From an uncultured delta proteobacterium (GTDB taxonomy: Bacteria; Desulfobacterota; WTBG01; CAIYCZ01): a stretch of DNA of 64,000 nucleotides. Positions 1-64,000 of the stretch are shown here, piece by piece; position 1 is the stretch's first letter; every line of letters begins with the position of its first letter. Location of the stretch: NCBI GenBank assembly GCA_963803975.1, contig CAWDOY010000039.1:22721-86720 (forward strand). The letters are read 5' to 3'. The notes below the pieces were generated by a model, which saw only the letters and a program-made list of their open reading frames with translations, was not told the origin of the DNA and did no database searches. The position numbers were made by a program, and so were the translations under genes.

Positions 1-148
1 ACACAAATACTATATCGTTCCCTACCCTTGGTGTTGCTGCTGAAAAAACTGCGTGTCAAGGCTACGGTTCGCATTATCAAATAGACCATCCCGGGTTTTT
101 TGCTGATTTTCAAGTATGCAGAAAAGCCGGGAACTGGTATAAAGGAAT

Positions 149-179
149 AAAAAGACCGGGTGCGGCTGTCGGTCTTTTT
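149..179. terminator. intrinsic terminator-like hairpin
   Basis: aaaaagaccg...cggtcttttt inverted repeat with A/T tails. Confidence 0.5.
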
Positions 180-202
180 CCGGGAGCATGCAGTTATTTT
201 TA

Positions 203-231
203 TTGACACGCACCGTCCCCGTTTTTATACT
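203..231 (+). promoter_or_regulatory. sigma70-type promoter for the 353 operon
   Basis: TTGACA (203-208), 17 nt spacer, TATACT (226-231). Confidence 0.65.
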
Positions 232-352
232 GTATTGCCTGTACAACCGTGTTCTTACGAGGCCGGCAGGGAGACGGTCTGCTTTGCAGTCTTCAGTTTC
301 TATGCCGGCAATGATAAAACATTTTAACTTTTAGAGCTGGAAGGGGAAAACC

Positions 353-1705
353 ATGGCACAAGTATATGATGTGGTGATAGTTGGCGGTGGGCCTGCGGGA
401 CTCATGGCGGCAAAGGTGGCGGGGGAGAACGGCCTGAGCGTTGCTTTGCTTGAACGGAAAGAAAGCATTGCCGCAATTCAGCGCAGCTGCCAGACAATGG
501 TTGCTATTGAAGACGAATACTATTTCGGCGAGCGGATGTTTTTAGATGAAAACAAGCACCGCATAGTTTTCCCGGTCAATAATTTTTCGGTGCGCTATGA
601 CGGCCCGCATAAAAATTTCTACGCCTGGCACGTTTATACCCCGGACGGAAAGCACTGCGTGAAAATGGGTGATTATGAAGCAAACAAAAGCGGCGGCAGC
701 AGGACCCGCCTTTCAGCCTTCTACAGCAAGCAGCACCTGCTGCAGGGCCTGCTTGATGACGCGCGGGCGAGCGGCGTCCAGGTTTTTTCGGGGACCAATG
801 TTATCGGCCATAAGCGCGTTGGAGAGACCAACGCAATCCTGACCGCCGAGGGAAAGACCTATCGCGGCACCTTCACCATAGCTGCTGACGGCATAAATTC
901 GCGGCTGGTGAAACTCCTGGGCCTGAACCGGGAGCGCTCATTTTTCGGCACCCTGGTAGGGGCCGGCTATTACATGAAGGGCGTGAGGCCGCCGTATCCT
1001 GAATCAATAAACTACCCGATTCTCTACCATAAGGGACTGCCCTATCCGATCATGATGTGGGTCGGGCTGAGCCCGTACGGCGAAGACGAATCATGGGTAT
1101 ACGCGGGCGGCTGCTCGCACCCGGAAATAAATTATAAAGAGGTGCTTGACCGCGCCATCCAGGACAGCCCGTTTTCATCCTGGTTCAAGAATGCCGTAAT
1201 TCTTCGGCAGCACGCGCATGTGGCAAACATCTGGTCACCGGTGCCGACCCCGTTTCTGGATAATGTCCTTATCACCGGCGATGCCGGCTGGACCGTTGAG
1301 GCGGAATGCACCGGGTCAATGATGACCGGCCGCAGAGCCGCGAACGCCATCACCGAGGCGCTGCGCGATGGCCGGCCGAACCGGGACGGTGTGAAGAACT
1401 ATATTGACTGGTGGCAGAAGAATTTCCCCGGCTTCATGGATTACCGGGAGTTCCTGACCCTTATGACCTCAGGGCTTGCCGGAGAAGATATCGCCAATTA
1501 TCTCTACAAGCTCGTGACAGAAACCCTTCCCTGTTCGCTTAACCCCTACAACCTGATAAAAAATATCAACGGGTCGATTATGGGAAAAATTGCCACCATC
1601 CAGAAAGAGCGGCCCGATATTATCACCATGATGCAGACCGTGGCCACCATACCGGTTGAAAAGCAGATGAAACCGTTTACCATAAACGGGTTCCCTAATT
1701 ATTAA
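353..1705 (+). CDS. geranylgeranyl reductase/FixC-family FAD-dependent oxidoreductase
   Basis: YDVVIVGGGPAG FAD motif, IAADG, LITGDAG; 450 aa; GGAAGGGG RBS. Confidence 0.85.
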   Translation: MAQVYDVVIVGGGPAGLMAAKVAGENGLSVALLERKESIAAIQRSCQTMVAIEDEYYFGERMFLDENKHRIVFPVNNFSVRYDGPHKNFYAWHVYTPDGKHCVKMGDYEANKSGGSRTRLSAFYSKQHLLQGLLDDARASGVQVFSGTNVIGHKRVGETNAILTAEGKTYRGTFTIAADGINSRLVKLLGLNRERSFFGTLVGAGYYMKGVRPPYPESINYPILYHKGLPYPIMMWVGLSPYGEDESWVYAGGCSHPEINYKEVLDRAIQDSPFSSWFKNAVILRQHAHVANIWSPVPTPFLDNVLITGDAGWTVEAECTGSMMTGRRAANAITEALRDGRPNRDGVKNYIDWWQKNFPGFMDYREFLTLMTSGLAGEDIANYLYKLVTETLPCSLNPYNLIKNINGSIMGKIATIQKERPDIITMMQTVATIPVEKQMKPFTINGFPNY

Positions 1706-1737
1706 TAACGAACGCAGATACCAGACAGGACAATACA

Positions 1738-3094
1738 ATGGCTAAAACATATGATGTCATAATTGTAGGAGCGGGCCCGTCGGGACTGCTTGCGGCAAAG
1801 GCCGCGGGGCAGGCCGGATTTTCTGTTGCGCTGCTGGAGCGAAAGGCTGATATCACCCGCCTGGAGCGGGCGTGCGGCCAGACCCTGGTTTCAGTAAATG
1901 ACTACTATTTTGACGATGTGGTCCACTATAACCGGAAGGGGAAGCGGATCGCGTTCATCAAGAACGGGTTTTCCTTTGCCTATGACGGGCCGGTGAAAAA
2001 CTGCGCTGCCTGGCACATTTTTTCTCCTGGCGGAAACCGCCTGCCGTTCGGCCTGCCGGAGGAAACCAGAAAAAAAGGAGATTTCGGCGCGGTGGGCATT
2101 GCCTATGATAAAGAGATACTGTTCCGCTGCCTGCTTGATGAGGTGCGGCAGGCAGGGGTGGAGGTCATTACCGGAATCGATGTCGCCGGTGTTACCCCGG
2201 CCGATGCTGGCGTCACCGTGAAGCGGCAGCGGCAAAAGCTTTGAGGCGGAATATCTCATTGCCGCTGACGGCTGCAACTCGCGCATCGCGCGGATGCTCG
2301 GGTTTAACAAGGGCCGGACGTTTTACAGCTACCTGCTGTCCAAGGGCTGGTACATGCGCAATGTGAAGGCTCCGGCCTCTGATCTTCTAATATCGAGCAT
2401 CACGCAGAAGACCATTGCCCCGGGGCTGATGTTTATCTTCCCCCGGCCCTACGCGGATGATCTTAATGTGATATTTCTTACCCTTGACCCGCGGGTCAGC
2501 CTGGACGAGGTTGCTGATTATTTTACAAAAGAAAATCCTTTCTTCTCGAAATGGTTCCAGGGCGCCGAGCGGCTGAAAGAATCTGCCTCTGCCCAGTATA
2601 TTTATTCTCCGGTGCTTGAGCCCTATTGCGACCGGGTGCTGCTTGCCGGCGATACCGGTGCCTGCCAGGAGCTGGAAAATTCCGGGGCCATGATCAGCGG
2701 CTGGAAGGCAGGGAGCGCGGTTGCCGCAGCACTGAAAGAGAACCGGGTGGGTCTGGCCTCCCAGGCTATTCCACAGTACGTAGCGTGGTGGAAGTCAACC
2801 TACATTGAGAAGTGCCCGCATGAAGCATACCTCATGAACTTCGCGCTGCCGTATGTGATGGACCGGGAAGAGGACCTTGATTATATTTTCAGCCTGGTTA
2901 AAAATCCGCTGCCGCCGTGCTGGAATCCCTATGCCGCAATAGCCCACATGGGCGGGCTGATACAGAGCCTGGTCCCAACCATACAGAAAGAGCGGCCTGA
3001 TCTTATGCCGAAGCTTGCGGCCATGTCACGCCCCATGACTGAGATTCTTAGCGTCACCACTGCAGCGTGCAGCCCGCTGCAGGATCTTGACTAA
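1738..3094 (+). CDS. geranylgeranyl reductase-family oxidoreductase, paralog 2 (frameshift near 2225)
   Basis: YDVIIVGAGPSG in ORF 1738-2244; the shifted frame continues GKSFEAEYLIAADG...LLAGDTG into ORF 2294-3094; collinear with the 353 gene. Confidence 0.8.
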
Positions 3095-3108
3095 GCCTTT
3101 CAAAATGT

Positions 3109-3149
3109 AAAGGGGGCGGTGCCATGGTAATCACACCGTCCCCTTTTTT
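3109..3149. terminator. bidirectional terminator
   Basis: aaagggggcggtg...caccgtccccttttt between convergent genes. Confidence 0.65.
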
Positions 3150-3214
3150 CTGCGCACTCCCTTATTATCTTTATTATAAACAGTCAGCTTTTCAGTAACG
3201 CCGGCAGGAAAGAA

Positions 3215-3964
3215 TTATCGTAATGCCTCAAGGTCCTGTTTCAAGAGCAGGTGCCCGGTGAACGAGGCCGGGTCACGGGCTGCCACCAGTGCTGCGTAGC
3301 TGCCCCAGATAGCGGGAGGGTCCCATCCGGAGCGGTCGATGTTCGGATTGAGGAAGGCCCAGCCTTCGCTCTCCGTGTTGTCAGGCATGAGGGCGTTTAC
3401 GGCAATTGCGTACTGCTTCAGCTCTTCAGCCAGGCCCAGGGTGAGGCGGTTTATGGCCGCCTTGGTCACGTCATAGGCAATGCCGGTAAAGGGCTGATGA
3501 TGCAGCTTCTGCGTCACCACTGAAGATATATTAATAATATGGCCCTGCTGCTGCCGCATCATGGCGGGCAGCACCGCGCGGGTGCAGAGCACAGTGCCCC
3601 GCAGGTTGACCTCCAGGATCCGGTCCCAGTGTTTTTGCGGCATTTCATGAAAGCAAGCGGGGAAATTGGTGGCCGCGTTATTGACCAGGATATCGATGCG
3701 GCCCCATTCAGCGAGCGTTTTTTCAACCATCCCGGCCACTGATGTTTCTCTGGTGACATCGGTTTTAAATGCAAGGGCGCTGCCGCCGCAACTGCGGATT
3801 TCTTCGGCTGTGGTTTCAATGCTGCCGGCTATGACCGGAAGCTCGCGAAAGGTTCTGGCCGCAACCACTACGCGCGCTCCTTCCCCGGCCAGGGCAATGG
3901 CGATGGCCTTTCCTATGCCCCGGCTGGCGCCGGTGACGATGGCGACTCTGTCATGTAATGTCAT
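3215..3964 (-). CDS. short-chain dehydrogenase/reductase (SDR)
   Basis: TGASRGIG, NNAA, YDVTK catalytic YxxxK. Confidence 0.9.
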   Translation of the reverse strand: MTLHDRVAIVTGASRGIGKAIAIALAGEGARVVVAARTFRELPVIAGSIETTAEEIRSCGGSALAFKTDVTRETSVAGMVEKTLAEWGRIDILVNNAATNFPACFHEMPQKHWDRILEVNLRGTVLCTRAVLPAMMRQQQGHIINISSVVTQKLHHQPFTGIAYDVTKAAINRLTLGLAEELKQYAIAVNALMPDNTESEGWAFLNPNIDRSGWDPPAIWGSYAALVAARDPASFTGHLLLKQDLEALR

Positions 3965-4247
3965 GGAGTTTGCTGTGAGATAGTTTTTTTTACGCTGCTG
4001 CCGGGTATTGTAAATGTATTACCGTAAGAATGCAAACAGAAGAAAAAAGGGGGCGCAGCCGGCGCCGTCTCCAACCCCTCTTCCCCGTTATCCAACTCTC
4101 CTCTTGACTACCCACTACTGCAGGGATATATGCGTATAACAGGTACGGGGGGATACCCACTGCTGCTCAAACTATTACCGCTCAGTGTCGGCGGGGAGCA
4201 ATAAATAGTACTGTCTGATGAAACGGATAAAAAAAGAGGAGGCAATC

Positions 4248-6350
4248 ATGAGCAATAATTCTGCAGCTGCTTTATTAGTCGCGGTACTGGCTATTGTTTC
4301 CGGCACCCCTGCTCATTCTGCGGGTGTGCCGGGTGAGTGCAGAAATCCTGCAGCCTGTTATCAATGCCACGAGCAGGATGCAATCAAGGATGCCGACCTC
4401 GGATGCGACCGGGGACGCTGGTCCCCGACAGCACCGATAAACATCCCGCGGGACCTTGCCACGAAAACGGTTCTCAGGGACGGGCGGGTGCTGGTAACGG
4501 GCGGGGCAATACTTCCTGATTTTACCACGGTAACAAGTGCTGAAATCTTTGATCCCGAAACCCTTTCATTCACGCTCCTGTTATCAACGCTGTCAGAACC
4601 CAAGTGGAGCCACGAAGCCCTGACCCTTGCCGACGGGAGAGTGCTTATAGCCGGGGGCCGCAACGCCCAGAGCCCCGCTGCCCCGGGAGCGCGGGTGCTG
4701 AGCAGCGCTGATCTCTTTGATCCGCAGACCAATACCTTTACGCCCACAGGATCCATGCAGGTTGCGCGCAGAGATCCCAGTCTGGTGCTCCTTGATGACG
4801 GCCGGGTACTCGTCACCGGCGGGGGACCGGGAGTTTCCATAAGCACAACCATGGGCCTGGACAGCGCTGAAATTTATGATTCCAAGACCGGCACCTTCAG
4901 GCTCCTGAGTTCAAAGATGAGTTCATTGCGCATTTTCCACCACGCGATTAAGCTGCCGGATGGAAGGGTGCTCGTGGCAGGAGGGTCACAGGGCCCGGGA
5001 TTTAACAATGCCCTCAAGACAGCCGACATCTTTGATCCCAAAACAGAAACGTTTGCGCCGGCAGGAGAGATGCATACTTCACGGTTAGTGCCTGCCGCGG
5101 TGCTCCTGCGGGACGGCCGGGTTGTGTTTGCAGGCTCGTTTAATAATCCGCCTTTCAGAATCGGAAATGAAGCAGAAGTATATGATCCGGCTGCCAATAC
5201 CTTTACCCCTGTGGAAAAAACTTTTTTCCACGGGCAGGGTGATCAATATCCCGTGCGGCTGCTGGACGGTACTGCCATGTTTCCCGGCGGCGTCAATACC
5301 CGCAGCCAGATAGCGAGCACCGTGTACCTGTACCGGCCTGAGTCCAATGATTTTGTGACAACGGACTCGGCGCTGTTCGCGCGGAAATCCTGCAAGACGG
5401 TTGTCCTTCCTGACGGCAGGCCGGTGCTCATCGGAGGTTTTGACTTTCGAAAAATCGTGGGCATCGGAGAGGTCTATACGCCTTCGGTCGTGTCGCAGGC
5501 ACGGGGGCTGCAGAACGTGATAGCCGACGCGCCGGCAGCAGCTTTCAGGCTGAGCGTTTTCAAGTACATCATGGCATACTGGGCTGACATGGCATCGAGC
5601 CTGATTGAAAAAGAGAATTACGAGCTGGCCGGCGCCATTGCAGAGAACATGATTCTAAAGCGCATCGACGGCTGTTCAGGCGGCAGTGCAGTTTTTGACT
5701 GGATCAGGGAATGCGACGCACAGATAAAAATTTACGCGCCCGCCAGGCTGCTGGTCAGAACACTCAGCCAGCTGACCGGGAAAATACAACCGCCGGCATT
5801 AAGTTCCAGCGCTGACGTTACCTCAGGCGGCATTCCCCTTGAAGTGCACTTCACCGGCACCGCAGCCGCCACCAACGGGACCATAGTGCGCTACTGGTGG
5901 GATTTCGGGGATGGCAAAAGCAGCACCGAACAGAATCCCGCGCACACGTACCAGTGTCCGGGGAGCTATGAAGCCACCTTCGGCGTAGTTGACAATAACG
6001 GCAACGGCACCCTCGACAAGGCGATCACAATCAAAGGCGACTACCCGGAGGGGAAGACCACCTCTTTTTCGTGTGATTTGCTCCCCTTTTACAAGGCCAT
6101 GGTATGCACCCAGTGCCACAACCAGAATGCCGATTCAAAAGCAGGACTTGATCTCAGCAGCTATGCCGGACTTATCAAAGGAAGCAAAAACGGCCCGGTT
6201 GTGATCCCGGGTGACCCGGACAACAGCGTGCTCGTGCAGATCACCGGCCCTCCCAGGAATCACGCGGCAGATGTCGGCGCAAAGCCCTACCCAAAAGAGA
6301 TGTGGGACCGGCAGCGGGCGTGGGTAGCGGAGGGAGCCCTGGACAATTAA
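4248..6350 (+). CDS. exported diheme c-type cytochrome with Kelch beta-propeller, PKD and planctomycete-type cytochrome c domain
   Basis: signal peptide; CYQCH; repeated LxDGRVLVxGG...AEIFDP Kelch blades; WWDFGDG..STEQNPAHTY PKD; CTQCH...GLDLSSY...PGDPDNS...WVAEGA; start set at MSNN after GAGGAGG. Confidence 0.8.
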   Translation: MSNNSAAALLVAVLAIVSGTPAHSAGVPGECRNPAACYQCHEQDAIKDADLGCDRGRWSPTAPINIPRDLATKTVLRDGRVLVTGGAILPDFTTVTSAEIFDPETLSFTLLLSTLSEPKWSHEALTLADGRVLIAGGRNAQSPAAPGARVLSSADLFDPQTNTFTPTGSMQVARRDPSLVLLDDGRVLVTGGGPGVSISTTMGLDSAEIYDSKTGTFRLLSSKMSSLRIFHHAIKLPDGRVLVAGGSQGPGFNNALKTADIFDPKTETFAPAGEMHTSRLVPAAVLLRDGRVVFAGSFNNPPFRIGNEAEVYDPAANTFTPVEKTFFHGQGDQYPVRLLDGTAMFPGGVNTRSQIASTVYLYRPESNDFVTTDSALFARKSCKTVVLPDGRPVLIGGFDFRKIVGIGEVYTPSVVSQARGLQNVIADAPAAAFRLSVFKYIMAYWADMASSLIEKENYELAGAIAENMILKRIDGCSGGSAVFDWIRECDAQIKIYAPARLLVRTLSQLTGKIQPPALSSSADVTSGGIPLEVHFTGTAAATNGTIVRYWWDFGDGKSSTEQNPAHTYQCPGSYEATFGVVDNNGNGTLDKAITIKGDYPEGKTTSFSCDLLPFYKAMVCTQCHNQNADSKAGLDLSSYAGLIKGSKNGPVVIPGDPDNSVLVQITGPPRNHAADVGAKPYPKEMWDRQRAWVAEGALDN

Positions 6351-6362
6351 CCGGCCGGCGAG

Positions 6363-6397
6363 AAAAAAGGTGTCTGTTTAAGCAGATGCCTTTTTTT
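6363..6397 (+). terminator. intrinsic terminator
   Basis: aaaaaaggtgtctg-tttaag-cagatgccttttttt. Confidence 0.7.
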
Positions 6398-6481
6398 ATT
6401 TTTATAACGGCCCATAAGAAAGCTTGAAAAACTCTCTCCAGGTACTGTAATATAAAAATCTAAAACCGGGATGAAAGTAAA

Positions 6482-6521
6482 ACCACAGAGACCGCGGAGA
6501 GGTTCTCTGTGACCTGTGGTT
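6482..6521. repeat. intergenic imperfect palindrome
   Basis: aaccacagagaccgcggagaggttctctgtgacctgtggtt. Confidence 0.5.
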
Positions 6522-6546
6522 AGGTTTAAAATCGGAGGAAGAATAT

Positions 6547-6942
6547 ATGAAATGGGATTTTACCGGTGAACAGGTTGTAAAGGCCGAGGTTGACTATAGC
6601 CTTGAGGAATTCAGGGAAGATTTTTATCTGGAGGTACAGGAAAACTTCCCTGAATATGAGAAGAAAGCGCTCGATTCCATCTACCGGCTTGCCTATGATG
6701 TCTGCTACTGCGTAGCTACCCAGCGCGACCTGGCAGAGCTGCTGAAGCACTGCAAAAAAAAAGGCATCAAGGCGGACTTGAAATATCTTGAACTTATCCG
6801 CGATTCCAACCTGGAAAATATTGATATGCTGAAAGCGATCTTTGCCAGAAAGGTATCGGAATTTATGGATGCGGGGCTCAACAGCAAGGACGCTTTAAAC
6901 AGGCTGGATGAGTATCATAAAACCGTTATATCCGGCTCTTAG
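6547..6942 (+). CDS. hypothetical helical protein
   Basis: 131 aa ORF with GGAGGA RBS and protein-like composition; no motif recognised. Confidence 0.65.
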   Translation: MKWDFTGEQVVKAEVDYSLEEFREDFYLEVQENFPEYEKKALDSIYRLAYDVCYCVATQRDLAELLKHCKKKGIKADLKYLELIRDSNLENIDMLKAIFARKVSEFMDAGLNSKDALNRLDEYHKTVISGS

Positions 6943-7223
6943 TCAGAGGGTTGAGGGCGTAAGTGCCAGGGGCACAGCAAACTAAAAAATGACATTTGAA
7001 GGTGTGCCCCGTTAGTTCCTGTCAGGCAACGTTTCCCGGAAGCTGTGTGCAGAGGTAACCTTTGTCCCCGCTGCCGGCGTTACGGTTTCAGCTCTTGGTG
7101 TCGCCGATGAGGTGGTCTTCCAGTTTAAGGAACGATTGATAAAATTTTAGCTGCTTATAAATAAACGAGAAACCATCTGTAGCGGCTGCACTTCCATGCT
7201 CTACGCTGCAGCCCGGATTCCAT

Positions 7224-8018
7224 CTATTTCCCCAACCACTTCCAATCCGCGACAGTATACAGGGGGAGCATAGGAATAAGGACCGGGGTAGTTCTGCCAT
7301 ACTCCTGATATGCGGGGTCTGATCCGTAATTCTTGTTCTGGCGCAGTTCCAGCCTGCGGGTTGAACCGAACATGACGTAAACTAAGCCGATGTATCCTGC
7401 AAGCGAAAAGGCAATCTGGAACCATCCGGATAAACAGGGCATGGATGACACAAAGACTCCGGTCCAGACAATAATTTCGCCGAAATAGTTGGGACAGCGT
7501 ACCATCTTGAAAAGTCCCCGGCTGCAAAAAGTTTTGGGGTTCTCTTTTTTCGCCCTGTTTTTCTGCGCATCGGCAACAGTCTGCAAAAGAAAGCCTATGG
7601 CTACCACGACAATGCCGGCATACAGCCACCCGGCATAAGCTTCCTGCAATCCGTTCTGCAGTCTGAAGAACACCGGCGACACCTGCATCACATACAGAAT
7701 GGAGCAGAAAATCCAGATAGGGATTTTAACAAAAAACGGAATTTTCTTAAATCCGGTTGAGGCTTCATCCAGGACCTTGCGGTACGCGACGTTTTTATAT
7801 TCACGGATAACAACAAAAATTCCAAGCCGTGCCGCGTACACGGCAACGATGGCAAGGAGAATAGCAACCGGAAGTGTAAGAGACGTCCCAAAGCCGATCA
7901 GCATGGCAACAGCCAATCCAGCAACGGAAAACGCGTATCCGATGGAAATGAAATAAACAAACTTGTAAAATCCTGCAGCGGTAATGACGGCAGCGACAGC
8001 AAGTAATACGTAAAACAT
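7224..8018 (-). CDS. DUF1295 / steroid 5-alpha-reductase-like membrane protein
   Basis: multiple TM helices; ADAQK...GLFKMVRCPNYFGEI motif. Confidence 0.85.
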   Translation of the reverse strand: MFYVLLAVAAVITAAGFYKFVYFISIGYAFSVAGLAVAMLIGFGTSLTLPVAILLAIVAVYAARLGIFVVIREYKNVAYRKVLDEASTGFKKIPFFVKIPIWIFCSILYVMQVSPVFFRLQNGLQEAYAGWLYAGIVVVAIGFLLQTVADAQKNRAKKENPKTFCSRGLFKMVRCPNYFGEIIVWTGVFVSSMPCLSGWFQIAFSLAGYIGLVYVMFGSTRRLELRQNKNYGSDPAYQEYGRTTPVLIPMLPLYTVADWKWLGK

Positions 8019-8550
8019 AACAGGTCTCCTTTATTCAAAAACAGGTTTTAGACTTGAAATGATGAAATTCAAAATATTGCAGCAGATCTTTATGTTCTAA
8101 AACTGTAGCTAATGTACCAGCAGCGAGAGTAGTGAGTCAACCATAAATTTATTGCAGATTTCTTTCCGCAAAGCAACACTGGCAAGCAAAAAAAATCATC
8201 GTACGCGTGAAATTTAACCAACAAGATCACACCTCAATATATTGATGCAGAAACAGCAGGACCATCGCTGACCCTGACGCTGGTGTGTAATGTGATTTAT
8301 TCTCTTGAATCAGTGCCATATATTAAATTACTAAATATATATGGCGCTGATTCCCCCCGTTTCCACAAGAAAATAAATCTGATCCCATTCCCCCTCCACT
8401 GGTGCCAAATGGCGCTATGAAAGTCTATCACTGATACAATGTGTCTTTGCAATAAATAAGCACGCCTATTTTTATGACATTGCATAAAGAGGGCATACTT
8501 CTATATAGTGTATTAAACAAAATTTAACACACTAAATATAGTTTTTTTTC

Positions 8551-8578
8551 TTGACAAAAGGATATTTTTAACTATATA
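8551..8578 (+). promoter_or_regulatory. possible sigma70 promoter of the ParA-CBM48 operon
   Basis: TTGACA 8551-8556, 16 nt spacer, TATATA 8573-8578; AT-rich context lowers specificity. Confidence 0.4.
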
Positions 8579-8795
8579 GGTAATTTAATATAAATAAAAA
8601 TAAGTTAATTTTATTCTGTTTTTCGCAATCTTCGTTTTTATTGTTCCCTTTATTGTTGGAAGAGAAAATTCTCTTTGAGAAGCTATATGATTTAAATGCC
8701 CGGAACAACAGAAGGCATTGAATCTATTTGCACTCTAAATAGAGACATTAAAGACAACAATATTAGTCCTGGGAAATGCCAGGAAAGGGGGTAAT

Positions 8796-9875
8796 ATGCG
8801 GAAGATAGCAATTATAAATCAAAAAGGAGGATGCGGAAAAACAACCACAGCTATAAACCTTGCTGCCTGCCTCGCTGAAAAAGATAAAAAAGTTCTACTC
8901 ATTGATTTAGATCCTCAGGCACATTCAACCATTGGTCTTCTGAAAACCAATGATGACCTTGATAAGACCATTTTCGATGTGCTGTGCTTTCCTGAAAATA
9001 TTTCCATAGATGAAACCATAATAGTGCTGGGGGAATATTTTTCTCTAATTCCTTCACATGTCATTCTCAGTGCAGCCGAGCAAAAGTTATCAGGGGTATC
9101 TGGCCGTGAGGACCGGCTCAGAAACAGCATTGCAGCACTCAATAATACATACCAGTATATACTGATTGACTGCCCGCCTTCTATCGGGCTGCTAACCTTT
9201 AATGCGCTCAAAGCATGCACTGAAGTAATTGTGCCTATTGAACCAAGCATCTATTCTCTTCACGGCCTTACCAAACTCCTGGAAACTATTGATATTATCC
9301 AGCATGAGCAAAATCATTACATTTCCATTAAAGCCCTTGCGACAATGGTAAATATGCACACATCTTTTTGCAGAGAAATTATTAACAATGTCAGCAATCA
9401 ATTTGGACCCAATCTGTATCACACGATGATTCGCTATACCACCCGACTTAAAGAAGCTGCTTCTTATGCTCGCCCTGTCTTATGCTATGATAAACATTGC
9501 TCAGGATACCAGGATTATTGCCAGTTGGCTGAGGAAGTAATAGCAGAAGAGACCGTAACGACCAGGGTCAGAAAAGATAGTATGAAGGCACAGCACGTTA
9601 GCCCCAGGAAAGTTGAAAATGGAGTAATATTTACTTTAAACGCCCCCCTTAATGCACAAGTGCTTCTTGTGGGTGATTTTAATGCCTGGTCTGCAGAGCA
9701 CGGCGAAATGACCTATGTTCCGGAGGAACAGGTGTGGAAGCGGTTTGTTTCACTTCCTCCAGGGAAATATCACTATAAATTCATTGTGAATGGTGAATGG
9801 CTTTTTGACCCGGCAAATCCTCATGAAGGAGAGAATGCTTTTGGTGGCAAGAACTCAGTCATACAAGTCAACTGA
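8796..9875 (+). CDS. ParA/Soj-family ATPase fused to a C-terminal CBM48 (AMPK-beta-like glycogen-binding) domain
   Basis: KGGCGKTT deviant Walker A, DLDPQ, DCPP; C-terminal [10 protein letters not shown]...[21 protein letters not shown]...GGKNS in one uninterrupted ORF. Confidence 0.9.
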
Positions 9876-9902
9876 TTTCACGGAAAATCAGGAGGAAAGA
9901 AC

Positions 9903-10262
9903 ATGTTTAAGATAAAAAAGACCGCCAAAGTTAACAATGAAGCACAAAAAATTAGCGGCATAAAGAAGGAATACCTTGCGAGCGTAAACATGTGCAAGGT
10001 AACTTTCACGCTGCCAAACAGTGCTGCTCCTGATTCAAAGAGCGTTCATCTTGTTGGAGAGTTTAATAATTGGGATATAAACGCTCATCAGATGAAACGA
10101 TCAAAGAATGGAGAGTATACTATCACTCTCAAAATTGCGCCGGGAAAGGACTATGAATTTCGTTATCTCATCGATCAATCTAAATGGGAAAACGACTATC
10201 ATGCTGATAAATATGTGAGAAGTCCCTTTGGAGATAGTGATAATTCAATTGTTACCGTTTGA
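9903..10262 (+). CDS. stand-alone CBM48 / isoamylase early-set glycogen-binding protein
   Basis: CKVTF...VHLVGEFNNW...YEFRYLID..WEND..AD...DNS; AGGAGG RBS. Confidence 0.85.
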   Translation: MFKIKKTAKVNNEAQKISGIKKEYLASVNMCKVTFTLPNSAAPDSKSVHLVGEFNNWDINAHQMKRSKNGEYTITLKIAPGKDYEFRYLIDQSKWENDYHADKYVRSPFGDSDNSIVTV

Positions 10263-10496
10263 AAACTTTTGTTTGCTGATAAAGTCATACGCATTGCACC
10301 GAAGTTGAAGAAAAAAAAAGGGGGGGGTCAGCACCGAGAAATAAATTAATCTGTTTCATTTCAGTGTAGATTTGAAAATCAGCCATTGTCCGATGGAGTT
10401 AAAACCATATTTCAGAAACTGCCAGTTCAAATCCAAATTGCTATAAATTAGATTGCAGATGGCTGCTCTAACAACTGTTTTGAAACAGAACCGACG

Positions 10497-11827
10497 TTAC
10501 ATTGTTAAAAAATTCGGAAAACCCGATCTGACCCGCCGTTCCATATCATCCTCCCGGTTCTCGCGCAGCTTGATAAGCTTTTCCAGAATCCCCGGCCGTT
10601 CATCGCTTATGGTACTCATCAGCTCTGCATAGGTCCTGCCGATGAGCCTCACCATTTCAATAAATTCCATGGTCTGGGGAAGCTTCCTGCCGGGAAGCTC
10701 GGCAAGATAGTCAAGCTCTTCCGGGCTCAGGTAGTCCTGGAAATCAAGCGCGCTGGGAGTGGCTGCGCCGTGGGGTTTATAAAAATAGCGCTCATACCAC
10801 TCAAGATAGCTTCTCAATCCGCGCTCATTACGATTGCCTTCATTAAGCGCAATGGCTGCAGCCTGCCCGGCCATCCATCCGCAGCTGAGGGCCCCCACGT
10901 TGCTGATCTCCCGGCGCCAGCACGCATCGCCGATCAGCAGCACATTATCCTTATACGGCCGCTCTATGGGGCTGAACACATTTATCACGCAGGATGTTGC
11001 GTGAAGCAGCTTTGACTGTTTGAACCAGGAAGAGAACGTGGGATCTTTATGGAACAGGTACTGTATCAGCTCTGCGGGGGCTTTATCCCTGCGGTAGGTG
11101 AGCGCATAGACGTGGTAGTGGTTTGTCTCCGCTGCGGGAAGCATCGAAAAGAGCCCCTCCGGGGTTATCATAAAAATGAAACCTTCGGCATCGGGACAGT
11201 TGAGGCCTTCAACCTCCCAGGATGTATCGCAGGAAGTGCCGAAGAACCGGCGCCCTTCATTAAAGCCCCAGATTGCGGGCAATGCGCGAGTTGATGCCGT
11301 CAGCAGCAATTAAAAAACTGCCCTCAAAAAAATTCCCGCCGCCCTCAACCAGAACTCCCTGAGGTGTTTTCCGTACTGACGTGATATTCGTGTCGGGATA
11401 TATCTCCACCGCGTATTTTCCAAGATTCCTCCAGGATGCCGCGCAGCAGCAGCTCTTTGCTGGTGGCTACACCGGTGCGGTTTTTCAGCGGGTCTTTTTT
11501 CAGTTCGGCAAAATCCCCCAGCTCCAGCTTTTTGCCGCCCGGAGAATATATCTGGTAGCCGTATATATTCTGATAGGGCCCGGCATAGGGGATGGTGAAC
11601 CCGGTAACCGGAAAGGCAAATGAATGTTGTTCATCGTGGAATGTTGCGCTTTGCCCGAAGGTATAATGGTTGACCCCGATCACCCCGCCGCAGGAGCGGT
11701 GAATCTTCGGGATGTCGGCTTTGCGGTCCAGCAAGGCAACCTTCAGCCCGTTTTCCCCTGCAGCCCGCGCTGCCATAAGCCCTGCCGGGCCCGCACCGAC
11801 TATTATCACGTCGTATTTTTTGGGCAT
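10497..11827 (-). CDS. geranylgeranyl reductase-family oxidoreductase, paralog 3 (frameshifts around 11300-11420)
   Basis: YDVIIVGAGPAG N-half plus DNVLLIGDA C-half ending GFPN, like the 353 gene. Confidence 0.75.
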
Positions 11828-11917
11828 AGAATTTTCCCCTGCTGCTGTATTCTTTGTAAAAGGCATTTTAATGCCGGAAGAGAGAGCCGGCCCGACCGGG
11901 AGATGAAAAACAAGTCT

Positions 11918-12115
11918 TTATGCGCAGAGCTTCTGGCAGCCGGTTACCTTCAGCCCGATAATGTCTACAAACGTTTTCATCTTTGTAATGTCCAGACTAT
12001 GCTTCGCGGCAAACGCCTGTATCTGCGTGCAGCTCAGAGCATCATTCTCCGCTGTTGCCTTCAGCTCTGCTTCAAGCTCCGCGCTCATCCAGGGTTCTCT
12101 TTTAGCATTATTCAT
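11918..12115 (-). CDS. small Cys-containing hypothetical protein
   Basis: LSC...LKVTGCQKLC pattern; GGAG upstream of ATG at 12115. Confidence 0.55.
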   Translation of the reverse strand: MNNAKREPWMSAELEAELKATAENDALSCTQIQAFAAKHSLDITKMKTFVDIIGLKVTGCQKLCA

Positions 12116-12172
12116 TTTTTGCTCCGGAAAATGACAGGCACAGAAGTACTGCCTCAAATTATATTAATTATT

Positions 12173-12799
12173 TTATGCCTGCAGCAAATAGACTGCCGCA
12201 ACTCCATGTTCTGATGTAACGTGTTTATCAACTAAGAAATGCGCTTCGGCAATCAATGGCTCTAAACCTCCCCGCGCCCTGAAGTCGAGGTAATGAGTGT
12301 AGTGTTCGCGGCCTGCCGTAATCTCAAAAAACCTTCTCAAGGCCCTCCAGAGGTACCCCATGGGAAACGGATAGGGACCAAAATTAAAATCTATGACCAG
12401 GACACGGCCATCAGCTTTTACGACGCGCTTGCACTCGGATAGAACGGCAGAACGCAGCGCGGCAGGCAATTCGTGCAGCACCAGGACCATGGTGACCAGG
12501 TCAAACATTTGGCCCGGGAAGGTCAAGTGCGAGGCATCTTCCAGACGAAGCTCGGCGGCGTCACCCAGTTTGCGCCGCGCCTTTTCAAGCATCGACTGCG
12601 AGGTATCCACCCCGAACAGTTTGCAGCCTGCTTTACGGTACAGGGCCAATTGTGTTCCCGTTCCACACCCGATGTCGAGAATTGATATATTCTCCCGGGG
12701 CGGAAATACCTTTAGGCCAATCCTTCTTAAGATGCCGGCTGATGGCTCGCAGAGCCAGTCATATGCCTTTGCCAGGCTCAGGTACGGGTCTTGTTTCAT
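12173..12799 (-). CDS. class I SAM-dependent methyltransferase (UbiE-like)
   Basis: ILDIGCGTG, GVDTSQSML, FDLV, LHE. Confidence 0.9.
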   Translation of the reverse strand: MKQDPYLSLAKAYDWLCEPSAGILRRIGLKVFPPRENISILDIGCGTGTQLALYRKAGCKLFGVDTSQSMLEKARRKLGDAAELRLEDASHLTFPGQMFDLVTMVLVLHELPAALRSAVLSECKRVVKADGRVLVIDFNFGPYPFPMGYLWRALRRFFEITAGREHYTHYLDFRARGGLEPLIAEAHFLVDKHVTSEHGVAAVYLLQA

Positions 12800-12958
12800 A
12801 TTGAGTCCCTCCCTGCTTATTTAAAACTGCATATATATCTGAGGAGGAAAAGAGTCAACAAATACTTCGTGAGCCGTGACTAAGTGGCGCGGGGTTAGGA
12901 GCTGGGGAATGGGAAAATAAACGTGAAAAGGGGTGATCTCATTTCCTTCCATCCCCTT

Positions 12959-13931
12959 TCAACGCGGCGGCGCAGGTTGACTGACCGGGGCCTTCCCCGC
13001 CTGCGCTGCGTTTGCCGGGGTGCTGACTGTTGCCTGGGCAAGAAGCTCTCCGGGCTTGAGCAATCCCTGCGCAAACTGATGAACGCTTTCAGCGGGGAAG
13101 TAATATACCAGCAGAACCGCTGCATCCCCGTAAAAGCGGTTGGCTGATGAAGCTATTGAAAAGCTGAAACCGTCCAGCGCTTTCCTGTTGGTGAATTTCT
13201 GATCAAGATAGACCAGCAGCTTTGCAATAACAGAATCAAAAAAAGGTTCAGAAGACTCTTTTTTGTTCGTGTCCAGCCGCGCCATTGCATCACCATAGAT
13301 GAGAAGGGTATGAAAACATCTCTGGCCTTTATAGGTATCAATTGAGGCAAACAAAGTAAAATCTGCAAGGCTGGAGGCGCTGGCGGACTCAAGCTCTTTC
13401 TGCAGACGGCTCACATTGAGCCGGTACAGCAGCAGGTCAAACCCGTACTGGTCCCGGCATCTCTTGTCCAGGGACTGAAACTCAAGGTCCTGCAGCCGCT
13501 GCTGTGCCAGCAAGGTATAGTTGCTGCGGGAATTTTTCCGAAGAAATTCCCTGTAGCCTTCCATGGTATCAGCGTCTTCAACCCGCTTGAACTCCAGCTG
13601 CGCAATTTTTTCAGCAGCCCGTGAGCTGTTGCGGTTTGCGGGAAAGGTCTTTGATGAATTCCCGGTACCCATCAATAGTGTCTTTCTGCTCACAGGGGGC
13701 AAACTCCAGGTCTTCAATAGTGCCCCTGGCTATAGGAATAAACATGTTCTCCGGATAGTTTCGGATGAACTCGCGATATCCCTCGATATTGTTTTTCTGC
13801 TGATAGGGCTTAAACTCTGCCTCCTGCCGCATCCGCTCTTCCTGTTCACTGTGAAACAGGGCGCCGCACCCCTGCAGCAGCGACAGCATGAGCACAAGAC
13901 AGCACCACGTTTTAATAGTTGAGCTTTTCAT
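12959..13931 (-). CDS. lipoprotein with short helical repeats (frameshift near 13650)
   Basis: LLQGC lipobox; three repeats NNIEGYREFI / DTIDGYREFI / DTMEGYREFL across the two ORFs. Confidence 0.7.
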
Positions 13932-13967
13932 ATAACGTCCTCTGTTACGTCCGGATAGTTATTAAAA

Positions 13968-14180
13968 GTGTCACGAGTCACGAATTTACCCATTCATCGA
14001 TTTTCCCCACTCATCGCTCGCTGTTCGGCCATGAGCCCTCCGTAGCACTGATAAGGCTGGACAATCGAAACTAAAATTATACTTCGAAATAACCAATAGG
14101 TTCGTTCCTTCCTAACACTGCGGAGGGTGGACACTCAGCACCTTACTTTGTGCCTCTGTGCCTTTTGCCTTTTTCCCCTT
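13968..14180 (-). repeat. composite intergenic repeat with a nested inverted-repeat insert
   Basis: 14132-14178 resembles 38962-39011 and 39847-39897; 14006-14022 is the exact reverse complement of 39013-39029; insert bounded by ccctccgtag (14036) / ctgcggaggg (14118). Confidence 0.7.
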
Positions 14181-16690
14181 CTCCACTCCGCACACCGTAT
14201 CCTTAAGCTGCGCGAATTTCCGGCCGTACTCTCCACCACCGAAATCCTGAAAACGAATTTTTGTTGCTGCAATGACCTCGCATGCATCTGACTGTTTTCC
14301 CAGCTGGGTAAGCGACCACGCTGTCCCGGTACCGCGCTTCAAACCACGGGGGAGTTCCCTGCTTCAGGCCCTTTGAAAACTTCCGCCACGTATCAAATGC
14401 ATCCTGCCACTGCTCCTGCTTCTCAAGGATAAGGCCGAGGCCGTGCATTGCTTCTGCTGATGCCGGGTCCTGCTCAAGCTTTTTCCGGTAGAGAGCTTCC
14501 GCCTGCTGCGGCTGATCAGTATCAGCGTAGAGTTCAGCAAGCCGCATTTGCAGGTGATCATAAAGATTTTTTCCTTTTAGCATCCGCTGCAACAATGCTG
14601 CTCAGCTTCTTATAGACGGCAAGCGCTGCCTGAGCTTTCTCTGCTGCCAGGGCGGTGTCACCCTGTGCCCGTGCATCACGGGCCTGCCGGTAATACTGGT
14701 CAGCATATTCGTTTATACATGCAAGGGTTTCCTGGTCAGCCGGCCCTTTGGCCGCGATGCTGCTGATCTCTCGCTCTGCGTCATCGAGCCGGCGCAGCTG
14801 CAGATAGCATTTAAGGCGCAGTTTTTTTACCAGGCCGTACAGAAGATCCCGCTGCCGGGTAACGGGGTACCTGCTCTCAAATCCCTGGAGCATTGGCAAT
14901 GCCTTCTGCGGGTTTGGCTCCGGGCCGTTAACATAGAGCCGCGCCAGGAGATACGCCATATGCGCATCAGGCTCACTGCCGGCTGCAGCGCCTTTTTTCA
15001 CTGCTGTTTTGTGCCAGCCTTCTGCCTGTTGCAGCGCTTCACGGTACAGCTGCAGCGCTTCATCTGACTGCCCCGCACCCTGGCGCACCAGTGTCTCAAT
15101 CTTTTCAATTTGTTCCTGCAGCGTATCTATAACCGGAAGCAGTCCTGCCTGCTGCGCCTCGGCAAAGTGCGGGCGAATCGCTTTTGACCAGCGCAAACTC
15201 CTGCAGCGCTTCCCGGGCCCTGTTTTTATGCTGATAGTAGCGGCCCAGCTGAAAATGCGCTTCGCTTTTGTCCCGGGCATCGGGGCAGTTTTTTACATAG
15301 CACTCGGCAGCCTTTATGTAGCGGCTGTAGAATGCCTCGGCCGGGTTTGCCTTATAGGCACGCACGGCAGCCACGTAATAGAGGCAGGCTGCCTTGCCGT
15401 TGAATGATGATTTGGGAAATTTTGCAAACAGGGTCTCAAGGCATGAAAGCGCCTCCTGCCACTGCTCTCTTTGCGCCAGGGCATACGCCAGGCGGAAGCA
15501 GACATCATCAAGGTGCCGTTTTATAAGGGTGTCGGGCGCGCTGTAGAGGCGGCGGTAGCGCTCAATGGCAGGGTCATACTGCTTGCGCTCAAAATACCAG
15601 TCAGCCATGGCCATGGTCGCCCATGCTCCCCAGCTCGGCTTCAGGCACCTTCGCAAGCGCCGCGGCGTGGTCCCGCACATACTGGTAGAGAACCGGTGCC
15701 TGCGCATCGCTCGGCATCTGCGAGGCGCTTCAGCTCCTGCACTGCTTCCCGCTCAGACTTGCCGGCAGCGCTGCCCTGGGTTTCCGGCTTCTTCTCCGCA
15801 ATGCCGAGCGCAATGGCTGATTCTAAATTTTTGATCTTTTCCCGCAGCGGCTGGGGCATGGCTTTCGGCTTAACCGTCTCTTCAAGCTCCTGCAGCTGCT
15901 TTACGGCGAGATTCTTTTTCCCTGTCTGATAACTGATCAGAGCCCGCTCATATCCGGCCTGTGCGTAAAGGGGATCTTCGCGGGACGACCGTTTCATCAC
16001 CGCCTGCAGGTCTTCCAGCGCCTTGTCATATTGTTTCAGCTCCTTGAAGCAGAGTGCGCGGCCCAGGATGCAGCGGCCGGCAAGCGATTGTTCCTGAAAA
16101 TTTATCCCGGCGCGCGTAAACCCGGAAACCGCCTCTTCCAGCAGGTCCGTCCGTGCTGAAGCGCGCTCCGTATAGAGCAGTGCCGCGTAGTAGCTGTTCC
16201 AGCCAAGCCAGTAGCCTGCAAGAAGTGTCAGGTACTGCGCCTGCTGCCATTCAGTCGAGGCAAATACACCTTCTTTATCCGCAGCACCGCCATGCTTCTC
16301 CTCCAGCACATCATCAATCCGGCCCTGGTTGTACGCAATCATGCTCCGCAGAAGCTCACCGTTTTTCAGAAACAGCGCTTTAAACTCGTCCTGCCGGGCA
16401 GCCTGCGTCAGGTCAGCATTCTGGCTCAGGTCAACAAGCCGGGTAACGCATTCTCCTGAGCGTATTGCCAGTCCTTTCTGCAGGTCAAAAGAAAGCTGGT
16501 TTTTTTCTTTCACGTCCGCAAAGCCTTTTTCCAGGCTGCGCAGCGTGCTGCTCACTTCGGCAAGAGAGCTCATCCCGCTCGCGCCACGGGCTGCCGCCGG
16601 TAATGAGCCGCAGAAAACAAGCACAGCGACCACGATACTGCCCTGTTTCATGGCATCAGCGAGAAGCTTCATATACGGTTCCTGCATCAT
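14112..16690 (-). CDS. large exported TPR-repeat protein (several frameshifts; 3' end uncertain)
   Basis: signal peptide, then TPR helices (ILGRALCFKELKQYDKA, FRLAYALAQREQWQEA, HFQLGRYY, RLAELY) across successive ORFs. Confidence 0.7.
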
Positions 16691-17816
16691 AAATTTTTCA
16701 AAAACTCATCCAGGTACGATTCCCATTTGGTGCCAAAGGCAAGCACGACCATCTGCCTGATCACCTTCACCTCGTCAAGCATGAGCGCGCTTTCTCCGCC
16801 CCCGGCCTCTGCAAGCTGCCTGAATTCAGGCATAACCGTCTGCCGGCTCTGCGGATCAACAGGCTGAAGGCTTCTGATGCTGGTATCAAGCGTTGCCACC
16901 ATGCCGCCCATCTGGTTTCTGAATTTTTCCACCAGCTCGCGTGCTTTCAGCATGTCCTGTTTGTGCGGGGGCGCATCGCCGATCAGAAGGATTATCTTCT
17001 TTGAGTTCTTCTCCCAGTTAAACTCGCTGACCGCAACGCGCAGTCCCTCGTCAACCGCCTCTTCGTAGTCGGTTCCGCCTACCGGGTCAATGCCCTGCAG
17101 GAACTTCTGCAGCTGCTGCGTCTTATGGGTGAGCGGGATATTTTTTCGTGACAAAATCATCTCCCCGGTCGCGGTATGCAACCAGCCCGATCCGTGTGGT
17201 GGGAACCAGCATCTTAAACGTCATGCACAGGTTTGCGATCTTTATCTTCACCTGCCGCAGAAACTGGGCCATGCTGCTGGTTGCATCAAAAACAAACACA
17301 ACATCCAGACCAATTTTCCGCACCCCCTGAATAGTCCTGCTGAATGACCCGAACGATTTGTCTCCGAGCCCGTAGTACGGCAGGCCCTTCCCGCCGATAG
17401 TATTTGCCGGGCCTCTGGGGCCGGCAAGCAGCGAGCGGTCAAGGGTCGGCGCGCCGATACGGTTGACATCCTCCCGGACCCGTATATCGGGGGTAAACTT
17501 CATGTCAGGCACCGGAGCATTTGATTCGATTTTAGGGATCGGCAATTCCTGTTTTTTTCAGACTTAAGCTGGTCAAACGCATCAGTGCCCCTGACTTTGA
17601 ACTCTTCAGGGGTTTGAGGAGCCTGAAAGGTAAACTGAAGGTCGTTCTGCTGCGGGGGAATGATGGATATGACCGGATTTTCTTCCAACCCGTAATGCGG
17701 AATAAAGGCCCAGTTCACCTGGTAAAACGCCAGTATCAGCACACGTGGATAAGGCAGGACAGTATATATGCCGGGGGATGTTTTATAAAATGCCGTATGG
17801 TTTTGGCATTGCGCAT
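16687..17816 (-). CDS. TonB-like TM anchor + Pro-rich linker + vWA domain protein (frameshifts)
   Basis: ATG 17816 reads MRNAKTIRHFIKHPPAYILSCLIHV; later DVVFVFDATSSM, GLVAYRD, GGTDYEEA, LIGDAPPH. Confidence 0.7.
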
Positions 17817-17958
17817 GCTGCAGCTCTTTCAATCGTTGTGGTAATGCTATCCCGTGCTTCAAGCAGCACTGCGATCCATGGAGACGCTTTCCCGCTACTC
17901 AGGCCTGGCACTAGTCATGAGGAAGTAAATTCGTCATCAAAGGTATGGATCGAAGCGC

Positions 17959-18391
17959 TTAGCTCGCCGGCGCTGCTGCCGGCGACTGGTGCCGGCGCTC
18001 GGTGGTCAGGCTGATGTTGTGCATGCCGCCGGCTTCGACCTGATCGATCACATCGACCAGCATCGCAATATCAACCTTCTGGTCAGCGTAAATCACGGCA
18101 CACTCGGGCTGCTGCTGCATCAGCAGCGGTTATTTTGTCGGTGAGCAGCCCCTGGGTTACCGGCTCATTGTTGAGATACACGCTGCCGTCGGGCTTTACG
18201 GCAATGATGATGTTTTTGGTCGGTGTCTGCTTCTCTGATGAGGATTGGGGAAGCTGCACCTGAATGGAGTTGAGCACCATGACCGGGGTGATGATCATGA
18301 AGATAATGAGCAGCACCAGGGCCACATCAATCAGCGGGACCATGTTGATATCGCTCAGAAACGGCGTTTCAGAGGTATTTTTTATGTACAT
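17959..18391 (-). CDS. exbD: ExbD/TolR biopolymer transporter (frameshift near 18115)
   Basis: INMVPLIDVALVLLIIFMI; shifted frame AVIYADQKV...VIDQVEAGGMHNISL ends at TAA 17959. Confidence 0.85.
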
Positions 18392-18393
18392 GA

Positions 18394-18996
18394 TTATTTA
18401 CCTCCGCGGTATATGAGCACGGTTGCAATGTGATCCAGTTCAAGGCTCAGCTTTCGGGCTCGTTTCAAAAAGTAGTTGTATGCCACGACTGCAGGGACTG
18501 CTACAAACAGGCCGGCCGCGGTTGAGATGAGCGCCTCGGCAATGCCGCTGGCAACGACCGACGGCCCGGCGCTTGCCTTGAGCGCGATGGCCTGAAACGC
18601 TCTGATAACCCCCACAACTGTCCCGAACAGGCCGACAAAGGGCGCGATATTTGCTATGGTGCCGAGCGCTGCAAGCCGGTGCTCCGCCTCCCAGCGCAGG
18701 CCCTTTGCCTCCTCACTCAAGAGAGCACCCAGAGCTTCTGCGGACTGCTGACTATGTTTAAGCCATGCCTGGACCAGCCTGCGGTGAGGAGTGTCCTTTG
18801 CCTTTAAGAAAGCCATGATCTCCGTGTATCCGTTCCGGGCGTTTTCAAGAAACTGCACCAGTTCCGGGCCTTTTTCCCTGCTTGAAAACAGGTAGTAGGC
18901 CTGATTAATCATCACCGTGACAGAATAGACAGACATTAAAGCAAGAATGATAAATGTCGGGTTGGTTAGATACAGGGCTACGTTATCGTAGGTCAT
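18394..18996 (-). CDS. exbB: MotA/TolQ/ExbB proton channel
   Basis: APFVGLFGTVVGVIRAF, GIAEALISTAAGLFVAVPA. Confidence 0.9.
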   Translation of the reverse strand: MTYDNVALYLTNPTFIILALMSVYSVTVMINQAYYLFSSREKGPELVQFLENARNGYTEIMAFLKAKDTPHRRLVQAWLKHSQQSAEALGALLSEEAKGLRWEAEHRLAALGTIANIAPFVGLFGTVVGVIRAFQAIALKASAGPSVVASGIAEALISTAAGLFVAVPAVVAYNYFLKRARKLSLELDHIATVLIYRGGK

Positions 18997-19142
18997 GGCA
19001 TTTCTCCTTTTATGGGGCCTGCTTTTTATAACAAACAGATATAATTATCTAACCTCATATATACCTGCGGTGATGGTGAGTCAATGGCATAGTGACATTG
19101 CGCAAGGTGGAATGAAGAAGGTTTGCTGTGAAAAGGGGGAGA

Positions 19143-19186
19143 GTGAAAGGTGGAAAGTGGAAGGTGAAAAGAGATTCGGGATTCGG
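19143..19186 (+). repeat. 7-nt-period degenerate tandem array
   Basis: GTGAAAG GTGGAAA GTGGAAG GTGAAAA then GATTCGG x2. Confidence 0.65.
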
Positions 19187-19229
19187 GACTGACAGCGCAA
19201 CACTGATGGCTAATTTCAGGATACCCGGC

Positions 19230-19454
19230 TCAGGTAAAAAGCCCGAGAACGAACCGGTTCATTTTTGCGCCGATACCGGTATATATAAAAAGCGCGATAA
19301 GCGCAGTGACGCCCAAAGCCACCAGCCATTTCTGTTTGACGGTGAAAGCGCTGCTGCGCAGCAACGCGTAGATACCAAGCGGCGGGAATGCCTGCAGGGA
19401 AAAAATAACTTTTGCCCGGTTGTTATACCATTTCGTTTTCTGCTGCTCTTCCAT
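19230..19454 (-). CDS. small membrane protein
   Basis: KWY...FPPLGIYALLRS..F...KW two-TM pattern; AGGAG RBS. Confidence 0.6.
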   Translation of the reverse strand: MEEQQKTKWYNNRAKVIFSLQAFPPLGIYALLRSSAFTVKQKWLVALGVTALIALFIYTGIGAKMNRFVLGLFT

Positions 19455-19640
19455 TAAATCTCCTTTATGCCGGGGTGTTGGTCAAAACAGGCGCCGGTTT
19501 TTTTCTGGCATGTATGTCCTGCTGCGCAACATTAGCACACAAAAAAAGCAGGGGCTTATTAATAATCAACAGAGGTCCCCTGCCGGTGTAAATGCATATA
19601 TATGGTTGGCGGGAATGAGTCAAGGAATTAGTGCGGGGTT

Positions 19641-19730
19641 GTGAAAGGTGCAAAGTGAAAAGGGAAGGTGAAAAAGGCAAAGGGTATAAAGGCACAAAGT
19701 AATTTCGGGACTGAAAGCTGATAGCTATTA
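19641..19730 (+). repeat. composite 7-mer repeat (GTGAAA, GGCACAAAGTAA and GCTGA modules)
   Basis: shares modules with the 14.1, 38.9 and 39.8 kb copies. Confidence 0.6.
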
Positions 19731-19744
19731 CTCAGTTACAAGCT

Positions 19745-20663
19745 TCAGCTTTTGGCAGCAGGTGGTGCCTCTCCCCGGGCATGGCTGCAGAAGTCTTCAA
19801 GATATTTGGCAAAGCTTCCCTGCTGCACGGCAAATATTTTTTCCATCTCCGTTATGTCGCAGGTGCTGCCTCCGGTAAATGCCGATACCAGGCCACGCGC
19901 ATTGTAGCGGCAGTTGGTTGCAAAATCGATGCATCGAGGCAATAAAATTTGTCAGCGGCAGGGGGATAAAAACAAAGCGGACTGGTTTGCCGATGGCCTT
20001 GCGAAAAAGCTCCTGGAACGAGATAAAATCATACTCCTCCTTGCCTGCCACCTCGATCACCCGGCACGATGCTTTCTGATTATCAAGTGCGTCAGCCATG
20101 CACCACGCCAGGTCTGCCAGCAAGATCGGCCGTATTTTCTCGTGCGGCTTCATAAAAAGAGGGGCCCAGCCCTTTTTGATGAGGCGGCGACCGAGCAATA
20201 ACGACATGTCCGTGGCAAGGGTGGTGACCCTGAACACCGTGTAGTCAATCCCGCTCACGGCCAGCAGGTCTTCCACCACCTTTTTTATTTTACCGTGCTC
20301 AAAGTTGCCGAACTTGGCAAGGCCCCAGTAGCTGACAAAGATAAACTTTTTAACCCCTGCTTCACGGGAACATTTAATCAGGGAAAGGTTGCCCTCGTAA
20401 TCATTCTCCCAGAGCGTTGCCGCGCTCCGGTCCTTTACAATATTGGTGGCAAAACTGCTGATGACCGCATCAACGTTATGCAGCGCGGCGGATAGAACCT
20501 TCCTGTCTCTCAAGCTTCCGCGGATGATCTCGACCCCCGTCTTTTCAAGCCGTATTGTATCAGAGTCCTGCCGGACAAAGCACCGTACCTTTTTGCCTCT
20601 TTTAAGCAGCTCTTCGACGACCGTGGTGCCAAGAAGCCCTGTTGCTCCGACGCAGAGAATCAT
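19745..20663 (-). CDS. atypical SDR / NAD(P)H-binding NmrA/Ycf39-like protein (frameshift near 19930)
   Basis: GATGLLG, GVKKFIFVS, SGIDYTVFR. Confidence 0.8.
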
Positions 20664-20751
20664 GATTGTGCACCTCCTGGTTGCATATACATCTGCATCT
20701 AATGACGGGCAGAGCTGACAGCTGATCGCTGACAGCTTTTTTAATTACTGC

Positions 20752-21958
20752 TCATGCCGTCTGATGCAGCGCGGTTTTTCCCTGGAGGAGAAACCGGATG
20801 CCTTCATCAAGCCCTTCCAGGGTCAGCTCAAACATGGGGAACAGCTCCCGTATCATGAGAATTGATTTTACCGAAGCCCAGCGTCGCGGCGGCAGCGGGT
20901 TGAGCCAGATCACGTCCCGGAAGGTGTCGCGCAGCCGCTGCAGCCAGACAATCCCCGGCGTATCATTATGATACCAGTAGTCCACTGCGCCGTTTACCCA
21001 GGTCAGCTCGGATGGCGCCATTTCGGCATCACCGACGATAATCACCTTGTAATCCGGCTCCACGGCTTTAAAAAAATCGAGCGTCGGGATGGTGCTGTCG
21101 CCCTCCATGTCGGTGCGCAAATCCTGGTAGATGCAGTTGTGAAAATAGAAGTGCCTGAACCTGCTGATCTGGGCTGCCGCTGCAGAGAAGAGCTGCTCGA
21201 CCATTTCTGAGTACGGGGTCATGGAGCCGCCGGTGTCCATAAAGAGAATCACCTTGGAGCCCTTCTTGACCCGGCCTTCCCATACCAGCTCAATCTCCCC
21301 GGCGTTTTTGCAGGTGGCGTCGATCGTGGCGTGAATATCGAGCTTGTCGCCCTCGCCCGCGGGCAGCAGCGAGCGCAGGTGCGACAGGGCCACCTTCATC
21401 TGGCGGGTGTCAAGCGTCCGGTCGCTCGAATAATTTTTAAACGCCCGGCGCTCTGCCACCTGCACGGCGCGTCTGGTTGCGCGAAATGCCCTGGCCGATG
21501 CGGATGCCTGCCGGGTTATATCCCCAGGCGCCCTGCGTTGACGTGCCGCTGGTGCCGATGGCCCGGCTGCCGCCGTAATCGCTTGAATAATCCCTGTCGT
21601 TGCGCTGCTCGATGAGCTGGCGCTCGAAATTTTTCAGGACTTCATCAAGGTCAAGCTCTTTAAGCTCTCTTTTTTCCTCATCAGTCAAGCGCAGGTCTCG
21701 CGTCTGGCGCAGGCAGGCAAGCACGCGCTCAAGAAGCTCATCAGTGGTCTCAATTCCGGCAAAGGTATCCAGAAACGCGACGTCATAGCGGTCGAAGTAG
21801 ATCTCACTTTTGACCAGGATGGAGCGCGCGACGTGGTAGAAGCGGGTCAGGCTGCAGTCGCTCAAATTCGCGGCAAGGGCCCGGTGCAGCGTCATCCACT
21901 CGTGCAGGGTGACCGGCACGCCCCTGGCCTTGAGGTTCAGGAAAAAATTAATAAACAC
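20752..21958 (-). CDS. CoxE-type vWA protein, MoxR partner (frameshift near 21470)
   Basis: GVPVTLHEW, IGTSGTS..GAWG, DTGGSM, FYFHNCIY, VGDAEMAPSEL, WLNP. Confidence 0.85.
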
Positions 21959-22811
21959 GCCGCGACCTCTTGCTGGTTGAATAGGAATAGTGGGGGTCTG
22001 CGGAGTTGTTCACCAGGTCCTGGTCCTCTTTTTTCTTTAAAAGCGTGCCCACAAACGGCAGCTCCTTTTCAATTTTGGCGGACGGCACGCCGCCGATAAT
22101 CAGTGCCTGCAGCCAGTCAAGCAGCTCGCTCGTCGAGGGCTTTTTGCGCAGCAGGTCAAACTGACGGATCCAGTAGAACTTCTTCAAGGCTTCTCGCAGC
22201 AGCCGCGTCTCAAGAGCGGGGAAATGCACAGCCACGATCTCTTCCATCAGCTGCTGGTCCGGGAATTCGATATAGTGAAAAACGCAGCGGCGCAGGAACG
22301 GGTCGGGAAGCTCTTTTTCGCTGTTGGAGGTGATGATGACAATCGGCCGGTGTTTGGCTGCAATGGTCTCCCCGGTCTCCGGGATATAGAAGCTCATCTC
22401 GTCCAGCTCGTTCAACAGGTCATTGGGGAATTCAAGCTCTGCCTTGTCTATCTCGTCAATGATAAGCACCACCTGCTCTGAAGAGGCAAACGCCTCGCCC
22501 AGCTTGCCGAGCCTGATGTACTGGCTGATGTCAGAGACATCACGGTCGCCGAAGCGCGCGTCATTCAGGCGCTTGACCGTGTCATACAGATAGAGCCCTT
22601 CCTGGGCCTTGGTGGTTGACTTGATGTTCCAGGTGTAGAGCTTTTTCCCCAGGCCCTTGGCAATTGCCTGAGCCAGCAGGGTTTTCCCGGTGCCCGGCTC
22701 GCCTTTAACAACCAGCGGCCGTCCCAGGGCAATGGAAACATTGACGCTGTCCCGCAGCTCAGCTGAGATGACATAGGTGTCGGTTCCTTTAAAATAGTCC
22801 ATGGCTTTCAT
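21948..22811 (-). CDS. MoxR-family AAA+ ATPase
   Basis: GEPGTGKT, IDEIDKA, FPNDLL, ELPDPFLRRC. Confidence 0.9.
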   Translation of the reverse strand: MKAMDYFKGTDTYVISAELRDSVNVSIALGRPLVVKGEPGTGKTLLAQAIAKGLGKKLYTWNIKSTTKAQEGLYLYDTVKRLNDARFGDRDVSDISQYIRLGKLGEAFASSEQVVLIIDEIDKAELEFPNDLLNELDEMSFYIPETGETIAAKHRPIVIITSNSEKELPDPFLRRCVFHYIEFPDQQLMEEIVAVHFPALETRLLREALKKFYWIRQFDLLRKKPSTSELLDWLQALIIGGVPSAKIEKELPFVGTLLKKKEDQDLVNNSADPHYSYSTSKRSRRVY

Positions 22812-22904
22812 TCCTTCCTTCTGTCCGGATGAGAGATTGTCAGCAGTGTGTGAGGCTGCAAAGAGATGCAAGTATAGAAAATCCCGGGCCGGGTGTCAAA
22901 AGGA

Positions 22905-23008
22905 AAGAACTGGGAACAGGGTCTGGGGGTTAGTGGTTGGGGATTAGTGATTGGAGATTGTCGGCATGCGCACTGTGAAAATTAGTGACCAGTGAGCCGT
23001 GTCTCGTG
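22905..23008 (+). repeat. 7-nt-period degenerate arrays
   Basis: G-rich array, then GTGACCA GTGAGCC GTGTCTC (22985-23005). Confidence 0.5.
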
Positions 23009-23163
23009 TAATAAAACGAAAAATTACATGGAGGTAAAGATTGAAGAAATTTATTTAATTGTAATAACTTAGATTGAATATGACAGCAGTATAGCACTGA
23101 ATAGCTTTGCTCAATGCAGCCCCCGCTTTAAATTCAGCAAAAGCAACAAGGCTATAAATACTA

Positions 23164-23769
23164 TTATGACATAACCTTAAAATACCCCAGCTTTTCTTCA
23201 AGCCTTTTGCCCTGCTCATTGAGGTCATTCATTCTTTTGTTTAACTCATCAGTTGATAAATGATTGACCGTATCTTTACAGTTTAAAATTGATTTATTTA
23301 AATGTGCCTGCGCCTCCTGGATTGCAGCCAGCTTTTCCCTGAGACTTGCAAGCATTTGATTGATATTATCCGTTTCTCTATACAGGTAATCATATTTTCG
23401 GAGCTGGATGGGAGCCGGCACGACACCCTCTTTAATTGCCTTAAAAATAAGATTGAAGCGATAGATCGGCCCGGTTATTCTGTGAGAGATGAAAATGGAG
23501 TGGCAACCCACAGCAACAAGGGACAATAATAATGCAAGCCAGGATTTCTTAAACAGGTACAGGATCTGGTTTGCTGCAATGAGCACATTGTCTGAAGATA
23601 TGCTTGATTTATCCAGTTCTATCAGCAGCGAGGTAAACAAAAACAGCCCCACAACAGCACAGAAGAGAAGCACGTAACTAAATGATATGAGCATAAGTGC
23701 TAATTGCAATTTTCCATAGACAATATATTTTCTTCTTTTAAAAATTCCGGGCATCAGATTTTTTAACAT
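23164..23769 (-). CDS. two-TM HAMP/methyl-accepting-like protein
   Basis: KRRKY..., two TM helices, SHRITGPIYRF, LRKYD, C-terminal coiled coil. Confidence 0.75.
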   Translation of the reverse strand: MLKNLMPGIFKRRKYIVYGKLQLALMLISFSYVLLFCAVVGLFLFTSLLIELDKSSISSDNVLIAANQILYLFKKSWLALLLSLVAVGCHSIFISHRITGPIYRFNLIFKAIKEGVVPAPIQLRKYDYLYRETDNINQMLASLREKLAAIQEAQAHLNKSILNCKDTVNHLSTDELNKRMNDLNEQGKRLEEKLGYFKVMS

Positions 23770-24108
23770 TTGATTTCCTCCAGATAACCTCTACAAAACC
23801 ATAGGGGACCCATTAAAGGTTCCTTGTCAAGAGAATAGTCTTCCCCTGTGACAAAAAGCTCTACTGTTTTGCCTTGGGAAAACCATCGTGCAGCAAGGCA
23901 GTCTCCGTTTTTTCTCCCGTTATTTCTTTTATTCTGTAGATAACGGAATAACCATTCCGTTCCAGTCACCCATCTGGCTCAAGGCAGATACAATAATTCC
24001 CGCACGTAAAGTCATTTTTACCCCCGCCCCAGATATATCCCCGAGGGGAGATCTGCGTTTGTAGGGCAACTATGAAAGCCTGTTTTTTCTAAAACCTGCT
24101 TTTTAACA

Positions 24109-25599
24109 TCAGAAAAGAATTCCCCTCGGTGCAGCAAGCTTTGGACCATACAGCATTTTCTGACCATAGACCTGTAATTTATAGTAGTAGGTTATGTTAC
24201 GCTTCACTTGTTCATCGTCAAATGTGTACAATGCCCCCTTAGCGGAAGAGCCCTTGGCCTTGATAAGCTCATTATTAATTTTCACATATGTTCCATCAAT
24301 TGTTTCTGAACGGTATATATTAAAGCCCTTATTCTTGTTTTCATTTTTAGTAACCCACAACAGGGTCACTTTTGAACGGCGAGGTAGTGCAAAAAAAGAG
24401 CGCATTTCAATAACAGGCTCAAAAAGTTTATTCTCATAGAAATACACTTCGTTTTCTGTTGAACCAGTGACAACCAGATCAAGATCACCATCCCCGTCAA
24501 AATCACTTAAAGAATTATCTCCTGGTCCTTTCACCGTATCGTCAATAATATGTTCAGTAAAATTCATCCTGCCATTTATCATGCTCCCTTCGAGCCAGGA
24601 TATTTTTGAGAGCGCTGTGCCGCCAGTCATGGGGAAGGATGATACAACTATGTCAGGTATGCCGTCAGCATTTATGTCACCGGTGGATAAATCCATACCA
24701 GCAATGTTTTCTGCAAGTACATGTTTTGTCCATGTACCATTACTCTCTGATGGAGCCTCATACCAGAACACGGTGGGCACTGAAATATTAGTCGCTATCA
24801 CATCTTTTTTACCGTCGCCGGTAATATCAAGACAGAAGGAATCAAAGGTTCCTGAAACACTATCAATAGCGTTTCTCTTAAACACAAAAGATGCATTGTT
24901 ATATGCAACATCAATATATTCAATGTTACCAGAGAGCGCGTTTGAGCTCAAAATATCAACGTTTCCATCACCGTTAATGTCATCAAGGTTAATATATACG
25001 CCGGTTCCATCTGCTAACGAATGCTGTTCCCATGTAGCATTAACACTGTCAGGATTTCCAGGATTAAGAAAAATGACAGCTCGCTTATAACCTCCAGCTA
25101 TTATGTCTTGAAAGCCATCATTATTGAAATCAAACAAAAGTATTGTTGCAAAGGAGTTCCCTGCATCCTCTTCTATCTGAAAGCGCTGCCATATCCCGCT
25201 TGAGGCATCCACAGGTGCTTTGTACCAGTATATAGTCCCTGCAAGCGTTGCCACTGCCACATCTATACGCCCATCGTTATCAATGTCTCCTGCAGTAATA
25301 CCGTTAGCGTTCTTAACTGTATCTTCCATGGGGTCATGTGCGTTAATAAGTATTTTATCCCATGCAGCGCCACCGCCATTGTTGCGAAACCAGGCAATTT
25401 CTGAATTATATTCACCCGGGTGATAGTCGGTTGTTGTCAATACATCAAAGTCTCCATCCCCATCAATATCCTCTACATAGAGATACGCCGGGTGGAGTTG
25501 ATACATGCTTTGTTTTTTCCACCCATCTGAAATCCCACCATATGCAATTGAAACAAAAAAGCATATTGCAGTTTGTAAAAGAAAAATTTTCTTTATCAT
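24109..25599 (-). CDS. exported FG-GAP/VCBS repeat protein with a C-terminal FN3-like domain
   Basis: signal peptide; repeated DIDGDGDFD/DFNNDG motifs; VTLLWVT..E.KNKGFNIYRS...YYYKL. Confidence 0.8.
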   Translation of the reverse strand: MIKKIFLLQTAICFFVSIAYGGISDGWKKQSMYQLHPAYLYVEDIDGDGDFDVLTTTDYHPGEYNSEIAWFRNNGGGAAWDKILINAHDPMEDTVKNANGITAGDIDNDGRIDVAVATLAGTIYWYKAPVDASSGIWQRFQIEEDAGNSFATILLFDFNNDGFQDIIAGGYKRAVIFLNPGNPDSVNATWEQHSLADGTGVYINLDDINGDGNVDILSSNALSGNIEYIDVAYNNASFVFKRNAIDSVSGTFDSFCLDITGDGKKDVIATNISVPTVFWYEAPSESNGTWTKHVLAENIAGMDLSTGDINADGIPDIVVSSFPMTGGTALSKISWLEGSMINGRMNFTEHIIDDTVKGPGDNSLSDFDGDGDLDLVVTGSTENEVYFYENKLFEPVIEMRSFFALPRRSKVTLLWVTKNENKNKGFNIYRSETIDGTYVKINNELIKAKGSSAKGALYTFDDEQVKRNITYYYKLQVYGQKMLYGPKLAAPRGILF

Positions 25600-25644
25600 A
25601 TCGTTTGCCTCCTCGTCTTGCAAAACCTTCTAACCTTAATATCA

Positions 25645-27901
25645 TTACTGAGGGAGAATACCCCAGATAAGACGTGGGGTGGCAACAGCAGGGCCGTACT
25701 TTCTGGTCCGTACCGGATTCTTCACCGCTTCCACCATATAAAAATATTTTGTCCCGTTCTCAAGGTTTTTATCTATAAACTGGTAGCGCTTTAAACTTCC
25801 ACTACCTCCCTGTGGTGGAATCAGTTCATCATTTATTTTCTCATACTCTCCATCAGCGCTGCTTGCCCGATAGACATTAAATCCCTTGTTGCCAGCCTCA
25901 TTACTCGTTACCCAGGTAAGTTTTACGGCGCTGTTGCGTGGCGCTGCACGAAAGAAGTTAAGGTCAATAATGTCCGGCAGATTGATTGCTTCAATTATTG
26001 CTTTGGCTCCTGCTTCCACAAGCAATTCCCTGCCCACCCCCTGGTTATTGCCAAGAAACGTACCGCATAGTATGACCCTGGTTGGTTTTTCCTTACTTCC
26101 CTTATAAACCGGGGAGTTGCTGCTGCAGGTCTTCGGATCCTTTAAACATCCGGGAGGACCGGGCCAGCCAGTCCCATCAAACACCTTCACCGTAAAACCC
26201 TCTTCATCAATATCAGCAGGGTTATACTTTGTGCCATCTGCATCAGCTTTATCACGTGCATAACTATTCTGACTGAATATATTATTACCTAAAGCCTCCT
26301 CCCGTGTCCCCCACCAAACATCGGTATCATCAGTAAAAAAATAGCCGTGGAGCACTATGATAGTATCAAAATTACTAATCCCGTTATCTATTGTTTCTCC
26401 CAAAGCATTAACATACGTACCATTAATTGATGTATCTATTGTTTCCCCTACACTTATTACATTGCCAAATGGCTTATCAGTACCCGGCGGGTCAAAGGTG
26501 GACCCTTCTGAATATTTAAATGGGGCGGTAACCAGTTCAAATTTACCATCCCACGAAAAATTATCTTTAATCCTTTTGCGTGCTCTGGTCACTACATCAT
26601 CTGCCATCCGGTAATAACAATCACAGGCCTGGGCATTCTTATAGCCATTATAATAGCCGTATTGCGCAAGAATAACCTTCAATGAGCTATCCTTTGAAAT
26701 ATTATATTTACTGATTGTATACTCAAGCATCGCAAGCACTGCAGATTCATACTCTTCAAAATTGCCAAAGGCACGGGTAAATCTTAAATCTATAGTCGCT
26801 TTATTGGTTTCAGCAAAATATTTTGCCAAGGGTAACGGATGTTTCCAGTGCTTTTCCCATGGCTTGTTTGAGAGATAGGCATTCAGATCTTCTGTCGCAG
26901 CTGGACCTGCCCCGTCGTTTATATCTTCAACGCACTCCTTGAACGTCTTCCCAGGCACATTGCTTATTCCCGCATCGTTGTTGTCATACCAGTCGTGTCC
27001 ATATTGGGTTAGATTTGCATGAAGAACCTCTGGAAATGAAACAATAATTTTTTCCACCTGCTCTTTATTAATAAGCTCATCAATAGCTGTCTCTATACTG
27101 TCAGGCCACTTTTGGGGCTTCCCATAGATATCTACATTTTCACGATAGGTATCCCATGCACGGCGGTATACAAACCGATACTGTGGCATTAATTCCTGCA
27201 GTCGATCTTTGATGTTGAGCAGTTCCGGGTCGTCAGGGGGATAATCCGGCGCATCATTCCCGAACCACCATTTTTCAAGCTGTTTTCTGTAGGGAATTTT
27301 ATTGTTTGGCTCCCGCGAATATAATTCCATCAAAGAGAAACCGTCTAATTCCAGAAAATCCGCAATCCCGATTCCGGTCTCCGGCAGGGTCATCCACATG
27401 AGGCCCCCATATCTTTGCCCCGGTCTTTGGATCAATGGTGCTGTGGCCAAATGCCAAGGGAGCCCAGGGAATCGGAATACCAGCTGCAAAACAGTCATCC
27501 TCAAAATCTGCAATACCATTGCCACTCGCATCTTGCAGGTGATCAATCAGTGTATGTATCGGGTAGGAGCCGGCATACTGGTTGCAGAAAACATCTATGG
27601 TCGTTCCCTCGTCCACGCCGCAGATGGCAGCCTCAGCTTCATTTGCATAGTGGATGAGGGTGTAACAGGTCTTTCCCTCAAGCGGCCCGCCGGCAAAAAA
27701 TCCCGGATCAAAAAAATCAAATAATCCATTGAAGTATTGTGGAATCCAGTCAGGCGCGTATTCATCAGCGGTACCGGCATGAAGAAATAATATCCCAATA
27801 TTCTTTTTCTGTGCACTGTCAGCTGATGAAGTCACACATAAGAAAGCAGCGCACAGCAGAAGCATTGCTAATGACCGCTTTACCGTTTTTTTGTTAAACA
27901 T
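25645..27901 (-). CDS. exported protein with a ferrochelatase-like core and a C-terminal FN3-like domain (frameshift near 27375)
   Basis: signal peptide; IGILFLHAGT, PDSIETAIDEL...VEKIIV, LRFTRAF, VILAQYG; same C-terminal domain as the downstream gene; chelatase resemblance judged by eye. Confidence 0.6.
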
Positions 27902-28184
27902 ATTTCCACTCTTTTTTTGGTATTATTTTTACAATAAAAAAACTCCACCAGCGCCCAGGCCGATAGAGGTCAATTTTAATCTTTCTTGAAATTATCTGCA
28001 GCAGTATTCCTGACCATAGGATACCTCTGATCATTGTGATTAAATAATACGCATCTTATGAAAGAAATTCAACTATAATCTTTACCCAATTTATTATAAT
28101 TATAAGCAAGACTACTAAGCGGATATAGTGTGGTGGGCATTAAACGCGTATTTTTTTGTATCTTCATGCTCCCGCGGATGGCTA

Positions 28185-29225
28185 TTATCTGTGCCCGGCC
28201 ATGTACGCCTCGCGTGCGGCGTAATACTGTTTTCCTGCTTCACGGATGCGCTCCCGGATGGGCAGCTCATAGGGGCAGCGTTTTTCACATTCGCCGCAGT
28301 CGATACAGTCGGGGATCTTCTGCATGAATTTATCCCACTCGCCTTTGAATATGCGCTCAGGGTCAAAGCGGGTGAGCGCCACCGGGGTGTACATGATGGC
28401 TGATATCAGGATCTGCTGCGGGCAGGGCTGGCAATAGTTGCACATCCGGCAGAATCCGCTGCCAAGCTCTTTGCGGATGCGCTCCATGTCCTTCAGCTCC
28501 TCCGCGGTAAGCGGTTCAGCTGCTTCAACAATCCGTATTACCTCTGCCATTTCTCCCGGCCGGGCAATGCCGATAAGCGTTAGCGTATCCGTGAACTGCT
28601 GCAGGTACTTAAAGGCGAGCACCGGTTTTTCAAGCATGCCCCCGGCCATGGGCTTCATGATGATTATGCCGATGTCACGCTCGCGCGCCAGCGGTATGAG
28701 CTCTTCTGCTGCCTCGGTGTTGACAAAGTTAAGCCCTATCATGACGGTTTCAAAGCAGTCAGTGAGAAGCGCCTCTTTGGCCACTGAAAGGCGGTGTGAG
28801 GTGATGCCGATGTGCCGCACTTTTCCGGCATCGCGGGCCTTGCGCACGACCTCGTAGGGCCCTCCGGGGGCAAACACTGCCTGCAGGTTTTCTTCAGAGC
28901 TTACATTGTGAAACTGATACAGGTCAACATAGTCGGTCCGCAGGTTTTTCAGGCTGGTCTCAAGATCAGCCGCAACCGCTTCCCCGGTGCGCGAGGCTGA
29001 CTTGGTAGCAAGCACCAGATCCTCTCTCCGGCCGGCGATGGCTTTCCCGATGCGCTCTTCGCTATTGGTGTACATGCGCGAGGTGTCAATAAAGTTTATT
29101 CCCAGGTCAAGGCTCTCCTGCACGAGGCGTATTGCCGTTTCCTCGGGCGGGGTCTGAATGGGTATGCCGCCAAAACCTATTTTAGTAACCTTTAAACCGG
29201 TCTTACCCAGCCGGATTTTTTCCAT
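28185..29225 (-). CDS. aldo/keto reductase with C-terminal 4Fe-4S dicluster
   Basis: GFGGIPIQ, IDTSRMY, DLYQFH, CRMCNYCQPCP, CIDCGECEKRCP. Confidence 0.9.
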   Translation of the reverse strand: MEKIRLGKTGLKVTKIGFGGIPIQTPPEETAIRLVQESLDLGINFIDTSRMYTNSEERIGKAIAGRREDLVLATKSASRTGEAVAADLETSLKNLRTDYVDLYQFHNVSSEENLQAVFAPGGPYEVVRKARDAGKVRHIGITSHRLSVAKEALLTDCFETVMIGLNFVNTEAAEELIPLARERDIGIIIMKPMAGGMLEKPVLAFKYLQQFTDTLTLIGIARPGEMAEVIRIVEAAEPLTAEELKDMERIRKELGSGFCRMCNYCQPCPQQILISAIMYTPVALTRFDPERIFKGEWDKFMQKIPDCIDCGECEKRCPYELPIRERIREAGKQYYAAREAYMAGHR

Positions 29226-29264
29226 GAATGTATGCCTCCTGATATAATGAGCGGGCTGCGCCTG

Positions 29265-29651
29265 TTACCGTTGTTTTTTTCGCCGGATACGGAGCCTGTC
29301 CAGATTAAGCTGTGCTTCGGCAACACCATTCTGCGCCTTGCCGAACACCTCGCTCATGACCGTGAATACCTTTTCCAGTTCACCGCACACGTAATCAGCA
29401 CAGTCCGCACAGGTTTCAAGCCCCTTCTCCCGGCAGCAGCGCCGGATTTCACACATGCTGCAGTAGCCGAGATGCTCACCGTCTTCAAGACAGCCGACGC
29501 AATTGATCCGCTCCGGAGGGATCTCCATGCCGTAGAACTCCGACTGCTCGGCTGCGTAACTGCGCCGCAGCTCATCATTGTTTTCTATGGTGGCGATGTA
29601 AGCGGGGCACTTTGAGCACTCGACCCCGCAATAGCCAAGCATGTATTTCAT
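29265..29651 (-). CDS. DUF3795 Cys-rich protein
   Basis: YCGVECSKCPAY, CVGC, CEIRRCC, CADC. Confidence 0.85.
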   Translation of the reverse strand: MKYMLGYCGVECSKCPAYIATIENNDELRRSYAAEQSEFYGMEIPPERINCVGCLEDGEHLGYCSMCEIRRCCREKGLETCADCADYVCGELEKVFTVMSEVFGKAQNGVAEAQLNLDRLRIRRKKQR

Positions 29652-29685
29652 ACGTACAACTCCTTCTGGTATTGTGAGTATTGGG

Positions 29686-30045
29686 TTAAAACCCCGGACG
29701 CGGCGTCAGGGAGACCGATAGAACCCAGCTCACAATACTGATGAGAATCGATCCTAAAATTCCTCCCCCCAAACCGCTGATATAAAACCCCGGCACAATA
29801 AACGAAACCAGCCCCAGCAGCAGTCCATTCAGAATCAGCAGAAAGAATCCAAAGGTTACCACGGTCAGGGGCAGCGTCAGGAAAATAAGGATGGGCCGGA
29901 TTACAGCATTAATTATTCCGAGGATGAAAGACGCGACAAGAGCTGCTGCAAAACCATCCACCCGCATGATCCCCGGGAAGAGATACGCGATGATCATCAT
30001 AGCAACCATATTTATTATAACGCGGGCTATAAACATAACAGACAT
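29686..30045 (-). CDS. YvlD/DUF360 'phage holin 4'-family membrane protein
   Basis: NAVIRPILIFLTLPLTVVTFGFFLLILNG. Confidence 0.85.
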   Translation of the reverse strand: MSVMFIARVIINMVAMMIIAYLFPGIMRVDGFAAALVASFILGIINAVIRPILIFLTLPLTVVTFGFFLLILNGLLLGLVSFIVPGFYISGLGGGILGSILISIVSWVLSVSLTPRPGF

Positions 30046-30164
30046 ACCCTCTTTCAGACCGGGAAAAACAACTTTTTCAACAAACTGCTTTGCATGTTTC
30101 CCGGGTTAATGTGTTGGCTTCCCTGCATCAGGCCGCGGGGAAGCCAAGGAGCGCGGTCAATGCA

Positions 30165-30731
30165 TTATTCCCAGGGGCAGTTCCATGAATCAGGATTTAC
30201 TCCGGGAGCTGTCCACAGGGCACGCTTGATCCCCTTAACCATGTTAAAATACTGCATCATTTCAGGAACGATTTTGGTAACAATGAGAAAGTCCGGAATT
30301 ACTGTCTGACCAAAATCAGCCAACTGCCTCTCCACATGCAACAGTTCGCACCCGCGCTGCCACTCTTCATCACCTTTATGAAAGACCTGCGCATTTCCCC
30401 ACATCCGCAGGCCGCGGGTTGATTTGTAGCCGAAGTAGGGAGAGATAAGGCCCACACTGCAGCGCGCGTTGCGCTCAATAAACATCTTCTTCCACTCTAT
30501 CACCTTATTCTTTTCCCCTGCGTGATAGAACGTATGGCTCATGCCTTCGGACACCACATAAAGGGTTGCTCCATCATTGCGATATTCAACCGGGATGGCC
30601 CGGGGCACATTATTATAGGCCAGGGCGAGAGTACAGATGTTATTTATTTCAAGATATTCAACAATTTCCCGGTACAGCTCTTCCTGAGTGAGTGTTTTTT
30701 TCGCTACAGCTTTTTTTTCAGGTTCTGCCAT
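30165..30731 (-). CDS. pyridoxamine 5'-phosphate oxidase-like split-barrel protein
   Basis: CTLAL...PRAIPVEY, K..FIERNARCSV, GLRMWGNA. Confidence 0.7.
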   Translation of the reverse strand: MAEPEKKAVAKKTLTQEELYREIVEYLEINNICTLALAYNNVPRAIPVEYRNDGATLYVVSEGMSHTFYHAGEKNKVIEWKKMFIERNARCSVGLISPYFGYKSTRGLRMWGNAQVFHKGDEEWQRGCELLHVERQLADFGQTVIPDFLIVTKIVPEMMQYFNMVKGIKRALWTAPGVNPDSWNCPWE

Positions 30732-30875
30732 GCTCTTCTCCAATGCTTTTCTTGTGGATAGTTTCCCGGTTGCCTGGGCTTTTTTGAAACAGGATTAATC
30801 CCTGCTGCATACTAACGGCATATATAATAATTATACGGGCGAGAGAGGGGGAGTCAAGGAGATAGTTGGAGGAAA

Positions 30876-30903
30876 GTGAAACGTGGCAGGTGTAACGTGA
30901 AAA
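30876..30903 (+). repeat. 7-nt-period array
   Basis: GTGAAAC GTGGCAG GTGTAAC GTGAAAA. Confidence 0.6.
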
Positions 30904-30922
30904 AGGAAAAGCTGGAAGGTCT

Positions 30923-30974
30923 AAAAAACAGGCTTCAGGAGGCAGGGACTGTTGTCCCCGGTTCCTGAAGCCTG
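30923..30974 (-). terminator. terminator of the fdh operon
   Basis: caggcttcagga...tcctgaagcctg stem followed by a T run on the minus strand. Confidence 0.7.
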
Positions 30975-31013
30975 CGGACAGCACGATGCAAAAGGCTTTG
31001 TCGTGATGCGCTG

Positions 31014-32229
31014 CTATATCCTGGTTGCGGTTTCTTCAGAAACCGGGTGCTTCTCAACCCGCTGGAAGCGGTCAGGGATTTCGTAATCGACGGTCTCCGG
31101 GTGATGCTCGAAGATCGGGAAATACCGGGCAATCAGGGCGAAGAAGAGGATATGGGCAGCAATGATGCCTACCGTTACCACCGACTCCAGAAAAGAAGGA
31201 TAATAAGTCTGCTGGTTCTTCTGGATCATCCCGAACATGGAGACGTTGAAACGGTTCAGGATCAGGCCGAAGAAGACCACCATCGAGGCCGCGCGCAGCT
31301 GCAGCGCGCCATCGGTCCTGATGCGCTTGCCCATGAACAGTATCAGCGGCACTATGATGCCCAGCACTATCTCCGCCAGGAAAAGAACGGTGAGCACCGG
31401 CCGGTCAAAAAGCGGCCGCGCGCTCAGGAACGCCAGAGCATAGAGCTTCAGGCACAGGTAGATGGCCAAGGAACCAGGGGATGATCTTTGTCAGCGTCGC
31501 GAGCAGCTCGGTCTCATCCGGCTGCTTCAGGTAGCGGTGCACCAGGACGGCCTCCACGATAATTATGCACATGCCGGTGAAGACCGCTGAAATCCAGAAC
31601 AGAAGCGGCAGAATCGGGCTGTACCAGAGGTTATGCAGCTTGTCCACGGCGATGAGGAAAAAGGTGCCGATGGTCGACTGATGCAGGGTGGCAATGGATG
31701 CCCCGAGCACGATAAGCGGCACCTCGATGGTGCGCAGCACGCGCAGCGGAACATGCAAGCCGAACTTTTCGCACACCGGGGAAAGAAACTCAAGCAGCGC
31801 GACCGTCGTGTAGGACATGACGCACAGCGCTACTTCAAACATCGGTGAGTGTAAATTAGGATAGGCGAACACGTGCCACCCCCGCTGCGGCTGCCCCAGG
31901 TCAAGCAGCAGGCCGATGCACACCAGCGAGTAGCCGAGAAATCCCGTGACAATGGCAGGCCGGATCAGCGGCTCCAGCTTTTTAATGTGAAAGCAGTGAA
32001 CGATGGCCCCTAGCACAAAGGCCCCAGCTGCCAGGGGAACTGAGGTCACCACGTCAAAAGAGATCCAGAGCCCCCACGGGTAGGTGTCGCTCAGGTTCGT
32101 TGTAGCACCGAGACCAAAGATGAAGCGGGCAATACCGGCTGCTGCGCCAGCGCCGACGAGCAGTATGAGAAGTTTTAGAAACGGGTGGTAATTATCTACC
32201 TCCTGTCTGATTCTTTGTAACGCGGTCAT
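31014..32229 (-). CDS. NrfD/HybB-type membrane subunit (frameshift near 31470)
   Basis: TNLSDTYPWGLWISFD, DLGQP, SPMFEV, LHQSTIG, LNRFNV. Confidence 0.85.
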
Positions 32230-33075
32230 GATCTGTCCTCCTTGTGCTCAGGGTGCGCCCCTTTTCCTGCTTCCGCCTCTTTGCGCAGCCGCTCCTTGCG
32301 GTGTGTCAGCCAGGAGATGAAAGAAAGAGTGCTGCCCATGGTGATAAAGACGGCCGGCACAAAGCGCAAAGCCGCCCAGGTGAAAGAGGGGAGCGGGCGC
32401 ATGGTGACCTTTTTGAACCCGAGCTCATTAAAAGGCAGCGCCGACAGGTAGAGCACGCTGGTCCCGCCAGCCTCCTCCAGTCCGTAGATCCTGTTCACAT
32501 ATTTATCCGGCCTGGCGGCGAGACGCTGCTGAGCCTTCTCCACCATATCCTCGCGGCTGCCATAGCTGATGGCCGAGGGGCATGCTTTCGCGCAGGCCGG
32601 CATAAGTCCCTCTTTGACCCGGCTGTAGCAGCCCGTGCACTTCATGACCAGCGGGCAGGGCCTTGCTCCACTCGTATTTAGGGATGCCGAAGGGGCAGGC
32701 GATCATGCAGAAGCGGCAGCCGATGCAGCGCTCTGCATCATATACCACCGGGCCTTCCGGGGTCTTGATGAAGGCGCTGACCGGGCAGACCGAGACGCAG
32801 GCAGGATCATTGCAGTGCATGCACATCTCCTTGTAGAAAGCGAACTCGTTCTGACCGTGCTTCTGATAGTCACGGAACTTGATGGTGGTCAGGGTGTGCT
32901 CCGATGTGGTCGGCGGGTTCTGGTAGCCCTCGCCCTTAAAAAAGCAGGTCTTTTCCGCCTCCAGCTGGTTCCACTGTTTGCAGGCCACCTGGCAGCCGCG
33001 ACAGCCGGTGCAGCGGGTCAGGTCAATGAGAAAGGTCCGTTGCCGGAAAATATCCGTTGTCGTAGCAGCACTCAT
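32226..33075 (-). CDS. HybA/FdnH-type 4Fe-4S subunit (frameshift near 32655)
   Basis: CTGCRGCQVAC, CMHCNDPACVSVCP, CIGCRFCMIACP, KCTGC..R; C-terminal TM. Confidence 0.85.
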
Positions 33076-36000
33076 GCCTTGTTACCTCCTCTCTCTACTT
33101 TTTCTATATTACAGAGAAATGCCTTGTACTCGGGGATGTTTGAAACAGGGCTCTGCGCCTCCGAGGTGAGGACGTTGGCCGTGTCTCCCGTGGCCATGCC
33201 CGCGTAACCGAAGTGCCACGGCATCCCTACCTGCTCGATTGATTTGCCGTCCACCAGGAACGGTTTAAGGCGGGCGGTGACCAGGGCGTATGCCTCGATG
33301 GAACCCCGCTGGTTGAAGACACGCACCCGGTCGCCGTTGCTGATACCCTGTGTCTCGGCCAGCGATTCGCTTATCTCCACGAACATATCCGGCACCAGCT
33401 CCACCAGCCACGGGCAGGCTGCGGGTCATGGAGCCGGTCTGCCAGTGCTCGGTCACCCGGTAGGTGGTTCCGATATAGGGGAATGCTTTGATGTCAGATG
33501 CTGGTGTCCTTGGGGATCTTGACCATCGGGTTGTTCTGCACTTTGGAGAGCAGGTTTCTGGCCGGGCTCTCCATCGGTTCGTAGTGCTCGGGGAACGGCC
33601 CGTCCTTCATGGTGAGGGCATAGAGGCGCCCCACGTCCTTCGGCAATCATGATGAACGGGGAGGTGCCCTTCTCGTCTTCCATCGGCGGGGTGCCGCCAT
33701 CAGGCACATCCCCTTCCCATTTTTTCTCCGCCGGGTTCCAGGCGATTACCGGGCGCTTCGGGTTAAAGGGCTGCCCGGCCGTGATTGACCGAGGCGCGGT
33801 TATAGATGATGCGCCGGTTGACCGGCCAGGACCAGGCCCACTTCGGGATACATGCCAAGACCATTGGGCAGGTCAGCCGGGTCGCGGCGGGCCATCATGT
33901 TTCCCTTGCCGGTGTAGGAGCCGCAGTAGATCCAGCAGCCGGACGCGGTGGAGCCGTCGTCCTGCAGGGACGGCAAATGCCGGCACCTGCTCGCCGGCCT
34001 TGTAATTCAACGGTCTTGTCTTTATCTTTTACGCTGGTGTCCCGCGTGAAGTAGCCGTTTATCTCGCGGGCCACCTGGTGCACGTCCGGCTCGTGGCCGG
34101 TGCCGTAGTCCCAGGCCAGCTTGGTGATCGGCTCGGGAACCTGCCCGCCTTCTTTTTCATAGAGGCTTTTGAGCCGCTTGTGAAACTGGTCAATGATCCA
34201 GAGGTCGCTCTTGGCCTCTCCCGGCGGCTCTACCGCCTTGTAGCGCCACTGGGCCCAGCGGCCGGAGTTGGAGATGCTGCCCTCTTTTTCCATCGACGCG
34301 GCAGCCGGCAGCATGAAAACCTCGGTCTGGATTTCCCGGGGGTTCACGCCGGGGCGTTTCCAGAAGATGGAGGTTTCCGTTTCCCACAGATCGACCGTTA
34401 CCAGCCACTTCAGCTTGCCGAGGCCTTTGCGCGCATGGTGGGAATTCGGCCCGCCCACAGCCGGGTTCATCCCCATGCAGATCATCCCTTCCAGCCCGCC
34501 CTTGCAGGACATTGTTGCGGATCTGCAGGTAGGAATAGTTGCCGCTTCGTTTCGGCAGGTAGTCATAACAGAAGTCGTTTTCAGCAGTGGCCTGCTCGCC
34601 CCACCAGGCCTTGAGCAGGCTGGTCATGTATTTGTCGCCGTTCTGCCACCAGTTGGCGCTTTTGGGCTCGCTGGTCTTTGGGGAATATTTTGCCGATGTA
34701 GGCGTTGCGGTCGACGTCGCTGTACTCAGGCGATGGCAGGTAGCCGGGCAGCACGTGGAAGAGCAGGCCGTAGTCGGTCGAGCCCTGGACATTGGACTCG
34801 CCGCGCAGGGCATTGACGCCGCCGCCCGGCGATGCCCATGTTGCCGAGCAGCATCTGCAGCATGGCCACGGCGCGCACGTTCTGGGTGCCGTGGGTCGAC
34901 TGGGTGATCCCCATGGCGTAGAGGATGGTCCCTGCCCGGTCGGGCCGGCCGGTGCTGCAGAAGGCTGCCGCAACCTTGAGGTAGTCGTCTTTTTTCGTCC
35001 CGGTAATGTTGCAGACCATGTCCGCGTCATAGCGGGAATAATGTTTTTTCAGCAGCTGGAAGACGCAGCGCGGGTCCTGCAGCGTCGGGTCGCGGCGCGC
35101 CTTGCCCGGTCGCATCCGTGTCGTAGGCCCAGGCTTTCATGTCGTAGGCCTTCAGCATTTCATCCCATTCGCCGAACATGCCTTCCTCAAAGCCGTACTT
35201 GTCACCGACGATGAACGCCGCATTGGTATAGTCGCGGACATACTCGGCGTGGATGAGGTTGTTCTGCAGGGCGTAATTGATCAGCCCTCCCAGAAAGGCG
35301 ATGTCCGTGCCGGGCCGGATCTGGGCATAGATGTCTGCCTTGGATGCGGTCCGGGTAAAGCGGGGATCGACGGCGATGAGCTTCGCTCCGTTCTCCAGTG
35401 CCGCCTCGATCCATTTAAAGGATATGGGGTGGTTCTCGGCCGGGTTGCAGCCGATGGCCATGATACAATCGCTGTTTTTCAGGTCGTTCCAGTGATTCGT
35501 CATTGCACCGCGTCCGAAAGAGGCCGCAAGACCTGCGACCGTGGACGGAGTGTCAAAGACGCGCCTGGTGCTCGAGGGCGACAATCCCCGTGGAGCGGGA
35601 AAATTTACTGAGCAGGTAGCACTCCTCGTTGTCCAGCCCGGCCCCGCCCAGCATGGTTATCCCTTCGGTGCGGTTGACCGTGTACTGTTTGCCGTCCTTC
35701 TTGTTGACCTCGCGTGGCCTTGAAGGTCCGGTCGCGGGTTTCCTTCATCAGCCGGGCGATCCGGTCCAGGGCCCAGTCCCAGGACTTTTCCTCCCAGTGG
35801 TCTTCCCCGGGGGCGCGGTACATGTACCTTCTGCAGCCGACGCTCATTGTTCGCCACCTGAAACACTGCCTCTCCTTTGGAGCAGAGCGAGCCCTGGTTG
35901 ATCGGATGCAGATCATCCCCCTCGATGTTGACGATCTTGCCGTCCTTGACGGAAACAACCATGCCGCAGCCGACCGCGCAGAACGGGCAGATCGTGGTTG

Positions 36001-36127
36001 TTGTCTTGAGGCCCTTGGTCCGGAGTTCAGGCGAGTTATAGCCGGCCGCAGCCGGTTTCCCGGTGATTGCCAGTCCTGCTGTCGCGAGGCCGCCCCGGGT
36101 CAGAAATTGTCTTCTCGATATCCGCAT
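33072..36127 (-). CDS. fdnG: formate dehydrogenase-N alpha subunit, selenocysteine-containing (many frameshifts)
   Basis: Tat SRRQFL; CPFCAVGC; EHQARL-TGA-HS; FGRGAMTNHW; ALRGESNVQG; EHWQTG; PEYKAFLCN. Confidence 0.9.
35522..35555 (-). promoter_or_regulatory. Sec UGA codon and bacterial SECIS hairpin
   Basis: TGA at 35553-35555 (minus), then GGTCGCA-GGTCT-TGCGGCC stem-loop, similar to the E. coli fdhF SECIS. Confidence 0.85.
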
Positions 36128-37009
36128 GTCGATTCCTCCTTGCGCATCCAGTAGCCTTTCAGCGAGCGTTTACCGGAATGTGCCGAAAAATCCCTCACCC
36201 TGCAGCGGGGACACATCGGCACGAAGTTTATTGTTTATCCATGTCTCCTGTCCCTTCCGGGCAGACAGTGTTGCGAGACATGATAGCGTTTAACATTAAC
36301 CGCAGGGAACTCAGGAAGCATATACGCCGGAGAGTTCAGGTGTTGAAAAGGGAATGGTCTGTTGACTCCGGAACCAAATGAGCTGTGCGGTTACAAGAAT
36401 TCCATTTTTTTACGGATTGGGGATATACCGGCGTGACAGATGAATAGCCGGGAAGTATGTGCGGCAACGGGGTGGCAGGTTGATTAAGAGAGTGTCCGTT
36501 ATTAAGGATATAACTACGTGACACGGGAGAAGCTGGGGAAATTCAGCTTACCCTACTGATTAACAGCGACCCTACAAGCGCTCCTCAGAAATCATTACAT
36601 AAAATCCAGTCACAAAATTCCGCCCCGGTCCCGGCATCAATCCATGTGTCGCCAGCGAAAAAATCCGAATGTTGCTCCAGTCAAGTGTTCGTTCAGTAGA
36701 ATCAGTATGAGTCGCAGTGCATCATTGCCTGTCTCCGGGCACGGGAATGCGGTAAGAAATCCTGTGTGTCGGTATGCTCCCCGGAGATGGCATGCAATGG
36801 TCATAGCGGATACTATAAAAATGAGTATACTCCTTTTTTATTATATAAGCAATCAGTATCAGCACCGGCTCAGATAAAAATTAATACCGATTGTAATGGA
36901 AAAAGCGTATGTGGTATGTAAAATTTCTGGCAGATTTTTCCCCTGGCGTTAAAAAAACCTTTCTCTAACCATAAACCGCACTATTTATTTGCAGGAAAGA
37001 ATCGCCGCC

Positions 37010-39014
37010 ATGAATACACTCTACGGATGGACCGGGAAGCTGCTGCAGGCAGATCTGACAGCAGCGGAAATGCACGGAGCGGAACACGCTTGATTATGCA
37101 GAGCGCTTCATCGGCGGGAAAGGCATTGCCGCAAAAATTTACTGGGACAGCATGGCGCCGCAGCGCGATGCCTTTCATCCTGACAGCCCGCTTATTATAA
37201 TGACCGGACCGCTTGCCGCAACTGCCGCTCCGGCTGCCTCGCGCTGGCTGGTGGCCGGAAAATCCCCCTCGCTCTACCCGGAGAACTTTGCCTGCGCGCA
37301 TCTGGGCGGTTTTTTCGGCGCGGCCCTGAAAAAGGCAGGCTATGACGGCCTCATCATCCAGGGCAGAGCCGCAGGCAGGGTCTATCTCAGCCTGGACAAT
37401 GAAAAAGTCGAAATCAAAGAGGCGCGCCATCTGTGGGGCCTGACCACCCGGAAAACAATGGAAGCCATACGGCGTGAACTGGGAGAACGGGTCAGGATCC
37501 TTACCACCGGCCCGGCAGGAGAGAACCTGGTCAGGTTTGCGACCGTGGCCACGGATGCCGGAGGCAGCGGCTCAGCAGGGTTCGGCGCGGTCATGGGCGC
37601 GAAAAATTTAAAAGCCGTGGCCGTGCGGGGGAGCAGCATAATACCGGCGGCAGATCCGGAGTCTTTGAAAGCAATCAGGCAGAAGATAAAAAAGATGACC
37701 GGAGAGGGCTACTTCAACCTCTACGGCAATCCCACCCCCATTTCCGAAGCAGAGATTATAAAGCCGGTGCGCTGTCACGGCTGCCCGCAGGGGTGCTGGC
37801 GCTCGCTGTACCGGACAGCCTCAGGAGAAGAGGGCGTCAGAAAATGCCAGTCCACTTTTTTCTATTCCCTGTGGGACAAAAAACTGCACGAGGACCTGAC
37901 CGCGGCGTCCTTTCACGCTACGGCGCTTGCCAATGACTACTCGCTGTGCAGCATGGAACTCCCGGGGCTTCTTATCTGGCTGGAGCAGTGCATTGCAAAA
38001 GGCATCATCACGGAAAAGGAAACGGAGCTTTCCCTGGCAGAGGCAGGAAGCGTCGAATTTATTGAGGCCCTGGTTAAAAAAATAGCTGCGCGGCAAGGGT
38101 TCGGGAATGTTCTTGCCGAGGGCGTGATGCGGGCGGCAGATGCTGTCGGCAGGGGCGCGAAAGAGCTGGCGCTCGATCATTTCACCCAATCAGGCCGGGG
38201 CATTGCCTACGGGCCGAAGATTTTTTCGCCGTCGGCGCTTATTTTTGCGACCGAGCCGCGGCCCTCTGTTACCGAGCTGCATGAAATATGCGAGCCGCTC
38301 ATAAAATGGGCCCTCTGGTATACAACGGAAGGGACCTTTTCCTATGTATCTACAGAGTTGCTGAGGAAGATCGCTGAGCGCTTCTGGGGGAGCGCTGAAG
38401 CGGTGGACTTTTCAACCTACGCCGGCAAGGCGCTGGCTGCCGCAAAAATCCAGAACCGGCAGCATGCCAAGGATTCTCTCATCCTCTGTGACTTTGCCTA
38501 TCCCCTCTATGATGACGCAAGCTCTGAAGATCATGTTGGTGACCCGGCACTGGAGAGCCGCCTGTTCACTGCTGTTACCGGGATAGCGATGGACGAGAGC
38601 ATGCTTGAGCGGGCAGGAGAGAGAATTTTCAATTTAATCCGGGCAATCCTTCTGCGGGAGGGGCGAAAGGGCCGGGAGGATGACTATGTGCCGGAAAGCC
38701 AGTATATAGAGCGGGAGGAGCCGGTTTATGACGCGTTCGGCATGTTCAACCCTGATCTCTTTCTTCCCGGCAGCGGGGACGAGGTTATTTCAGTGAAGGG
38801 AAAAGCTCTCAAGCGGGAGGGATTTGCCCGGATGCTCAATGAATATTACGGAATTCGCGGGTGGGATGCCGCGACCGGCTTTTTCAAAAAGAAAACGCTG
38901 GAGGAGCTTGATCTTGCGGACCTGATTGAACCGTTAGCGGGAAAGGTAGGGAAAGTGAAATGGGAAAAGGCACAGAGGCATAAGGCAAAAAGTAAAGTGC
39001 TGAGTGCTGAGTAG
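37010..39014 (+). CDS. aldehyde:ferredoxin oxidoreductase (AOR, W-pterin family; frameshift around 37060-37090)
   Basis: YGWTGKLLQADLT, FIGGKG, KSP, GPAGENLV, GAVMGAKNLKA, CHGCPQGC, YYGIRGWD. Confidence 0.9.
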
Positions 39015-39131
39015 CGAGCGATGAGTGGGTAATTGGTTACCAGTGGTCCGTGGCACGTAATTGAGAAAATTAAAACGTGGCAGACGAGAAGGCACAATGC
39101 ATTCAAAGCTGAAAGCTGACCGCTGATGGCT
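38951..39131 (+). repeat. composite 7-mer intergenic repeat overlapping the AOR 3' end
   Basis: ggcacagaggcataaggcaaaaagtaaagtgctgagtgctgagt-agcgagcgatgagtggg ... gctgaaa gctgacc gctgatg. Confidence 0.7.
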
Positions 39132-39202
39132 TGTAAACGAATTTTTATTTTCGCTGTTTCCTTTGCTAAGCTTAAAGCAGTACCGACAAGAGAAGTGCGG
39201 CC

Positions 39203-39812
39203 ATGAAAAAAAAGAGCGCCCTGCTGATTGTTGACGTGCAGAATGATTTCTGCCCGAACGGATACACTGGCAGTTCCGGAGGGGGATGCCATAATTCCGG
39301 TCCTGAATAAATATATAAAAATCTTCTCTGCCGGCAAGCTGCCGATTTTCGCCTCCCGCGACTGGCACCCGAAAAAGACCTCCCACTTTAAGGATTTTGG
39401 CGGGCCGTGGCCGGAGCACTGCGTCCAGGACAGCCACGGCGCCCGTTTCCATCCAATGCTGCGGCTGCCTGAAAGCGCCATCATCCTGTCCAAGGGCATG
39501 GACCCGGAGACAGACAGCTATTCAGCGTTTCAGGCTGTTGACGCAAAGGGAAATGATTTCGCGCAGTTGCTGAAAACATTTTCCATTAAAGAACTTTTTG
39601 TGGGCGGGCTGGCAACTGACTATTGCGTGCGCTGGACCGTGCTTGACGCCCTGAAATTCGGGCTCAGGGTCTTCCTGCTCATGGACGCGATAAAGGGCGT
39701 GAACCTGCGGGAAAAAGACTCAGAGTCAGCGGTAGAGGAGATGGTGAGCCTGGGGGCGAAAAAGATTACGATTGAGAAATTGTCCCGGATGTTCGCCGGG
39801 GAAAGAGGTTAG
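39203..39812 (+). CDS. pncA: nicotinamidase/pyrazinamidase (frameshift near 39263)
   Basis: ALLIVDVQNDFCP, SRDWHP, WPEHCVQ, KG....DSYSAF, GLATDYCV. Confidence 0.9.
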
Positions 39813-39814
39813 GG

Positions 39815-39972
39815 CTGTGAAACGTGGGATTCGAAGTGGGAGAATAGGGGAAAGGCGAACAGGCACAGAGGCAATAAGGCACAAAGTAAAGTGCTGACAG
39901 ATGATCGCTTCTTTACTCCGAACTCGTTACTCAGTACTCAGCACTACTCAGGCGGCTGACCGCTGACAGCTT
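39815..39972 (+). repeat. composite 7-mer intergenic repeat
   Basis: ggcacagaggcaataaggcacaaagtaaagtgctga; tactcag x2; gctgacc gctgaca. Confidence 0.7.
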
Positions 39973-39989
39973 ATGGCTAATCAGCAGTC

Positions 39990-40536
39990 CTACCAGCCGC
40001 GCACCCGGCCGGTATCGATGTGGACAAAGTCCGGGTACTTCCCCACTCCGCCGGCCGCTAAGGCGCTTTGCCGTGCGGGAGATATCCCTGGTGCGGATAC
40101 CCGGGATGGAAAAATCTACGGCCAGGCCCTGCAGGTGAAGACTTTCTTTTGCCACGCAGTGGCCGGTGCAGCGCAGGTATTCGTTGTATTTGCGCGAGCG
40201 AAAGCCAGAAATTATTTTCACTTCCCTTGAGGAGCCGAACCGGTCCTTAATTCTGCAGAGCAGGTTTATTACATCAGGGTCTATGGGTTTTATTTCATTG
40301 GTGTAATGGCAGCGCAGGAAATAGTTGATTCTTTCCAAGTCATCTTCCCGCCAGATACCCTTGGCGCTATAACGCAGGCTGAGATGCTCTCCGGTGTTGA
40401 TGTTGTCAAGCCTGAGTGCCCGAACTTTGGATTTGGCAAGAGCAGCAAGCACGCTCTGTGAGGAGAGCACCTGCTCAGCGATACATAGCCCTGTTGCGGC
40501 AAAGAAGGTCTTTAAAAAATCTCTTCGCGAGGTCAT
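39990..40536 (-). CDS. YcbK/DUF882 (MepK-like) M15 peptidase, Tat-exported (frameshift near 40060)
   Basis: SRRDFL; ISGFRS; SLHLQGLAVD; shifted frame GGVGKYPDFVHIDTGRVRGW*. Confidence 0.85.
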
Positions 40537-41408
40537 AGCGTAACATCCTCCGCAATGCCTGATTTTTCATCAACAATACTGTTTATTTTGTTCCAGTCAA
40601 CCTTATCAGAGAGGCAGCATTTTTCGATGTGCTTCATCACTTCCCCGGGAAGGGATTGCATTCTTTTGTAAATATCCCGGTGCACCTCAAGAAAAACCCG
40701 GCCTTCACTGCTTTGCGCGAGTTTGACCGGCTCATAGATAATTTCTCCCCTGGTGCCGACCGCAACCAGAGGGAAGAACTTTTCTATGTGCTCGGGCAGC
40801 ATCCTGATACAGCCGTGGCTGCGCCACTGGTGCACAGTGGTGGGCCAGATGGTTGCATGGATCATGATGTCAGCCAGAGAGGTTTTGAACGCATATCTGC
40901 CCAGGGGATTGTCCGGCCCCGGCTCCACGAACGTTTTAACCGGCAGGCCGTTCATCTCCATTTCTTCCTGAATTGACACGGGCACATGCCAGGTAGGGTC
41001 CTTTGCCTTGGCGGTGATGGTAAACCTGCCCAGCGGCGTTCGCCATTTTAAATCAGACTTTCCCATCCCGACCGGCAACGTGGTAAGCTTGCCAGCCTTG
41101 AAAAAATAGAGCATCCCTTCGGGGATATTGATAATAATTCCGTCTGCCAAAGACTTAGGCACGATCCGCCGGGTGTTGACCATCAGCTGGGTACCGATTT
41201 TGAGCCACGCAGCAGTGTCGAGCTGGTTCTCTTTTGCGATATTCTGCCAGTTGACCCCGAGCTTTGCCCCGATGCTGATGAGGCAGTCACCCTGCTGCAC
41301 CACGTAGCTGGTATCGCCGCCGATAATCATGTTTGCAAAAGAGATGCCGGGTGCCAGGATAATAAGAAGAAACAGCAGACGGAAAAGAAAAGCGGATGAA
41401 TAGTTCAC
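40533..41408 (-). CDS. L,D-transpeptidase with LysM (ErfK/YbiS family)
   Basis: YVVQQGD LysM; INIPE, TPLG, PGPDNPLG, IHAT...SHGCIRM. Confidence 0.9.
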   Translation of the reverse strand: MNYSSAFLFRLLFLLIILAPGISFANMIIGGDTSYVVQQGDCLISIGAKLGVNWQNIAKENQLDTAAWLKIGTQLMVNTRRIVPKSLADGIIINIPEGMLYFFKAGKLTTLPVGMGKSDLKWRTPLGRFTITAKAKDPTWHVPVSIQEEMEMNGLPVKTFVEPGPDNPLGRYAFKTSLADIMIHATIWPTTVHQWRSHGCIRMLPEHIEKFFPLVAVGTRGEIIYEPVKLAQSSEGRVFLEVHRDIYKRMQSLPGEVMKHIEKCCLSDKVDWNKINSIVDEKSGIAEDVTL

Positions 41409-41650
41409 GGTTCGGTGTCATCCAATTCAGTAAAGCACAGCATGCATGGCGATAATGGTAACAGCAGAGCCTAAAAGCCGCAGGAAGCAGCGTCTCATTT
41501 TTTTCAGGGGCAGTATAAAAAAAAGCAGCTCTCGTGTCAACATGTGTATTGTATTTAAAATGAAAAATCTACTGGGGTGCGCTGCTGTTTACGCAGGCAC
41601 CGTATTGCTTATTTAAGATGCCCCCGGGATATTGCGCCTTGTTGTATTTT

Positions 41651-43054
41651 TCAAGCTTTCGGGTGCTTGCCCAGCCAGCAGTAGAGGCACAGCTTCTCGC
41701 GCGGCAGGCCGATGGCCTCAACCATGTCATCCGCGGTCTGGTAGCGGAGCGTGGTAACGCCTAAATTTTTAGCAACCCGGCTCACCATCTTCCGGTATTT
41801 CTCCGATTTGTCATCCAGGTATTCTTCCATTTTAATCGGCTTATCTCCCTCAAGCTCCTTGATGGCCTGCCAGGCAGCAAGCTCGTGACTGCTGCGCGTT
41901 GACAGGTTGAAGCGGCAGGGATACATCAGCGGCGGACAGGATGCCCGCACATGAACCTCGCGCGCGCCGCAGTCCCAGAGCTTTTTTATGGTAAAATTTT
42001 TGAGCTGGGTGCCGCGCACAATCGAGTCCTCGCACACCACAATGCTCTGGCCTTCAATTATTTCCTTAATGGCAATGAGCTTCATCTTTGCAATCAGGTC
42101 GCGGGTGTCCTGGGATGGCGGGGTGTAGCTTCTTCCGTAACCGGGAGTGTATTTTACCAGAGGCCGGCGGAAGGGCTTTCCTGACTCCATGGCATAGCCT
42201 ATGGCATGGGAGGTGCCGGAATCCGGGATGCCCGCTGCTATATCCACCGTGATATCTTTATCCCGGCGGGCCAGCGCCCGGCCGCAGCGCTCGCGCACCA
42301 CTTCAACGTTTATCCCCTCATAATTGGAAGCAGGGAACCCGGTGTAAATCCAGAGAAACGAGCATATCTGCTGCACGCCGCCGCCGGCTTTGCGCTGCAC
42401 CATGCCGCTTTCGTTCAGGAGAACGATTTCTCCCGGCTCAAGGTACTTCACGATGGTGAAATCATTATTGATTAAGGCAATAGTCTCGGAGGTGACTGCC
42501 CACGCATCATCGCGCCTGCCCACCACCAGCGGCGAATAGCCGAACCGGTCGCGGGCAGCGTAAATGCCGTCCTTGTGCAGCAGCAGCAGCGAGCAGGAGC
42601 CGGAGATCATGTCAAACATCTTCTCAATGCCGCCAATTATGTCTTTGCCCTGGCTGATGAGCTTGGCAATCAGCTCGGTCACATTTGCCGCGCCCTTGCT
42701 CACCTCGCTGAAGGTGATGCCGTTCTGCATCAGGTCATTGGCCAGGGCTTCGGCATTTTCTATGATGCCGTCGGTTGCAATGCAGAAGGGGCCGAAGCGG
42801 GATTTCTGATATATCGGCTGCTCGTCAAGGGCGCTGATGACGCCGATGCCCATGGTGCCCTTCATGCGGAGGTAATCTTCGTAGAATTTTGCCTTGAACT
42901 GGCTCTGGCTGATGTTGTGGATCTGGCGTTCAAACTGCTCGCCGAGGACGGCAAGGCCGCCGTACTCGGTCCCGAGATGCGAGTGATAGTCAGTGCCGTA
43001 AAAAAGCGTCTGCAGACAATCGTTTTTAGAAGCTACCCCGAAAACGCCGCTCAT
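41651..43054 (-). CDS. purF: amidophosphoribosyltransferase, Ser-N-terminal variant
   Basis: ARDRFG, IPDSG, EDSIVRGT PRPP motif, CPP...C, CLYCW; starts MSGVFG. Confidence 0.85.
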   Translation of the reverse strand: MSGVFGVASKNDCLQTLFYGTDYHSHLGTEYGGLAVLGEQFERQIHNISQSQFKAKFYEDYLRMKGTMGIGVISALDEQPIYQKSRFGPFCIATDGIIENAEALANDLMQNGITFSEVSKGAANVTELIAKLISQGKDIIGGIEKMFDMISGSCSLLLLHKDGIYAARDRFGYSPLVVGRRDDAWAVTSETIALINNDFTIVKYLEPGEIVLLNESGMVQRKAGGGVQQICSFLWIYTGFPASNYEGINVEVVRERCGRALARRDKDITVDIAAGIPDSGTSHAIGYAMESGKPFRRPLVKYTPGYGRSYTPPSQDTRDLIAKMKLIAIKEIIEGQSIVVCEDSIVRGTQLKNFTIKKLWDCGAREVHVRASCPPLMYPCRFNLSTRSSHELAAWQAIKELEGDKPIKMEEYLDDKSEKYRKMVSRVAKNLGVTTLRYQTADDMVEAIGLPREKLCLYCWLGKHPKA

Positions 43055-43217
43055 GGCTGTCCTCCCGTCTGGTTTTTGATGGGCTGGTTTAGTAAGAAGC
43101 CGTGACAATAGCAGAGGAGAAACAGAAAATCAAAGCAAAGTTTGCCGCGCAGCAAATAAATCCGTTGCTTTTATGGAGGGATATTTATAAATTGGCAGTT
43201 ATAGAAAGGAGAATACT

Positions 43218-43955
43218 ATGGCACACAAATCACTCACCCAATTCTGTTTTGAAACACTGGCAAAAGAGATAAAACTGGAGAAAGTCACCGGTCTGGAGGA
43301 CATTGAAAAGGTGAAGCTCTTGAGCGGCGAGGATGGGGGCGGCATCAGGCTCTACAAGGCGGACAAGATTGCTAAAGTCTCCCTGGTTGATTTCAGATAC
43401 GCAAGCGGCGTTCCCATCCCCCATCATGACAACGAGCTTTCGGTGGGCGCTGAGATATTTCAGATACTGCCTGATTTTTCCTATAAGCTTCCGATCTGGG
43501 GGATTAATTCGGTCATCTTCAAGGACGGCAGGTATAACTTTGACACAGACCTGTCATTTGGCTTTGACCTGGTGATGGATTATGCCTTTACCATGAAATA
43601 CCTGGAGCCGTTTGATGCGCTGCACAAAAAGTTTTTGACCCACAAAGACTTCCACATGGTGACCATGGATAAGACCACCACCTGGGTGCGGACCTATATT
43701 TCACCGGTTTTTGTCATCGCGGAAACGCGGGTGGAGAAAATGGACATGGTATTTGAGCTGTGCGCGGAGTTTATAAAGCTCTGGGTGAGGATGTACAATG
43801 AGGCGGAAAAGGTTGATGACGCGTTTAAAGAGAAACAGAAGCAGCGCATAAAATGCCAGTATGACGGCATGCGGCAGACTGACCGGATGGGGAAAATTCT
43901 CCTGGGAGTATATGGCAAGGATACGTTTGCGAAATTTTTTAAGGCAATGGCGTAA
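43218..43955 (+). CDS. ferredoxin-dependent bilin reductase/RCCR-fold-like protein
   Basis: P.FSYKLPIWG, D.DL...DL..DY..KYL, WVRTYISP, Q...Y....TD....L...YG...F; family judged by eye. Confidence 0.55.
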   Translation: MAHKSLTQFCFETLAKEIKLEKVTGLEDIEKVKLLSGEDGGGIRLYKADKIAKVSLVDFRYASGVPIPHHDNELSVGAEIFQILPDFSYKLPIWGINSVIFKDGRYNFDTDLSFGFDLVMDYAFTMKYLEPFDALHKKFLTHKDFHMVTMDKTTTWVRTYISPVFVIAETRVEKMDMVFELCAEFIKLWVRMYNEAEKVDDAFKEKQKQRIKCQYDGMRQTDRMGKILLGVYGKDTFAKFFKAMA

Positions 43956-43959
43956 TTAA

Positions 43960-44030
43960 GTGAAAAGTAAAAAGTGTGAAAGCTGAAAAGTCACAACACT
44001 TGAAATCTTAAACTTGAAACTTAACGCCCC
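43960..44030. repeat. 7-nt-period arrays
   Basis: GTGAAAA GTAAAAA...; CTTGAAA TCTTAAA CTTGAAA CTTAACG. Confidence 0.55.
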
Positions 44031-44047
44031 GAACTTTAAACTGTTAT

Positions 44048-44879
44048 TTAGCTTTGAATAACCGCTTCAATTTCTGTATTCAGGCAGTACGGCTGATCAA
44101 GGGCCTTTCCCTCAGCGATAATCTTTTTGTTCTCAAGCTTTATCCTTCCCTCGGCAAACGCCTTCACGGTCTGCACCACCAGCGGTATTTCACGCCGCGC
44201 TCCCTCCTGCCGGATTTTTGCAAAGAGCGGGTTCTGCTCCCCTTCCTTTTTCACGATCTCTGCCAGCATTTTATGCTTAAGCTTTTTTTCCATCTCCTGC
44301 CACAGGGGGTCAAACTCCGGCCCGCGTATGGGGAATGTGCAGTAGGTGATAGGCGGCCCCTTGTCAAGCTCCTTTGTCACCAGGTGCATCATGTTGCCGC
44401 TCTCCTGCGCCCGCTTATGTATCAGCAGCCAGATCACCTCCTGCCAGGTGCCGGCCGGCCCATTGGGCGCTGCCGGGTGGAGGTTTATCATATCATGGAT
44501 TTCACATATCTCCTCGCCCACGACGAGCATGTAGCCGGCAAGCACAATAATATCAGCCTTCACCCCTTCCATGCGTTTCATGACTTCCCGGTCATAGGCA
44601 ATGCGCCACTGCTTCATTGCCGCGGGGTCTGCCTTTCCCGCGCTTCGCAGGTCAGGCATGAATTTTTTTGATGAGAACGAAATAAGCGGGATGCCGTAAT
44701 CCTGCACCTGTTTGATATACCGGTCGCTGCCTTCTGCTTCGCCCTGCTCCCTGCTGCAGACGACAAAAGCAATGTTCAGCGTTTACCTCTCCGTCACTGA
44801 TGGCCTTCACCATCGCATTGAGAAGGTTCATGGAACCCTGGCCCCGGCCCGTGGAAAACCATCCGATCTTATAGGTCAT
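44048..44879 (-). CDS. purN: phosphoribosylglycinamide formyltransferase (frameshifts around 44710-44775)
   Basis: IGWFSTGRG, VLAGYM, INLHPA, ELDKGP. Confidence 0.85.
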
Positions 44880-44981
44880 GGATCTATCCTCATACGGTGT
44901 TGCGGATTATTATTGTTACTGCCGGTGTCTATGCATACTGTATCCTCTATAACACTGCAGCGCGGCAAAGGTACAGTATTT

Positions 44982-45018
44982 AAAAAAAGGGCAGGGCCAC
45001 TTTCGTGACCCTGCCTTT
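44982..45018 (-). terminator. intrinsic terminator
   Basis: aaagggcaggg.cac-tttc-gtg.ccctgccttt with a T tail on the minus strand. Confidence 0.65.
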
Positions 45019-45052
45019 AGAAACTAGTCTGTATGCTTTCGAAATGTCTTGT

Positions 45053-46092
45053 TTAAGAAGCCCTTTGTAATAACAAATGGAATAGATACCACATCGCGGA
45101 CAGTTCACATTATAGGTGACCGGGCTTTAGACCCAGTAACAGTATAGCCCGCCTGTTATGGTATTCCCGACTACTTCAGCAGGAAAAAATGAGTAGCATT
45201 AGGTGTATCGAATATTAAGATCATCACCGGTAATGCCAAGGGCTTCTAGATCAATATTAAAGGTAAAGGTAAATCTTTGGATCCGCGGTAATATGCCAAA
45301 GCCAACTCTCACCGTGCTCGGACTAATGCTCTTAATTTGACACTCTGGCGCTGCAGTTGATGTAATGGTAAATGTTGTCTCACAGTTGATCGTTCCAGAA
45401 GTATTTTTTGCTATAAGCTTGCATTCGCTGGTGGCCGCATCACCTTTAACCGTGATATTTACCGTTCCCTCAGCCTTATTGACCGGAAATTGCATAATTT
45501 CCCGTATTGACGGTTATATACTGAGAGCAAGCATCAGAGAAGCTGACTTCAAGACCCTCCAGATCAGCCTCAGTCAAGCCTTCTGCATCTATCGTAACCT
45601 TTACATCCTGGGTTACGTCAGTCGTACCATCAACCTCGATCTCAGCAGGATCAATAGTGAGGATACATCCGGCTGGCGCTGTAGTAGTAGTTGTTTCGCT
45701 CGGAGTAGTAGTTGTTGTTTCAGTAGTTGTAGTAGCTGGCGTTGTCGTTGTGGTGTTAGCCGGAGCACAGGTAGGTATGACATCCCAGACATGATTGTTT
45801 AGTGATTTCCATGGCGGCAGCAGCAATCAAGGACAAAGTCCCGTGTTGCCTCTCGGATGACATACTGATACATGCAGATGATTCATACATTTTTACCAGG
45901 TGCTCCACCGGGATGGCAAGTAGCCACAACTACTATAGCTGCATGCAGCAGTATGCAGTCCTGTACCTGGTGGTTGCAGGATGGCATGTTAAACAGCCCT
46001 GGTTAACGTTTGTTCCAGGCAAATCCTGCCTGGGGGGAAAAGAGCAGCATGGCTGCACAGATTAAAAACATCGTGGTAACAAGTTTTTTCAT
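45053..46092 (-). CDS. exported multiheme (four CxxCH) cytochrome with Thr-rich linker and Ig-like domains (heavily frameshifted; 3' end approximate)
   Basis: GAAGGAGG RBS; MKKLVTTMFLICAAMLLFSPQAGFA signal; CLTCH 45981-45995, CLGCH 45777-45791, two more motifs each with one extra base; poly-Thr linker. Confidence 0.65.
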
Positions 46093-46337
46093 TGGGTCCT
46101 CCTTCTTAATAATTAATTATATATGCCTTAGTTGCTGTTGCCTGTATATTAATGCGCGATATTAATCGATATTGATTAATAATGCTATACCGGATATCGC
46201 GTTAAAACTATTGGTTTTTTTCTGGCTTGTTAATGGGTTACTATAGGTAGATTGATATTTAAGATATTTGCATACTAAAATTATAATGTCAAATTTTTTT
46301 AACAGTTTTTTTAACAGATTTTTTCATAGTGACCTGT

Positions 46338-47420
46338 TTACACGTTAAACCGTATATTCAAAATGTCGCCGTCCTCCACAATATAGTCTTTTCCCTTGGT
46401 ATAATATTTCCCGGCATGCTTGAGCTGGGCTTCTGTTTTATGCTCCATCAATTCATCAAACTTCATGACTTCCGCCCGGATAAATCCCCGCTGCAAATCG
46501 GAATGTATTGCACCTGCAGCCTCCGGCGCGGAGGAACCGGCCCGTATCAGCCACTGCCGCACCTCATCTTCCCCCACGGTAAAAAATGACATCAGGCCCA
46601 GAGCGGTTATGCAGCGCCGGGTGAGCATATCAAGCGCCGGCTCCTTTATGCCCAGGGCCTGCAGAAATTCGCTTTTCTCCGCTTCGGTTTCAAGGCCCGC
46701 TATTTCCGCTTCAACCTTCACCGCCACCTGGATAAAATCTATGTTAAGCGGCGCATAGGTTTCCTGCAGCTCGTGCAGGAGCTGCTCGTTCTGCACATCA
46801 GCTTCAGAACTATTAAGTACGACTATCATTTCTTTTAAGGTAATAAACGGATAGCTGGCGATAATTTTTTTCTCTTCTTCCGACAGCTCCAGCAGCCGCA
46901 GGGGGAGCTCTTTTTCCAGCTGGGGTTTCAGCTTTTCCAGGAGCGCCTTCTCCTGATGCAGGCGCTTGTCCTGAATCTTCTTAATGTCTTTTTCAATTCT
47001 CTCCAGGCGCTTTTCGACAAAAATCATGTCGTTTAAAATCAGCTCCGCGTTAACGCTCTCAATATCCCGGCGCGGGTCAACCGAGCCGCTCACGTGATAG
47101 ATCGAGTCATCCTGAAACGCCCTTACCACGTGACACACTGCATCCACATCAGCAATGTCTTTAAAAATATTTCCCTCCACAATCGATTCTTTTTCTATGG
47201 TGGGGAGAAGCGACAGGTCAACCTTCGGCCGAGCCTGTTTTCTCGGCGCGTACATTTTAACCAGGACTTCAAACCGCGGGTCTTTTATTTCAGCGCTGCC
47301 GACCAGTGTTTTTCTCGCGTCAGCCGTGCGTTCCATCCCATGCCCGGCGGTTAAAATCTTAAACAAAGTTTTTTTGCCTGTCTGCGGCAGGCCGATAATA
47401 CCGACTTTCATATTCTTCAT
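46338..47420 (-). CDS. ychF: YchF/Obg-family ATPase
   Basis: GIIGLP..GK.TLF, HVVRAF, AAGAIHSDLQRGFIRAEV, GKDYIVEDGDI..RFNV. Confidence 0.85.
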   Translation of the reverse strand: MKNMKVGIIGLPQTGKKTLFKILTAGHGMERTADARKTLVGSAEIKDPRFEVLVKMYAPRKQARPKVDLSLLPTIEKESIVEGNIFKDIADVDAVCHVVRAFQDDSIYHVSGSVDPRRDIESVNAELILNDMIFVEKRLERIEKDIKKIQDKRLHQEKALLEKLKPQLEKELPLRLLELSEEEKKIIASYPFITLKEMIVVLNSSEADVQNEQLLHELQETYAPLNIDFIQVAVKVEAEIAGLETEAEKSEFLQALGIKEPALDMLTRRCITALGLMSFFTVGEDEVRQWLIRAGSSAPEAAGAIHSDLQRGFIRAEVMKFDELMEHKTEAQLKHAGKYYTKGKDYIVEDGDILNIRFNV

Positions 47421-47512
47421 TCCTTTTCAACTGATAGCTGCTACGATTCTTACCTGGATACATCTGAGGTGAGGATTTTTATCTCAGGCTGTTTCAGAAA
47501 CAGGGCATCCTG

Positions 47513-47587
47513 CTGTAGGAGCGGCTTCAGCCGCGAAACCATCCGTTCGACTGCGCACGACAGGCGCGCATAAATGCGCTCCTACAG
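47513..47587. repeat. GTAG-type REP doublet (REPIN-like)
   Basis: ctGTAGGAGCGGCTTCAGCCGCG ... CGCGCATAAATGCGCTCCTACag inverted pair. Confidence 0.75.
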
Positions 47588-47592
47588 AAATA

Positions 47593-48390
47593 TCAAATAT
47601 CCTGGGCTTGTGCTTTTTCTATAAAAGCTCTAACTGCTTCATTGAATTCCCGGGGCTTCTCCAGCATGGCCATATGGCCGGCGCCGGGGATTATTTTCAG
47701 AAGCGCCTGCGGCATGAGCCCGGAAAGCTCTTCTGCGTCTGCGGCTGGGGTTATCCGGTCATCACTGCCGCAGAGTACCAGCGCCGGCACTGAAAGCGTT
47801 GCAGCCCACGGCCTGCTGTCAAAGGCTTTATACGCACACAAATCGCTGTACAGCGCTGCGGGACCATTACGGGTAAGCATCTTACCGCCCTGCGCAGATA
47901 CCGCGTCTGCTGTGCCGGGAGCATATGCTGCCAGACAGGATGCTTTGACTGCTGCCGAAAAATTATGCCTGAGCGTTTTCAGATACTCGGAAGCGATGGT
48001 CGCATGCGTACCGGTTCCCGCCAGAATAAGCCCCGCCACTCTGTGCGGAAACGCGCGGCTGAACTCCTGTGCCACGGCGCCGCCGAGAGAGTGGCCGGCG
48101 AGAAAAAAAATCCCCATCTCCAGCCCCCGGGTAAATGCATCAAGCCACAGGGCATAATCTTTTGCAGATGAGCGCAGCGGGCCGTCTGACCGCCCGTGCC
48201 CGGGAAGGTCGGGGGCAATCACCGGGATGTTTTCGCTGAGCTGCTTCTCCCAGACCGAGCTGTCACCGCCTGAGCCGTGGAGCAGTATCAGTATATGCCT
48301 GTCTGCAGCTGTTTGGTCTTTATTGGTGCGATAAAAATAGCGTGCTGCTCCAATTCTTATATGCGGCATTAACCCTATCCTGTCGAACAT
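47593..48390 (-). CDS. alpha/beta hydrolase
   Basis: LHGSGG, DLPGHG, GHSLGG, GSDD, AGH. Confidence 0.9.
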   Translation of the reverse strand: MFDRIGLMPHIRIGAARYFYRTNKDQTAADRHILILLHGSGGDSSVWEKQLSENIPVIAPDLPGHGRSDGPLRSSAKDYALWLDAFTRGLEMGIFFLAGHSLGGAVAQEFSRAFPHRVAGLILAGTGTHATIASEYLKTLRHNFSAAVKASCLAAYAPGTADAVSAQGGKMLTRNGPAALYSDLCAYKAFDSRPWAATLSVPALVLCGSDDRITPAADAEELSGLMPQALLKIIPGAGHMAMLEKPREFNEAVRAFIEKAQAQDI

Positions 48391-48433
48391 CAGGCCGTAA
48401 GCTTTCAGTTATCAAATGTTAGGCAAATTTTAC

Positions 48434-48464
48434 GCTGATCGCTGACCGCTGAAACCTGACAGCT
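48434..48464 (+). repeat. GCTGAnn 7-mer array
   Basis: GCTGATC GCTGACC GCTGAAA CCTGACA GCT; same class at 20714, 39108, 39955 and 53885 (reverse). Confidence 0.7.
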
Positions 48465-48469
48465 TTTCC

Positions 48470-51133
48470 TCAATGCACCTCGCTCCAGTTGTTTCCCCAG
48501 CTTATATCAACCTTCAGCGGCACTGACATTTCCAGAACCCCTTCCATCTCGGACTTAACCAGATCACGCAGTCTTTCTATTTCCTGTTCCGGCGCTTCGA
48601 AGATGAGCTCATCATGCACCTGCAGGATCATTCTGCCGGTGAACTGCTCCCGCCGCATCCGGTCATTTATGCGGATCATGGCAACCTTGATGAGGTCCGC
48701 AGCAGTGCCCTGTATGGGCGCATTAATTGCGGTGCGCTCGGCAAATTTCCGGGCGGTCACATTGCCTGACTTGATTTCCGGCACATAACGGCGCCGGGAG
48801 AGAAGCGTTGCCACGTACCCTCGCTCCTGCGCAGACGTGATCACCTGGTCAATGTAATCCTGCACCCCCTTGTATTTGCGGAAATAGTCATCGATATAGG
48901 CCTGGGCAAGCCGCGGCTCGATATCAAGCTGCTGGGAAAGCCCGAAGGCGCTCATGCCGTAGACAATGCCGAAATTAATTACCTTTGCCTCGCGCCGCAT
49001 CTGCGCGGTAACGTCTTCAGGCTTAACGCCCCAGATTTCAGCAGCAGTGCGGGTATGGATATCCTGGTCATGCACAAACGCATCAATCAGGGTTGTGTCG
49101 CGGGACAGGTGGGCAAGGATGCGCAGCTCAATCTGCGAGTAGTCTGCAGAAAGCATTTTCCAGCCGGGCTCGGTGATGAACGCTGCCCGGATTCTTTTTC
49201 CCTCATCAGTGCGGATGGGTATGTTCTGCAGGTTCGGCGCGCTGCTGCTCAATCTGCCGGTGGCGGTCACGGTCTGGTTGTAGGAGGTGTGGATGCGGCC
49301 GGTTGCCGGGTTGATGAGCTCCGGCATGCTGTCAATGTAGGTTGATTTAAGTTTGGAGAGCGTGCGAAATGACACGATTTCAGCAGGCAGCGGGTGCACT
49401 TTAGCCAGGCCGGTGAGCACCGAGATGTCGGTTGAATAGCCGGTCTTGGTCTTTTTAGCGCCGGGGAGCTTCAGCTTTTCAAACAGTATCTTCCCCATCT
49501 GCTGCGGGGAATTGATATTAAACTCCTCTTCCGCAAGCTGATAGATTTTATCGGTTGTTGACGCAAGGGTTACTGCATACTCTTCGGACAGCTGTTTGAG
49601 CAACGCCGCGTCAATTCGTACGCCGGCCATCTCCATGTCTGCCAGCACCTCCAGGAGCGGCAGCTCCACTCCGGTATAGAGCTCATCAAAGCCGTCTTCC
49701 CGCAGCTTTGGCAGCAGCATCTTTGATACAATAAAGGTGATGTCTGAGTCTTCACAGGCATAGTCCTTAGCAGCCTCCAGGGGAACCAGATCAAAGGTTA
49801 CGGCATTTTTCCCGCTGCCGGTTACCTCTTTAAACGTGGTCGTGCGGTAGTCAAGGTAATCCATGGCAATATCATCAAGGTTGTGGTTGTGCTTGGAGGG
49901 GTTAAGCAGATAGGAAGCGATCATGGTGTCGCAGTAGATGTTGCGCAGGGTTATGCCGCAGCGCTTGAATATAATATATTCATACTTTATGTTCTGCCCT
50001 ATCTTCTTCAGGCTCGCGTCTTCGAGCAGGGGCTTCAGCTCTTGTAATAATTCCTCCCGTTCAACCTGGCGCTCCACATTTTTGTGGGCAACCGGGATAT
50101 AAAAGGCCTCATGCTCCTGAAAGGCGAATGAGATGCCCACCATTTCAGCGCGCATGGGATCTTCTGATGTTGTCTCAAGATCAAGGGCAAAGCTGCCCTG
50201 CTCTCGCAGGCGCAAAAAGAGCTGCCGCACTTCCTCCATGGTGGTGAGGAGATGATAGGTTTTTCCCGCAGCCTGCTCCCGGGGGAGGTTTTTAAGAAGC
50301 CGGGTGAACTCAAGACGCTTGTAAAGCCCGCGCAGCGCTTCTGTGTCAGGTGAGCCGCTATGCAGCTCGGTCCAGCGGCGCTCAAGAGGAACGCAGGTGT
50401 CAATCGTCACCAGCTGGCGGCTTAAGAACGCCTGCTCTTTATGGGTGAGCAGGGTTTCGCGCACTTTCTTTTTCGTGACGTTATCCAGATTCCGGTAGAG
50501 ATTTTCAATGCTGCCGAACTGCTGTATCAGTTCAATGGCGGTCTTGTCGCCGACGCCGGGAACTCCCGGCACATTATCCACGCTGTCTCCCATCAGGCCG
50601 AACACTTCTATTGCTTTATCAGGCGTGACGCCGATCTTTTTTTTAACCGCCTCCTCATCAACGAGCACGTCCTTCATGGTATCAAACAGGGTGATATGCT
50701 GCGTGACCAGCTGATACAGGTCCTTGTCCCCGGTAATAATGGTCACGTCTGCCCCGTCTGCTTCAGCCTGCCGTGCCAGGGTGCCGATAATATCATCAGC
50801 CTCATAGCCCGCCTTCTCAATCACCGGAATATTAAAAGCCGCGATAACTTCCCTGATAAGAGGAATTTGCGCTGCCAGGCTGTCGGGCATTTTCGGCCGG
50901 TTGGCCTTGTAGCTTTGATAAACCTCATGCCTGAAGGTGGGGCCCGGCGCATCCAGCACCATAGCCAGGAGAGAAGGCTTATAATCATGTATAAGCCGTT
51001 GCAGCATCGTGGTGAATCCATAGACCGCGTTGGTTGGTATGCCGTCAGAGGTTGAAAGCTGGGGCAGGGCGAAAAACGCCCGGTAGATATAGGAGCTGCC
51101 GTCAACGAGAATGAGTTTGTTATTTTTAGTCAT
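48470..51133 (-). CDS. polA: DNA polymerase I
   Basis: 5'-3' exonuclease, DLET 3'-5' exonuclease, ADYSQIELR, AKVINFGIVYG, LQVHDEL; 887 aa. Confidence 0.97.
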   Translation of the reverse strand: MTKNNKLILVDGSSYIYRAFFALPQLSTSDGIPTNAVYGFTTMLQRLIHDYKPSLLAMVLDAPGPTFRHEVYQSYKANRPKMPDSLAAQIPLIREVIAAFNIPVIEKAGYEADDIIGTLARQAEADGADVTIITGDKDLYQLVTQHITLFDTMKDVLVDEEAVKKKIGVTPDKAIEVFGLMGDSVDNVPGVPGVGDKTAIELIQQFGSIENLYRNLDNVTKKKVRETLLTHKEQAFLSRQLVTIDTCVPLERRWTELHSGSPDTEALRGLYKRLEFTRLLKNLPREQAAGKTYHLLTTMEEVRQLFLRLREQGSFALDLETTSEDPMRAEMVGISFAFQEHEAFYIPVAHKNVERQVEREELLQELKPLLEDASLKKIGQNIKYEYIIFKRCGITLRNIYCDTMIASYLLNPSKHNHNLDDIAMDYLDYRTTTFKEVTGSGKNAVTFDLVPLEAAKDYACEDSDITFIVSKMLLPKLREDGFDELYTGVELPLLEVLADMEMAGVRIDAALLKQLSEEYAVTLASTTDKIYQLAEEEFNINSPQQMGKILFEKLKLPGAKKTKTGYSTDISVLTGLAKVHPLPAEIVSFRTLSKLKSTYIDSMPELINPATGRIHTSYNQTVTATGRLSSSAPNLQNIPIRTDEGKRIRAAFITEPGWKMLSADYSQIELRILAHLSRDTTLIDAFVHDQDIHTRTAAEIWGVKPEDVTAQMRREAKVINFGIVYGMSAFGLSQQLDIEPRLAQAYIDDYFRKYKGVQDYIDQVITSAQERGYVATLLSRRRYVPEIKSGNVTARKFAERTAINAPIQGTAADLIKVAMIRINDRMRREQFTGRMILQVHDELIFEAPEQEIERLRDLVKSEMEGVLEMSVPLKVDISWGNNWSEVH

Positions 51134-51318
51134 GGTTGGGAAAAGTTTTTATGATTACCGGTGATGACCAGTAGTATCACAAGTACGGTTGCGAGGTCAA
51201 ATGAACAGAAAAAGCTCTGCCGCGGGCAGCCGCTGCTTTCAAGACGGTAGGGATGACCGGTGACAGCTGCACATTGCTTATTCTTTTGAATTTCCCGGGC
51301 TGAACAGGTAGAATATAG

Positions 51319-51469
51319 CAGGCTGTTGAAAAACACCCATCTGCTGCGTTACGCTCATCCTTCGTCATTGCGACGTACTGGAAAGTACGACTCATTCCTC
51401 AGGATTTCGCGCGCCTTGCATCCGGATGTTTTTGACCAGCCTGGAAAAGATTACTTTTTGAACAGCCTG
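51319..51469. mobile_element. 151-bp MITE with IS-like terminal inverted repeats
   Basis: CAGGCTGTTGAAAAA ... TTTTTGAACAGCCTG; ATAG directly repeated on both flanks; extra internal right end at 51429-51443. Confidence 0.8.
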
Positions 51470-51503
51470 ATAGTTATTATACCCCACAACCAAAGGGCAT
51501 GGC

Positions 51504-52433
51504 GTGCTGAAGACCGTTGCTGTCTGCATTACCTTTACACTGATGTTCGCACTATCGCTGTTTGCCGGCGTGAAACAGCAGACAGCTTATTTTAGTTTCG
51601 CCTTTCAGGAAGGAGATGCCCGGGCGGCAGCCACGCTCCTGAAACAAGCGGACACCATCGCACAGGACATTATTGATGAATTCGGCCTTGCCCTCCAGAA
51701 ACCTGTTGACGTCATCATCGCCCCGACCGCGGAAGCATTCCACCGCATGCAGCCGGCAGGAGCGCGTGTTCCCGCCTGGGCCATCGGGGTTGCCTATCCA
51801 GCAGATAATCTCATCATACTGCTCTCCCCCCGGGTCCGCCAGCGAGGGCGCATCGACCTGATAAAAACCTTTCAGCACGAGCTTATCCATATCGCCCTCG
51901 GCCAGGCATTTAGGGGCAGCGAGCATGTGCCGCGCTGGCTTAACGAGGGGCTGGCCATGATTGCAGGGCAGGAGTGGAGCGTTGCGCGGCTCTCCACCAT
52001 TACTTTTGCCGTGCTGGGAAGAAAACTGATTCCCATGGACAAAATAACAGAAACATTTCCCTGGGATCCCGGGCAGGCAGAGCTGGCGTATTGTGAAAGC
52101 TTCTATTTCATCTCCTTTTTAAAGGGCCGGTTTGGAAACGATGCCTTCAGAAAATTTATGGGGGCATACATCACCCATAAAAATTTTAAAGAGGCGCTGC
52201 AGGATGCGTACCTGGTGCGCTGGGAGGATATGGAGGAACTCTGGCTTTCCTATCTAAATGTCCGCTTCAGCTGGATTCCGCTCATCACCAGCTCTACAAC
52301 GCTGTGGTTTCTGGCAACGCTGATTTTTCTTCTTGGCTATTTGAGAAAAAAAAGAATGAATCGCTTGAAGCTTGCGGAGTGGAAGAAAGAGGAAGAGTTT
52401 TTATATCCGCCGGATAAACACCTGCTGCATTAA
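51504..52433 (+). CDS. peptidase MA-like metallohydrolase with C-terminal TM
   Basis: P.WAIGVA, HELIH, PRWLNEGLA, AYCES. Confidence 0.8.
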   Translation: MLKTVAVCITFTLMFALSLFAGVKQQTAYFSFAFQEGDARAAATLLKQADTIAQDIIDEFGLALQKPVDVIIAPTAEAFHRMQPAGARVPAWAIGVAYPADNLIILLSPRVRQRGRIDLIKTFQHELIHIALGQAFRGSEHVPRWLNEGLAMIAGQEWSVARLSTITFAVLGRKLIPMDKITETFPWDPGQAELAYCESFYFISFLKGRFGNDAFRKFMGAYITHKNFKEALQDAYLVRWEDMEELWLSYLNVRFSWIPLITSSTTLWFLATLIFLLGYLRKKRMNRLKLAEWKKEEEFLYPPDKHLLH

Positions 52434-52584
52434 CGCTGTCTTGCATTTTTTTAATCCCAATTTCCAAACCCTGCATTTCATTTTTATTGATGCCCTCCCT
52501 TTAAAAGGGGAGGAATACTTCTGTGTGGTTCTGTGCTTTTCTAAGGCTGAACTTTAAAAGCAGAGGCAGAGATTGCTCTGCTTT

Positions 52585-52980
52585 TTAATCCCCCGCTGTA
52601 TCCCACGGCAGGGCATAGTCATTTTCTGAAAGCTGAAAAATTTTTTCTACTGGTCCAATGACCAGCCCCTTTTCAATGTGCAGCTGCGGGTAGGTTTTGC
52701 GAAAAGCAGTTATTCCGGATGTATCGCCGCGACCCGGATTACTGCTCGATTTAATCTCTATGGGGTAATAGATGCCGTCCCGTTCAAGAACCATATCCAC
52801 CTCTGCACCGCCATGGCTGCGCCAATGATAGATATTGGGCTTTGGCGAAAGCACTGAGCACAGTTTTCGGATCTCCCCGGCAACGGCAGTCTCAAACAGA
52901 GCCCCCCATAACGGATGACCACCGATTGCCCGTGGTGACGATATGGCGCATGCAGTGCAAGCAAGTCCGGTATCTGCAAT
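52585..52980 (-). pseudogene. 5'-truncated AAA+/DUF4143 protein (C-terminal part only)
   Basis: ADTGLAC, GALFET, YHWRS..GAEVD, PIEIKS; no Walker A domain and no room for one before the upstream gene. Confidence 0.7.
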
Positions 52981-53022
52981 ACCTTGATAATTAGTATTGA
53001 CAGTACTAATTGTCAAGGTATT
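52978..53022. repeat. 45-nt near-perfect palindrome
   Basis: aataccttgataattagtatt-gac-agtactaattgtcaaggtatt. Confidence 0.85.
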
Positions 53023-53046
53023 TTTATATTGATTTCGTATTATCTA

Positions 53047-53806
53047 TTATCTGATTGCCACGCTATTGCGCAGCGTTCCAATCCCCTCAATCCTCACCTC
53101 GACCACATCCCCGACCTGCATCGGCCCGATTCCTTCAGGCGTACCGGTGGCAATCACATCTCCGGGCAGCAGGGTCATAACCCGCGATATAAACGAGACC
53201 AGAGCAGGTCACCGGAAAGATGAGGTCGCGGGTTGAGGCTGACTGTTTTTTTTCTCTGTTTAAGAATGTTTCAATGAGCACATCCGACGGGTCAAACGCT
53301 GTTTCAATAAAAGGCCCCAGCGGCGCAAAGGTGTCAAAGCCCTTGGCGCGGGTCCACTGCCGGTCTTTTTTCTGCAGGTCGCGGGCAGTGACATCATTAA
53401 CGCAGGTATAGCCAAGGATATAGTCTGAAGCCTGCTCAACAGTAACAGACTGACAGTGCCTGCCGATCACAACCCCAAGTTCCCCTTCATAATCAACCCG
53501 TTTTGACATGGCGGGATAGATAATCTTTTCTTCCGGGCCGATGACTGCCGTGGACGGCTTCAGAAAGAGTATCGGCTCTTCCGGCAGTTCCATTTTAACT
53601 TCTGCCGCATGGGTGCGGTAATTGAGCCCCACGGCAACTATTTTTGAAGGAGCGCAGGGGGCGAGAACCGTAAGCGTGTTCAAAGGGAATCTGACATCAA
53701 GAACCTGATAGGTGCCAAAGATGTCCCCGGCAATTTCCTGCACCGCGTCTCCGGAAACTGCGCCGTAGAATATTTTATGGTCTTTTACAAACCGGCCTAA
53801 TTTCAC
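53047..53806 (-). CDS. fumarylacetoacetate hydrolase-family protein (frameshift near 53205)
   Basis: [30 protein letters not shown]; shifted frame [13 protein letters not shown]. Confidence 0.9.
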
Positions 53807-53884
53807 ATTTATTTCCTTTCGATCAGCTGTTCTTTTGCAGCCAGACTCCCGACATTAGCTGGAATGCAAGGAAACTGTGGCAAA

Positions 53885-53985
53885 AGCTATCAGCGGTCAG
53901 CCTTCAGCTTTCGAGCATTCGCTTTCCGCGTTTCGCTTCCCTGATCCCGAACCCCCAAAACCCAGTTCCGAATCCGAGTTCCAGA
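53885..53985 (-). repeat. composite 7-mer arrays
   Basis: reverse GCTGAnn array plus cccgaac/ccagttc/ccgaatc units. Confidence 0.55.
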
Positions 53986-54030
53986 TGTAATCATTTTTAC
54001 TTCACCCGTCAAGCCTGATTTAAGCATAAA

Positions 54031-54059
54031 TTGACACCCGCTGCGGAAGATGTTACAAA
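54031..54059 (+). promoter_or_regulatory. possible sigma70 promoter
   Basis: TTGACA, 17 nt spacer, TGnTACAAA. Confidence 0.45.
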
Positions 54060-54116
54060 GATTCTCTGTTTTTGTTTCAGGCGGTACCTATTAATATATA
54101 TAATATATAGATAGCT

Positions 54117-55067
54117 ATGAGTTCGACAATAAACACCATAGAAGTAGAACATCTCACAAAATTCTACGGCTCAGCACGGGGAGTTATTGATGTCTCCTTT
54201 TCAGTAGCACGGGGGGAAATCATGGGGTTTCTCGGGCCGAACGGCTCCGGAAAAACCACCACCATGAGAATCCTCACCTGTTTTTTCCCCCAGACCAGCG
54301 GCACGGCACGCATCTGCGGATTTGATACGGTACAGGACCCGCTTGAGGTGCGCCGGAGGATCGGCTACCTGCCGGAAAGCGTGCCGCTCTATCTTGAGAT
54401 GCCGGTTTTTTCCTATCTCAGATTTTTTGCAGAAGTGAAGGGCATCCCCCGGGCTAAAAGAAGGGCTAAGGTTGACGAGGTGATTCAGCGCTGCGGCATT
54501 GATAGCGTTGCCTGCCGTCTCATTGGAAAACTGTCCAAGGGCTACCGGCAGCGGGTGGGCATTGCCCAGTCACTGCTCCACGATCCGGACGTGCTTATTC
54601 TGGATGAGCCCACTATCGGTCTTGACCCGAAGCAGATTATCGATATCAGAAATTTAATCAAGAGCCTCGGCGGGAAGCAGACCGTTATTTTGAGCACCCA
54701 CATACTTCCCGAGGTGAGCATGACCTGTGACCGGGTCATCATCATCCATGAGGGCAGGCTGGTTGCCGTGGATACCCCGGCAAACCTGATCAAGCATCTG
54801 CAGGAAGTTCCAACGGTGTTAATAAAAGCAGAGGGTCGGGCACGCGATATTATGGATGCCCTCAGCAAAGTTCCCGGGGTCCTGAGCGTAAAGGAAGCGT
54901 CCAGTGCCTATGATGTAACCGGTTTTCATGTGGAGACACAAAAAGAGGGTTCTTTGATAAATGAACTTGCCCGTACGGTCTGCGATGGCGGCTGGAAGCT
55001 GCGGGAAATACGGCCGGTAGACATGACCCTGGAAGAGATATTTATAAAACTGGTAACGAGGGAGTAG
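54117..55067 (+). CDS. ABC transporter ATP-binding protein (GldA-like)
   Basis: GPNGSGKTT, LSKGYRQRVG, LDEPT. Confidence 0.9.
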   Translation: MSSTINTIEVEHLTKFYGSARGVIDVSFSVARGEIMGFLGPNGSGKTTTMRILTCFFPQTSGTARICGFDTVQDPLEVRRRIGYLPESVPLYLEMPVFSYLRFFAEVKGIPRAKRRAKVDEVIQRCGIDSVACRLIGKLSKGYRQRVGIAQSLLHDPDVLILDEPTIGLDPKQIIDIRNLIKSLGGKQTVILSTHILPEVSMTCDRVIIIHEGRLVAVDTPANLIKHLQEVPTVLIKAEGRARDIMDALSKVPGVLSVKEASSAYDVTGFHVETQKEGSLINELARTVCDGGWKLREIRPVDMTLEEIFIKLVTRE

Positions 55068-55170
55068 GGGTCACGGGACTTGTGACCAGTGGCCAGTGAC
55101 TTGTGAGCTAAAAAAACGGATCACGAGTCACAAGACACGGGTCACTATTTAAGCTGACAGCTGTCAGCTC
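55068..55170. repeat. 7-mer arrays inside the ABC operon
   Basis: GTGACCA GTGGCCA GTGACTT GTGAGCT, then inverted TCAC units and gctgacagctgtcagc. Confidence 0.65.
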
Positions 55171-55190
55171 CTTGGAAAAAAGCAGAGACT

Positions 55191-55931
55191 ATGAACATGT
55201 TTGCCATACTTAAAAGAGAACTGAAGGCATACTTCACCTCTCTCATTGCCTATATCGTCATAGCAGTATTTCTGGTCATTTCCGGGTACTTCTTCTACAC
55301 CAACCTGGTCATGTTTGTCATGTGGGTAGGCTCAGATGTGAAGACCGGGCTCTGGCAGTATACCTTCCAGGATATGCGCTTTATTCTGCTGCTGCTGCTG
55401 CCGCTGCTCACCATGCGCCTGTTTGCCGAGGAGAAGAAGCTGGGCACTATTGAGCTTCTGTTTACCAATCCGCTGCGGGACAGCGAAATACTCTTTGGCA
55501 AATATCTGGCATGCCTGGCGGTTTTTGTGCTCATGCTGGTTCTTACCGTGCTCTATCCCATACTTCTTGCCATAGTCTATAACGTTGACATCGGCCCGGT
55601 TGCTGCCGGCTATGCAGGGCTTTTTCTGCTGGGTGCCGCGTTTATCGCCTGCGGCATTTTTATCTCATCGCTCACTGAAAATCAGATCGTTGCTGCCATA
55701 GCAACCATGGGCGTGCTGGTGTTTTTCTGGTTCATTGACTGGAATGAGGGGATTGCCGGTGAAAAGGCCATGGTTGTGCTTCACCAGTTTTCCCTGTTTG
55801 AGCATTTCTTTAACTTTACCAGGGGCGTGATTGAGACCGAAGACATTGTCTACTATCTGAGCCTGATTGCATTTTTCCTGTTCCTGACCCAGCGGTCAAT
55901 GGAATCGAGAAAGTGGCGAGGCCTGGCATGA
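55191..55931 (+). CDS. ABC-2 permease (GldF-like)
   Basis: RELKAYF, TMRLFAEEKKLGTIELL, SSLTENQIVAA. Confidence 0.9.
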   Translation: MNMFAILKRELKAYFTSLIAYIVIAVFLVISGYFFYTNLVMFVMWVGSDVKTGLWQYTFQDMRFILLLLLPLLTMRLFAEEKKLGTIELLFTNPLRDSEILFGKYLACLAVFVLMLVLTVLYPILLAIVYNVDIGPVAAGYAGLFLLGAAFIACGIFISSLTENQIVAAIATMGVLVFFWFIDWNEGIAGEKAMVVLHQFSLFEHFFNFTRGVIETEDIVYYLSLIAFFLFLTQRSMESRKWRGLA

Positions 55932-57337
55932 ATCCTGGGCAGCGGACATCAAAGCAGGTTCTGGTGCGCTGGGCAGAGCTGGCGCTGCTGGTCTCTTTTT
56001 TTACCGGCATTCTTATCCTGGTAAATATTATGGCCTACCGCCACAGCACGCGCTTTGATTTAACGCCGGGAAAGAAGTTCACCCTTTCTCCCCAGTCACT
56101 GCAAATTCTCTCTTCCCTGACCGATGATCTGGAAGTAACCATTTTCTACAAAAAGGGGGAGGAGGGGACCTATCAGGACCTTCTGAAAATGCTTTCCCGG
56201 GCCAGCGATAAATTTCATTACCATGTAATCGATCTGGATAAAAATCCGGCCAGGGCGCAAAGCTACGGCGTCCGGGACTATGGTGCCGGGGTTGCCGAAT
56301 ACCGGGGCCGGAGGGAGTTCCTGCGCGTCACGAGCGAGGAAAACCTGATTAATGCAATCCTGCGCCTCAAGGATACTGCCGTAAGGACGGTGCGCTTTAT
56401 AACCGGTCACGGGGAAAAAAGCATTACCTCCAGCGATAAAAAAAACAGTTACAGCAATGTCAAGAGTGCTTTAGAGCTGGAGAACTACAAGGTGGAAGAA
56501 CTGCTTCTGCTCCAGACCGGTAAAGTCCCCGACGATACTGCCGTTCTGTTCATAGACGGCCCGCAGAAAGATTTTTCTTCGCAGGAAATTTCAGCTGTTG
56601 CGCACTATCTGGAAAAAGGCGGGCGGGCTCTGTTTCTGTGTGACCCGTCTCCCCTGCCGCGCCTGGAAGATTTTCTAAAAACCTTCGGCCTGGAACTTTC
56701 CCGCGATTTTGTCGTCGACCGCGAAAGCAAGCTGTATGAGCTTGATGAAATGACCCCCCTGATATTTCCGGATAAGAACAGCCCCATCACCAGCCGGATG
56801 AAAGAGGCAGCTCTGTTTCCGCTATGCAGATCAGTCATTCCCGCCGGGCAACCCCGGAATGATCTTTTTGTCACGGTTATCGCACGCTCCGGCCCGCGCA
56901 GCTGGGCAGAGCGAAACACCCAGAGCGTGTATAATGGCAGTGCGGGATTTGACAAGGAGAGTGATGATCCGGGGCCCGTGCCGGTAGCAGTAACGGTGGA
57001 AGGCGCACCGCCTGCCGGGCAGGAAGCGCAGCCGTCCGGCCGGGTTTCGCGTGCAGCACTGCGCCTGGCGGTGATGGGCGACTCAGACTTTATCACCAAT
57101 CAGTACCTGGATGTCCTGGGCAATAGGGACTTGTTCTTGAACACCATCAACTGGCTTGCAGAGCGGGCAGATCTCGTCACCATCAGGCCTAAAACAGAAC
57201 AGACCGCAGTCTCCATGCTGTTTCTGACCGAAGGGGAGAATCAGCTTATTCTCTGGGCAGCAGTTATCATTGAGCCGGCGCTGGTTGTGCTGGCCGGTAT
57301 AGCAGTGGTTCTGTGGCGGAGGCGGTTCAGGAGATGA
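55928..57337 (+). CDS. GldG-family ABC auxiliary protein
   Basis: DLT..K.FTLS, GHGE, GDSDF..N, N.DLFLNTINWL. Confidence 0.85.
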   Translation: MNPGQRTSKQVLVRWAELALLVSFFTGILILVNIMAYRHSTRFDLTPGKKFTLSPQSLQILSSLTDDLEVTIFYKKGEEGTYQDLLKMLSRASDKFHYHVIDLDKNPARAQSYGVRDYGAGVAEYRGRREFLRVTSEENLINAILRLKDTAVRTVRFITGHGEKSITSSDKKNSYSNVKSALELENYKVEELLLLQTGKVPDDTAVLFIDGPQKDFSSQEISAVAHYLEKGGRALFLCDPSPLPRLEDFLKTFGLELSRDFVVDRESKLYELDEMTPLIFPDKNSPITSRMKEAALFPLCRSVIPAGQPRNDLFVTVIARSGPRSWAERNTQSVYNGSAGFDKESDDPGPVPVAVTVEGAPPAGQEAQPSGRVSRAALRLAVMGDSDFITNQYLDVLGNRDLFLNTINWLAERADLVTIRPKTEQTAVSMLFLTEGENQLILWAAVIIEPALVVLAGIAVVLWRRRFRR

Positions 57338-57870
57338 AGATACAACGGCTGCTTCTCTTTGCCGCAGTGTTTTGCGCACTGCTTGGCTATGTGGTAATCT
57401 TTGAGTCACCGGCCCCGAAAAAATCAAAGGCAGTTCAGCAACAGCTGGTCAAAGTATTTTCCTTTCCGGAAAGCGCTATAAAGAGCATAGAAATCCGCAG
57501 AGGCCCTGTTCAGGCAACACTCACCCGGCATGACCAGCTCTGGGAATTGTCATCTCCTGACCATGCAGTACTTAATCAGGATCAGGTCGAAAGCCTGCTC
57601 TCTTCCATAACCGGCCTGGTAAGAATCGAGGTGGTGAGTGAGGGGACAGAAGAGCTGAGCCAGTATGGCCTGGTAAATCCTGACATGAGCATTACCCTCG
57701 CCCTTGAGGCAGCACCGCCGGTCACGCTCTTTATCGGCACTAACTGCCCTACCGGGGTCAGCATGTATGGCCAGATAAAAGGAACTAAAGAAGTGATTCA
57801 GATTGGTACCCTGCTCAGGTTTTCCATCAATTCCTTTCTTGATATATTTGCCCGCCCTGCTTCTCGCTGA
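57334..57870 (+). CDS. DUF4340 protein
   Basis: N-terminal TM; W...P, L.QYGL..P, L.IG...P.G. Confidence 0.75.
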   Translation: MKIQRLLLFAAVFCALLGYVVIFESPAPKKSKAVQQQLVKVFSFPESAIKSIEIRRGPVQATLTRHDQLWELSSPDHAVLNQDQVESLLSSITGLVRIEVVSEGTEELSQYGLVNPDMSITLALEAAPPVTLFIGTNCPTGVSMYGQIKGTKEVIQIGTLLRFSINSFLDIFARPASR

Positions 57871-58050
57871 AGGCTTCAGTGGCGTGTTGTATGCCCCCAC
57901 ATTTTCTTAAGAAAATTCAGGCAGCATTTTTTTATTTTTTTATTGATATTTTTTTGGTATGTATGGTAAAAGTTACTTTTTGCTTTTCCCCACCGCAACA
58001 GGCAATAGAGTCTTAGGGTAAAAAAGAAATACAGCAACGAAGGGAGACGT

Positions 58051-59079
58051 ATGGAAGAACTGCTTTTAAGCAACGAGGCGCTTGTTCCATGGCTGACCGA
58101 ACTTCTGGCAAGCGGCCGGGAAGTTATCGGCGTGAAACGGCATCTGCAGAAGTACCGGTTTGAGAAGCTGGAGAAACCCGAGGAGGCGGTACTGGACTAT
58201 GATGTGACTCTGCAGTCACCAAAGAAATTTATCTTTCCTCCCCGCGAAGACCTGGTAACGTTCAAGGGCACCGAGGCAAGCAGGCCGCAGGCAGACAAAA
58301 CCGAGCGGATTATCTTTGGCGTGCACCCCTATGACATTCATGCCATTTCCGTGCTCGATGATGTATTTAGTGACGGTCAGAAGGACCCGTATTATCTTGA
58401 GCAGCGGGCCCGCACCATCATCGTGGGCGTGGATGTGCAGAAGCCATCGCTCAATGCCTTCTGCTCCAGCATGGGTACCGCAACTGCTGAGGACGGCTTT
58501 GACCTGATGCTCACCCCCATCGAAGGAGCATACTTTGTGCGCGTGGCAACTGCAGCGGGAAAGAAAATCCTTCCGCAAAAGCTCACGAAAACCCCTGCCG
58601 ACAGCCAGCGTGCCCAGTTTCAAAAAGAGCAGGGAAAGGCGCAGGTGCGCTTTGCGCTGAACCGCGTTACCACCCCGGTGAAAGAGCTGCCCGCGCTGCT
58701 GGAAAAAAATCAGCACCACCCGGTGTGGGAAGAGCTGGAGAAGCGCTGTCTGGGTTGCGGCTCATGCAACCTGGTATGTCCTACCTGCTACTGCTTTGAT
58801 GTCAAGGATGACGTGGCGCTTGACATCTCCGGCGGGGTCCGCTACCGCACCTGGGACGGGTGCCTGCTCAAGGATTTCACCCGGGTTGCCTCCGGTGAAG
58901 TGTTTCGCGAATCACGCGCCCACCGCAACCGGCACCGCTTTTTCCGCAAGGGGAAATACATGATTGAAAAATACAACAAGCCCGGATGCGTCGGGTGCGG
59001 CCGCTGCACAACCCACTGCCTTGCCGATATCAATCCGGTCGAGGTTTTTAATGCCCTAGCCCAGAAGGAGGTCCAATAA
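58051..59079 (+). CDS. hydB: group 3b NiFe hydrogenase beta (4Fe-4S, AsrA-like) subunit
   Basis: SPKKF, DPYY, CLGCGSCNLVCPTCYC, CVGCGRC...C. Confidence 0.85.
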   Translation: MEELLLSNEALVPWLTELLASGREVIGVKRHLQKYRFEKLEKPEEAVLDYDVTLQSPKKFIFPPREDLVTFKGTEASRPQADKTERIIFGVHPYDIHAISVLDDVFSDGQKDPYYLEQRARTIIVGVDVQKPSLNAFCSSMGTATAEDGFDLMLTPIEGAYFVRVATAAGKKILPQKLTKTPADSQRAQFQKEQGKAQVRFALNRVTTPVKELPALLEKNQHHPVWEELEKRCLGCGSCNLVCPTCYCFDVKDDVALDISGGVRYRTWDGCLLKDFTRVASGEVFRESRAHRNRHRFFRKGKYMIEKYNKPGCVGCGRCTTHCLADINPVEVFNALAQKEVQ

Positions 59080-59917
59080 TGCAACCAGCAGAACAATTGA
59101 GCTCTCCCTATGTACCGGAAAAGGCAACCATCAAAAAAATTACTCAGCTCACGGAGACTGAGAAGCTGTTCCTGGTATCTATTGACAGCGGACGGAGCCT
59201 CGGGCACGCACCCGGACAGTTTGTAGAAGTATCGCTCTTTGGCATCGGCGAAGGGCCTATCTCCATCTCCTCTCCCCCGGCCAGGGACAACACCTTTGAG
59301 CTCGGGGTGCGGGCAGCAGGAAATCTCACCAAGGCGCTCCACGGCCTGAAAAGCGGCGATGCCATCGGCATTCGCGGGCCGTTTGGCCATGGCTTTCCGG
59401 TTGAGAACCTGATGGGCAAAGACCTGCTCTTTGTTGCCGGCGGCATCGGCCTGGTTCCGCTGCGCTCCCTGATCAAGTACAGCCTGGAGCACCGCGATGC
59501 GTTCGGCCGCATCATCATCCTGTTCGGCTCGCGCTCGCCACAGGAGCGTCTGTTTACCGATGAGCTTGCCGCGTGGTCCAAGCGCAGCGACATTGAGTTT
59601 CTGGAAACGGTTGACCGGTCTGATGACGGCTGGAAGGGAAACGTGGGCGTCATCACCACCCTGTTTAAAAAAATAACCATCGAGCCGCGGAAAACAGCGG
59701 TCATGATCGTGGGCCCCCCGGTCATGTACAAGTATGCGCTTCTTGAGGTCAAGGAAAAGGAAGTGCCCAGAAACAGAATATCTGGCTGTCACTTGAGCGC
59801 CGCATGAAATGCGGATTGGGCAAGTGCGGTCACTGCCAGATCAACAACTACTATGTCTGTCAGGAAGGCCCGGTGTTTGCGTATCCACAGATAGAAGAGA
59901 AAGAGGAGGCCCTGTAA
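59079..59917 (+). CDS. hydG: group 3b hydrogenase gamma (FAD/NAD-binding, 2Fe-2S) subunit (frameshift near 59770)
   Basis: PGQF, RGPFG, AGGIG, GPP; shifted frame [14 protein letters not shown]...VCQEGPVF. Confidence 0.85.
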
Positions 59918-59918
59918 C

Positions 59919-60659
59919 ATGAAACCAAAAATTGCATTTTTTGATTTTGCCAGCTGCGAGGGCTGCCAGCTCCAGGTGGTCAACCTGGAGATGGAAATAC
60001 CAACCCTGCTCGAACTGGTAGACATTGTCGCATTTCGCGAAGCAATGACAGAAGCGAGCGATGATTATGCCATTGCCTTTGTCGAGGGATCAATCACCCG
60101 GGAATCAGACATCCCGCGCTTGAAGAAGATCAGAGAGCGTGCCACAGTATTAGTAGCGCTGGGTGCCTGCGCCTCCAGCGGAGGGCTGAATGCCCTGAAA
60201 AACAGAATGGGCATGGATACGGTTAAAAATATTGTGTACGGAGACAAAGCCGGCCAGTTTGAAACATTTCCGGCCCGGCCCATCCATGCGGTAGTGCCGG
60301 TGGACGTTCACATTCCCGGCTGCCCGATTCACAAGGAAGAGTTCGTGCGCGTGGTGCAGGCGCTGCTGCTGGGGAAAAAGCCGGAAATTCCTGATTACCC
60401 GGTGTGCGTTGAATGCAAGCTTAAAGATAACCTGTGTGTGTATGAGCTGGGGCAGAAGTGCCTCGGCCCGATTTCACGGGCCGGATGCGGGGCCTGGTGC
60501 CCGAGCAATGTTGACGCCTGCGAGGGATGCCGGGGGTTCATCAGCGAGCCGAATAAGAATGCCCAGACGGATATCATGAAAAAATACGGTCTTACTCCGG
60601 AGATGATCATGAAGGAGTACCGCTTATTTAATGCCTACACGGAGGACAGCAATGAGTAG
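59919..60659 (+). CDS. hydD: group 3b hydrogenase small (delta) subunit
   Basis: SCEGC, EGS, GACA, PGCP, VCVEC, CLGP...GC...CP...CEGC; no Tat signal. Confidence 0.9.
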   Translation: MKPKIAFFDFASCEGCQLQVVNLEMEIPTLLELVDIVAFREAMTEASDDYAIAFVEGSITRESDIPRLKKIRERATVLVALGACASSGGLNALKNRMGMDTVKNIVYGDKAGQFETFPARPIHAVVPVDVHIPGCPIHKEEFVRVVQALLLGKKPEIPDYPVCVECKLKDNLCVYELGQKCLGPISRAGCGAWCPSNVDACEGCRGFISEPNKNAQTDIMKKYGLTPEMIMKEYRLFNAYTEDSNE

Positions 60660-61947
60660 TCAGAATCTTTCCATTAATGTTCATCATGTGACCAGAGTCG
60701 AGGGCCACGGCGATATCGAGGTGAACCTGAAGAACGGGACCATTGAAAAATGTTCCTGGAACGTGGTGGAGGCGCCCCGTTTTTTTGAGGCGTTCCTGCA
60801 GGGCCGGCCCTACAAGGACGTGAACCACATAACCTCGCGCATCTGCGGCATCTGCTCCATCGGCCACCAGCTGGCTTCGCTCAAGGCAACCGAGGCTGCC
60901 ATGGGAGTAACGATTTCAGAGCAGACCCGGCTGCTGCGGAAGCTGCTGCTGCACGGGGAAAATCTGCAGAGCCATGTGCTGCACACCTATTTTCTGGTGG
61001 CGCCGGACTTTCTGGGCGTTGGCAGCGTGTTTCCGCTGGTGAAGACGCACAAGGATGTGGTGGTGCGGGCGCTGACGCTTAAAAAACTGGCAAACGACCT
61101 CTGTGATGTTGTGGGCGGCCGTACCGTGCATCCCATCCGCTGCAAGGTGGGCGGTTTTTCCTGCCTGCCCAAGGTCTCGGAGCTTGAACAGGCCCGGGCG
61201 CGGCTCGAAGCGGCACGCCCCGAGATTGAAAAGACCGCCGAGCTTTTTGCCACGCTGAAAATACCCGCCTTTGAGCGCGAGACCGAATATATCGGCCTCT
61301 ATTCAAAAACCGAATACCCGCTCTATGAAGGAGAGCTCTGCTCCTCCGATGCGGGGACCTATAAAGACGAGGACTATCTCGCGGTCACCAACGAGTATAT
61401 CGTGCCGCAGTCAACCGCCAAATACGCCAAAAACAAGAGGGACGCCTACATGGCAGGGGCCCTTGCCCGCTTCAACCTGAATTATGAAACGCTGCACCCC
61501 AAGGCGAAAAAGGCCGCTGCCGCCCTCAACCTGAAGGCGCCCTGCCACAACCCCTTTATGATTTCCGTGGCCCAGGTGGTTGAGATTGTCGATTCACTTG
61601 AAAACGCCATAACACTGATCGATACCATTCTAAAGCGCGGCCTCCAGGAGGAAGCGCTGGAGATCAAGCCCCGGGCCGGCCGCGGCGTGGGCATCGTGGA
61701 AGTCCCCCGGGGGATCCTGTTCCACGACTATACCTATAATGAAAAGGGCGAAATCCTGAAGGCAAACTGCATCATCCCGACCAATCAGAATCATGCTAAT
61801 ATCCAGAAGGATATGGAGAAATTTCTGCCCATGATTCTTGACAAGAGCCAGGATGAGATCCGGCTTGGCCTTGAGATGCTGGTGCGGGCCTATGACCCGT
61901 GCATCTCATGCTCGACCCATTATCTGGATGTGAAGTTTATTGCATAG
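60652..61947 (+). CDS. hydA: group 3b NiFe hydrogenase large (alpha) subunit
   Basis: RVEGHG, RICGICSIGH (L1), DPCISCSTH (L2) plus short cleavable tail. Confidence 0.92.
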   Translation: MSSQNLSINVHHVTRVEGHGDIEVNLKNGTIEKCSWNVVEAPRFFEAFLQGRPYKDVNHITSRICGICSIGHQLASLKATEAAMGVTISEQTRLLRKLLLHGENLQSHVLHTYFLVAPDFLGVGSVFPLVKTHKDVVVRALTLKKLANDLCDVVGGRTVHPIRCKVGGFSCLPKVSELEQARARLEAARPEIEKTAELFATLKIPAFERETEYIGLYSKTEYPLYEGELCSSDAGTYKDEDYLAVTNEYIVPQSTAKYAKNKRDAYMAGALARFNLNYETLHPKAKKAAAALNLKAPCHNPFMISVAQVVEIVDSLENAITLIDTILKRGLQEEALEIKPRAGRGVGIVEVPRGILFHDYTYNEKGEILKANCIIPTNQNHANIQKDMEKFLPMILDKSQDEIRLGLEMLVRAYDPCISCSTHYLDVKFIA

Positions 61948-62034
61948 CGGCGAAGTCAGCAGCGGGCCGTTACGGGCAGTGCGCGCGCCGCTGCATACCA
62001 TGTCAACACTCTTAATAGGAAAAGAGGGAAGGCA

Positions 62035-62439
62035 ATGAAAAAGATTTTAATCGTTGATGATGATCCGGATATCGTGGAAGCAATGCGCATGGTTCTTGAA
62101 GCACAGAACTATGAAGTGCACAGCGCCGTAAACGGAACCGACGGGCTCAAGAAGGTCAAGGCCGTAAACCCTGACCTCATAATCCTTGATGTCATGATGG
62201 ACCAGCTCACGGAGGGGTTTCAGGTCACGTACGCGCTGAAGAATGCCGAGCCGGGGTCTGAGTATGCGGCGTACGCACAGATTCCCATCCTCATGCTCAC
62301 GGCCATCGGCAAAGAGACCCACATGAAGTTCAACCCGGAAACCGACAACGACTACCTGCCGGTACAGGCGTTTCTGGAAAAGCCGGTGCAGCCAAAGATT
62401 CTGATTGAAAAAGTGCGCTCTCTGCTCGGCATGACGTAA
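62035..62439 (+). CDS. single-domain response regulator
   Basis: ILIVDDD, ILDVMM, MLTA, KP. Confidence 0.9.
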   Translation: MKKILIVDDDPDIVEAMRMVLEAQNYEVHSAVNGTDGLKKVKAVNPDLIILDVMMDQLTEGFQVTYALKNAEPGSEYAAYAQIPILMLTAIGKETHMKFNPETDNDYLPVQAFLEKPVQPKILIEKVRSLLGMT

Positions 62440-62441
62440 GG

Positions 62442-62910
62442 ATGGCGCTCTCCACGGACGCAGAGATCCTGATTGCCGGGGTGGGGCATCCGCTCATGGG
62501 CGATGATGCGCTCGGGCTGGAAGTGATACGGGAGCTCGAAGACAGAGAGCCTGCCTGAGCAGGTGCGCCTCGTATATGCCGGAGCATCACCTCTTGATAT
62601 CCTGGGAGAGCTTGCCGGCATACAGAAGCTGATTGTGATCGATGCGGTGACCGGGATTGCACCCGGGGAAATTATAAAAAAACGCTGTGCGTTAAACCAT
62701 TCAGACATTCCAATTAACGAGGTCGAGACTCACGGGATCGGCCTCGTTCAAACCCTCAGACTGGCTCAGGAACTACATCCCGGCATAGTGATTGTACTGA
62801 TAGGGGCAGGCATCGAGCCTGCAGCTGCTCCCGGCACGCCACTGCATGACTCCCTTCGCCAGATGATTCCGGCACTCATTGAAACGATTAAAGATGAAAT
62901 CACTGCATAG
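62442..62910 (+). CDS. hydrogenase maturation protease (frameshift near 62545)
   Basis: GVGHPLMGDDALG, VIDAV, THGIGL, GIEP. Confidence 0.85.
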
Positions 62911-62942
62911 CTTCTCAAGCAGCTGACGGAGGGATTTCTTTA

Positions 62943-64000
62943 ATGGGCATTTTCTCAGCGCTGGGTAAAAAATTCCTGCCCGGCGAACTTTCACGGGATG
63001 CCGACCCGCACGTCCTGCCGTATTTCCTGGCTGACGGGCAATACTATCAGTCGGGAAAACACCGCGCAGAAGAAGCCGCGATGATTGCCCAGTGGCTGGT
63101 GCGCCTGCGCTGGGTTGCCATCTGCGGCTTTCTGGTGCTGGCAGGATGCTTCCTCATTTTCTTCCGCGCGCTCATGCCGATAGGGGCGCTGTACGGTTTA
63201 TGCGGCGTCATCTTTCTCTATAACCTCGCTTTTTTTCTGTTTTTAAAAAGCCAGAAAAGCACGGCCTACCAGACCGCCCTCTTCTCCATCCGCCTGCAGG
63301 TTTTCCTGGACTGGCTGGCGCTGCTGCTGTTCATCCATTTCACGGGCGGCATCTTCAGCCCGCTGATGTTTTTTGTCATACTGCATGTCATCATTAATGC
63401 CATGATATTTTCTCCCCGGCAGTGCTACATGTATACGGCGCTGCTGCTGTCTGGGGCTTGCCGGGCTGGTGTTTCTGGAATACGTGGCAAAGATTTTTCC
63501 GGTCAACAGCCTCTGGCTGGGACCTGCTCCCCCGCCGCTCACGCCGATTCCGATGCTCCTGGCGTTTCTGCTCTTTTCATTCGTCCTGTTCGGCTCCACC
63601 TTTCTTGCCACCGCCATCATGGGCCGCTTCCGGGAGCGGGAGAACGAGGTGCGGCGCCTGACCGCTTCCCTGCAGAAGGCGCTCACCCGCATGGAGACAT
63701 TGTATGAAACCACCAAGGTAATGGTTGCCAGCTACGACCTCAATGCCGTGCTGGACCTCATCGTACAGGACAGCGTGCGCATCATGGAGGCCAAAGGGGC
63801 TGCGGTGCACCTGCTGCAGGATGGGGGCCAGGAGATGATCCTGGCCGCAACCAGCGGCCTGTCGGATGCGTACCTGCAGAAGGGCCCGATAACACCGGAG
63901 GACGGGCTCACACCCAAACACTCTGATGAGGTCATCATCGTCGAGGATGTTCAGCATGACCAGCGCATTAAATACCCGCGGGAATCACAGCAGGAAGGTA
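62943..64000 (+). CDS. membrane sensor with GAF domain, probable histidine kinase (frameshift near 63455; runs off the window)
   Basis: WLVRLRW, TGG..SP multi-TM region; coiled coil then DLNAVLDLIV...LAATSGLS GAF; kinase domain not within the window. Confidence 0.7.

Follow-up and report, generated by a model that had tools for sequence, protein, structure and literature searches.

ATPases of the ParA/MinD group are the main means known by which large objects are positioned in bacteria, and their cargoes form a short list. In the known ratchets (ParABS and McdAB) it is the activator, not the ATPase, that is located on the cargo. BcsQ is a ParA/MinD-family protein for cellulose synthase, the CBM of AMPK beta couples a kinase to glycogen, and the tail of PhaM is lysine-rich. 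The McdA/McdB system is reported to use a ParA-type ATPase to position carboxysomes, which matters for their equal inheritance (PMC6328274, PMC12139897), and a short N-terminal peptide is described as the activation motif in PomXYZ (10.1101/2020.12.14.422651, 10.1101/2025.12.01.691545). The ParA-activating motif of ParB is likewise N-terminal, and is unstructured with basic and aliphatic residues (PMC12462528). Among proteins acting on storage polymers, PhaM is reported to attach PHB granules to the nucleoid (PMC3556143), and AlgP is described as a histone H1-like protein that affects the spacing of polyphosphate granules (PMC13052382). Glycogen in E. coli is reported to accumulate preferentially at the old pole and to drive asymmetric nucleoid position and division (PMC12706056). 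In a literature search for glycogen-binding ParA systems we found no published description, in keeping with a sequence-only reading of the DNA studied here, which knew of no characterised system of this kind; the word 'glycogen' is also absent from recent ParA/MinD reviews and from a multi-cargo study. Here we describe a ParA-CBM48 fusion gene and an adjoining CBM48 gene within a 64,000-nucleotide stretch of delta proteobacterial DNA (the window), a pair suggestive of a hitherto undescribed system by which glycogen stores are placed or shared out.

The fusion gene and its CBM48 neighbour

The sequence-only reading had claimed that a single ORF joins a ParA/Soj ATPase to a CBM48 module and that a second CBM48 protein starts 27 nt later. 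Pfam and an intact 359-aa ORF bear out the first claim, and the 27-nt spacer at 9876-9902 bears out the second (Table 1). The fusion ORF begins with ATG, and a purine-rich Shine-Dalgarno sequence (AAAGGGGG) ends 5 nt upstream of it; AGGAGG is present 7 nt upstream of the ATG of the stand-alone CBM48 gene. The N-terminal part of the fusion matches AAA_31 (residues 1-177, E 1e-54, 185.6 bits) and CbiA (residues 4-228, E 8.4e-21), and the C-terminal part matches AMPK1_CBM (residues 288-359, E 2.6e-12, 47.2 bits against a cut-off of 26.8) and CBM_48 (residues 274-335, 31.8 bits against a cut-off of 22.4). The Pfam matches also include CBP_BcsQ (E 2.6e-09) and, as weak secondary ones, CBM_20 and the X25 domain of pullulanase, and the NCBIfam model NF041546 ParA_partition gives 106.3 bits, under its cut-off of 180. 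An AlphaFold2 model (mean pLDDT 83.5) has two domains, and the linker of roughly 20 residues between the ParA/Soj ATPase and the CBM48 is a variable stretch in the fusion alignment. The solved structure nearest to the ATPase is M. xanthus chromosomal ParA (PDB 8RAY, E 1.6e-47), and the CBM aligns to the AMPK beta-1 CBM chains (1Z0N/4QFG, E 3.7e-07). The translation contains the string DCPP.

Table 1. Coordinates of the fusion locus in the window.
Feature	Position	Strand	Basis or remark
AT-rich (GC 0.34) non-coding stretch upstream of fusion	8019..8795		GC; contains multi-copy repeat
Multi-copy repeat	about 8099-8395		11 further matches in the genome; many in sister genome G001
Island unmatched at the syntenic site in sister species G001	8200..10381		Flank comparison
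ParA-CBM48 fusion gene (359 aa)	8796..9875	+	ORF; Pfam AAA_31, CbiA, AMPK1_CBM, CBM_48
ParA/Soj ATPase domain (about residues 1-250)	8796..9545	+	KGGCGKT, D37/D39, D125
Helix and flexible linker (about residues 251-272)	9546..9611	+	pLDDT <50 at residues 260-267
C-terminal CBM48/AMPK1_CBM module (about residues 273-359)	9612..9872	+	Pfam; AMPK beta-1 alignment
Stand-alone CBM48 protein (119 aa)	9903..10262	+	ORF; Pfam
Lys-rich N-terminal tail, 7 Lys in first 22 residues	9903-9968	+	Precedes the CBM48 fold
Downstream intergenic stretch	10263..10496		Contains short repeat
Short repeat	about 10377-10439		Two further copies in the genome; several in G001

Residue conservation was counted over 43 aligned fusions. 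The deviant Walker A motif with its signature Lys (NQKGGCGKT) is invariant (43/43), and K10, K15, T16, the acidic Walker A' residues D37 and D39, and the Walker B residue D125 are each kept in all 43; with its motifs intact throughout, the ATPase of the family looks active. At the equivalent of B. subtilis Soj R189, a position that presumably serves non-specific DNA binding, the sequence-only reading had noticed a His, and this is residue 188, which is Arg in 41 of the 43 fusions and lines up with an Arg in 8RAY, the M. xanthus ParA. His188 is otherwise found only in P0001, which is 96% identical, and because of this substitution the window's copy may bind DNA poorly. The Arg of TTRL, also picked out by that reading, is indeed kept as Arg217 in the window's protein; the residue is R or K in 42 of the fusions (R 23, K 19, G 1), and residue 219 is K/R in 43/43. 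In the CBM, W298, W335 and G350 are kept in every fusion, K328 is K in 40 and R in 3, and N353 is N in 40 and D in 3. When aligned to 1Z0N/4QFG, W298, K328, W335 and N353 fall on the matching AMPK beta-1 residues, which we take to be sugar contacts. The CBM appears to keep AMPK-type sugar-binding positions and would be expected to bind glycogen.

The 119-aa protein matches CBM_48 (residues 42-102, 36.2 bits against a cut-off of 22.4) and AMPK1_CBM (27.5 bits against 26.8) and is, besides the fusion, the sole AMPK1_CBM match in the genome. Read by eye, its putative sugar-contact residues are W57, R87, W95 and N114. The small CBM48 family numbers at least 1708 clusters, with Lys/Ala-rich tails, and strong orthologues are present in 11 of the 17 genomes of a fusion-less sister family and in none of the three other genomes of the window's own family. 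This wide distribution, commonly without the fusion, rules out the small protein as the fusion's dedicated partner.

Relatives, companion genes and the island

Both PF13614 and PF16561 are present in all of the best 120 database clusters, at identities down to 44%, and the fusion occurs in 11 of the 401 genomes of a phylum sample, in 6 families; the AAA_31/CbiA plus AMPK1_CBM architecture, for which the sequence-only reading had suggested a search, thus recurs among homologues. Because the CBM matches exceed the Pfam cut-offs and the arrangement recurs in the best 120 clusters, the architecture is beyond chance and the fusion is a conserved family. Homologues 80-96% identical to the window's fusion stay full length, and one database source labels a homologue BcsQ. 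Full-length or contig-cut fusions are present in 13 of 41 relatives (3/4 in family f1, 10/10 in f4, 0/17 in f2 and 0/8 in f3). A search of genome contigs with back-translated patterns, which were too specific, recovered one true fusion (L006) and seven plain ParA loci of Firmicutes. A plain ParA paralogue, 51% identical to the fusion, occurs in G000, G001 and family f2, and in a tree of ParA domains the plain paralogues form one clade (100/100) next to the fusions, with the deep branches unresolved.

The family was found in Desulfobacterota-type MAGs, from anaerobic sediment bacteria, and DNA near-identical to the locus turns up in sequencing runs on freshwater and sediment samples from at least 13 studies. 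RNA-library contigs from two studies hold pieces of both genes, with word shares of 0.06-0.09; the support from these is weak, since DNA carry-over is possible and short contigs cannot show strand or level. A role in plasmid partition was considered and rejected: the best 8 listed plasmid matches cover the ParA domain only, at 40% identity or less, and none of them reaches past fusion residue 244. When residues 201-359 (the junction and CBM) were compared with 72,556 plasmids, no record covering at least 80% was found, and the full-length fusion as query gave at least 5000 records, two of them listed with at least 80% coverage.

The sequence-only reading had stated that neither parB nor a glucan enzyme lies nearby. 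This holds for the window, where the adjoining genes code for a DUF1295 protein, an unknown protein of 131 aa, a Kelch/PKD protein, a methyltransferase and, with a frameshift, an FAD oxidoreductase, and where Pfam detected no ParB domain, glucan enzyme, or McdB-type or carboxysome/BMC gene among them. It does not hold for relatives from three families, in which glycogen genes adjoin the fusion. Two genomes of family f4, G026 and G028, have a small CBM48 gene and a DUF4912 / GT4-GT5 synthase-like cluster next to the fusion operon; in G026, where this was checked, the cluster also contains two GH57 genes, one of them for a branching enzyme. In G082 (f48) the operon abuts a glycogen-synthase/phosphorylase fusion, a GH57 gene, a GT5-like synthase and an amylo-1,6-glucosidase, and in G183 (f78) GlgB is one gene from it. 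Adjacent alpha-glucan enzymes were found only at these four Pfam-checked loci in three families, and none adjoins the fusion loci of the window, G003, G345, G152, G351 or G243. The alpha-glucan link of the fusion is thus backed by neighbourhood in relatives from three families. No McdB-type gene, no carboxysome/BMC locus and no other conserved candidate cargo gene was seen around the operon at the related fusion loci examined. Co-occurrence with glgA, another check suggested by the sequence-only reading, is consistent (10 of 11 fusion genomes) but discriminates poorly, as glgA is present in 285 of the 401 genomes overall (71%); the eleventh fusion genome, without a glgA match, is G082, in which other synthase genes lie beside the operon. 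In the window's own genome, glgA, glgC, glgB, GH57 genes and a phosphorylase are located on contigs C3, C7, C2, C51 and C42, with none on the window's contig C39, and glgA and glgC score above curated cut-offs. With these genes present, the organism can, as judged from its gene content, make glycogen.

The description of the ATPase as an 'orphan' did not survive comparison with relatives. In most of these the fusion is followed directly by a pseudo-ParA, which lacks Walker A and carries a ParB-like N-terminal peptide, and then by a small NucS-like protein; in this genome intact genes for both are on contig C9, away from the fusion, and the genome's parB adjoins soj on yet another contig (C14), also away from the fusion. 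Full-length pseudo-ParA is present in 9 of the 11 fusion-positive genomes of the phylum sample, and at E <= 1e-38 none was found in the 390 fusion-negative ones; six other matches in the sample lack the N-terminal part. Among the relatives it is present in 4/4 genomes of f1 and 10/10 of f4, with partial generic matches only elsewhere, and a protein-atlas look-up gave generic MinD/ParA clusters only. The N-terminal consensus K-x-GRGLE-x-SHLFLS (residues about 5-20) is shared by 12 loci, in each of which it occurs once, directly downstream of the fusion; the window's genome has one occurrence, a variant, on C9, and in G183 the motif is on a different scaffold, in an unrelated HTH/coiled-coil protein. 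The peptide resembles the N-terminus of the genome's own ParB (KALGRGLEALIP) and is a candidate ParB-type activating peptide, which would stimulate the ATPase. A complex prediction run without controls (two ParA domains, two ATP and residues 1-40 of this genome's pseudo-ParA) scored 0.19 against a mark of 0.32 and is evidence neither way. The pseudo-ParA can exist without the fusion, because G001 retains it and no fusion was found there, and it might serve the plain ParA paralogue. The NucS-like companion (~190 aa, model pLDDT 82) has no Pfam match; the best Foldseek matches of the model are 2VLD, 5GKJ and 5GKE (E 2.8e-4 to 6.9e-4), with TM of only 0.31-0.41, and a 20-sequence alignment has no invariant column and no conserved catalytic column.

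The locus is AT-richer than its flanks, as the sequence-only reading had observed, with a GC of 0.32-0.43 in 500-nt windows from 8001 to 10500 compared with 0.45-0.58 on either side. The fusion gene itself has a GC of 0.42, compared with 0.535 in the flanks 1-6 kb away, and is thus 0.115 lower, whereas at 12 other fusion loci the difference is -0.05 to +0.03. AT-richness as a feature of the family is ruled out, since these 12 loci match their own flanks. In the sister species G001 the left flank (its contig C261) stops matching at window position 8199, the right flank (its contig C9) resumes at 10382, and different genes lie beyond both break points. AT-richness here reflects a locally acquired island and is not a property of the system. 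The contigs of two runs skip 8061-8332. An Rfam scan of 7900-10700 gave three matches (E 0.28-0.66) far under gathering scores, which we take as chance, and neither promoter-like sites (8, with 7.7 +/- 2.6 expected) nor terminator-like sites (5, with 2.3 +/- 1.7 expected) are informative. Several genes of the assembly are frameshifted.

Readings of the locus

The reading that we favour, and to which we give an even chance, is a tether or positioning system, switched by ATP, that would link alpha-glucan granules with the nucleoid; it corresponds to the first of two alternatives put forward by the sequence-only reading. The fusion would be a nucleoid-type ParA ATPase carrying its own cargo adaptor, with the C-terminal CBM48 binding alpha-glucan (glycogen) granules and ATP-driven dimerisation of the ParA domain leading to non-specific DNA binding. 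Granules reversibly attached to the nucleoid would be spaced along it and shared between daughters, not gathered at a pole, and release would probably be triggered by the ParB-like peptide. The 119-aa protein would be a second granule-bound protein, the Lys-rich tail of which could either stimulate the ATPase or, as in the PhaM and AlgP tethers, bind DNA. What the sequences show is the architecture with its conservation and intact motifs, the gene neighbourhood and the phyletic co-occurrence; the glycogen binding, the DNA binding, the peptide stimulation and the cell-biological outcome we infer. In contrast to the known ratchets, a cargo-fused ATPase may be a switchable tether rather than a gradient-forming positioner. 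More tentatively, and with somewhat less than even confidence, we suggest a ParA nucleoid system with a polysaccharide cargo, an inverted layout, a portable activator peptide (on a dead ParA paralogue or an HTH/coiled-coil protein), and NucS-like and Lys-tailed CBM48 adaptors.

Glycogen might instead be a sensor or sink, in line with the second alternative of the sequence-only reading, with the CBM48 sequestering or allosterically tuning the ParA while the real cargo is elsewhere (division site, chromosome or protein cluster), in which case the carbon-storage state would feed into cell organisation. The AMPK1_CBM type of the module is consistent with this, and because the clade of plain paralogues (51% identity) adjoins the fusions, the ATPase lineage exists without the CBM as well; the pseudo-ParA also persists in the fusion-less G001, and neither it, the NucS-like protein nor the HTH protein of G183 has an evident glycogen link. 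We nevertheless consider a sensor or sink unlikely, as the recurrent adjacency to glycogen genes and the second granule-binding protein fit a cargo role more simply, and the surroundings of the operon show no other conserved candidate for a cargo gene. That genes for synthases and for branching and debranching enzymes adjoin the operon in three families would also suit an ATPase that, in the manner of BcsQ, collects or localises glycogen enzymes at the granule or some cell site and makes no use of the nucleoid, and the CBP_BcsQ match, the homologue named BcsQ and the lack of Arg188 in the window's copy point the same way. Such a scaffold seems quite improbable to us, however, given that the best matches among solved structures belong to DNA-binding chromosomal ParA/Soj proteins and not to BcsQ, that basic residues are kept at the Soj DNA-binding positions across the family, and that a ParB-like activator peptide fits a ParA-type cycle.

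Two further explanations concern the copy in hand and the nature of the module. Even if the family is functional elsewhere, the pair here could be a recently transferred and possibly decaying passenger, with little function left from impaired DNA binding and unlinking from its partners. The low GC of the fusion gene, unlike the 12 other loci, the absence of the island from the syntenic site in G001, the multi-copy repeats that flank it, the restriction of His188 to this protein and P0001, and the frameshifted genes of the assembly would all be in line with this. What makes it highly doubtful is that both ORFs are intact with strong ribosome-binding sites, that the 80-96% identical homologues are full length, that near-identical DNA recurs across at least 13 studies, that RNA-library contigs contain pieces of both genes, and that the pseudo-ParA and NucS-like genes on C9 are intact. 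A module that does not bind glycogen, and binds another glycan or mediates protein-protein contacts, is conceivable from the versatility of CBM48 and early-set folds and from the CBM_20 and pullulanase X25 side matches, but we find it barely credible, since the aligned sugar-contact positions are kept in 40-43 of the 43 fusions and the neighbours in relatives are enzymes of alpha-1,4/alpha-1,6-glucan.

The fusion family makes active positioning of glycogen by bacteria directly testable. If the tether or positioning reading is correct, bacteria would actively control the spacing and inheritance of their carbon stores, in place of the passive collection at the old pole in E. coli, and the fusion would be the first ParA to have its cargo adaptor built in. 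The pseudo-ATPase, in carrying a ParB-like activator peptide, offers a natural case bearing on the evolution of specificity between ATPases and their partners, and carbon storage in anaerobic sediment bacteria affects survival under fluctuating supply.

Comparison with known systems

The fusion resembles McdAB in mode of action only, as a ParA-type ATPase with a putative non-DNA cytoplasmic cargo, for which a partner with a short N-terminal activating region would be expected. It departs from McdAB in that a polysaccharide would take the place of the protein shell as cargo, in that the module for cargo binding is part of the ATPase and not of the partner, and in that the candidate partners are a pseudo-ATPase bearing a ParB-like peptide and a NucS-like protein; there is no McdB-like gene. 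With ParABS, represented by M. xanthus ParA (8RAY), the fusion shares the deviant Walker A, Walker A', Walker B and basic DNA-binding positions, and the candidate activator peptide resembles the ParB N-terminus; it differs in having no ParB or parS next to it, in the added C-terminal CBM48 and, in the window's copy, in His188, with the soj-parB pair of the genome separate on C14. Like PomXYZ of Myxococcus, this would be a ParA-like ATPase that is bound to the nucleoid and has at least two partners, although PomXYZ has a division-site protein cluster as its cargo, lacks a CBM and works with partners that show no relationship to the pseudo-ParA or the NucS-like protein.

The Lys-rich, histone-like tail of the small CBM48 family, combined with a granule-binding part, would tie a storage polymer to DNA as PhaM and AlgP do. 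The polymer and the binding domain are different, the tail is N-terminal here and there is no sequence relationship; because an ATPase belongs to the fusion system, attachment could be switched, unlike that by PhaM or AlgP. The CBM48/AMPK1_CBM fold is shared with the AMPK beta CBM and with plant SEX4 and LSF1, and the aligned Trp, Lys, Trp and Asn of AMPK beta are kept in the fusion. As in these three, a non-hydrolytic protein would be targeted to, or regulated by, alpha-glucan, but the module is carried on a P-loop ATPase in a bacterial setting rather than on a kinase scaffold or a phosphatase.

A conserved family of ParA-CBM48 proteins

A single ORF joins a full ParA-type ATPase (residues 1 to about 230; Pfam AAA_31, E 1e-54, and CbiA, E 8.4e-21) to a CBM48/AMPK1_CBM module (residues 274-359; 47.2 bits, cut-off 26.8), and 27 nt further on a second ORF encodes about 30 residues followed by another CBM48 module (36.2 bits, cut-off 22.4), the arrangement that the sequence-only reading had described. 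Both ORFs have good ribosome-binding sites. The AlphaFold2 prediction for the fusion (mean pLDDT 83.5) has two folded domains with a helix and a linker of low confidence (260-267) between them, and the closest solved structure is 8RAY (E 1.6e-47), the chromosomal ParA of M. xanthus (PMC12462528).

The fusion is a conserved family, and the architecture that had been put forward for checking in homologues is present in them. AAA_31 and AMPK1_CBM occur together in all 120 of the best clusters matching the 359-aa protein, at identities down to 44%; within these 120, most are 353-394 aa long, with three shorter exceptions and one of 420 aa, and the only source names are 'AAA family ATPase', 'chromosome partitioning protein' and, once, BcsQ. 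Among 41 related genomes 13 have the fusion, comprising three of four in the window's family (own genome counted) and ten of ten in family f4, with none in f2 (0/17) or f3 (0/8); an even phylum sample yields 11 of 401 genomes, across six families. None of the plasmid records searched spans the fusion junction and CBM.

In an alignment of 43 fusions the deviant Walker A motif NQKGGCGKT, D37, D39 and the Walker B Asp125 are invariant. Basic residues are kept at the positions compared with Soj (R188 in 41/43, R/K217 in 42/43); His188 is found in the window's fusion and in P0001, which is 96% identical to it, in agreement with the earlier observation of His at the Soj R189 equivalent and a retained Arg at TTRL. 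Within the CBM, W298 and W335 are present in 43/43, position 328 is K in 40 and R in three, and position 353 is N in 40 and D in three, all aligned with positions of AMPK beta-1 that we take to be its sugar contacts. In G003, a genome of the window's family, the fusion gene (L015/L040, G003:C38 about 2291-3372) changes frame, one frame matching residues 1-323 and a second 317-358, which reflects either a frameshift near the CBM end or a sequencing error. The window's genome also encodes a plain 260-aa ParA (C47:145093-145848; locus L002 1474-2256, minus strand) with 51% identity to the fusion ATPase domain and likewise a KGGCGKT Walker A; its gene adjoins lgt and lspA-like genes and is overlapped by a 112-aa acidic ORF, and orthologues are found in f2, a family that lacks the fusion.

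Local setting of the window's copy

Features in and around the ParA-CBM48 locus (window coordinates)
Feature	Position	Strand	Remark
ParA-CBM48 fusion gene	8796-9875	+	ORF, 359 aa
Small CBM48 gene	9903-10262	+	ORF, 119 aa
Multi-copy repeat	8061-8332 / about 8099-8395		upstream of fusion
Repeat	about 10377-10439		downstream of small CBM48 gene; multi-copy
Secreted-looking protein	4218-6350	+	710 aa
FAD-dependent oxidoreductase ORFs	10497-11309 + 11345-11866	-
FAA-hydrolase homologue	about 53059-53791	-	frame break

GC content is 0.32-0.43 at 8001-10500 against 0.45-0.58 in the surroundings, confirming the AT-richness reported earlier, and Pfam searches of the neighbours agree that parB and glucan enzymes are missing nearby. 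The sister species (G001) matches the window to 8199 and resumes at 10382; past one of these break points its sequence continues with a CoA-transferase-like gene, past the other with a small HTH gene and the gene of a secreted protein. The fusion gene lies 0.115 below its flanks in GC, and in 12 other loci it is within -0.05 to +0.03 of them. Because of the break points, the multi-copy repeats and the low GC relative to the flanks, the fusion and small CBM48 pair has the look of a recent acquisition, with a relative of lower GC as a possible donor; GC in G003 is about 0.40. Near-identical DNA is present in freshwater and sediment runs from at least 13 studies, and two studies have RNA libraries with short contigs spanning parts of both genes, weak evidence for their expression.

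The upstream repeat, about 270-300 nt long, is matched 11 more times in the same genome and many times in G001. One DNA run and one RNA-library run have contigs in which 8060 is followed directly by 8333, so that 272 nt are missing, the pattern to be expected if a small, MITE-like mobile insertion is lacking in other populations. The secreted-looking protein carries Kelch repeats, PKD and a Planctomycete cytochrome c (PSCyt1) domain. The two oxidoreductase ORFs correspond to one intact 442-aa protein in G001, and the window's gene is either frameshifted or mis-assembled. Elsewhere in the genome a GH57 branching enzyme gene (C51:27548-29056; locus L056 7543-9129), beside a DUF4912 gene, is broken across three frames; this and the split FAA-hydrolase frame represent either assembly indel errors or the decay of several genes.

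Partner genes and the small CBM48 protein

The ATPase had been described as an orphan, a description that relatives do not support, as in most of them the fusion is followed by a ParA-like gene and then a gene of about 190 aa, both of which lie on another contig (C9) in the window's genome, at native GC (0.53 and 0.51). In families f4, f48 and f75 the first of these encodes a 280-336-aa protein of MinD/ParA fold whose Pfam matches begin at profile positions 14-18, and KGGxGK[ST] was not seen at the P-loop position in nine aligned examples; it is apparently a pseudo-ATPase. Conserved at its N-terminus is K-x-GRGLE-[DE]-x-SHLFLS, a motif similar to the N-terminal sequence of ParB in the window's genome, KALGRGLEALIP. 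A regular-expression scan found the motif in 12 loci, one time each and immediately after the fusion, and a single time in the whole of the window's genome, on C9. In G183 (family f78) the product of the gene after the fusion is not a pseudo-ParA: its 298 residues comprise an HTH, a coiled coil and a hydrophobic segment at the C-terminus, and they begin with the same motif. That one motif should occupy this operon position on two unrelated scaffolds hints more strongly than anything else that the N-terminal peptide would be the part that matters.

In the phylum sample, nine of 11 fusion genomes have full-length pseudo-ParA, and no full-length match at E <= 1e-38 was found in the remaining 390; among relatives it is found in 4/4 genomes of the window's family and 10/10 of f4 (elsewhere partial generic matches only), these counts, drawn from kin, not being independent. 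G001 has the pseudo-ParA, and the fusion was not found in that assembly (91% complete, 610 contigs). The third protein is without a Pfam match and has just 21 representatives at E <= 0.001 among 1.84 billion proteins. Its model (pLDDT 82) has NucS/EndoMS as top fold matches (E about 3e-4 to 7e-4, weak TM of 0.31-0.41); the alignment has a conserved C-terminal LT-x-EEI-x-x-FL motif, and no conserved catalytic column was seen in it.

The small CBM48 protein belongs to a family of at least 1708 clusters (E <= 1e-5), whose typical members of 130-146 aa have a low-complexity Lys/Ala/Thr/Pro-rich N-terminal tail, a GIKKEY box and the CBM; the window's tail is shorter, with seven Lys in 22 residues. 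The gene adjoins the fusion in the window and recurs near it in f4, and such wide distribution, including the fusion-less f2, rules it out as a dedicated partner. Since 11/17 f2 genomes and 0/3 other genomes of the window's family have strong orthologues (E 1e-30 to 1e-43), and the f4 copies next to the GH57 cluster match less closely (E about 1e-15 to 1e-17), it is, judged by distribution, presumably a general glycogen-associated protein. Its tail recalls PhaM and AlgP, nucleoid tethers of other storage granules, and a tether role of that type and a role as on-cargo activator of the ATPase seem equally possible. In the family members P0142, P0164, P0190, P0205 and P0232 RpoZ (RNA polymerase omega, PF01192) precedes the module; the join, either a genuine fusion or an artefact of read-through in gene calling, would tie RNA polymerase, or just a neighbouring gene, to a glycogen-binding module.

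Links to glycogen and a proposed function

Alpha-glucan genes of differing kinds adjoin the fusion module in three families. In G026 (f4) the order is FAA hydrolase, fusion, a 316-aa ParA-like gene and a 188-aa gene, with an opposite-strand cluster of a 97-aa CBM48 gene, a GH57 branching enzyme (GH57 + BE_C), an unknown gene, DUF4912, a second GH57 gene and a GT4/GT5 synthase-like gene; G028 has the same DUF4912 and synthase genes. In G082 (f48) four same-strand genes directly upstream of the fusion operon are all of alpha-glucan type (a 1440-aa glycogen-synthase/phosphorylase fusion, GH57, a GT5-like synthase and amylo-1,6-glucosidase), and in G183 a GH13 GlgB lies one gene past the operon. 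The 1440-aa ORF (L050 10366-14691) combines a eukaryote/archaeal-type glycogen synthase (PF05693), DUF3417 and alpha-glucan phosphorylase, that is, glycogen synthesis and breakdown in a single polypeptide. Alpha-glucan genes are not adjacent to the fusion in the window, G003, G345, G152, G351 or G243. The window's genome has glgA and glgC above curated cut-offs, together with GlgB, alpha-glucan phosphorylase and GH57 genes. The suggested co-occurrence with glgA is consistent with a glycogen link (10 of 11 fusion genomes) but discriminates weakly, the background being 285/401; the sole fusion genome without a glgA match is G082, where other synthases adjoin the operon.

We give about an even chance to a switchable tether or ratchet that spaces alpha-glucan granules and divides them between daughters. 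The CBM48 module would anchor the ATPase on the granules, the ATP-bound ParA dimer would bind the nucleoid, and the ParB-like peptide of the pseudo-ParA would trigger hydrolysis and release, so that granules would be spaced and apportioned to daughter cells. It is unlikely that the fusion is instead a ParA that acts on another target and is switched by glycogen sensing or sequestration, and quite improbable that it is a BcsQ-like organiser of glycogen enzymes. The chance that the copy in the window's genome is a weakly functional passenger, which is compatible with the other readings, is slim, and we think it very improbable that the fusion CBM binds something other than glycogen.

In full-text searches of a mostly open-access literature, main texts only, we found no description of a ParA-CBM48 protein or of active glycogen positioning, and the term 'glycogen' is absent from PMC11407121, PMC10241942 and PMC13052382. 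In E. coli glycogen gathers at the old pole and makes division asymmetric (PMC12706056), which gives an evident biological motive for a glycogen positioning system. ParA-CBM48 belongs with the ParA/MinD cargo systems; what would be new is the cargo class, together with an unusual architecture. Compared with ParABS and McdAB the layout of the fusion would be inverted, as the cargo would carry the ATPase, and the protein may therefore act as an ATP-gated tether more than as a gradient former.
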